A stretch of 64,000 nt of DNA. Source: the human T2T-CHM13v2.0 reference genome, Homo sapiens. Of this stretch, positions 1 to 64,000 are shown one piece after another. Made by a program: the position numbers and the translations under genes. How positions within the stretch are numbered: the stretch's first letter is position 1; every line of letters starts with the position of its first letter. Under the pieces are notes generated by a model that ran no database searches, was not told the origin of the DNA, and was given only the letters and a program-made list of their open reading frames with translations. Where the stretch lies: NCBI RefSeq assembly GCF_009914755.1, contig NC_060936.1; one strand, given 5' to 3'.

Positions 1-886
1 TTTTGCTGTTTGACGAGTCACAGATATGTGATACTTCTCATTGCCCAACTGGACAAAATGAGAATGGCCCGAGAATATGCCATTTCACTGGAATTTTGCT
101 AAGGAAAGTTGACTACAGGGGCAAAGGTACATTTGCTGTAAGAGGCTATGGGTGTATGGGAGAGTAAAGAGGTAACAGGAGCCAGGGGATTCCCAAGAGG
201 TCAGACAGAGAGTAGAACTCTCATCACAGATGTAGCAAGGAAGCTGCCCTCAGGAGGCTTTACAAAGAACCCAAGGGTGTAATGGCCAGCTAATGAAAGC
301 AAAAGAGAACTATAAAGAACATCAAGCAAAGAACTACGAAGAACACTAAGTTTAAAAAAAAAATCTGCTCTTCTTCCTCAAATGTGTCTCCACTCCCTGT
401 TTTGAAGACCCAGAAACAGCAAAGTGAGTATGGAAGGAGGAATGAAAGAGCAAGTTGAGGCAGTAAGGCGAGTCCCCCTTTCCCACTGTAGGTCATTAAG
501 TCTTCAGTCAGGATGGAGCTAAATGGAAAGAAAAGAAGAGCAAATTGGATGTTTTTGGTTTAGATTAGGCAGTACTCTAATTCCTGAAAATGACACCATT
601 CTTACAGCTAAAAGTAAGTTGAAAGTAATGAGATCTACCCGTGAGGCTGAAAAGAAAAAAAAAATCAGACAAATCCTGAATGAAGCATAAACCCAAATTT
701 CCTAGCTGTAACCCACCAAATTCAACCCACCCAACAAACCAGTTATACAGTCTTCAGGAATCAGGTTTGAAAGAACAACTTTATGATCTAGGGAAATGCT
801 CTTGATTTAACAAAAAAAAAAATAAAGTGAAGTGAAAAATGAAGGAAAACTGTACATACAATAGGATTTAATTTAGGGTTAAAGAC

Positions 887-1241
887 ACGTGTCACATAGT
901 GACATTTTAGTCAATGACTGACCGCATATTCAACAGTGGTCGCTTAAGATGATAATACTGTGTTTTTACCACACATTTTCTATGTTCAGATCTGTTTAGA
1001 TACACAAATGCTTACCATTGTGTTACAACTGCCTACTGTATAATGTTCAGTATAGTAACATGCTACACAGGTTTGTAGCCTAGGAGCAATACGCTCTATC
1101 ATATACCCTAAGTGTGTAACAGGCTATACCATCAAGGTTTGTATAAGTATACTCTATTATGTTCACACAACCGCAAAATTGCCTAATGACACATTTCTCT
1201 GTGTCGTTAAGAACATATCCTGTTTAAGCAAAACATGACTG
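887..1241 (+). mobile_element. Tigger3a/MER7A-like TcMar DNA transposon derivative
   Basis: Matches recalled Tigger3 core (tttagatacacaaatgcttaccattgtgttaca...gtagcctaggagcaata) and ends catgactg followed by TA; homologous to 35740-36400. Confidence 0.75.
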
Positions 1242-1277
1242 TAATATAAGATTATATTAAAAATATGATAGGCAGAT

Positions 1278-1580
1278 GGCCGAGCGCAGTGGCTCAAGCC
1301 TGTAATCCCAGCACTTTGGTTGGCCAAGGCAGGTGAATAACCTGAGGGCAGGAGTTCAAGACCAGCCTGGCCAACATGGTAAAACCCTTTCTCTACTAAA
1401 AATACACAAATTAGCCGGGTGTGATAGTGCATGCCTGTAGTCCCAGCTACTCAGGAAGCTGAGGCAGGAGAATTGCTTAAACCCAGGAGGTGGAGGTTGC
1501 AGTAGGCCAGGGCTGCGCCACTGCACTCCAACCTGGGTGACAGGGCAAGACTCCATCTCAAAATAAATAAATAAATAAAT
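1278..1580 (+). mobile_element. AluS element
   Basis: ggccgagcgcagtggctc start, two arms, A-rich linker, (TAAA)n tail. Confidence 0.95.
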
Positions 1581-1746
1581 ATATATAATTTATATATATA
1601 TATATATACACATACACACATATATATTTATTTATATATAAAAATAAAATATGTATAATTTTATATATTATATAATTATATGTATAATTTTATATATTAT
1701 ATAATTACATATATAATTTATATATATAAATAATAAACATATATAT
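1581..1746. repeat. AT-rich (TA)n low-complexity tract with a 29-bp internal tandem unit
   Basis: atgtataattttatatattatataatta(t/c) at 1651-1679 and 1680-1708 plus a partial third copy. Confidence 0.85.
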
Positions 1747-1827
1747 GGCAGAAATAAAATAACATTTTTAAAATTTATCTGAGTGGTAAAATTGTTATAA
1801 ATTTTCCAAAATGAACAAATAGTACCT

Positions 1828-2159
<332 letters not shown>

Positions 2160-2742
2160 TAACCCTTGCAAGTAGTCTTGTGAAAAAAATAGAAAAATTT
2201 TTTCTACAACGTCTTTTCATCTTCCTTTCAGTGTGACTAGTATTGTTCTAAATTTTGCTGCCAAAAGCAGCTGTACTAATAATATCAGATGATAAGACTA
2301 CAATCCTTGAATTTCAGGGCCAGAAAGATAACTAGTCAATGTATTATTCACCCAAGACTGTCAATAAGACAAGACAATAAAACGGTAGGCAACTGCTATG
2401 AAAATATAAATCATCAATTACCCTCCCACCTCCTCTCAGTGGTGTCATGGGACACCTCAAAACTTTAATTAGCCACTTTTTCCCAGTTACCAAAACATCT
2501 CCACCCCTAGCAAAACTAGCCATCTAAGGCCTTCAAGTTGTTCTTTGGTCTGAAATATGCCAAAAGTTCATCAAACTACTGTTCACCAAAGTCTCCACCA
2601 GAAGTACAAGCTTCCAAGATCATCCTTCAATATAAAAGTGTTCATTCAACACTGCTCTAAATATCCTCTAATTTGGCCCCATCATCTATCTTTCATTTCC
2701 TTCCTAAATACTTCCACTGTGTTGAAAATCATCATCTGCCAT

Positions 2743-2980
2743 CAGCAGTATAGTGTGGTTATTGCCTGGAACACCAGAGGGAATCAAATCTAGCACTGCC
2801 ACTTCCAACTCTGTGACCAAGGGCAAGTTGCTTAACTTCTCAATTTCCTCATTCATAAAGTGAGACTAATAATAGTACCAATATTATAGGATTATTGTGA
2901 GGATCACATGAGTTAATATGTGTTTAGAGTTGGGAACAGTTTTGCTTCCGGCAAATAGTAAGTGCTTGACAAATGTATTA
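2743..2980 (+). mobile_element. MIR
   Basis: MIR core ctgtgaccaagggcaagttgcttaacttctc...aatagtaagtgcttgacaaatg. Confidence 0.8.
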
Positions 2981-2999
2981 AAATGAACTATTTTTTATT

Positions 3000-5255
<2,256 letters not shown>

Positions 5256-6454
5256 CTCCGTAAGAATAATCCGAAGTAAATTATATTTTTCACCTCTGAT
5301 GTTAAAGACCAGAGCTATGTGCCTGCTGATGTATTAAGCATCCAGACAGAGGACAAACAAGAAATAAAAGAGCCTATCCTTGCTTTTGAGTAATTCACAA
5401 TGAATTGGAGGAGGAATAAAAAACCAACATAAGCCCAAGATACTAAAGATAACTGTTTACAAAGCAATCTATGAATAAACTTACTGTCATATAATATAAA
5501 TTATATACATGGAGGGGTTATAAGTGTTGAGAATATGATAGAATTAGGAAAGGCGTCCTTAAAAGAGAATAATTTTTTGAGGCATATATTATCAATATCC
5601 TTTTACAGATGAGGGAACAGAGGCTTAGGCAGATTAAAGAATCCACCCAAGGTTAAAAACTAGGAAAGGAGTCAGGTTCAAGCAAGTCTCCTAATGTCAG
5701 AGCCCATTTTCCTCAGGAAATCATGTTTCTGCCGCTTCCTTATAACAAGAGCTAGCTACTCTGAAAGATACATCTAACAGAAGTAAGATTAGAAACTAAA
5801 AAAAAAAAAAAAAAAAAATGGAGCTGTCAAGGACATCTAGAAATCTATGCAAGATTCAACAGCAAAACTCCACCAATAATAAATGTTTACCCTGCCTTGG
5901 GTCTTTGGGTCTTTGAATGATAAAACAGGTAATCGGTCTACCAAGACAAAACTGGCTGGTACCCACAAGACACTGAGATTGATGAAATGGAAACATACGA
6001 AAAAAAATAAGCAGTTAACAAAGGAGTCTTAAATTGTATTCAAAATATTTTTAGAATTGGAATATTTTAAGAAATTTCCATAAAAGCTTTCTACCTCACT
6101 AAAATTCAAGCTGTCCACTCTAAATGGATGTTATTAACTAACTGTGTGAGAAAAGGATGTTGCGAATATGTGTGAGTATACACACATGTACACGCATGTA
6201 TGCGTGTACTCATATCCTTGTATGTGTGGATGAACAGTCGTCAATAAATATTTGCATTTAACATATGTGATGAAAATAGGAATAAATTCATGGAGAGGTA
6301 TTTTTAAAAATGGAATGAGCATGGAAATTAAAAAAGCATTAGAGAAGAGAAAGCAAATAAACCAAGGAGGCTATGTCAAAGATAAGGCAAAGACCAGATG
6401 TCATGGGACTTATATCATTATTAAGAAGCATTTACATTACTATTTTGGAAATTA

Positions 6455-6775
<321 letters not shown>

Positions 6776-7529
6776 AATTAAGAAATCGTTTTACTGTCTG
6801 AGAAAGTAGCTAATGTGATTATAGTGGCTGGAGGGGCAAACTAATAGCTTACACATAATGTGTTCATACTTCATTTTTGGCATGTTTCATGGGAGAGCCA
6901 TCAGGTCTTGTGTAGACATGCAAGGCTCTCCCAGCTGGACTGAGGGCAAAACCCCTATCTGAATCATCTTGCATTTCCCCATCAAACTATGTTGAGTGCA
7001 CTTGATCTAGTGGGGCTCAGTAACTAATAAACGGAACTGAACTAAATTAAAACACATGGAATGGATCTGAGCTGAAATAAATTGGAATGGTCAGGGATGG
7101 AAGTTACTTATTATCCTTAAAAATTTTGTTTCTTTAGATATCGGAATACTTTAGTAACTTCTGCTGTGCCTACAATGAACTTGGAGCAATAGCTTTCTTT
7201 TTACATTTTTACTAGCTGTACTTTCCAAAATGCCTGTAATATACTCAACAGTAGTATTATCTACTTTACACACAAAAGGACCTGACTCATAGAGAGGGGT
7301 AACGTTATTTTTCACAGGGTTACTTTTACACCGCTACTACCTCAAAGGAAGTCAGTGAAACAGAAGGGATTTGAACTCAAAGTCCAACAGCATTACTTTT
7401 CATCATCAAAGTTCATTTTAAAATATTCAATAGTAAAAAGAAAATTATGCAATGTGCAAATAAACATATTTGATAGTCCAAAAGAAAAGAAAACCACAAA
7501 CCACAAAGATGACTGCTATTGCATCTTTT

Positions 7530-7824
7530 TTGTTTGTTTGTTTGAGACGGTCTCTCTCTGTTGCCCAGTCTGGAGTGCAGTGGCACAGCCTGGGCTCACT
7601 GCAACCTCCACTTCCTGGGTTCAAGCAATTCTCCTGTCTCAGCCTCCTGAGTAGCTGAGATTACAGGTGCCTGCCACCACACCCAGCTAATTTTTGTATT
7701 GTTAATAGAGATGGGGTTTCACCATGTTGGCCAGGCTGATCTCAAGCTCCTGACCTCAGATGATCCAGCTGCCTCAGCCTCCCAAAGTGCTGAGATTACA
7801 AGCATGAGCCACCCGCGCCCAGCC
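7530..7824 (-). mobile_element. AluS element
   Basis: Reverse dimer; catcttttt flanking duplication. Confidence 0.95.
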
Positions 7825-8551
7825 ACATCTTTTTCTTTCTAAAGGTAAACAGAGAACATGGTTCTCATCACAAGGCACAGAAAACAATTCAAATATATAA
7901 GCCTCTGCTGTGCAGTATGGGTAGGGATGATTTTGAAGAATGTTCATTCTTAGTCTAGTCCTACTATTGTGTTCATTATCCTAATAGCTTATATGTGGAT
8001 GATTCTTCCTTGTCAAAGACAGCAAATAGGGCTTTCTTAGTCATCCTCAATAGTCCACTTAACTGTCTACCACAAATATTCTAGGTCCATCTGACAGTAT
8101 TTCATTTCACAGTAAACCAACTTTTGTGAAGGACTCAAAAGGTATTTGTTTTAACAATTCAATCAAGTTTGCTTTCTAAAAAGGTTTGTCTTAAAAAGTG
8201 AAGGTTGTTTTCAGGATCATTTAAGTTTCAGACCTCATTTGTTGATACCTTATCTCTCAGAAACTTGTTTTTCAACCCAAACAAAACTAGTTATCTAGTC
8301 AAAGGTTTCAGTGGCTATTATTGTGTCAACAATCAAGACCCAATTATTGAGTAAGATCCTTAGAAAAAACAGAGTCACAAATAATTGTTAATTGATTTTT
8401 CTTATTTAACCATGGTAATTAAAATTTTTATAATATGCAATGTGACTTGTCTCATAACTACAAAGAGGAAAAGTAAAATTAATCAAATGTCTTTGCTAAG
8501 TTAGCAAAGGAACTGTCACTTCAGTCAATCTTTAAAAATGACTTCAAATTA

Positions 8552-8837
8552 CCGTGGCTCACACCTGTAATCCCAGCACTTTGGGAGGCCGAGGTGGGCG
8601 GATCATGAGGTCAGGAGATCGAAACCATCCTGGCCAACATGGTGAAACCCTGGCTCTACTAAAAATACAAAAATTAGCTGGACGTGGTGGCGTATGCCTG
8701 TAATCCTAGCTACTCGGGAGGCTGAGGCAGGAGAATCACTTGAACCGGGGAGTCAGAGGTTGCAGTGAGCCGGGATGTTGTCACTGCACTCCAGCCTGGT
8801 GACAGAGAGAGACTCCGTCTCAAAAAAAAAAAAAAAA
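8552..8837 (+). mobile_element. AluSc-like element, slightly 5'-truncated
   Basis: gacttcaaatta duplicated on both sides (TSD). Confidence 0.93.
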
Positions 8838-9904
8838 GGACTTCAAATTAGACATGACACATGGAAATGAGATGTTCACTTATAGTTTAAATATAAAGTA
8901 TGTGTGTGTGTGATCAATTATGGGGTCTTAGTAAAAACCTTGTTGGTATAAGTAGAGGTGTGCTCAGATTAATGACATATTAAGCAATATATTTAAGAGG
9001 TTTAAGGATTAATATGCCAAAGAGCTCACCTTGCCTGCTAACCAACTAGAAATAAATAAGTATCCCCCATGTCAAAGATAAACAGAAAAGGAATGAATTT
9101 CCATTAACACACATACCAACAGAGAACAAAGATTAAGAAAACATTTTATTCAAACTGCTCTAGGGGGTTTAATCATCTCAGTCTTAACTTTCACAACTCA
9201 ACATATTCATTAAAGATAATTCAAGATATCCATTCTATCATATAAATACAATGCTAATAGCTTTGACTGGTAATATCAAGGTCACATATTATCAAATATA
9301 AATGCACTATTATCATCCCTTTTCTTCATCATTGAAGACAGACATAATAAATTGTAAAAAGGGGGCCCAAGTGAAGACTAGAAAGAATCTCTGTTAAAGA
9401 AATAGATTTTTGCAAGTTAGTCCCAACTAACATTTCAGGATTACTATGTGCCAGACATTATTCTGAGTGCTTTATGTCAATTAATTCTCATAACGATCCT
9501 ATTATGTTAGTACTCTTATTACCTCCACTTCACGGATAAAGAAACCAACCAAGATGAAAGTGTGGTTTTATAAACAGGAACTCACCAAAGAAATTAACCC
9601 TATCTTAAGGTGATTTTGAAAGAAATTATGGTTAGTTATTAGATATTACCTAGAAGAGGAAAAATAGAGTTTCAGGTAGATGGAGAGGGAAAGAGGAAAA
9701 CAGCAGATAGAAGGAGGAGAAAAAAGAAGAGGAGGGATAAAACTAAAAAAGAAAAAAGAATCTAACATCTCACAAACAATTCTAAAGAACATTCTAACAA
9801 TCTTAACAACCCTGTGAGATAGGGATTAAGGGATTAACCCTATTTTATACATGAGAAAACTAAGGCTCATAAAAGTTAAGTGGCCATCCGAAATTCTGAA
9901 CTCA

Positions 9905-10120
<216 letters not shown>

Positions 10121-10148
10121 TCATGCTGCAAAAGAAAATAAAATTAAG

Positions 10149-10452
<304 letters not shown>

Positions 10453-10572
10453 GAAACATATCAATTTATTTTTTTGTGAACATTAATATATTTTATACCA
10501 TATTGGGCAGATTCATTCAACTCCTTAGTGGATTTTATGTTTTGGTGTGTGTGTTTCATGTCAATCCCATAC

Positions 10573-10911
10573 TGCTATGATTTGAATGTGTCCCCAAATT
10601 TCATGTATTAGAAACTTAATCCCCAAATTCATTATGTTGTTTGAGGGTAGGGCCTTTGGGAGATAATAAGGATTAGATAAGGTCATAGAGGAAGGCCCCC
10701 ATGATGAAACTAGTGGCTTTGTAAGAAGAAGAAGACTTGAGCAGACACACACCCTCCCTCTTGCCATGTGATGTCCTTCACCATGGTACTATGCTGCCAG
10801 AAAGCCCTCATCAGATGTCAGCACCCAGAACCAGGAGCTAAATAAATTTATTTTCTGTATAAGTCGTCCCTGTTGGTATTCTGTTATAGCAACAGAAAAT
10901 GGACTGAGACA
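10573..10911 (+). mobile_element. MaLR solo LTR (MST family)
   Basis: tgctatgatttgaatgtgtcccc...ctgttatagcaacagaaaatggactgagaca with TG...CA ends. Confidence 0.85.
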
Positions 10912-12484
10912 CACATGGAAATCACAGCTTCTAGATCCCATGTGATTTTAGTCTCAAAACATCCTAGGGCCTCCAGGTTGAATGGGGTAAAGTAGAAAGC
11001 TGGACAACTAAACTGGATGGCATGGAAGTGAAGTAATGTCCAGAGATGACCTAGAACAGATCAGTGCCAGCCTATGTATACAAGTGGAATAACTCTGGTG
11101 GCAGCTGCCAGTTCTGTGCAGCCCACATGAGTTGAAGGAGACCCCAGTTGGGACAAAAGGGGACAAGTTTCCCTCTCCACAGAGAGGGGGCTTTCAATAA
11201 TTTCACTTTGTCAAGTGGGTTTGGATTCAAGACACGGGGAAAGAGATCTAAATCAGGAAACCAAGACAAAAGCCAAGTTTGGACAAGTAAAATAGGAGGT
11301 TAAAGGGAAGGCTATGATCCTAAAAGCACAGGAATAATTAATAATAAGTCTGGAGTAGCAGCCAAAAAATTTCACACTAATGGGTTGGTGGAACAAAACT
11401 ACTGCTGTGATTTACTTGTGGCTTTATTGAGGACTGACCCAGAAACTCAGGAAAGGCTGAGTTTGTCCACTTGGGGCATGAAGAACGTCATCTGAAAAAA
11501 GTTAAGCAAGACAGGAATTCAAAGGCAGCCTGACGTTATAGAACACACACTTGTGAAAAATTATGATTAGGTTATATAAAGTTAATAAAAAATTTAGAGC
11601 CAAAGCTAACTAAAGAAACCAAAACCCAATCTGCTACAGAGGCAACAGAAGATCCAATTCCTCTCATGTAACAAAATAGATAAGAATATTATCAAGGACA
11701 GATGGAATCTGTTGTCAATCTAAGGGCAAGTTAGCAAACTAAAATTCAAAAGCCTCATATTGTATTGCCTAAATTGACACTTGAAAATGTCACAGATGTC
11801 ACACTGGAATTAAGGAACTTCAAATGGCAGGTCAAATAACCAGGAATGAAATCTGCAATCTCATGTTTAATTAGCAGTTGCCAACCTCCACTTTAGGACA
11901 GGACAGGTGAAGACTAACAGACCAACACGCTACTCAAAGAGAAGTGTTTTGTGTTGAACTGAGGTGAAAGCAAGCAAAATAAACACCTTAGAAACTCACT
12001 TATTTTCAAGAAACATGAACTAGTTATGGTCTTGTGTTTGATTTACCATCACTGGCTTGGAATAATGTGCTGGGAAATATCTACTTCATCCTAATACATT
12101 GTGTCTTTACATAGATATAGGTGAAAAGTTAAAATTAAATATCAATATATCTTTTTCTGGAAAACATCCTCAGTACCATAATGCTTACCCATATATTCTG
12201 GGTGAGCAGCACTATTCACTCTCATCAATTCCAATAAACACTCTTTGGTAAAGTCAGTGTTCATCAGTAGAAATGAAACATTATAAAGAATCAAAGGAGA
12301 CAGCATAGTTCCTATAAAAATGAAATTAATGCCCTTACTAAACAATAAAGTCATGTCAATTAAATCACTGATATATTGAATTTAATGCATATTGTACTGA
12401 GTTATTGAAATAAAGCAGATGGTGTATAATATTTAGCATGTTACTCAAAATGCCCTTCCTTAATATAAAGATGGACAAATTCTT

Positions 12485-12812
<328 letters not shown>

Positions 12813-13066
12813 TAAATATCAAGCTACTAAAGGGTATCAACACACTGATTACAACAATTTCAAAAAACTGTAGGTACACATATTAAAACAGACTAAAAAG
12901 AAATATAGCAAAATGCTAGTAGTAATTGTATTAGGGAATTATGATTGATTGTTTTTCTTATCTTTTCCTGATAATTTTTCTAATGTGATTAACCTATTTC
13001 AATAATAGGAAAAAACTGAATAAAAATAACTTTCTTATGGAATTATAAACTGATTTTGAGATCATT

Positions 13067-13116
13067 AGACAGGCTTACAAGATATACTTTCAGACAAGCT
13101 TACAAGATATACTTTC
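13067..13116. repeat. 25-bp tandem duplication
   Basis: agaca(g/a)gcttacaagatatactttc twice, one mismatch. Confidence 0.9.
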
Positions 13117-13902
13117 TGGTTCTAAATATCAGTCTTGTTCTAAAATGCCTTCAGGCAAGTCTTTATATAAGTTCTATTAATGAGTATTGCAGGCACATTG
13201 CCCCAGTAGCTCCAGGTCCCAGAAAAAAAAAAATTTATCAAAAAAGTTAATGTATAATTAAAATTTTTATATTATTACTTCTGCTCCTTTTACTCAGTTT
13301 ACCCCTTACAGTGCTCTTTAATCCACAGCCTAGTGTAATACTTCTTGCCAAGGTTGATGAAAGGAAGCAAAAGGAAAGCATTAGCAATATTTCCAAAAAT
13401 CTGGTGCAACCTAATTCAGAAGGAAAATTCACATTTTTACTATCCACTTTAGTTACCATTCTCTTACATTAGGTTGAGCAACTAGTAAAAAGTATAACTC
13501 AAAACTACTGTTAATCTCACAAAGTATATGCTAGTAACTTTACAAACACGAAGAACTGTACTAATTAAAAGGCTTTGTGGAAAAAGAAAGAATAAAAATA
13601 GTGAATTCTAATAAACTATAAAAGGATGAATTTGATAGAGTAGAGCAGTATGGCATGTAATTTATATATTGAAAGCAAAAGAAAACGGGGAGACTAGATA
13701 GAATAAGGATCTTGGAAGTATTTATATATACTGTTATATCACTTATAGTGGTGTAAGTAAGAGATACTCAAAAAGCAAAAGAACAGATACCAGATACAGA
13801 CATCTTTAAAGCACTTTACAAATTCAAGTTATAGGTTGTACATCAGAGAATAACTAATCCAATTGCTAGAGTTTGGAATATAATCAACATGCCCATCGTT
13901 GG

Positions 13903-14299
13903 TGTCCTAGTCCATTTTGTGGTGCTATAACAAAATACCACAGACTGGGTTATTTATAATGAACAGAGATGTATTTCTTACAGTTCTAGAGGCTGGGAAC
14001 TCCAAGGTCAAGAGGCCTGCAGGCCTGCATCTGGCACGGTCTTTCTTGCTGCCTCATCCTAAGGCGGAAGGCAGAAGGAAAGAGAGCATGCACAAGAGAA
14101 CAAGAGGGGACTAAACTCTTTTATAACAAAGCCACTCTCAAGAAAATGAAACTACTCCCTCAATAATGACATTAATCCATTAATGAGGGCAGAGCCCTCA
14201 TGAACTAATCACTTCTTAGGCTCCACTTCCCAACATTGTTGCATAGGGGATTAGTTTCCGACACATGATCTTTCGGAGGGACACATTCAAACCATAACA
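13903..14299 (-). mobile_element. MaLR solo LTR (MST family)
   Basis: tgtcctagtccattttgtggtgctataac...cacattcaaaccataaca; perfect 5-bp TSD gttgg. Confidence 0.9.
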
Positions 14300-16281
14300 G
14301 TTGGTTATACCAACTTTATCTAATAATATTACTACCTATGTTTGTATAAAAACCATTTTTCAAGTGCTTTCACATGGTTGTCTCGTGATCCTTTCTCAAA
14401 TCCAGGGGAGAATTACTGAGGGAAAACCAAATTTATCAGGGGTAAGAGTCTAAACCAAAACAGTTTTCTAACCATGCAATGCTCATTTTATTATAGCACA
14501 TTGCCTTCAATTACTTTAATGCCTCCAGCTTATGTGATTCCAGTACACAATGAACACTCATTAATTATATATTATATGAATGAATTTTGATCCAAAAAAG
14601 TAAATAAGAAGGAATACAATTGAGGCTAGAGATGCCCTGTGCCTCATTAGTACCATGTGATCAATATGCCACATCATAATAAACTACAGCTTGACTCTCC
14701 AAGGTCTCTTGTTCCCACTTGCTGAAAGATAAAAGACTTATTTAGAACAACTCCTAGCTGACTTAGTAGTTGTATCAAATAATGTGGATATCTATTCTGA
14801 AAAAAATGTAATTCCTTCATCATATTGAGAGATCTATGATATTATCAGGCCTACGTGACAGACACAACTCTCCAAAGTTGAGAATAATTCAAATCCAGTC
14901 TCAAAAGGTAACATCTTACTACACACTAAGATACCCAAAACATGGGGAATAAACCTTGAGCTGTCCTTGATGTTTTTAGCCTCTGGGTGGGTCCATTCCA
15001 TAACTAAGTTTGAACATTTTTCTTGGTTCTTTCCTCTTACTGAAGAAGCAGATGGATGTGCCCAAGTAGATTGACCCTGGGGTTAAATCCTGAATGACCT
15101 TTATTACAGTCTGGGAACTCAGATATCTACTTGTCTCAAGTCAATAATCCAATGTCCTTCAAATGTTCTATTGTAATAGTGCTTAAATATTCTTTGAGGT
15201 TTTGAACATTTCAAGCCATTTCCTACTGGAATTTCAGAGGGAGAGAAAGAAGAATCATATATGGCAGGTCTAAGACCCCAAATGGCAGAAATTTTTCTGC
15301 ATGACATCAGTCTAGAAAAGCTTTGTGTAGATGTGGGATTTAGGATGCTTTTGGGGTGACAGGCCTCCATTACAATCAAAATGTACTCTGTATTTCCTTC
15401 TGAAATGGGTCTGGTTAAGAACCACCTAATTAGTGAAGTAACACTCAAAAGGAGGTCTTTCTAAACCACTCAGATTTCTGCCTCCATCTTCCATTCCAGA
15501 TGCCAAAAAATACGCCTCACTCCACCCCACCCCCACCCCACACTCCAGCCACCTTCCGTTTAGTGAGGTTGTTATTACTGCAATGTGCCATAATCCTTTA
15601 GTCTGTTGGAGTAAAGTATTAAGAACCAAAGTGGGAGGAAGCAGGGAAGCCACATGTCTCAGGCCTGGAATTCACTAAAGAATTTCTATTTACATGTTTA
15701 AAATTATTTTCAAATTAGACTACATACGAATTTTATTTCTGTGGTTGTTGTGAAAGCATTAATGTGCTACTTGCAAATGTTAAAAACAGTCTACATTTTT
15801 TTATAACTCAGTTCTGGCATTTCTTTATATTTTAATATACCAGAAACCTCAAAATTTAGACCTGGGTTTCTACCCCTGCGGTTCCTCTCCCTTTACTTCT
15901 GAGAGATCTTTGTTAGAATCACTGATCAAGTTCCTACTACTGAGGTGCTTCTAAAGTCAAAATAATGGGTTGACAGTGAGCGACCTTATCTAAATGTCAA
16001 ACTAAAATTATATAAGGAATGCTTAAGGGATTAAAATTGTAGGTTATTTTAATATAAAAATTATTTCTTCGATGTATGTTAGCAAAACACGAAGTCCTAG
16101 AAAATCCACAGCACTAATCAAGAAGACTTGAGCTACTAGTCATGTGACCTCAATCAATTCCTTTTAACTTTTCTGGGCCTCTAACACCTCAACTATCTCG
16201 AAGAAGGGGCCTCAACCAATTAATCCTTTCAAGATCCCTTTCAACTTTAAAATCTATCTCGTCAATAATTATAAGGGTTTA

Positions 16282-16314
<33 letters not shown>

Positions 16315-16322
<8 letters not shown>

Positions 16323-16480
16323 TTTTTAGACAGGGTTTCATGTTACCCAGGCTGGAGTGCTGTGGCTATTCACAGGAGTGATCACAGCACACTGCAGCCT
16401 TGAATTTCTAGCCCCAAGCGATCTTCCCACCTCAGCCTCCCAAGTGGCACGGACTACAGACACACACCACAACGCCAGCT
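16315..16480 (-). mobile_element. FAM (fossil Alu monomer) with (TA)n/T tail
   Basis: Retains 7SL-derived ggctattcacagg..gatc segment absent from dimeric Alus; (TA)n at ~16288-16314. Confidence 0.8.
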
Positions 16481-19147
16481 TTAAACATTTTTAATAATTG
16501 CAAAAAAAAAAAAAAAAGAACAAGGTAACCTCAAAAATTATTCTTAAACCTTCAGAAAGATCTCATAATAATTGTATGGTATCATGAAAACTGTCCCTTT
16601 GGCTTGGCTGTCATTTGCTTCAAATAATGCCTGAGCCACGGGAAAACTATTTTAACACTCTGAGAAGATTAAATAGTTAATCCATTGGGAAACCAAGTTG
16701 AATCCACAAATCCCCTTTCCAAAGAGAAGCAGTGAAAATAACAACAACTTTGTTTTATTTTGAATAAAATTGTTCTAATGATATACAGCAAACAAATACT
16801 ATCATCTGCCATGCATTTTTATTGATATGTTTTTCTTCCTAATCTGAAACTCAGATTATGTCAGGCCACATGTGATTTTGACAGAAAGCAACTATTTATA
16901 AGTCCGAGACTCATCTTTGAGCTGTAACATGTCTTGGGGAAAAACACTTAAAACAATGCATATTCCAAGTCAATTTATTTGAGGAGAAATTGATGAGAAT
17001 TGGAAGATTGGGCATATTATAGTATTAACTGCTACGATCATTTCTGCTTTCATGGTTTCACTAAACTGGAATTTCTAGTGCATCATTCACTACCCCATAA
17101 TTAGGCATCAAAATATTAACCAATTAGCAGGTAAGATGGCAAGAGCTCAAGGGGTAGTAATAATTAGACCTGAAACCTGAAGTTCCATTGAGTCCCAAAT
17201 AACAAACAGGTCCACTACTTAATAAACCATATCTGAAGAATGACTATCAACCCACATTTTGTAAATGAAATTATTTCATTGACTTTCTACTTGCATTATC
17301 TGCTGGCTTTTCAGTCTACTCTCTTTCATTTCCATTACTCCTCATCCAAATACAAAGACATATAAGTAGGGCATGATATAAGGAATATCCTCCTAATGCA
17401 TTGGCATTTTGTATCATTGTCTGTGAGAAATGTATGAACTAAAAAACGTCATTGAGAAAAATAAGAGAGAAACAAAAACTCAAATCTAACAATTATCTTT
17501 CATTTCTGGTATGTGCTATTGATTCTGTTGTGTGTTCATTCCCACATATTTCGTGTGTTTAAAAAGCATTGTACTGCTAGATCTAAGCTCCATGAAAGCA
17601 AGGACAACATACGTCACGTGTGTTGTGGTAGGAAAGTGTCTGGCATGTAATAGGCACTTAAAGATTTGTTGTATTAAGGATGAAAGGAATAAATAACCAA
17701 ACACCAAATAACCATCTATTTCCATAAAATAAATGTTTCTCAGAGGTCTTACTCATTTGCTTCCATATTTTTTGAACATTAAACTGTTTCGAATAATTTA
17801 CCTCACATGTATATCTAGAGTTTCAACTTAAAAGATCCTTATTACATTGAAATTATTAAGTAAAATTTTTTAAAACATTTGGAAGTATGTTTCAGAGCAC
17901 AGCAATAGATATCAGAAACCTGAGTTTGAGTTCCAATTCTGTTACTTAGTGGTGAATAAACCTTGAGACACATTTTTCTCCTCTGTAAAACAGAGATAAT
18001 AATAGCTGCCCAGGCTATCTGATAGGATTTTAATGTAGAGCCAATAAAATATTATTCATTTGTATTATAACCAGAATGGGACAAAGAGACCATTACAGCC
18101 TACATGTTTATTCTTCAGTAATAAGGATACCTAAAGAAATTATATTATTAGGAAAGTCAAGTTTGAAATATTAAAATAGTTCCTTCCAGTTAATATAGAG
18201 GCATCATTAGTGCCTGCAGTTTGACTAACAACAACTAAAATCATATTTAACAGACTGCACATGAAAAGTTCTTACAACTCTTAATATCTTTAGGTTGACA
18301 AACCAGCATTGGGAAAAAGAAAAGTATAGTGAGCTCACATTGCAAATAAGTGCCAGTGAAAGACCTAAAACTGAGCTTCTGAATGTCCAAATAGCCCCTA
18401 AGCCTGCTGAGCAATGCCACTCCTTAAATTGCTTTGGTAAGGTGAAAACCTAGCAAACTGAAACATAAATTAGACCACATTACACACTAATCCAAACTCA
18501 CTGTCAAGGATAGGTACAGTTCTCTGATAAAGCCAGGCAAGGAAATTTTAGTTTCTATATACAGAGAATAACATAAAAACACAAAGGTCCTTTCTGTATC
18601 TCCCATTTTCACCAAACTCTTGACATATTTTGCAAACTAAAGTTCTTGGAAAGGAAAAACATTTCAAAGTTATCGTGTCAGAAGAGATAAGGAAGAGAAA
18701 GGAACACATCCTCTCATAATGTATTAGATTTAGAATGTGAAATGTTTGACTTTATCTTTTTGAGTTAACTGTTTGGTTCAATTCAGTATACTTAGATAAT
18801 AAGAATAGATTCTACATTGTACTTTATTGTTCATTTTTGTTGGCGACATCTATCTAAGCCATCCATTCAACTTACCACATTTCCTAGGAAAACAGCTACC
18901 TGATTATTGAGTCAAAATCCATACCTTCCTACACCCATGCACTCAGAGGAAAAAAAGTGTTGCTGTTGAATCACATCTTACATCTTACATGTATATATAT
19001 ACTTGTGTGCGTACATGCATATCCACTCTAAAACCAGATACCCAATATTTTAGTATTTTCTTAATCGAAGGATGTGATTAGTCCATGATGGGGTGTCTGT
19101 GAAAAGTTTTATTCTAAATGTATTCCTCACATTTTTAAGTTATAGTG

Positions 19148-19572
19148 CAGTGGTATCCAATGGACACATACAATGTGAAAGTTAATTTTAATTATATTTT
19201 ATTTAACTCAATGTAAGCAAAGTATTATCATTTCAACATACAGTCAATATAAGAATTGAAATATTTACATTCGTTTCTTCAGAGTAAGCCTTTGAAAGCC
19301 AATGTATATCTATTACACTTACAGTTCTAGTCAATACGTACACTAAATTTTCATCAGAAATACTTGTATCACTACTTCGATTTCAAAACTTTACAGCTGA
19401 AAAAGTAGATCCAAGTTGTTCAAAACATACTTAAAAGTTTATGATAACTGGATGAAGGACCAGTTTTTAAATTTAAATTTTAACTCATTTAAATTAAATT
19501 AAAAATTTAGTTCCTCATTAGCATTAATCATAATTCAAGCGCTTAATAGCCACATGGGGTTGGATAGCAAGG
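19148..19572 (+). mobile_element. hAT-Charlie family element (MER33/Charlie4a-like)
   Basis: cagtggtatccaat start, gccacatg...ttggatagca end, AT-rich interior. Confidence 0.6.
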
Positions 19573-20149
19573 GCTGTTATCCAAATCCATATCTATCTCA
19601 CTGAAAGAAACCCCACAGAACATCTCAAATATACTGTAAAAAGGTATTTTTGGAAATTGAATAAAAATTGTTCTCCCTAAATGAGAATCTTTCTGTTTAA
19701 CATCTTTCTCCCAAAGCCTTAAATGACCCATTTCCTTATCTTGAGAAATCTACAATAGAGTCATCAGCTTTAACATACTAATAAACCTCTAATAAAACAT
19801 AAGCACCTCTAGGATGCATTTCCACAATTATATTATTCATTAAAGGAAAAAAAGCAGGTCAAATGCTTTTGATTTTGTATATAGACACACGATTTTGTAT
19901 TGATTTATTTATTCTGCTGAGGAACCCTTCTCAAACTGAAGGGTAGGGTAACAGGAAGCTGGAAAGATTAAATAATTTGAGGAAATATTTTAGTAAGTTC
20001 AGGTCCTGTCTTAGTTCTATCTTTTCTAGCAATATCAAAATATGAATAACCTGTGAAAGCCACTCATTTGTAAATGAACTAATACAAAATCAAGAACAGG
20101 CAACTGACCCAAAGCTAAGTGAAACTTTGCAAAGCCATGTTCTTGCCTC

Positions 20150-20410
20150 TCACTTCCGCAGGGTTAATGGTTAAGAACTTGGGCTACTGAGTCAAGCTAT
20201 CTGGGTTGGAACCCTGGCTCTCTCATTTGTTACCAATTTAACTTTGGATGGTTTACTTAATCTTTCTGTGCCTCATCTGTAAATGGCCATAATAACAGGA
20301 CCTAAGTCACAGATTGTTATGAGGAATAAATAAGACTTTACATGAGATAAAACATCTTAACACAGCACTAATCCCGGCACACAGTATAAGTCAAACAATT
20401 ATCACTACTT
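20150..20410 (+). mobile_element. MIR
   Basis: ctgggttggaaccctggctc...ttacttaatctttctgtgcctc core. Confidence 0.75.
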
Positions 20411-20609
20411 TTAGCCCAGAAATCAGGATAACAGAGACGGGTATATATCTTCAATAAATAATGGTTATAAATGAACAATATAAGTCCAAACACTTTATAA
20501 ATACTAAAGTGCTATATGAGTATAAGCTATTTTTATCCTATATAAAGTAAGTTTACAAGGTAGCTCTGTTCAGAGAACAATGTATTTAATGAAAGAAATC
20601 CCCGATTTA

Positions 20610-20945
20610 TCCAGGCGCAGTGGCTAATGCCTGTAATCCCAGCAATTTGGGAGGGACGGCTTGAGCCCAGGAGTACAAGACCACTCTGGGAAACATAGGG
20701 AGGCCCCATATCTACAAAAATGTATAAAAATTAGCCAAGCAGTGTGGCACATGCCTGTGATCTCAGCTACTCAGCAGGCTGAGATTAGAGGATTGCTTGA
20801 GCCCATGAGGTTGAGGCTGCAGTGAGCTATGATGGCACCACGACACTCTAGCCTGGGTGACACAGCAAAACCCTATCTCAAAAAAAAGAAAGAAGAAAGG
20901 AAAGAAGAGAGAAAGAGAAAGGAAAGAAGGAAGGAAGGAAGGAAT
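20610..20945 (+). mobile_element. AluJ element with left-arm deletion and GA-rich tail
   Basis: J-type ttgagcccaggag / gaggctgcagtgagctatgat; tail decays into (GGAA)n. Confidence 0.85.
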
Positions 20946-21522
20946 CCTGAATTCAACAAATTGAATCTTTACAATATGGCTTACTAAGTTATGTTGAAGT
21001 TTTTATAAAGCCTTTCCCCAAAAATCAAACCCACATTCATTCACCTAAAAAGTCCTAACATACACACCAAAACAAAATACAAGTTATTTATCAGTCAGCA
21101 TCACTTTAGGGTCATCCATGGCTCTACAGGCAAAGAAGCATCGGATTTAACAGAATGGTCAACAAACTGCCTTGTGATAGTCTAGAGAATTCACATATAA
21201 AAATCTCAAACGTCTAAAAACAGACAAATTGTCTGTTTTCAGTAATATTTTATGCACCTTCTTCACTTTCCTTGATCAGATCTCCTAACAAAATTGCCTC
21301 TTATTGGGTTTTCTGTCTTTTTCCTTCCCCTTTCTCCACCCTGGTGCAGTCATTAACTGGTATTAAAGGGCCAAAAGAGAGGTAGTAGCAGTGAATAGGA
21401 GAAACAGACTAATCTAACAATTGGATAAGTAGCCCTAGAATAACGAAGAAGGCCTAATTAAAACTTCAAAAGCCTTATAACAGGTGATTCTAACCAGTCA
21501 TAAAACTGTCACCTCCCTGGGT

Positions 21523-21525
<3 letters not shown>

Positions 21526-21566
<41 letters not shown>
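21526..21566. repeat. A41 mononucleotide run without a recognisable element body
   Basis: 41 consecutive A counted directly. Confidence 0.9.
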
Positions 21567-21567
<1 letters not shown>

Positions 21568-22812
21568 ACTTAAAAACTCATTTTATTATTTAAGTTAATT
21601 AAAGATACAAAGTATACGAAACAGCCATTACTATGCCTGACCCAAGATGTGTCACTAAAATAGTAACTATAGAAATGTTTAGAGGGGAGAATTTTTAGAA
21701 TAATTTTCTGGAAAGACTACAAGACTGGGAGATTGTTAATAGTTCCTAATTCCTTGGAGTGTAGATTATTTTTATAATCCTTAAAGCATAAATAAGGAGA
21801 AGTGAATTAACAGTAGACTCTCAGAGCTGTGAAAGCCACGCACTTACTCTAGGATGAATGCTTCATTAATTTTTCACACAGTGTGATGATGTTGCAATTT
21901 TCCATGAGCAACTATCAGAGCTTTCCTTCTTGATAAGTATCAAAACAGCCGAAATTACATCGAATACTCGTGCCTGTCATTGGCCGAAATATAATTTCAA
22001 TACTAGGATGTACCTAGTATTTCCAGACTCACACCCTGGCCTGGGTAACGTTACGATTACATTGTATCCACCCTGCCTAATGTCAGTATGTTTCACACAG
22101 TCACCCATTTCACCCTTCCTCTGGCTAAAGCGTTTTCCTCCTTCTGTAGACCTCTCCCCAGTGGATTTTACCTTAAATTCCACTCCCATTCCAACACCCA
22201 AGAGGCTAGATCTGTCTCCTCTACCCACACGCGGGGGCATGTCTAGATCCCCGTGATGCTGAAAAAGATGTCTCATTTGCACAGACATCAGAACCCGAGT
22301 GGGCGCGCGGCGGGCCCTGCGGTCGCCGGCGCTGATAGTCAGATGCTTTGTCTCCTGCCTGGGAAGGCCGGAGCTGCATGGACACGTATGACAGACATTC
22401 TAGAACTAATAAAAAAGAACACCACAGCCCCGCGCACAGGCAGCTCCTCCCGGACAGGCGATAGCCCAAGGCGGCCAGACCTGAGGTGACTGATCCCGCG
22501 AGGGGACGGAGGGGAGTGACGAGGGCTTTTCCCCCAGAGAAGTCAAGACGCCCCCCAGGGACCCGGCGCCGCGCAGCCGCCAGCCACCTGCAAACACAGA
22601 CGGCGTGAGGGCGGCGCAGTCGCCCTGCCAGCACCCGGCCGCGCGTGCCAGGCCAGCGGGGACTCACTGCCTCAGTTTCCTCAGCCGCAGAACCCGGCCG
22701 GGACGCCCCTCAGGTCGCTCCACCCCGGTAGCCGGTGCTCCGCGCCACAGCCAGGTCCTTGCCGCGCCCTCAACCCGCCGCCCGCCGCCCGCCGCCGGCA
22801 GACTGTCCTCAC

Positions 22813-22856
22813 CTGACAGCCACCCGCACGGAGCTCTCGTCCGGGGCGCCCAACAT
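22813..22856 (-). CDS. KIF21A: Kinesin-like protein KIF21A, coding exon 1 (MLGAPDESSVRVAVR, phase-2 donor)
   Basis: Minus strand reads gccagcATGTTGGGCGCCCCGGACGAGAGCTCCGTGCGGGTGGCTGTCAG|gtgagg; the peptide is the recalled KIF21A N-terminus including the kinesin motor first strand VRVAVR. The rest of the gene lies beyond the left window edge, so 1-22812 is intron 1. Confidence 0.96.
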
Positions 22857-22971
22857 GCTGGCGGCGGGCAGCGATCGAGCCGTTGGGCCTCGGCACCGCA
22901 GAGCTGAGGCGCCACTGGGGCCGCGGGACTCGGGCGCAGTAGGCTGGGGCGTCTGCGGGCGGGCGGCCGGC

Positions 22972-22995
22972 TCACCTCCGCCGCGCTCCAGCCAT
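22972..22995 (-). other. uORF MAGARRR* in the KIF21A 5' leader; its stop overlaps a 5' splice site GAG|GTGAGC
   Basis: caacATGGCTGGAGCGCGGCGGAGGTGA read directly; Kozak -3A/+4G; out of frame with the main ATG (139 nt upstream). Inclusion in the mRNA depends on TSS position. Confidence 0.7.
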
Positions 22996-24669
22996 GTTGG
23001 GCGACTGAATGGAAAGGTGGCGGCGGCGCTGAGGCAGCAAGAGGAGGAGGTGATTCACGGCTCGCGGGCGCCCGCCCCTTCTCCACCGCTCACCCCCCAG
23101 GATCTGGGGCGGGGACAAAGCGCGCTTGAACGGCGAGCGCGCCTGTGGAGAAGCCAACAGGCCGCCAGCGGCCTCAGGGCGGCCGGGTGAGTGCGCCCTG
23201 CCCCCTCCGGTGGGGACGCGGCCTCCCAGCGGCCAGGCTGGGGACTCCACGCCCGCCAGGGCGCTCCGGGCTCCTCGCCCCGCACTGCGTCAGCCGCCGC
23301 CGCGCGGCTCAGCCCCACCTCGCCCTCCCCCAGCCTGCGCCCCGCCCTGCCCTCGTCGGGACACTGCCTGGCGCTGCTGGGCAGGGAGGCGAGGGGGAGG
23401 GATGCCTGCCGCCGGCTGCCCTCGCCCGAGGGCGACCAGCCTGTGCGCCCTTCCAGGCTCTTCTGGGAGAAGGAAGCAGCTAGTGCACGCGCTGCTGCCA
23501 GGTCCCTTCTCAAATCGAAGCTTGATTCAGCGGCGCGCCGGGAGCCAGGCAGCTGCTGCTGCGGTTCGGCTTTGTGTCCCACGCATAGCCTTATTGTCCT
23601 CTCTGCAGCTTGGACTTTGACCCCCTTCCCTAGCCCCCAGCTGAACGCCCTCCCTCCTCCCTCCCCGGAGTCAGTCATTCATGCTAAACGGACTCCCAGG
23701 TTTGTCCACTGTCTCTGGACAGCTGGGCTGTTCTACAGTTCATCGCCCGTTTACCAGCTCGGGTGGGATATGGAAATGATTTATTCGAGACTCCTGAATG
23801 CTTTTCTGTTCAATCATTTGTACACTGGTAAATGAACTGCACCCTGGTACTGCCAAGTGTTCCCAGAACTGAATATATCCACCAAGACCTGCTGTGTAGT
23901 AAATCCTTCCAAACTGATTTTCTTTCCCTTCTGGCCTTTAAAAAGCACCTCCCAATCCCAGGATTCTCTCAACATTGACCCATTGTGGTTTCTGTTTGTC
24001 ACTATTGTGCTTCCACATGCCTTCAGATAGCTCTGTGGAAACAGCCTTTATTAGCTTTGCCACAGAGTATCTTTTGTGGACTGCTCCATACATCTCTATA
24101 AACAAACATGTGGCTTCATACGAAATAGTATCACAAATTAAATGGCACTATCCAAATAAAGGCACTACCTCAAATGCCTGCAATCTACAATCACATACCT
24201 AATCATCTTGTTCAGCAGTGATACAGCAGTGTGGCTCAGAGAAGGCTGCAACACTATGGGAAAAACAAGAAGTGTTTGATGATTTAAACCCATGGGAAGG
24301 CCGATGGGGTATATAATTATAGATAGTTTTAAATTTATTCTGTCCCTTAATCTCACTACCCCTAAATCTTAACAGACATGTAACTGGGAGGTAAAGAGGG
24401 CAGAGATGCTGAGTATCCTTCTATAGATCAAATTGGTGGGAAAGCTCTCCTCTGGCTACTCTTTGGAGGGCCTTTCCTAGCCTCAAAATTTATCCATCAA
24501 CAAATCAGAGCTGCATTTCACCCTGCCCTGGCAAGCCCATATCTGGGTGGATCTGGGCTGGCCACCTTGCTTCTTTTGTTGATGAAAGCTGCAAGGAAAG
24601 CAAGAATGGCCCAGCACATTTAACAAGAAAACTAAAGAGAAATTTGTATAATTAAGACCCTCTTTTTAA

Positions 24670-25279
<610 letters not shown>

Positions 25280-25906
25280 AAAAAAAGTTCTCATTTTAAA
25301 TAACAATAGTATACATATATGTCTCAGTAAGGGGAGTCACAAACACAAATGCCTACAGGAGCCAGGCAGGTAGCTCAAAAGAGCAGAGCAAGATGAATAC
25401 TATGATAAAGGTGAGGACTATCATAAAATAGAGACACAGGCCCCTTCCAAAGGTGGTGGCCATCCTCAGCTCTGGCTGAATATTGCCTTGATGAAATGCA
25501 AATCCAATGCTGCCAAGATTTTTATTTCTTGTATGTATGTTGCTTCTCAAGAAAAAGAGAAAAACAGATCTTTATGAAAAAACTCCTTAGTTTTAAACAC
25601 CAACGACTAATTCAGCACAATATTTACATATGCTGCAAACCAGACAAAATATGTCTCAGGCCAACTTTAGTCCCAAGACACCAGGCTGGAACTTCTGGAC
25701 AAAATATTAGCACCAATAACAGCTGTGGCTTTGGGTTCATATTGCACATGGTTTCAGGAAGAGGCAGTGTAGAAATTCAAATTCTCATTAATGACCTAGT
25801 CAGTAATTTTTCCCCAAATTTCTAAAGTTGTAAAATTAACATACTATTTTGTATTTAGTTCCAATTCATTTACAGCTGCTATAACACCTTTCCTTATGAC
25901 TCCTCT

Positions 25907-26231
25907 TTTTTTTTTTTTTTTCTGAGACGGAGTCTCGCTCTGGAGTCTCGCTCTGGAGTCTCACTCTTTCGCCCAGGCTGGAGTGCAGTGGCACCAACTC
26001 GGCTCACTGAAAGCTCTGCCTCCTGGGTTCACGCCATTCTCCTGCCTCAGCCTCCCGAGTAGCTGGGACTACAGGCACCTGCTACCACGCCTGGCTTAAC
26101 TTTTTGTATTTTTAGTAGAGACGGGGTTTCACCATGTTGGCCAGGATGGTCTCGATCTCTTGACCTCGTGATCCACCCGCCTCGGCCTCCCAAAGTGCTG
26201 GGATTACAGGCGTGAGTGACCGCGCCTGGCC
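25907..26231 (-). mobile_element. AluY-like element with internal 13-bp triplication
   Basis: Y-type aagctc..gggttcacgccattc and ggatggtctcgatct; TSD atgactcctct. Confidence 0.92.
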
Positions 26232-26590
26232 ATGACTCCTCTAAATAATCTTAATTTCTTAATTTCAAGAAAGTTCCAAGGGAAGAGCTTTTACTGCAAG
26301 AGTGGTTTAAGTCTTATTCCAATCATTGACTCAATAAATATTTTAAGTGATTATATGCAAACAAAGTGAGGGACAACAGTGATTTAGAGAAGAATAAGAC
26401 AATGTCAGTGCTTACAAGGAGTTTACTGTCTAGCACAGGAAGATATGTTTGAAAATACTAAATGGAATAACAGAAATTACGAGAGAAATACGATGAATTT
26501 TACCTGGACGGGTAAGGAATTCTTCAGATATAAACTGCACAGGATGGTCTCCCTGAGTCCACTCTTGCCTTCATATTGCAGGAATAATGT

Positions 26591-26915
26591 TTTTGTTGGT
26601 TTTTTTTTTTTTCTTGAGACAGAGTCTCACTGTTGCCCAGGCTGAAATACAGTGGGGCAATCTTGGCTCACTGCAACCTCTGCCTCCTGGGTTCAAATGA
26701 TTCTCCTGCGTCCAAATGATTCTCCTGCGTCAGCCTCCTGAGTAGCTGAGATTACAGGCACCCACCACCATGCCTGGCTAATTTTTGTATTTTTAGTAGA
26801 GACGAGGTTTCGCCATGTTGGTCAGGCTGGTCTCGAACTCCTGACCTCAGGTGATCCGCCTGCCTTGGCCTCTCAAAGTGCTGTGATTACAGGTGTGAGA
26901 CACTGTGCCTGGCCA
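26591..26915 (-). mobile_element. AluSx-like element with internal 19-bp duplication, inside an L2
   Basis: TSD gaataatgt; caaatgattctcctgcgtc twice. Confidence 0.92.
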
Positions 26916-27784
26916 GAATAATGTCCTTTTAAACATAAGTCATTTATGTCATTTCTCTGCCTGAAACCTTCCAATGGCTACTAACACAAATAGAATAAAT
27001 TATTCTACACTTTAAGACCTTCACACACTGTCCCTGCCCCAACTCTGACCTCACCTTTTGCCACTCTATACCTTAACAACTACTTTTTGGTGAGACTGGT
27101 TTTCTTTCTATTTCTGGAACTCATAAAGTTCTTTCCTGCCTGAGGGTCTTTGCACTAGCTATACCCTCTCCCTGGAATGTTCTTTCCCCAGACCTTCCCA
27201 TCGTTGGCTTTTTTTTTTTTAATTTCTAGGTTATCAGTTTAAATGCTGTCTTCTCAAAGAGGCCTCTCTTGATCACCCAGTCTAAAATAGCACCCCCACA
27301 AAGACCAGCTACCTGATTTGCACAACCCGGTACAAAATGAAGATGTGAGGGATCTTGTAAGAAAAGGAAGATAAAAATGATATGAAAGGTACGAAAATAG
27401 AAAGTTTTTCCCCTTCCTTTAAGCTCTCTTGTGTCACGGTGTTTTTTATTTGCTATTTAATGTCATTCTCCAGAAAGAAAAGTTAAAGTTTTAGATATTT
27501 CCATGACTTTCTCCATTCATCTTTATAGTGTACAATGCTGGTTTTAAGTATCAACAGAAGAGCATTTAACTCTTACATGGGATTATAAAAATTATACAAC
27601 TTATTTCATAATTCATACATGCATTTTATTCTTAACAGTAGAAACACTGCACAAAACTAACTCAACTGTTTTTATTTCATACACACATATGCTAATAACA
27701 TTTCCTACCTTTGACTTACAGATTAATAAGGAAGAACTGAAAAGAAAGGAAACTACTCTGTCCCGTCTTTACCTTTCCTTTTAC

Positions 27785-28134
27785 TGACATGGTTTGGCTC
27801 TGTGTGCCCACCCAAATCTCACCTTGTTTGTGATAATCCCCATGCATCAAAGGACAGGACCAGGTGGAGATAGTTGAATTGCAGGGGCAGTTTCCACCAT
27901 GCTGTTCTGATAGTGAGTGAGTTCTCATGAGATCTGATGGTTCTGTAAGGGGCTTATCCCTTCACTTGGCACTCATTCTCTCTCTTGCTACCCTGTGATG
28001 AGGTGCCTTCCACCATGATTTTAAGTTTCCTGAGGCCTCACCAACCATGCAAACCTGTGAGTCAAACCTCTTTCCTTTGTAAACTACCCAGTCTTTGGTA
28101 TTTCTTGATAGCAGCATAATAAGGGACTAATACA
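27785..28134 (+). mobile_element. THE1 (MaLR) solo LTR
   Basis: tgacatggtttggctctgtg...ggactaataca. Confidence 0.9.
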
Positions 28135-28256
28135 TTACATCATCACTTTTGGAGTTAATGGCTGGCTGCTACAAGAATTAATGAAAGAAGAAAAGAATAA
28201 GACTGGGTTCTTTGGTCATCTTTCAGAATGTCATTGCCTTCTTTTTGCATTGGAAG

Positions 28257-28680
28257 TGTTAAAGTAAACTATGGCCTGAGAAGGACTCTGTACTTCTATA
28301 TTTGAGTCCTTGTGGATGAACTGTAACCTAGCTTAATAGACAAAATTGAAAACCTAACTTGGTAGCATGTACCTGTAATAATAGCTGAGTGTTGGCCAAT
28401 CCCAGCAGCCATACTTCAACCACTCATAGACTGCAGAATGTGCAAACTGCATTCAAATAAGGCAAACACCGAGTAGTAACCCATTTCACTGTTTCTGTAC
28501 CTCACTTCCGATCCCTGTACATCACTTTACCTTTTTTGTCTATAAATTTGTTCTGAACACGAGGCACCCCTGGAGTCTCTATTAATCTGCTGTGATTCTG
28601 GGGGCTGCTCGATTCGCAAATTGTTCAATGCCCAATTAAACTCCTTTAAATTTAATTCGGCTGAAGTTTTTCTTTCATCA
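28257..28680 (+). mobile_element. ERV1 solo LTR (MER57A-like)
   Basis: TG...CA ends, 4-bp TSD gaag, CCAAT box, TATAAA (~28542), attaaa polyA signal. Confidence 0.8.
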
Positions 28681-29473
28681 GAAGCAAGTTCTGGTTTGAG
28701 AGAAGCATGGCTTCTAAACATATCAGCATTCCTGCTTCCTCCGTGGAAGACATAGAACATTTATCTCACACTGGCTTTGAATCTCACTGAATTCTCCAGG
28801 GTGGTGATTCAACTGGAATTCCATGCTCATGAGAGATCACAAATGCTACATAAGAATGGCATGGCAAGGAACAGAGGACATACATGTTCTACATATGTCT
28901 TCTGCTTATTCATATGTCACAGTGCCTTATCAAACCACACTTATAAAACACAAGTCAGAAGATAAAATTAAGAATTTCAAGACAATGACAGCAGAATATT
29001 ATTAAACCAAGAGTGTGGCCCTTCTGAACAGAAGGCTCTGTGTAACTGTACTGATCTCTGACCCTGTACACTCAGTTATGAACTATCATATCAGTATTTT
29101 ATTTCTTCGTAGCCCTTATCACTAGCTGATATTGTCTTATTTTTTGTTTATTGTCTGCCTCCCTGAATTTGAATATGAGATCCAAGATAGCAGAGAACAT
29201 TTCTGCTTTATTCACAGATATTTCTGTAGTTCCCTCAACAGTCTGACATGTAATTTAATGTCTGACACATATTAGGGGTTATTAAATATTAGCTGAATGA
29301 CTATATGTCTTTGGACAAATATGAGCCCTTTCTAGTCTCAGTTTTTTATAAGTAAGTAATGTACTTCCAAGCTTATTGAGTTGTTTAGGGGTTTAAAGAG
29401 CTTTGCTTATCATATGTAAATCACAGCACCAGCTCCCAGTAAGTGCACATCAAAACTAATTTTATAATAATTA

Positions 29474-29810
<337 letters not shown>

Positions 29811-30222
29811 TTAAAGCAGGTACTGATGCTGCAGCTGCACCTGTCTAAGGTACATTTGGAAGAAAGATTCATTACAGCACCTACTGTAAGGCAGCCAAAA
29901 AGAGGCAGCCAAAAAGAAGTTACAGCATGCATTAGTGTAACTATCTCACTGGTTTTCTCCCTCTAGGCCATCTACCCTGTGTTTTCTAGTTTCCACATTC
30001 TAATCAGTCATTAAACGTTATTTGACTCTTCCTTTTGGCTGCTAGAAAAAAGATGAAAAGAAAAAGATCTGATTATAATTTTGTATGCAAACAGCTGGCT
30101 TTGGAAAAGCATGCCTAGACAACCATCCCTTCAGAAATATTTTTGGAAAAATCTTTAGAAAGCTAACCCTTAATGCCACCATCAGAAATATCAGTTTTCC
30201 TTCAGTGATTATTTATGAGTGG

Positions 30223-30248
30223 GTGTGTGTGTGTGTGTGTGTGTGTGT
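30223..30248. repeat. (TG)n microsatellite
   Basis: About 13 uninterrupted GT units. Confidence 0.95.
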
Positions 30249-30375
30249 ACATTTTCCCCACTAATAATGAAAAGTATTTACACGCATAGGGCTCTTTCAT
30301 CATGCCAGTGCATGGAGTTAAGTCCAGCAAGTGTTATTTCACTTAATTCTCTCAACAGCCTAGAAGGTGGGTACA

Positions 30376-30376
30376 T

Positions 30377-30415
<39 letters not shown>

Positions 30416-30692
30416 TGACAGGTTCTGGCTTTATCGCCCAGACTAGAGTCCAGTGGCACGATCACAGCTCACTGCAGCCTCAACATCCCAGATTCGGAGA
30501 GCCTCCCACCTCAGCCTCCTAGTAGCTGGGATCACAGGTGTGCACCACCATGCCCAGCTAATTTTTTAAGGTTTTTTAGAGCCGGGTCTTGCCATGTTGC
30601 CCAGGCTGGTCTCAAACTCCTGGGCTCAAACATTCTGCCTGCCTTCACCTCCCGAAGTGCTAGGATTACAGATGGGAGCCTCTGCACCCAGC
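30376..30692 (-). mobile_element. AluJ element with (TTTA)n tail, inside a MIR
   Basis: Reverse J-type dimer. Confidence 0.9.
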
Positions 30693-33436
30693 ATTGGTAG
30701 GATTTTTATTTCCATTTTACGTAAGAGGAACTAGAAGCCTTCCCAATAATCTCTGATAAAATGTTATCTACATTTCAAGCCCAATTCAAAACCACCTCTT
30801 TCTTCAGCCTTTTCCTGAGTTTACTCCTCTCCTGGACCAAATGTATCTTTTCCTTCTGCCAAATCTCCATTGCATCTTGCTTATGTTTTAGTTGTGGTAA
30901 TGATCACTTTCTGACTCAACTAGACTGCAAATTCCTAAAAGGCAGTATTTGTGGAAAACCCAGAAGGGCAGCCAATACTTACTTGTTGAATAAATAAATT
31001 GGTGATTACCAGCAGAAGGGCATGCTATGCTTTGGTTTCCACATAAAGCAAGTTTTCAGTGTAGATAATCTGCTGCCTACTGGTTATAGTTCTCAGATAG
31101 ACTATTTCCAGACCATAATGTCTGATAAAGGTGGCTTTCAAACACTCAGGAAGAAAAGTAGAGCACCACTTGAGTTTCTGTAAACCAGCAAATGTAAGCA
31201 ATGCTGCTGTAATTTTGGAGATAAAAGATATTTTACAATTCTACTCCATCCTACTAATTTTGCAGGTTAGGAAGTTTATTAATTTTGTGAAGAGGAGAAT
31301 TCACCATCACACCAGTTCCACCTACTTCCCAACACACACACCACCACCACCACCACCACTGTAAGTTAATGGTAGAGATAAATTAAAATTCAGGTATCTT
31401 GACTCCCTTTTCTGAGCTCTTTGTCCTTCACTGTTATTTTCACTATCATTGTAGTTTTGGGACTTAGGAAAAAATCTCAGCCTGCACTACAACAAGTGTT
31501 TGCATGTGAAGAATATGTGCTGAAATAATGAGATGATCTTAAATTCTAATAGTAGTAATTTATCTTATAATAAAAGCAGTTTAACATTTTATAAACTCAT
31601 TTTAATGACTCATAACATTACTGAAAAATCAAACTTTTAACTATATGCATATTTTCTCTTTTTATTTTTATTTATTTTGAATAGGGTGTGAGTTATTTCT
31701 GGGTGCGAAGTAAGGGTTTGAGGAAATTTATTTTCCTTCTTTGTATCTTTTCATACTAGTTGAAATTTTTTAAATGATATAAATCACTTCTGAAAAGCAG
31801 TGAAATTCTAAGAAAAAAAAGACAAGAAGCTCAACTTTTATTCATTAAGAATAAAGAATTAGATAAAATTTAGATTTCATCGTTCACATTTAAGATCAGA
31901 GTTTGAAATCTAACTGAATTTAAGGACCTGGACCTGAGTTCCCTGCATAAGGGAAATTCAAAGAATAAAGCCTCCCCTCCAGTGCTTTGGACATTTGTTG
32001 AGTTTGCAGCATATGCATATTGCAGACAGCTTGATTACCCTCAAAGTACTGGCCCAGTTAATTGCATTCAAATGCAAATTACAGCTATTAAGTCATGCTG
32101 GTTCTGAGCCAAAATCTCTAGCCAAATTTGTAAGAGGAGTATGTTTTTTCCTAACTGTGCAGGACCAAACTTGATAGGCAGTTTGGGATAGTCATTCATT
32201 AGAACCTCATTCTTTGTGTGTGTGTGTTTTTTTAAATTTTATTTTAGAGTATTATAGAACTCAATCACTGAAAGATAATTTTATTAGCCATTTTTAAGAG
32301 AGAACATTTCACCATTTACCACCCCCTCATCTTTTATTTATTCATCAATACCACCATTCTTTTCCTCCATCTGTTGATTGGAGTTCCAGCCTTTTTTTTT
32401 TTTTTCCTAACCATTTTCTTTTCTTGTTACCACCACATGGATACTTTTCAAATTCTCATGGTTCTGGACACCCTAAGCCAAAAGATTAATAAAGCCCTGA
32501 ATTTTTCATCCATATTCTCTTTCCATAAACCTCTATCAATTAAAAATACAAAGTTGTCTTTTTAAGTTGGGGATAATATATATTTCACTAACTTCACTGA
32601 ACATGTGCTTAGATTTACCTCCCCTCAAAAAAAAAATTTTTTTTTAAGCTACAGTAGAGTAACAAAGCACTAACATCTAGATACCTAAGTATTCCCTATG
32701 CAGATGCCCATTTGGTAGAATTGATGCTTTTTAAGCAAAAATATGCATGTTACCTTTCTAAGATGCTTTACCTAAATTAAAGTAAAACTCTGCTTTAATC
32801 TCCTTGATTGGTTCTGAGACCAGTTATTTCACAGTAGGCTCTACCAAGGAAGCCTTCCCAGACAAGAGAAACTGATGACATTTGTACTGATTTTATAATG
32901 CTAAGCTACTCCTCTAATTTTTGCAGTAGTGCAAAGTGAAAAACCATTTCTGATAGAAAAATTGTTGTTAAACTGCCTTTTTGGCCCAAATGACTCTTTA
33001 AAGGACTTGTTTCTAAATGTGATGTTAACAATAGGGATTAAAAAAAGATATGGACACAGTAAGATGTTGATGGACAATAAATTAACAACAAGATCATGGC
33101 AGCACCTGAACACACTTGCTTATGCACGCACCACCACCACCACCACAACAACAAAAAGGTGTTTTTTTTTATGTCAATGAGAAGTCAGGGGTGTAGGTAC
33201 AGTGTTCATAGTACAGGATAGTACAGGAATTTAATAGAAAATACAGGAAATGCTTTAAACTTTGTGAGTGGAAGAGTGATAAGATAAAGGCAGGATTTTT
33301 TAAATGTGCAAAGTAAAATAAGATTTTAAAAAGGATTATGAATCTGGTCTAAGTCTATGAGATGTACTGGGGACACTCAGTCAGGTCACCAGGTCATACT
33401 GTCATACTTTTTTAGTTATGACATGGTAAGGCCTGA

Positions 33437-33756
<320 letters not shown>

Positions 33757-34351
33757 TGAACTAGGCATCTTAATAGTGAATATGGTAAAAATGGAGAAGT
33801 AGAACTTATAAATGAAAGACATTCTAAAAGGAAAAATGAACAGGAATTAGCAACACAGGAGAAGAATAATAGGAGGTTAAGGTATTAAACTCCCTGCCAT
33901 TTAAAATGTTCAGTCATAGGCTAGAAAAACACTCCCTGAAGATATCATCAAAAAGATGAAAGCATCAACTAGGAAGGATGAGGGGGAAATGTGAACTAAA
34001 GGGCCTCTTGAAGTCCTGCCAATCGGAGATTACGAATTTATGAGTGGTTTTAAAAAATATTCCTAAATCTAGGCAATTGAGAGAATAATGATATCATTAG
34101 CAGAAACAGGCAAGTTGAGCGGGAAGAAAGGAAAGCTCATCTGATAGGAAACAGAAAGTGTATGGTAGAAAGAACACTTGGGTTGGAAGTAACATGACAA
34201 AAATAAAGGCAGAACAAGAGCATCAAGGCACTAGACGAACCCAAAGGAATGAAGACAGGGAAGGAATCAACGGATCTATCACATCAGCAAAGCTAATTAT
34301 AACTGTGAGAGAGTAGTTTGAATAGGACAGGGGAAAGAAAAGCCAGGTGTC

Positions 34352-34674
34352 TGGCCAGGTGTGGTGGCTCATGCCTGAAATCCCAACACTTTGGGAGGCC
34401 AAGGCAGGCAGATCACTAGGTCAGGAGATCGAGACCAGCCTGGCCAACATGGTGAAACCCCGTCTCTACTAAAAATGCAAAAAAATTATTAGCTGGGCAT
34501 AGTGGCACGTGCCTGTAGTCCCAGCTACTCAGGAGGCTGAGGCAGGAGAATAGCTTGAACCCAGGAGGCAGAGGTTGCAGTGAGCCAAGATTGCACTACT
34601 GCACTCCAGCCTGGGTGACAGAGCGAGGCTCTTGTCTCAAAAAAAAAAAAAAAAAAAAAAAAGAAGAAGAAAAA
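34352..34674 (+). mobile_element. AluS element
   Basis: TSD gaaaagccaggtg. Confidence 0.93.
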
Positions 34675-35136
34675 GAAAAGCCAGGTGCCCAAGGAGCTAA
34701 GAATTGGTGGTAGGAAGGCAAGGAGACAGTTCACAATTTCAGAAAGCTCACTAATGAATGTACAAAAGGGATCAGTCTAAATTCCATTTCCATTTGTAAA
34801 TTACTAAATCAATTTAAGTGTTTTAGCGCATAAACGATCCCATATTTAAAACTACTTTCATCGGCTTGTCTCCATTCTACCCCTTATTTCTTTGGGCAAA
34901 TTCTACACAATCTTGAAAGTATTGTTAGACTCCTCTCTTGCACTTATGCTAGACCAAGGACACCTTTTGGATACTCACACTGTATATGGGCATAATTAAA
35001 GTATTAATTTATTTTAAATTTATTTGTTTAAACATGGCTTCTGCGCTAGATTGTAAACTTTTAAAGTAGATACCATGCCTGATACATTGTACTTACAATT
35101 CCAAATACAATGCATATCATTTGATACTCAGTATCA

Positions 35137-35619
<483 letters not shown>

Positions 35620-35739
35620 CTAAATTTTGAAACTCCCAGGTCTTGTCCAAAGTTCTCTTTCTTTTCCTTTTTACATTTTCTCCCATAGCTCAAATTCAGT
35701 CTATATGGGGGTTACCAGCCATTCATATTTCTATTTAAA

Positions 35740-36400
35740 CAAAAAGCTTAAAAGTAAGAAATAAATATTTAAGAATAGAAAGCTGCTCAAATAAAAACAT
35801 AAAGAAAGAAAAATATTTTTGTATGGCTGTACAATGTGTTTGTGGTTTAAGCTAAATGCTATTACAAAAGAGTCAAAAAGTTCTAAAAAATTAAAACATA
35901 AGGTTAAAAGTTACAATAAGCTAACGTTAATTTACTGAAGAAAAATTTTTATTTACGGTGGCCTAAGCATACAATGTTTATAAAGTCTACAGTATTGTGC
36001 AGTAATGTCCTAGGCCTTCACATTCCCTCACCACCCACTGACTCACCCAGAGCAACTCACTTATAGTCCTGCAAGCTCCATTCATGGTAAGTGCCCTACA
36101 CAAGTGTACCATTTTTTATTTTTTATACCATATTTTTTACTGTATATTTTCTATGTTTAGATGTGTTTAGATACACAAATGCTTACCATTTTGTTACAGT
36201 TGCCTACAGCATTCAGTATAGTAACATGCTATATAAGTTTGTAGCCTAGGAGCAATAAGCTACACTACACAACCTAGATGTGTAGTAGGCTGTATGGTCT
36301 AGGTTTGTGTAAGTACATGCTATAATGTTTGTACAATGACAAAGTCACCTGAAGATGCATTTTTTAGAATGTATCCCCATCATTAAGTGACACATGACTG
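35740..36400 (+). mobile_element. Tigger3b/MER7B-like fragment
   Basis: aatgtcctaggccttcacattc..ctcacc..actgactcacccagagcaac and 3' end catgactg; shares its 3' part with 887-1241. Confidence 0.75.
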
Positions 36401-36451
36401 TGTATACACACACACATACACACACAAGTGTAGGTGTGTACATTAATTTAT

Positions 36452-37094
36452 TATTTTTTTTTGTTTTAAAGACAGGGTCTCACTCTGTCACCCAGGGTGG
36501 AATGTGGAATGCAGTGGCATAGTTACAGCTCATAGCAGCCTCAAATACTTGGGCTCAAGCAATTTTCCCTCCCCAACCTCCTATGTAGTTGGGACTACAT
36601 GTGCACCCCACCATGTCCAGTTAATTTTTTGAAAATTTTTTGTATTGGCTAGGTGCAGTGGCTCATGCTTGTAGTCCCAGTACTTTGGGAGGTTAAGACA
36701 GGTGGATTGCTTAGGCTCAGGAGTTCGAGATCAGCCTGGGCAACATGGCAAAACCCTGTCTCTCCAAACAAACAAACAAAAAAATGGTTGCGTGTGGTGG
36801 TACATGCCTGTAGTCCCAGCTACTCTGCGGGCTGAGGTGAGAAGATGGCTTGATCCTGGGAGCTAAGGCTGCAATGAACAGAGATTGGGCCACTGCACTC
36901 CAGCTTGGGTGACAGAGGAAGATGAAGGAAGGGAGAAGGGAGGAAGGGAAGGAGGGAGGGAGGGACGGGGGGGATGGGGGTGCTGGGTCTCCCTATGATG
37001 CCCAGGCTGGTCTCAAACTCCGGGCCTCAAACAATCCTCCCACCTCATCCTCCCTAAGTGCTGGGATTACAGACATGAATGACTGCACCCAGTC
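36452..37094. mobile_element. Minus-strand AluJ split at its linker by a plus-strand AluJ
   Basis: Reverse right arm 36452-36645, forward Alu 36647-~36920 with G-rich tail to 36980, reverse left arm ~36983-37094. Confidence 0.85.
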
Positions 37095-37099
37095 TTAAC

Positions 37100-37900
37100 T
37101 TATTAAAAAAAAAAAGACTTACAAAAAGTTGTGAAATAGAACACACAGTTCCCATATGCCCAGGTTCCCTTATATAACAATTTATGTAAGTATACCACAA
37201 TTATCAAACCAGAATATTATCATTTGTTTACAAAATGTCCTTGTTCTGTTCCAGGGGACCCAATCTAGGATCCTCCTTTGCATTTAGCTGTCATGTCCTC
37301 TTAGTTTTTTATCTGTGGCTGTTTCTTCGTCTTTCAAGACCTTGGCACTTTTAAGAGTACCGACCATTTATTTTGTGGAAGGTCTGTTAGTTTGAGTTTT
37401 TCTGATGTTTTCTCAAGATTTGTTTGAGGTTATGCATTTTTTTGCAAGAATATCAGAGAAGTGATGTTGTACCCTTCAAAGTGCATCCTATTAAGAGGCA
37501 CATGATGTTCACATGTCTTATCACATCACCAATGATATTAACTTTGATCTCATACCTGAGACGTCTGCCAGGTTTCTCCACTGGAAAATTATTTTTTTGA
37601 TCTGGGCTCATTGAAACATCTCAGGGAAGATATGTTGACAGTATGATAATCTTTTTTCTTATCATACTTTCATCCACTAATTCTAATATTTGTCAATTAT
37701 TTCTTGTCTATAACAATTATTACTGGGATGTTCACCTAATAGTGATTTTCTATTTCCATCATACCTTCTATATTTATTAATTGGTATACTCTTATTCAAA
37801 GAAATAGCTACCCTTTCTCCCTCATTTATTTATTTCTTCCATGATTTATTTATATTAGTATGGGCTCATGGATATTAATTTGTTTTATTGGTTATAAGGC
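37100..37900 (-). mobile_element. Old L1M (L1MC-like) 3' fragment
   Basis: ttctgttccagg...catttagctgtcatgtc...gaagtgatgttgt pattern; boundaries approximate. Confidence 0.65.
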
Positions 37901-38479
37901 ATTAGAAAAGAATAAGAAAGCAAAGAAGGAGGGAAAAGGAGAGTGAAGAAAGACAATGCTAGTCTTTCCTCAGAATATTACTAATATGGTCATATTAGTA
38001 ATATTGTAAACTTAGAAAACTATTCATGAAAAGTATTGTACTATAATAAAATAGAAGTTAGAATTTTAGAAAGAACATAAAACTATGGTAAGTTTTTAAA
38101 TAATACTTACATATTTTGGTTATTCAATATTAAAATATAAAGATAGAAATTTTACTTTTGTAGGACATAAAAAGAACTATTAACTCAAACCTCAAGCTGT
38201 TGCCAAAACTAATGCATTACCTTCCCAGGAAATGCCTGACTCCAGCCTGTCCTATCCTTAATTCATCCTACACATTAGCATCTGTATACCAGAACAACTA
38301 TCAAATTATCTGTGAATTCTTTTTCTATCATCAAGATTTTGGAAATATTTATCTGAGTATTTGGCTTTAAAAAAATGATTTAGTGACTGTATAAAATCGA
38401 AGTACTAGCAGTATTGTTGCACTCCAGCCTGGTGACAGAGCGAGACTCTGTCTCAAAAAAAAAAAAATACTAGTAGTGT

Positions 38480-39334
38480 TGTTAGTAGTGAAAAATCCAC
38501 GAGTCTGCAGCGACCTCAATTCTTGTCTCCTTGGAAGAAAGAATTCAACCGAGGGGTATAAGGCAGAGTGAGAAACCAAAGCAAGTTTTAGAGCAGGAGT
38601 GAAAGTTTATTAAAAAGTTTCAGAGCAGGGCCAGGTGCGGTGGCTCACGCCTGTAATCCTAGCACTTTGGGAGGCCAGGGTGGGTGGATTGCCTGAGTTC
38701 AGGAGTTGAAGATCAGCCTGGGCAACACGGTGAAACCTTGTTTCTACTAAAATACAAAAAAAAAATAAAAGTTTCAGAGCAGGAATAAAAATAAAGTACA
38801 CTTGGAAGAGGGCCAAACCAGTGACTTGAGAGATTCATGTGAATAGTTTGACCATTGACTTGGGGTTTTATACATTGGTATTCTTCTGGGGTCTTCCCTC
38901 ATCTCTTCTCCCTAATTCTTTTTTTGGAGTGGCTGTCCACATGTGCAGTGGGCTGCCAACTCTTGGGAGGGGCCACGTGCGCAGTGTGCTTACTGACGTT
39001 GTGCACATGCTCATTGAGGCGTTTTTCCCTTACCAGTTGAGTGTTCCTATAAGGTCATATGCCAGTTAAACTCTGCCATTTTGCCTCTTAGTGTTTATGC
39101 ATGAGGTCACTCACCCAGCTCCTGAGATCTTATCGGGAAGCTGTGGATTACCAGTTTCAGTTGTTTCTGTCTGTTGGGAGACTGCCTTTCCCTGTTGCTG
39201 GCTGCAAACAATTATTATTTTAGAGGCAGTTTAACCACCACCTGACCATCAGCTGATGGTCACCTGACATTCCTGGTGGGGCGGGTGGTGCTCTCTCCTG
39301 CCTTGCTCGTGTCTGCTTGATTACCTACTATAAT
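38480..39334 (-). mobile_element. MER50-like ERV1 solo LTR containing an Alu left-arm insertion
   Basis: tctgcagcgacctcaattcttg..gaagaaagaattc and cctgacattcctggtgggg...cctgccttgctc match recalled MER50. Confidence 0.8.
38629..38766 (+). mobile_element. Alu left-arm-only insertion
   Basis: 16-bp TSD aaaagtttcagagcag at 38613-38628 and 38767-38782. Confidence 0.9.
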
Positions 39335-39469
39335 GGTGTCATTGCTATATATACATGCATTTCTCTAAAACACTTCCGCAAATATCCATTCCTTACTACT
39401 CCTACTAACTTGATAAGGAATCCATAGAATAGTGTAGTTTCGAAATTGAAATGAAAGTATAGTTTGCAA

Positions 39470-39609
39470 GGCTGGGCGCAGTGGCTCACACCTGTAATCC
39501 CAGCACTTTGGGAGGCCGAGGTGGGTGGATCACAAGGTCAGAAGTTTGAGACCAGCCTGACTAACATGGTGAAACCCCATCTCTAAAAAAAAAAAAAGAA
39601 AAAAAAAAA
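39470..39609 (+). mobile_element. AluSg-like left-arm-only insertion
   Basis: 15-bp TSD gaaagtatagtttgc at 39453-39467 and 39610-39624. Confidence 0.9.
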
Positions 39610-40589
39610 GAAAGTATAGTTTGCTACCTATGCTTCTAAGACACTGTATTTGCCACCTCCATACCTGAAATTTCCATGCTATTTTCACAATTTCCCTATC
39701 CTCATAACAGTTTGAGCCTCCTGTTTAAACTTACCCCCACTTGGATCACTTTCATAATTCTTGTTCTTTATTAAATTCATGTCTCCTCAATGTATTATTT
39801 TTTTCTGTCCTACTTGGCAGTAAACTCCACTCACTTGACTATAACCTCTAGCAAAGTATGGATTCCGCATCCTGTTTTCTACTTGGTGTCCAGTGTTTAC
39901 CATAAAGCAGCAGCACAAAGAGGATGCTCCATAACTGTTTACTGAACAAAAGGATGAATAAATGGCAACATCTTCAAGCCCAAACATTAACTAACATGAA
40001 TATTAGTTAAGGAAACACTAGCTGCTCTTGGAATACAGTTTTATCAATTAAGTGGCAGCACGTTTTACTGCTCATCCAGGGTATGTAGATGTGCCCATAG
40101 GTTTTATTTTGTTCCTGCTTATTTTAAACCTGTGAAGCAGTTCAGAGTAACATACAAAAAAAAAAGGAAAGTTTCACCATACCAAATATCTGTCATATTC
40201 TGGAGTGAGATATTAGACTCAGAAAAAGTCTAAATATAAATAACATAATATAAATAAAATTCTAAATTTAAATATAAATAAAATTCTATGGGTTTACATA
40301 GAAGAGTATGCAAACATGTGAACCATGATGCATTATTATTTTTTATTGCTTGTCACAGCTTCTTATACCCCTCATTAATGCATATTTGATGTTTTTATTT
40401 GGCAACATCATGCATCAATAATGATATTCTCTAATTATTTTAATTTCCTAATTAATCTAAACACCAAATTATTTTGTTTTGTTTTTACTGGTGGGTGGGT
40501 GGAGTGCTTTAAAATGTCATGTCTTGACAGGCTGGGGCCTCCCACCTCCCACCTGGGACTCTAAGCCTGAGATAGAGGCCAAGGCCCGG

Positions 40590-41029
40590 ATGGCAGTGCC
40601 CAGGCCCTGTACGTGAGGTCTCTGGTGCTATCTCCAGAATGTGGCATGCATCAGACGCTGAAGGAGATGGACTTTGAGAGGGAAATCCACTTGGTAACCA
40701 TGAAGAAGAATGGTTACAATGTTCCTTACTCTCCCAGCCACAGTGGGTACTACACTATTTGCCATTCTTGCTGGAAAGTAGAGCCAAGTTACTGGTATTC
40801 CCAAATCCACAAAGTGCTACTGCCTACACCAGGTACATTATGAGAAAGCTTTTGCTTTCTCATAGGCTTAACTTCAAGGTGGCAGATGATGACAAATTCT
40901 CCAGACTGTACAATGTTGCTTTGAAGGGTCAAGAAGACCTTTGTTCTCTCCTTTGAAACTCAGACCAGTCCTAAGGCTGTCTGAGTTGGAAAGGCATGAG
41001 CAACATGTGACCTGATGCCCTGTAATAGT
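40590..41029 (+). pseudogene. ANKRD39: Heavily decayed processed pseudogene of ANKRD39 (ankyrin repeat domain 39)
   Basis: Colinear fragments MAVPRPC, HQTLKEMDFERE, FLLESRAK, KLLLSHRLNFKVADDD, KGQEDLCSLL and CDLMPCNS match recalled ANKRD39 (MATPRPC, QQTLEEMDFERG, FLLESGAK, RLLLSHGSNPRVVDDD, RGHGDICSLL, CDLLPCNS); no introns; stops, frameshifts and an internal deletion. Confidence 0.8.
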
Positions 41030-42870
41030 AACTGAGTAAATGTTTGTGTCTCCTCCACCTCCCCAATTAATACGTTGAAGTCCTAATACCCAGTGTGATA
41101 GTATGAAGGGACAGGGTCCTTGGGAGATAATTAGGGTTAGATGAGGTCATGAGGGTGAGGCCCTCATGATGGGATTAGTGCCTTTGTAAAAAGGGACACT
41201 AGAGAGCTTGCTCTCCCTCTCTCTGTCTCTGTCTCCCTACACATGCACAAAAAGGTATGTAAGGACACAGTGAGAAGGTGGCCATTTGCAAGGCAGAAAG
41301 CAAGCCCTCACCAGGAAATGAATAGGCCAGCACTTTGATCTTGCATTTTCCAGCCTCCAGAATTATGAGAAACAAATTTCCATTGTTTAAAACACCCAAT
41401 CTAAGGTATTTGCTATGGCAGCCCAAGCAGACTAAAACAGATTTAGTTACCAAAAAGTAGGGTACTACTGTAACAAATATCTAAACATATTTGTGCAAGT
41501 GGCTTTGGAACTGCGTACTGGGTAGAGGCTGGAAGAGTTTTGAGGCACATATTAGAAATATGGGCATTAGTGATTCTTGTGTGGTCTCAGATGGAAGTGA
41601 ATAACCTGTTATCAGAACTAGAGGAAAGGCAATCCTTGTTATAAAGTGACAAACACTTGACTAAATTGTGTACTAGTGTTTTGTGGAAGGCAGAACTTGC
41701 TTGCAATGAAACTAGGTATTTAGCTAAGGAGATATATAAGCAAAGTGTTGAACGAGTGGCTTAGTTCTTCCTGACTGCTTATAGTAAAACGTGAATAGAG
41801 AGAGAGGAATTAAAGAAGGAATTGTTACACACAAAAAAACCCAAAACTTGAAGATTTAAGAAGTTCTCAGCTGCCCATATTGCAAAAATAAGAAAGCATA
41901 TTCTGAAAAGCACACCAGAGGTGTTGCTAGACTGTCACTTGTTAAAGAGTTTATGGAATTATACAAAGAGAAACATTGCAAGTTTGAGCTGAAGGGGATT
42001 GAGATGGGATGAAATAAAGGAAGGCTTTTAGACCTCTTGGATTTGATAGGATGGGATGATAGTGCCATTTGGCTGAGAACATGCACTATTCATCAAGAGG
42101 CAACAATGACCCTGAAGGTGATTAAGAGGGTGATCAAGGCCACTACCTTAGTTTTAACCAGCCAAACAGCCTCTGCCTGAAGCTGTTGGGGTGGGACCCT
42201 GACCTGGAACAAAGGAGCAATGCAGCCACCACAGTGTATCCAGAGAGCAGAACATCAAGCAAAAGAGGATTATCCTCAAGCCTTAAGATCTAATGAAATT
42301 TGCCTTACCAGGACTTGGATTTGCTTGGGACCTGTCACTCCTTTCTTTCTTCTGAAATGACCGTTTTTGAATGGAAATGTTTATCTTATGCCTGTTCTAC
42401 CAGGGTATTTTGAAAGCATATAACTTTTTTGATTTTACAAGTTCACAGCTGGAGATGAATTTTGCCTCACTATATATCATAAGTCCAGTTTCACCCATAT
42501 TTTATTTAGATGATATTTAGATGAGACTTTGAACTTTAGAGTAGATGCTGGAATTAGTTAAATCTTTTGAGGCTATTGGGATGGAATGAATGTATTTTGC
42601 ATGGAAGAAAGACATGTATTTTGGGGGACCAAGGATGGAATTTAGGGACTGAATATTTGTGTCCCCCACCCCCAAATTCATATGTTAATGCCCTGACCCC
42701 CAATATGATAATATTTCAAGATGGGACCCTTGGGAGATAATTAGCGTTAGATGAGGTCATGAGTACGTGGCCTTCATAATGAGATTAGTGCCCTTATAAA
42801 AAAAAGGAAGGAAGACCAGCTCTCTCTCTCTCTCTCACTCCCTCTCATTCTCCCTCACTCTCCCTCTCTG
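41030..42870 (+). mobile_element. MLT1A-type MaLR provirus (LTR - internal region - partial LTR)
   Basis: LTR ~41030-41439 ending gactaaaaca, MaLR-int starting gatttagttacc, purine tract, second homologous LTR from ~42640 (shared gggagataattag.gttagatgaggtcatgag). Confidence 0.85.
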
Positions 42871-43304
42871 ATGATAGAAAATATCATCAGGATATTAAAA
42901 TATCCCTATCTTTTAGAAAGAGGTCAGAGGGGAAACCAGAGAGCAGGTTTGAGGGGTGAGGACTGCAAGTGCTAAAGCTTGAACAGATTATCAAACTCCA
43001 AATTATTCATGTGATGATGCCTACTCATTTGGGAGGGAAAGAGGGAGATCCCTCCCTCCATACACAAAAATTAATTTTTAAGGTATAAAATACCCATATA
43101 TAAAAACCAAAACTATGTAAGTATTAGAAGTAACTACAAAATATATGATACAAATCAAAAGTTTTATAAAAGAAAAGCTTGACAAGTTGAGTACATAAAA
43201 GTTTTAAACTGCTACAAAAAAAGACAACTTGAACAAAGTTAAAAATAAGTGACAAAGCAAAAGATTGCTATATATGTATTACAAAGGATTCATATCCAAA
43301 ATAT

Positions 43305-43602
<298 letters not shown>

Positions 43603-43868
43603 CAGAATATGTTATAAATCTCCTACAAATCAAAATGAAGAGACCAAAAAATTTTACAGAATGAGCAAAAGATATGGACTGACCATTCACAGAAGAGATC
43701 ATACCAAACAACAACAACACAAAATGGTGCTCACCTTAGTAGTAATTAGGAAAATGCAAAATAAGGCAAAAAGTCAATGGCATTTTTGATCCTTTAGATT
43801 GTTACTAATAATGGCTTTCTGATAGAATCACAAATGTTGGCAACGTTTGACACTTCTTAGTGTTTTCC

Positions 43869-44003
43869 ATATATTAACTCATTTAATCCTCACAGTAACC
43901 CTATGATTAGGTGCTATATTGTCATCCATATTTTAAATATATTAACTCATTTAATCCTCACAGTAACCCTATGATTAGGTGCTATATTGTCATCCACATT
44001 TTA
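43869..44003. repeat. 68-bp tandem duplication within a minus-strand MIR
   Basis: Copies start at 43869 and 43937; one mismatch over 67 aligned bases. Confidence 0.92.
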
Positions 44004-44182
44004 CAGTTGAACTGAGGCACAATATGGCTTAGTAACTTATACTGAGGTCTCACAGCTAATAAGTGGCTCTAGAGTCAATGCTCTAACCATTTCATTACAT
44101 TGTGTATCAACTGGTAGCAACCTTTCTGGATGATAATTTCGCTGTAATAAAAACTTTTAAATAAATACACACTCAGACACAT

Positions 44183-44212
44183 GAACTGTCAATTCTTGAG
44201 AATTGACAGTTC
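44183..44212. repeat. Perfect inverted repeat, 14-bp arms and 2-nt spacer
   Basis: gaactgtcaattct-tg-agaattgacagttc. Confidence 0.95.
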
Positions 44213-44582
44213 TGCTCTCTGGAATCAGAGGACTTAGGTTGGAGTATGAATCCACCTAATTACTGCCAAGTGCAAACAAGTCACTTCACTTCTCTGAGTT
44301 TCAGAATTTTTATGGTATTTATTTTTATAGATTTAGTGAGTACAAGTACAGGTTTGTTACTTAGATATTTGCATAATAATTTTCATTTTAAAATGAAAAT
44401 TCTATATGGTTGCATTGTGAAAATTAAAAGAGATTATATATTAGAAACACTTTGCAAATCAAAAACACTTTAAGACATTCTCTGATCTTACTGAATTTTT
44501 GTACTTTAAGAAAGCACTGGTGCTTGAGTTTTTGAATTTACTGAATAAAAATATTTCAGTGGAAAGCTAGTAGTCTTTCTGA

Positions 44583-44898
<316 letters not shown>

Positions 44899-46269
44899 AG
44901 TCTTTCTTAATTTGATGAGCCTGTAATTTAAAAAAATTAAAAAATCAGTTTTGGAGTTGGTCATCAGCATTTTCAGGACGAAATACTAAGCTAAGAATTC
45001 AGCAGGCACTGGGAGTGGCAGATGACAAAGAAATAGGACTCATAGTGCTTCCCCTTCCAAGTTTACCATTTCCTTGTGGTTACACAACATGCACACAGGC
45101 AAGAGCTTAACATTTACAAAATAGTAGAGATGCTGTGGGGGTTCAGTGCGAACAAAACACATACAGCAAAGTCCTTGAAAGCAGAAGGCTTTTGGTGTCC
45201 AATAAGACCTAATTCATAATCCTGGCTTCTTCAGTTTCATAAACTAGAAATCACACTACCTACCAGGAAGGATTATCCTCAAAATCAAATTAGTGTAAAT
45301 AAAATGGTTAGCACATACAGTATCTGGCATGAAGTTAAGAGCTTCTGCTATTATTGGCTGCAAAGAGAAGTCAGAGAGAAGAGTGAGCACAGTTCAGAAC
45401 ATCAGGCAGTAATTTAGTAAAGTGTAGTGTGAGAAAACATTTTCTAAAAGAAATATGTTTCACACAGGCCTTAAAAGAGAAAAAGAAGAAATGACATTTC
45501 CAAAATACTTGCTTTTAGCATGGGAGTCTTTACATGCTGGGACACATTAATCTGAGAGTGCGGTAACACACCAGTAGCCAAAATTTAAAAAGAATAGGAA
45601 TTTTGATGATGAATATAGGAAAAGTAAGTTGCACTGTTTCAGCTATCAATTTATATCTACATACCAGTGCATAATGTTATCAAATTCATCACACTTTCAA
45701 AAAAAGAATGATAACCTCTCTGATTAAAAAAAAATCAGATTTTCACAGAAAAGGCAACATGGATGCTTTCTACTATTAAATTGAAGTATTTTCTATCTAG
45801 AGGTAAAGCAGCAAGCAGAACTTCAGAGCAACTTAAATTCAAAGTTGCCTTTAAAAAAAAAACTAATTGACTTTATTTTTTGAGCAATTTTAGGTTTACA
45901 GAAAAATTGAGTGGAAAGGACCAAGTTCCCATATACCCCCTCAACGTTCTAGTTCCTCCTATAATTAATATCTTTCATTAGTGATACATTTGTTACAACT
46001 GATAAAACAATATTAATACATTATTTTTAACTTAAGTCCATAATTTACATTAGTGTTAATTCTTTGTATTGTACAGGCATACATCATTTTTTGTACTTCG
46101 CTTTATTGTGCTCCACAGATATCGTATTTTTTACAAATTGAGGGTTTCTGGCCACCCTGTGTCAAGCAAGTCTATTGGCACCATTTTTCCAATAGCATGT
46201 GCTCACTTCATGTCTCTGTGTCAGGTTTTGGTAATTCTTCCAATATTTTAAAGCTTTTTCATTATTATT

Positions 46270-47248
46270 TTTTTGAGAGTTTGTATTATTTTAATTATTT
46301 TCACATGCAGAAAACTCAACAGCATATATTTAATCCAGTTTGGTGGCAAGTTCTTTAGCCTTTGCCTTTTCCAGCATGGCAATGTGAACCACAGATTTGG
46401 GACCCAGCACATTGCCTTCCCCGCGATGGTGTCCAATAAGACCTAATTCATAATCCTGGCTTCTTCAGTTTCATAAACTAGAAATCACACTACCTACCAG
46501 GAAGGATTATCCTCAAAATCATCATATTTGTCATTGACTTTCATCATATTTGTCATTGTAATTGGTCCTGATAGCTTCCACCAGCTGAGCCAAAGCTCGT
46601 TTGTCTTCCGAGTTAACGTGTGTGAAGGCGACAGTGGTGCAGGTCTTCCTGTGGACTAAACATCCCAGTCTTGCCTTCCACTTGATAATGCAGTCAGGGA
46701 CCCCCATTTTATGACACAGAGCAGGCCAGAAGACAACCAGCTCGATGGGATCCAAGTCGTTTGCAGTCACCACCAGCTGAGCCTTCTTGTTCTCCACCAA
46801 GGTAGTGATGGTCTTAACTCCTGCTCAAAGGACAGGTGGTCTCTTAATGGGGATGTCCCCTTTGCCAGCAGCTTTCTTCTTAGCCTGGGCCAACAGCCCC
46901 TGTTTCTTCTCTTGCTTCACCTCTGGTCTGTACCCGTGGGCTAGCTTAAGCAGTTGTGTAGCTGTTTGGCAGTCCAAGGCCTGGGTGAACTGGTTAATCA
47001 CAGGAGGCACTTTTAGCGGGTTATAGAGGATAGCTCTTTGCCACTGCAAACTGATACAGCCGGGCCATTTGATAAAGGGGGTGAGGTCTCTTTTAGGCTG
47101 GATGTCCTGTCCCATGCCTTTGAGGCTGGATGTCCTGTCCAAAGATTCACACCTTTCTTGGCCTCCTGCTTCTTCCCAACAGCAGGGTCTGGAGCCACCT
47201 TCCTCCCCTTGGCCTTCTTTCATTCTGGCATCTTGAGCACTGGAAGGA
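46270..47248 (-). pseudogene. RPL7A: RPL7A processed pseudogene
   Basis: ATG at 47231, TAA at 46332-46330; peptides [26 protein letters not shown] and [10 protein letters not shown]...EAIRTNYND; intronless, short poly(A), 12-bp TSD ttcattattatt (46258-46269 / 47249-47260); stops and indels. Confidence 0.96.
46427..46521 (+). repeat. 95-bp exact copy of 45193-45287 inserted in the RPL7A pseudogene
   Basis: tggtgtccaataagacc...gattatcctcaaaatca is identical at both sites by eye comparison. Confidence 0.95.
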
Positions 47249-47812
47249 TTCATTATTATTATATGTGTTACAGCGATCTGTGATCAGTGATCTTTGATGT
47301 TATTATTGTAATTCTTTGAGGGCTGCCACAAACCACATCAATATAAGACTGCAGATTCAATCAGTAAATGTGTGTTCTGACAGTTCCACTGACTGGTCAT
47401 TCTGCCACATCTGTCCCTCTCTTCAGACCTCACTATTCCCTGAGACACAGTAATATTGAAATTAGCCCAGTTGATAACCCTAAAATGGCTTCTAAGCATT
47501 CAAGGGAAAGAATGAGTCACATATCTCTCATTTTAAATCAAGAGCTAAAAATGCTTATGTTTAGTGAGGAAGGCATGTTGGAAGTGAAGACAGGCCAAAT
47601 GTTAAGCCTCCTGCACCAAATGGTTAGCCAAGTTATTAATGCAAAGAAAAAGTTCTTGAAGGAAATTGAAAGCACTACTCCAGTGAACCTACAAATAGAA
47701 AGTGAAACAGTCTTATTGCTTCAAATAAGCCTTATTGCTTATATAGAGAAAGTTTTAATGATCTGGCTAAAAAATCAAACCAGCCATAACACTATCTTAA
47801 ACCAAAGGCTAA

Positions 47813-48337
<525 letters not shown>

Positions 48338-49543
48338 AACAGATTTTCAATGTAGATGAAACAGCTTTCTATTGGAAGAAGATGTCATCTAGCACTTTCA
48401 TAGCCAGAGAGGAGAAGTCAATCCCTAGCTTCAAGACTTCAAAGGACAGGCTGACTCTCTTGTTAGGGACTAATGCAGCTGGTGGCTTTAAGTTGGAGTC
48501 AACATTCATCTATGATTTCAAAAATCCTAGGGCCCTTAAAAATTATACTAAGTTGACTCTGCCTGTGTTCTGTAAATGGGACAAGAAAGTCTGGATGACA
48601 GCACAGTGGTTTACAGCATGGTTTACTGAATATTTTAGCCCACTGTTGAGACCTACTAGTCAGAAGAAAGGTTCTTTACACAATATTACTGCTCATTGAT
48701 AATGCACCTGATCACCCAAAAGCACTGGTGAAGATATACAAGGAGATTAATGTTTTTATGCCTGTTTACACAAGATTCATTCTGAAGCCCTGGATCAAGG
48801 AGTAATTTTGACTTTTAAGTCTTATTATTTAAGAAATACATTTTGTAAGGCTATAGCTGCCATAGATAGTAATTTCTCAGATGAATCTAGGCAAAGTAAA
48901 TTGAAAATCTTCTGGAAAGGATTCACCATTCTAGATGCCATTAAGGATATTCATGACTCATGGGAGGAGGTCAAAATATTAACATTGACAGGACTTTGGA
49001 TGATTTTCAGGGGTTTAAGGTTTCAGTGGGGGAGGTTACTGCAGATAAGGTAGAAATAGCAAAAGTACTAAAATTTGAAGTGGAGCCTGAAGATGTGACT
49101 GAATTGCTGCAATCTCATAATAAAAATTTGATGGATGAAGAGTTGCTTCTTATGGATAAGTAAAGACAGTGAAGATGCTGTGAGTACTGTTGAAAAGACA
49201 ACAAAGGATTTCTAATATTACATAAACTTAGTTGATAAAGTAGCAGCAGGGTTGAGATAATTGACTTCAACTTTGAAAGAAGTTTTACTGTGGATAAAAA
49301 ACTATTGAATAGCATTACAAGGTACAGAGAAATCTTTCATGAAAGGAAAAGTCATTGTGGCAAACTTCATTTTTGTCTTATTTTAGGTAATTGCTAAAGC
49401 CACCCTAACCTTCCGCAGCCACCAGTGTGATCAGTTGGCAGCCCTCAACATCAAGGCAAGACCCTCCACCAGCAGAAGGATCATAACATACTGAAGGGTC
49501 AGAGGATTGTTGACATTTTTTAGCAATAGAGTTTTATTTCTTT

Positions 49544-55691
<6,148 letters not shown>

Positions 55692-55701
55692 TTATTTCTT
55701 T

Positions 55702-55874
55702 CTTTATTTGTTTGTTATTGTTTTTGCTTTACAGATGAAGTCTTACTATGTTGCCCAGGTTGGTGCAGTGGCTATTCACAGGTGCAATCATAGCACATTG
55801 CATACTTGAACTCCTTGACTTCAAGCAATTTTCTGGAGCAACTGGGATTACAGGTATGTATCACTATGCCCAGC
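55702..55874 (-). mobile_element. FAM monomer whose tail hosts the L1
   Basis: gcagtggctattcacaggtgcaatc 7SL remnant; agcaata flanks at ~49522 and ~55872. Confidence 0.75.
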
Positions 55875-55964
55875 AATAAAATATTTTAAAATTAAGTTAT
55901 GTATATTTTTTTAGACATAATGCTATTACACATTTGATAGGCAATAGTATAGTGTAAAAATCAT

Positions 55965-56747
<783 letters not shown>

Positions 56748-56876
56748 TGACTTACTTTATTACAATATTCACCTTATTATAGTGCTCTGGAACCTAACCC
56801 ACAATATCTGTGACGTATTCCTGTACCTTGCATGAGTTTTGACAAATGTCCGATTACATGTATCCACATTACAGTG

Positions 56877-57342
56877 TGTGAAAGGAAAACAAATCTTGGG
56901 GTCTGAAAATGACTAAGCTAAAGGGAAAAGTCAAGCTGGGAACTGCTTAGAGCCAACCTGCCTCCCATTCTACTCAAAGTCACCCCTCTGCTCACTGAGA
57001 TAAATGCATATCTGATCTCCTCCTTTGGAGAGGCTAATCAGAAACTCAAAAGAATGTAACGTTTTGTCTCTTATCTACCTATGACCTGGAAGTCCCCCCC
57101 GGCTTTGAGTTGTCCTGCCTTTGCTTCAAGTTGTCCTGCCTTTCTCAGACAAGTTCATCTTACATATGTTGATTTACGTCTCATGTCTCCCTAAAATGTA
57201 TAAAACCAGACTGTGCTCTGACCACCTTGGGTACATGTCCTCAGGACCTCCTGAGTCTGGTGTCAAAGGTGCACGTCCTCAACCTTGGCAAAATAAACTT
57301 TCTAAATTAACTGAGACTTGTCTCAGATATTCGGGGTTCACA
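56877..57342 (+). mobile_element. MER4A-like ERV1 solo LTR
   Basis: tgtgaaaggaaaacaaatcttgggg...gggaaaagtcaagctgggaactgc...gggttcaca; aataaa near the 3' end. Confidence 0.85.
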
Positions 57343-58511
57343 GTGTCATATGGTACAGTTCTACTGCCTTAAAAATCCCTTTTACTGCATCTACTTATCC
57401 TTCCCTTCTTTTCCCTGAACCCCTGTTAACTACTCATCTTTTTAAACTGTCTATAGTTTTGCCTTTTCCAGAAAGCTAGAATTTTAGAAGAAAAATATTT
57501 GTAAATCACATCTTTGTTGAGAAACCCATGTAGCCAGCTACTACAAACAAACAAAAAACACTGAAATATAGGAAATTTGCTTCATAAATAGTAAAAGGGA
57601 GATGTCACTTAATATCAATATCATCACAAAGAGCAGTAAGTGAAACTACTGATGTGGAGAGTATTGAATGAAATTACTTATGTGCAGAAAACAAAGCAAA
57701 TATTGACATCTGTGTGGCACATATATGATAGAGAAAGCCTTGACAATTTTATTTTGCTATCACAGAAATCTATGCCATTAGTGGAGAGATTTCCATTTTG
57801 TTATGGAAGGTGCCTTTCAATATCTTCCTGATGCAAGAGGTTTACCAGTGGAATAGAATAGGTTTCCCAGGGCAGAACACACATAGTTTCTTATTGGAAA
57901 TCACAGCCACACTCCCAGTTTTTCCCATTCTCAATGCCTTGTTGGAATGGAAATGGAAATGAAAATAAGAGGACAGAAAAAAAGACAATTGAAAGTGGCC
58001 AATCAGATTTCCAAAGGAACCAAATAGGGGTTTAGAAATGTAGATATAATAATTAATATTAAAAACCCAGTGTATGGATTAAATAGTAAATTATACATAG
58101 CTGAGGAAAGAGGGATGGACCTAGAAAATACATCTAGAAGAATAACATACAGTATAGCACAAAAAAGACAAAGACATGAAATACAGTTAAAGAGATCTTA
58201 AGAGATGTGAAGGATAGAGTGAGAAGACCTTGTGTATGTTTCATTCAAGGGTCCAGAAAGTTTAGGGAGAATGAGAAAGTTGTGGATTGATTTTTGTTTA
58301 TCTTACTTATGATCTTTTGGCTTCCTTAATCTAAGCATTGTATGTCTTGCAATAATTCATGAAAATTATCATCCATTATCTTTTCAAATATTGCCTCTGT
58401 TGGTAGTAATTTTCTCCAGTGTTTATTTGTTGGAAATATTTTCTTCTTTTTTCTTTTCCCTTTCCCTTGAAAGACAGTTTCACTGAAATATAAAATTCAA
58501 CATTTGACGGT

Positions 58512-58858
58512 TGATACGGTTTGGCTGTGTCTCCACCCAAATCTCACATTGAGCTGTGGTTCCCATAATCCCCACATGTCATGGGAGGTAATTGAATTAT
58601 GGAGACAGGTTTTTTCCATACTGTTCTTGTGATAGTGAATAAGTCTCATGAGATCTGATGGATTTATAAAGGGCAGTTCCCTGCACACACTCTCTTGCCT
58701 GCCACCATGTAAGACATGTCTTTGCTCCTCCTTCACCTTCCACCATGATTGTGAGGCCTCCCCAGCTATGTGGAACTGCGAGTCCATTAAAGCTTTTTTT
58801 TTGTAAATTACCCAGTCTCAGGTATTTCTTCATAGCAGTATGAAAATGGATTAATATA
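58512..58858 (+). mobile_element. THE1 (MaLR) solo LTR
   Basis: tgatacggtttggctgtgtc...aaatggattaatata. Confidence 0.9.
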
Positions 58859-59149
58859 GCAGTTATTTCTTCTCAGCATTTTGTAGGTGTCATTCCAGTA
58901 TCTTGTTTCCATTATTGCTCTCTGGAGCAGCTGCTAGTCTTAAGTGTCACTCATTTGTAGGTGAACTGGACTTTCTTTCCTCTACTTTCAATATCATATT
59001 TTCGTGATGATATTACAAAAGAAACTCACTAAAGAAACAGGGGAGGAAAGTGATCTCAGAAATTTCTGTGTTGTGAGAGGAATGGTGAGCAAAGAAAAAA
59101 GTAAACATAATTAAAGCAAAAAAAAAAAAAATCAAATGTCTAATTGTTG

Positions 59150-61620
<2,471 letters not shown>

Positions 61621-61799
61621 GAATCTGGAAACATCTTAAATATTAATTGAGAGTCAAATAAATAAATTACAGTACACTAGGATGTTGTAGAGAAATTTTT
61701 AAAAATAAACTACAGCCTTAGGTATGAGTAAAACTTTCAAAAAATGATGTTAATTTTAAAAATATAATGTTATGGTAAAATACACCCAGAGTTTTGTCA

Positions 61800-62043
<244 letters not shown>

Positions 62044-63343
62044 TGATGTTTATGTACTTGAATTTACCATTCTTTTGTCTTTATTTTCTCTAAGCATTTT
62101 TCCTTTATACTTCAAATTGTTGAATCTGGAATTGTTGGCTGTTCTTTTCATTGATTTAATTATAAAACCACTGCACATGATTCTTTGAAAATTTAATTGT
62201 GTGTATTGCCTAGAATAGTGTCATGTACATAAGGCACTGAGTAAGTATTACTAAAAAAAAAAAAACTCTTTCAAATTCATATTCCAGTTTTACTCTTTTC
62301 CATTTGAGGTTGTCTGAATATTTTTTTAACTCAAAACTTAAAATCAAATTTGCTTTGGCGCATCTCACTAGTGAATAAAGCTAATGCAGAATGAAGTTTT
62401 AATCACAACAAATTTTATATAATTCTTAACATTTCATTAGCAGGTTTCAAGCATTAAAAATAAGTCCCTGGTAGAGTAGTAGTTGCTTCCTGAAAAGTTG
62501 AGAGATAACAACAGACATTTGAACCTTTGTATTTGAAAAAAACTCTTTTGTTCAGTCCAGAAGCTCTAAAGTTTCCAGGTACCAATCAAAAGGGGTGTTT
62601 TCCATCCCTGAATGACAGCTGAATACATGTCATTCACAACAAAAGGAGAGTTTCAATGTGTTCAGGCAGGAGATTAAACAGCCTTTTCAGAAATGAACAG
62701 AAGTGCCTACAATTTGGAGGTCAATTAATTTAATCTGTTACCAGAAGTCTGCTTTCTTTCTTGTTTTCTATTTTAAGCCATATTCCACAACAATTTTGAC
62801 AAGAATAACTAAAGTCAGCCATTTTTTTCTGTACCCTTGACTGTATGTCTTAATTCCTATAATTACTCTTATAAAAATCCATGGTTTGCTATTCTCAGCT
62901 GCATAAGAAGTTAGTGATATTATTTCTTAGAGTTTTGCTGTTAAAATTAAGTGAATACACTAAATGCATGTAGTTATAAAAAATATCTTCCAGGCAATAA
63001 GACTTACAAGTAAAACTATAAGGGAACTGTGCATAAGATATAACTAAAAACTAAGTAATGAAAGACATTTTCCAAATTGTTATAGGGAATCAGTGTAGAA
63101 CGGAATGAGGAAGTGGAACTATGATTTCTAAGCCGATGCTCTACAAAATATTTTTCAATTCAAGAGGACTTCATGGAAAGAATCGGACTCAGTCTATGTA
63201 AAGGGATAGTTGACATTTGCGCACATAGATACAAGTGAAAACTTCAACCTGGAGTATAACCAAAAAGTACAAAGTGTGATGCTTTATGTGTGATTGAAGG
63301 AGGAAGAGGAATGCTGGCTGGGGACTATAAAAAAATGTTATTA

Positions 63344-63638
63344 GGCTGGGCGCAGTGACTCACGCCTGTAATCCCAGCACTTTGGAAGGCCGAGGCGGGC
63401 GGATTCCGAGGTCAGGAGATCGAGACCATCCTGGCCAACATGGTAAAACCCTGTCTCTACTGAAAATACAAGAATTAGCTGGGTGTGATGGTGCGTGCCT
63501 GTAATCCCAGCTACTCAGGAGGCGGAGGCAGAAGAATCTCTTGAAACTGGGAGGTAGAGGTTGCATTGAGCCGAGATCACGCCATTGCACTCCAGCCTGG
63601 GCGACAGGGCGAGACTTCATCTCAAAAAAAAAAAAAAA
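63344..63638 (+). mobile_element. AluSc-like element
   Basis: gagatcgagaccatcctggccaac; aaaaaatgtta on both flanks. Confidence 0.93.
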
Positions 63639-64000
63639 ATGTTACTGATGAATCATGGGTGCTTGTTAGACAGAACAGGAGAGGCTGACAGGAAACAATA
63701 GTTACCCAAAGCCTTGAGGTCAAAACCAATATTAGAATCTGAACTGTCTGACCCAATTGGATGATATCTGGGGAGACAAATCTGATTATGTCATACGCAA
63801 GCCTAAACTTCTTTTATAATTCATCACTATCTTAAGATAAATTACAAACCCCTTAACAAAGTCCTGTAGGGCCCTCTATGTTACGGACACAAGTTTCCTT
63901 TCCATATATATTCATCTTCTAATTTTAAGAAAACCTACACTGCAGCCATTCCAAACTTACCCAATGACTTTTCCATGCTATGTTCTTTTATTCCTTCATA

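What the first reader, a model, noticed from the sequence alone, without database searches (positions are those of the whole stretch)
22847..23003. KIF21A upstream AUG and main AUG are mutually complementary: candidate start-codon-sequestering RNA switch
Seen: in the mRNA sense the uAUG context CGCCCAACAUG(G)CUGG (23003-22988) is the reverse complement of the main start context CCAGCAUGUUGGGCG (22861-22847). This gives 11 perfect bp, or 15 bp with a single G bulge, closing a 126-nt loop, with both AUGs inside the helix. Inference: a helix near the cap could mask both starts, and loading or translation at the uORF would melt it and free the main AUG, coupling the two initiation events. I know of no description of this for KIF21A, the CFEOM1 gene. 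Caveats: GC-rich leaders fold in many competing ways, and the self-complementary CAUG core supplies 4 of the base pairs for free.
Basis: partly seen in the sequence, partly recalled or inferred. Interest (0 to 1): 0.8.

Follow-up and report, generated by a model that had tools for sequence, protein, structure and literature searches.

The report
KIF21A leader hairpin pairing both AUGs
The two start-codon regions of the human KIF21A mRNA leader really are complementary and are predicted to close one long hairpin, but the evidence points to an ordinary structured, GC-rich leader with a cap-proximal mini-ORF, not a proven switch.

Summary
CGCCCAACAUG(G)CUGG (23003-22988) pairs with CCAGCAUGUUGGGCG (22861-22847): 11 perfect bp, or 15 with one G bulge, and a 126-nt loop. 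It is stronger than reported. In folding models it closes a 61-bp hairpin that spans the whole leader. MFE is -105.8 kcal/mol, z about -2.3, and helix pair probabilities average 0.93-0.95. The helix persists in spliced exon1+exon2.

The 5' arm is also a TISU/YY1-like element (CAACATGGCTGG, 10/12 to the consensus). It lies at +8..+19 behind a consensus initiator, and its AUG opens a 7-codon uORF (MAGARRR*).

The switch idea fares poorly in silico. Any 43S loading must melt the helix first. With a ribosome on the uAUG, the freed 3' arm refolds onto the coding sequence.

Chance is not excluded: P is about 0.002 per gene for this register.

Leu2 (UUG) occurs only in catarrhine rows. Rodents, bats, ungulates, carnivores and strepsirrhines have Trp2 (UGG), which would add one mismatch costing about 4 kcal/mol.

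No orthologous DNA, TSS mapping or probing data were available.

Best reading: a constitutive, helicase-dependent cap-proximal barrier, or a by-product. Interest is moderate to low.

The parts
22813..23006 (-). KIF21A exon 1 (194 nt): a 150-nt leader plus the first 44 coding nt. GC content is 0.76.
   Evidence: Hub annotation; sequence; composition.
23004..23009 (-). TTCAGT initiator with the annotated TSS A at 23006. It matches the human Inr consensus BBCA+1BW at 6 of 6 positions.
   Evidence: Sequence. The consensus is from the abstract of PMC5287114 as shown in the listing. No TSS mapping data were available.
22988..23003 (-). 5' arm of the helix, CGCCCAACAUG(G)CUGG (mRNA nt 4-19).
   Evidence: Pair probabilities are 0.47-1.00, mostly at least 0.99.
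22988..22999 (-). TISU/YY1-like element CAACATGGCTGG at +8..+19. It matches SAASATGGCGGC at 10 of 12 positions, and the core SAASATGGC at 9 of 9.
   Evidence: Pattern hit at 22991-22999 on the minus strand. Consensus and properties are from passages of PMC3177215 and PMC2518114.
22972..22995 (-). uORF AUG GCU GGA GCG CGG CGG AGG UGA, encoding MAGARRR*. The AUG is 11 nt from the annotated cap site, with A at -3 and G at +4. It is in the +1 frame relative to the main ORF and ends 115 nt before the main AUG.
   Evidence: It is the only upstream AUG in exon 1.
22847..22861 (-). 3' arm CCAGCAUGUUGGGCG (mRNA nt 146-160), made of the Kozak-like -5..-1 context, the main AUG, Leu2 (UUG), Gly3 (GGC) and the first base of Ala4.
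   Evidence: the hub annotation gives the CDS start at 22856.
22847..23003 (-). Leader-spanning imperfect hairpin (mRNA nt 4-160) with 61 pairs: 47 G-C, 11 A-U and 3 G-U. The reported helix is its closing stem.
   Evidence: MFE and centroid, the pair list with probabilities, and pair counts.
22894..22959 (-). Apical part of the hairpin (about nt 48-113). In the model it stays folded when a ribosome footprint covers the uORF stop.
   Evidence: Constraint folds.
22764..22800 (-). Intron 1 (GGCGGGC)n-type G-rich repeat, complementary to the C-rich tract at 22857-22873. It competes with the helix in unspliced RNA.
   Evidence: Inverted repeats I6 and I24. Helix pair probability falls to 0.00-0.02 when 200-400 nt of intron are included.

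Best explanation
The complementary AUG contexts are the closing stem of a hairpin that, in thermodynamic models, folds the entire 150-nt GC-rich KIF21A leader. The 5' strand doubles as a TISU/YY1-type element at +8..+19 behind a consensus initiator. Its AUG lies 11 nt from the cap and opens a 7-codon uORF. The 3' strand is the Kozak context plus codons 2-4 of KIF21A. The most likely working is as follows. If the helix forms in cytoplasmic mRNA, it acts as a constitutive cap-proximal barrier. It hides both AUGs and makes initiation depend on helicase unwinding (eIF4A-type). The uORF is a second, ordinary damper that is followed by reinitiation 115 nt downstream. It is not a uORF-triggered switch. 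The exact AUG-to-AUG register is most likely a by-product of two consensus-like start contexts, sharpened by a Trp2-to-Leu2 (UGG to UUG) change seen in the catarrhine rows. What is shown: the sequence, the motifs, the in-silico fold and its robustness, and the amino-acid-level variation. What is inferred: that the helix forms in cells, that it depends on helicases, that the uORF is used, and that YY1 binds.
For: The helix and the whole-leader hairpin are the MFE and the centroid, at -105.8 kcal/mol. 3 of 200 dinucleotide shuffles fold as well, giving z -2.40. The 15 helix pairs have mean probability 0.93. The value is 0.95 in spliced exon1+exon2 and 0.90-0.96 with the 5' end moved 5-120 nt upstream. 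The fold is unchanged when G-quadruplexes are allowed. Exon 1 sense has the lowest z (-2.16, or -2.3 with more shuffles) of 15 half-overlapping 194-nt windows on its strand; the others range from -1.91 to +0.74. The antisense strand gives -0.5 and -0.72. Opening nt 1-12 costs 17.1 kcal/mol and opening nt 1-19 costs 22.8 kcal/mol. [quoted passage not shown] They also report that a hairpin 6 nt downstream of a cap-proximal AUG cut TISU-driven translation by about 60% and was severely inhibitory for a strong Kozak context. The TISU-like match is 10 of 12 positions at +8..+19. In 36% of TISU genes the TISU ATG is not the annotated start, and their median 5'UTR is 192 nt (PMC2518114 passage). The TSS A sits in TTCAGT, which fits BBCA+1BW. 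Against a switch: the constraint folds.
Against: Everything structural here is in silico. There is no probing, CAGE, Ribo-seq or orthologous DNA. A z of about -2.3 is modest. The AUG:AUG register has P of about 0.002 per gene, so chance remains possible in a genome-wide scan. The helix is absent in models of unspliced RNA (pair probability 0.00-0.02), so it would have to form after splicing. The 5' arm sits at the extreme 5' end of the annotated transcript. Starts 9-12 nt downstream leave only 9 or 6 of the 15 pairs (mean probability 0.87 and 0.67), and a start 12 nt downstream removes the uAUG. [quoted passage not shown]
Confidence: 0.45

Rival explanations
1. By-product without an RNA-level role. 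The 5' arm exists as a DNA-level YY1/TISU core-promoter element, and the 3' arm exists as a Kozak context plus coding sequence. Their complementarity is coincidence. In cells the leader is kept open by helicases and scanning complexes, or most transcripts start too far downstream to carry the arm.
For: P of about 0.002 per gene for the register is small, but such cases are expected somewhere in a genome scan. Four of the pairs come free from the CAUG palindrome. Both arms resemble functional consensus sequences. Leu2 UUG is confined to the catarrhine rows, whereas 106 of the 120 rows have MWGAP (Trp2) and the other 14 have MWGSP. This explains the otherwise unusual UUG codon as one mutation from UGG, with no need for selection on pairing. 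The helix is lost in pre-mRNA models.
Against: The helix is not isolated. It closes a 61-pair hairpin, and exon 1 is the most structured window for its composition in the CpG island. The fold survives the Trp2 codon in the human background, with mean pair probability 0.875. It is also insensitive to 5' extension and to adding exon 2.
Confidence: 0.35
2. The helix masks both AUGs, and ribosome loading or translation at the uORF melts it and thereby licenses initiation at the main AUG.
For: Both AUGs are inside a helix with pair probability near 1. The whole uORF lies on the 5' strand and pairs with the 25 nt before the main AUG. A ribosome translating it must therefore unzip nt 4 to about 48 (pair list; footprint fold). 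uORF translation that remodels a leader has a precedent in cat-1 (passages of PMC11900008).
Against: Opening the helix is a precondition for any cap-dependent loading, so it is not specific to uAUG use. With nt 1-27 open, the main AUG stays largely paired (0.09 and 0.05 unpaired at nt 152-153), because the 3' arm refolds on the CDS. With a footprint at the uORF stop (nt 18-47), the 5' end re-pairs with the 3' arm, and nt 146-160 are unpaired at only 0.13. An AUG 11 nt from the cap and inside a duplex is expected to be poorly used (PMC3177215 passages). There is no conservation evidence.
Confidence: 0.08
3. A shunt or zipper hybrid. The 7-codon uORF unzips the lower hairpin. The terminating ribosome then sits at the foot of the still-folded apical hairpin (about nt 48-113). 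The 40S bypasses that hairpin and lands about 38 nt upstream of the main AUG to reinitiate.
For: The uORF is 5'-proximal and 7 codons long, beginning AUG GCU. RTBV and RTSV shunt uORFs are 7 and 6 codons with AUG GCU and AUG GCA (PMC5902531 passage). With footprints at the stop codon, the apical hairpin stays folded in the model.
Against: The defining geometry is not met. The uORF lies inside the 5' strand of the stem; in a shunt configuration it ends a few nt in front of the stem. The would-be landing region is GC-rich and refolds, whereas a shunt landing site is UA-rich and unstructured. There are no data of any kind on KIF21A translation.
Confidence: 0.05

Closest known systems
[quoted passage not shown]
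   Same: The sequence CAACATGGCTGG matches SAASATGGCGGC at 10 of 12 positions, with the core matching 9 of 9. It is in sense orientation at +8..+19 of the annotated TSS, and its ATG is 11 nt from the cap (TISU median 12 nt). It falls in the described 36% class in which the TISU ATG is not the annotated start and the 5'UTR is long.
   Different: Positions 10 and 12 deviate from the consensus. The ATG opens only a 7-codon uORF. The element is predicted to be base-paired, whereas TISU function needs accessible downstream nucleotides. YY1 binding and promoter function were not tested here.
Cap-proximal secondary structure and GC-rich structured leaders that inhibit 43S loading (helicase-dependent mRNAs)
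   Same: The helix starts at nt 4. Opening nt 1-19 costs 22.8 kcal/mol, and the whole leader folds at -105.8 kcal/mol.
   Different: Here the partner strand of the cap-proximal segment is the main start codon itself, 126 nt away; it is not a local hairpin.
cat-1 (SLC7A1) 'zipper model': uORF translation remodels a structured leader
   Same: A short uORF is embedded in a base-paired leader, and its translation would necessarily unzip that leader (cat-1 as described in PMC11900008 passages).
   Different: In cat-1 the remodelling produces an active IRES. No IRES is proposed here, and the modelled remodelling does not leave the main AUG open. I saw Yaman et al. 2003 only as a reference entry.
Pararetrovirus (CaMV/RTBV) short-uORF-dependent ribosome shunt
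   Same: There is a 5'-proximal 7-codon uORF together with a large elongated leader hairpin.
   Different: The uORF lies within the stem and does not end 7-8 nt before it. There is no UA-rich unstructured landing site.
Bacterial-type start-site sequestration (RNA thermometers and riboswitch expression platforms; named from general knowledge, no call)
   Same: A start codon is buried in a helix with a distant complementary segment.
   Different: Eukaryotic scanning unwinds from the cap, so sequestration works on loading and scanning, not on direct ribosome binding. No ligand or temperature sensor is evident. There was no Rfam match (0 hits at E up to 1).

Membership tests
TISU element | Sequence consensus SAASATGGCGGC with an invariant ATG | tested here: met
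   CAACATGGCTGG matches 10 of 12 positions, and SAASATGGC matches exactly at 22991-22999 on the minus strand (consensus from a PMC3177215 passage). Caveat: the 9-mer occurs 9 times in the window against 2.4 expected, and 5 of the 9 lie in stretches the hub lists as masked repeats.
TISU element | Strict location just downstream of the TSS (up to about +30), in one orientation | tested here: met
   The element is at +8..+19 of the RefSeq TSS at 23006, on the sense strand. This rests on annotation, not on TSS mapping.
TISU element | The ATG is used as a translation start from a very short leader | not testable with these tools
   The ATG is 11 nt from the cap but opens only MAGARRR*. No Ribo-seq or TI-seq data were available. 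The one uORF-catalogue supplement held as text was a 60-character file without KIF21A.
TISU element | Binds YY1 and supports transcription | not testable with these tools
   No ChIP data were available. The KIF21A+YY1 search returned 15 papers with low co-mention counts, seen in listing only.
CaMV/RTBV-type shunt configuration | A 5'-proximal short uORF that terminates a few nt in front of the stable basal helix of a large stem-loop | tested here: not met
   The uORF (nt 12-35) lies inside the 5' strand, and its stop codon is itself paired. The definition is from PMC5902531 passages.
CaMV/RTBV-type shunt configuration | A UA-rich unstructured landing site downstream of the stem | tested here: not met
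   The region before the main AUG is GC-rich, and it is paired or refolds.
cat-1-type zipper switch | uORF translation converts an inhibitory fold into an initiation-competent one | tested here: inconclusive
   Equilibrium constraint folds do not leave the main AUG open: nt 139-165 are unpaired at 0.26-0.35. Kinetics and IRES activity cannot be tested here.
Curated RNA family (Rfam 15) | A covariance-model match | tested here: not met
   0 matches at E up to 1 over 22500-23400 on both strands.
Evolutionarily conserved structured RNA element | Covariation or conservation of both arms across species | not testable with these tools
   No vertebrate DNA other than this genome can be reached. The only proxy is amino acids. 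Gly3 is the same in all three mammalian N-termini seen (MLGAP, MWGAP, MWGSP). Residue 2 is Leu in the catarrhine rows and Trp elsewhere, residue 4 is Ser in two lemur genera, and 2 unnamed records begin MSAGQ.

The most novel reading that the evidence does not exclude
A cap-proximal TISU-type mini-uORF is built into the 5' strand of a leader-wide hairpin whose 3' strand carries the main AUG. Initiation on KIF21A mRNA would then be cooperative. Each ribosome that engages the cap-proximal arm, or translates the uORF, holds the main start open or delivers a 40S across the remaining hairpin. Choice of TSS within about 12 nt would decide whether the device exists at all. The catarrhine Trp2-to-Leu2 change would have tightened it by about 4 kcal/mol. 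This would be a cellular zipper or shunt-like start-codon-pairing device in a neuronal disease gene.
Probability: 0.08. Interest if true: 0.65.

Novelty: new member of a known kind. Interest (0 to 1): 0.35.

Why it matters
If its leader really folds as modelled, three things follow. KIF21A protein output would be unusually sensitive to helicase activity. It would also depend on the exact transcription start within a dozen nucleotides. And it would be sensitive to single-base variants in either arm or in the uAUG, which would give a way to read non-coding exon-1 variants in patients without coding mutations. More generally, a TISU-like element that is base-paired to the main start codon would be a compact test case for how promoter motifs, cap-proximal uAUGs and structure interact. 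If it is a by-product, it is a useful caution. Two consensus-like start contexts sharing the CAUG palindrome can look like a designed switch.

Tried and rejected
1. Rfam scan of 22500-23400 at E up to 1 gave 0 matches.
2. I looked for retrocopies or repeats of exon 1 or of the 16-mer arm in the window's own genome. Only the locus itself was found, so there was no processed pseudogene to mark the mRNA 5' end.
3. A DNA conservation test was not possible. The collections hold only prokaryotic, viral, plasmid and E. coli DNA plus this genome. I used protein N-termini as a proxy.
4. The KIF21B paralogue leader was not examined. Its exon 1 could not be located without typing sequence from memory.
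5. The G-quadruplex-aware fold is identical to the standard fold.
6. The uORF catalogue supplement (PMC6283423) held only one 60-character file, which gave no information.
8. I considered a capped pre-miRNA or TSS-miRNA reading and dropped it. The hairpin is 157 nt long, and no Rfam miRNA family matched.
9. I considered the inverted repeat as a pair of YY1 sites and dropped it. The antisense copy reads CAACATGCTGG and lacks the contiguous ATGGC core.
10. The 111-aa plus-strand ORF starting at the palindromic CATG is treated as a GC-rich artefact.
Full report
OBSERVATION. Read on the minus strand (mRNA sense), exon 1 of KIF21A runs from 23006 to 22813. The 5' arm CGCCCAACATGGCTGG lies at 23003-22988 and the 3' arm CCAGCATGTTGGGCG at 22861-22847. 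They give 11 contiguous Watson-Crick pairs plus 4 more after one bulged G, with 126 nt between them. The upstream ATG (22995-22993) and the annotated start (22856-22854) are both inside the helix. The two arms alone form a duplex of -25.9 kcal/mol, and the 11-bp core gives -18.8.

MORE THAN A HELIX. Folding exon 1 as RNA gives an MFE of -105.8 kcal/mol. In it nt 4-160 form one long imperfect hairpin, and the centroid is the same fold. 3 of 200 dinucleotide shuffles fold as well, for z -2.40. The hairpin has 61 pairs: 47 G-C, 11 A-U and 3 G-U. The reported helix is its closing stem, and its 15 pairs have probabilities of 0.47-1.00 with mean 0.93. The whole uORF strand pairs with the about 25 nt that precede the main AUG.

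I located exon 2 in the window's own genome. A Pfam kinesin hit at C12:39319900-39320130 led to locus L003, and the splice sites were read. In the spliced exon1+exon2 RNA the helix keeps a mean probability of 0.95. With the 5' end moved 5-120 nt upstream it keeps 0.90-0.96. Allowing G-quadruplexes changes nothing. Across the CpG island, exon 1 sense has the lowest z (-2.16, or -2.3 with more shuffles) of 15 half-overlapping 194-nt windows on that strand; the others range from -1.91 to +0.74. The antisense of exon 1 gives -0.5 and -0.72. Rfam has no match.

RESULTS AGAINST. With 200 or 400 nt of intron 1 attached, the helix disappears from the ensemble, at 0.00 and 0.02. A G-rich intronic repeat at 22764-22800 pairs with the C-rich tract just upstream of the main AUG (I6 and I24). 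The 5' arm is at the very end of the annotated transcript, and the hub table shows no RefSeq transcript reaching beyond 23006. Starts 9 or 12 nt downstream leave 9 or 6 of the 15 pairs, with mean probabilities 0.87 and 0.67. A start 12 nt downstream also removes the uAUG. A z of about -2.3 is modest.

CHANCE. I kept both CAUG cores fixed and shuffled the rest of exon 1. A run of at least 11 WC pairs in the AUG:AUG register then arises with frequency 0.0021 in 200,000 shuffles, or 0.0093 with G-U allowed. Any perfect helix of at least 11 bp in a shuffled exon arises in 27 of 1000. This is rare for one gene, but a genome-wide scan would be expected to meet such cases (inference).

WHAT THE ARMS ARE. 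The annotated TSS A (23006) sits in TTCAGT. This fits the human initiator consensus BBCA+1BW (PMC5287114, abstract as shown in the listing). From +8 to +19 the sequence CAACATGGCTGG matches the TISU consensus SAASATGGCGGC at 10 of 12 positions, and the 9-nt core matches exactly (consensus from a passage of PMC3177215).

Passages of PMC2518114 describe TISU as follows. It is a YY1 site confined to the first about 30 nt downstream of the TSS, in one orientation. Its ATG is the annotated start in 64% of genes, with a median leader of 12 nt. In the other 36% the median 5'UTR is 192 nt. KIF21A fits that second class, with its ATG 11 nt from the cap and a 150-nt leader.

There are two caveats. The mismatches (positions 10 and 12) fall within positions 5-12, which those passages report as important. 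The 9-mer also occurs 9 times in the window against 2.4 expected, and 5 of the 9 lie in stretches the hub lists as masked repeats.

The ATG has A at -3 and G at +4 and opens MAGARRR*, in the +1 frame, ending 115 nt before the main AUG. It is the only upstream AUG in exon 1. The 3' arm consists of CCAGC (a Kozak-like -5..-1), the AUG, and UUG GGC G (Leu2, Gly3 and the start of Ala4).

COMPARATIVE PROXY. No vertebrate DNA other than this genome is reachable, so I compared protein N-termini. I searched with the exon-2 peptide (P0001) against longer proteins (120 rows listed of 4160 hits). N-termini were cut from those 120 rows plus the query itself, 121 sequences in all.
- MLGAP: 89 rows, from Homo, Pan, Gorilla, Pongo, Papio, Macaca and Piliocolobus.
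- MWGSP: 9 rows, from Lemur and Eulemur.
- MWGAP: 7 rows, from Phyllostomus, Daubentonia, Nycticebus and one unnamed record.
- MSAGQ: 2 unnamed rows.
- The remaining 14 sequences: N-terminally truncated or with other predicted starts (one of them is the query itself).

A second search used residues 1-100 of a bat protein (120 rows listed of 5032 hits). It gave MWGAP in 106 rows and MWGSP in 14. The MWGAP rows cover Marmota, Ictidomys, Callospermophilus, Ctenodactylus, Bos, Equus, Felis, Panthera, Lynx, Hyaena, Vulpes, five bat genera, Daubentonia, Nycticebus and 5 unnamed rows. The MWGSP rows are Lemur and Eulemur. This second list is biased towards the query's own N-terminus, so it shows breadth of Trp2 and not its frequency. 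New World monkeys, tarsiers and mouse were not seen.

Trp has the single codon UGG, so the U at mRNA nt 155, which pairs with A9, is most simply a derived G-to-U change on the line to catarrhines. Putting UGG into the human background leaves the fold in place (mean probability 0.875). It introduces one A/G mismatch and costs about 4 kcal/mol: the duplex goes from -25.9 to -21.7 and the MFE from -160.2 to -156.0. The perfect 11-bp run is therefore probably recent, the hairpin does not depend on it, and whether the 5' arm co-varies is unknown.

MECHANISM. Constraint folds on the spliced RNA gave these results.
- Unconstrained, the main AUG is unpaired with probability 0.06/0.00/0.00.
- Opening nt 1-12 costs 17.1 kcal/mol and opening nt 1-19 costs 22.8.
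- With nt 1-27 open (a ribosome on the uAUG), nt 139-165 are only 0.32 unpaired, and AUG nt 152-153 are unpaired at 0.09 and 0.05. The freed 3' arm pairs with downstream coding sequence.
- With a footprint at the uORF stop (nt 18-47), the 5' end re-pairs with the 3' arm, and nt 146-160 are 0.13 unpaired.
- With a 40S inside the loop (nt 60-90), the closing helix is fully restored.

The helix starts at nt 4, so any cap-dependent loading must melt it whether or not the uAUG is used. [quoted passage not shown] They also report that a hairpin 6 nt after a cap-proximal AUG cut TISU translation by about 60% and was severely inhibitory for a Kozak context, and the authors could not exclude a need for eIF4A when a TISU AUG is embedded in structure.

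Taken together, the best-supported reading is a constitutive, helicase-dependent barrier that hides both starts and may have to be opened twice, with an ordinary short uORF on top. A large share of the probability goes to the view that the helix has no role in cells at all. The shunt definition in PMC5902531 requires a uORF ending in front of the stem and a UA-rich open landing site, and neither is met.

LITERATURE. KIF21A with uORF gave 1 paper, a meeting-abstract volume (listing). KIF21A with '5 UTR' or 'upstream open reading frame' gave 16 papers holding at least 2 of the 3 terms, and none of the 12 listed was relevant by title (listing). KIF21A with YY1 gave 15 papers with low co-mention counts, 10 of them listed (listing). 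A search for precedents of uAUG:main-AUG pairing gave 37 papers; none of the 12 listed describes such a cellular case by title or abstract start (listing). PMC13334024 has no mention of KIF21A in its main text. bioRxiv supplements and most PMC supplements could not be seen, and Ribo-seq or TISU gene tables there might list KIF21A.

VERDICT. The interpretation as a switch is not supported by the computations that were possible, and it cannot be tested further here. The feature belongs to a known kind, a structured GC-rich leader with a cap-proximal TISU-like uAUG. For KIF21A it is not described in the papers I could search.

Noticed in passing
window 22852 (mRNA nt 155; codon 2 of KIF21A): Residue 2 is Leu in the catarrhine rows. 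It is Trp in every non-catarrhine mammal row that had an intact N-terminus, covering rodents, bats, Bos, Equus, carnivores and strepsirrhines. This is a non-synonymous UGG-to-UUG change that also completes the 11-bp helix.
   Followed up: partly
window 22764-22800 (intron 1) with 22857-22873: A G-rich (GGCGGGC)n-type intronic repeat is complementary (17 nt, 88%) to the C-rich tract just upstream of the main AUG. In pre-mRNA folds it displaces the leader hairpin.
   Followed up: partly
window 22857-23036 (- strand): The main reading frame has no stop in the 60 codons printed upstream of the AUG, a stretch that runs past the TSS. Near-cognate starts could therefore give N-terminal extensions. 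This was not examined.
   Followed up: no
window 22855-23190 (+) and 23055-23678 (-): ATG-started open frames of 111 aa (antisense, starting at the palindromic CATG of the main start) and 207 aa (upstream of the TSS). They are probably artefacts of stop-poor GC-rich sequence.
   Followed up: no
window 10379, 20134, 26812, 30591, 36741, 36841, 49616, 56296: The TISU core 9-mer SAASATGGC occurs 9 times in the window against 2.4 expected. 5 of the 9 lie in stretches the hub lists as masked repeats, so the motif count alone overstates promoter-type sites.
   Followed up: partly
G000:C12:39319900-39320130 (L003:207-429, - strand): KIF21A exon 2 (223 nt) lies about 73 kb downstream of exon 1, so intron 1 is very long. 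Two predicted Nycticebus isoforms begin with a different N-terminus (MSGVIAACYHIQ...), which hints at an alternative first exon in that species.
   Followed up: no
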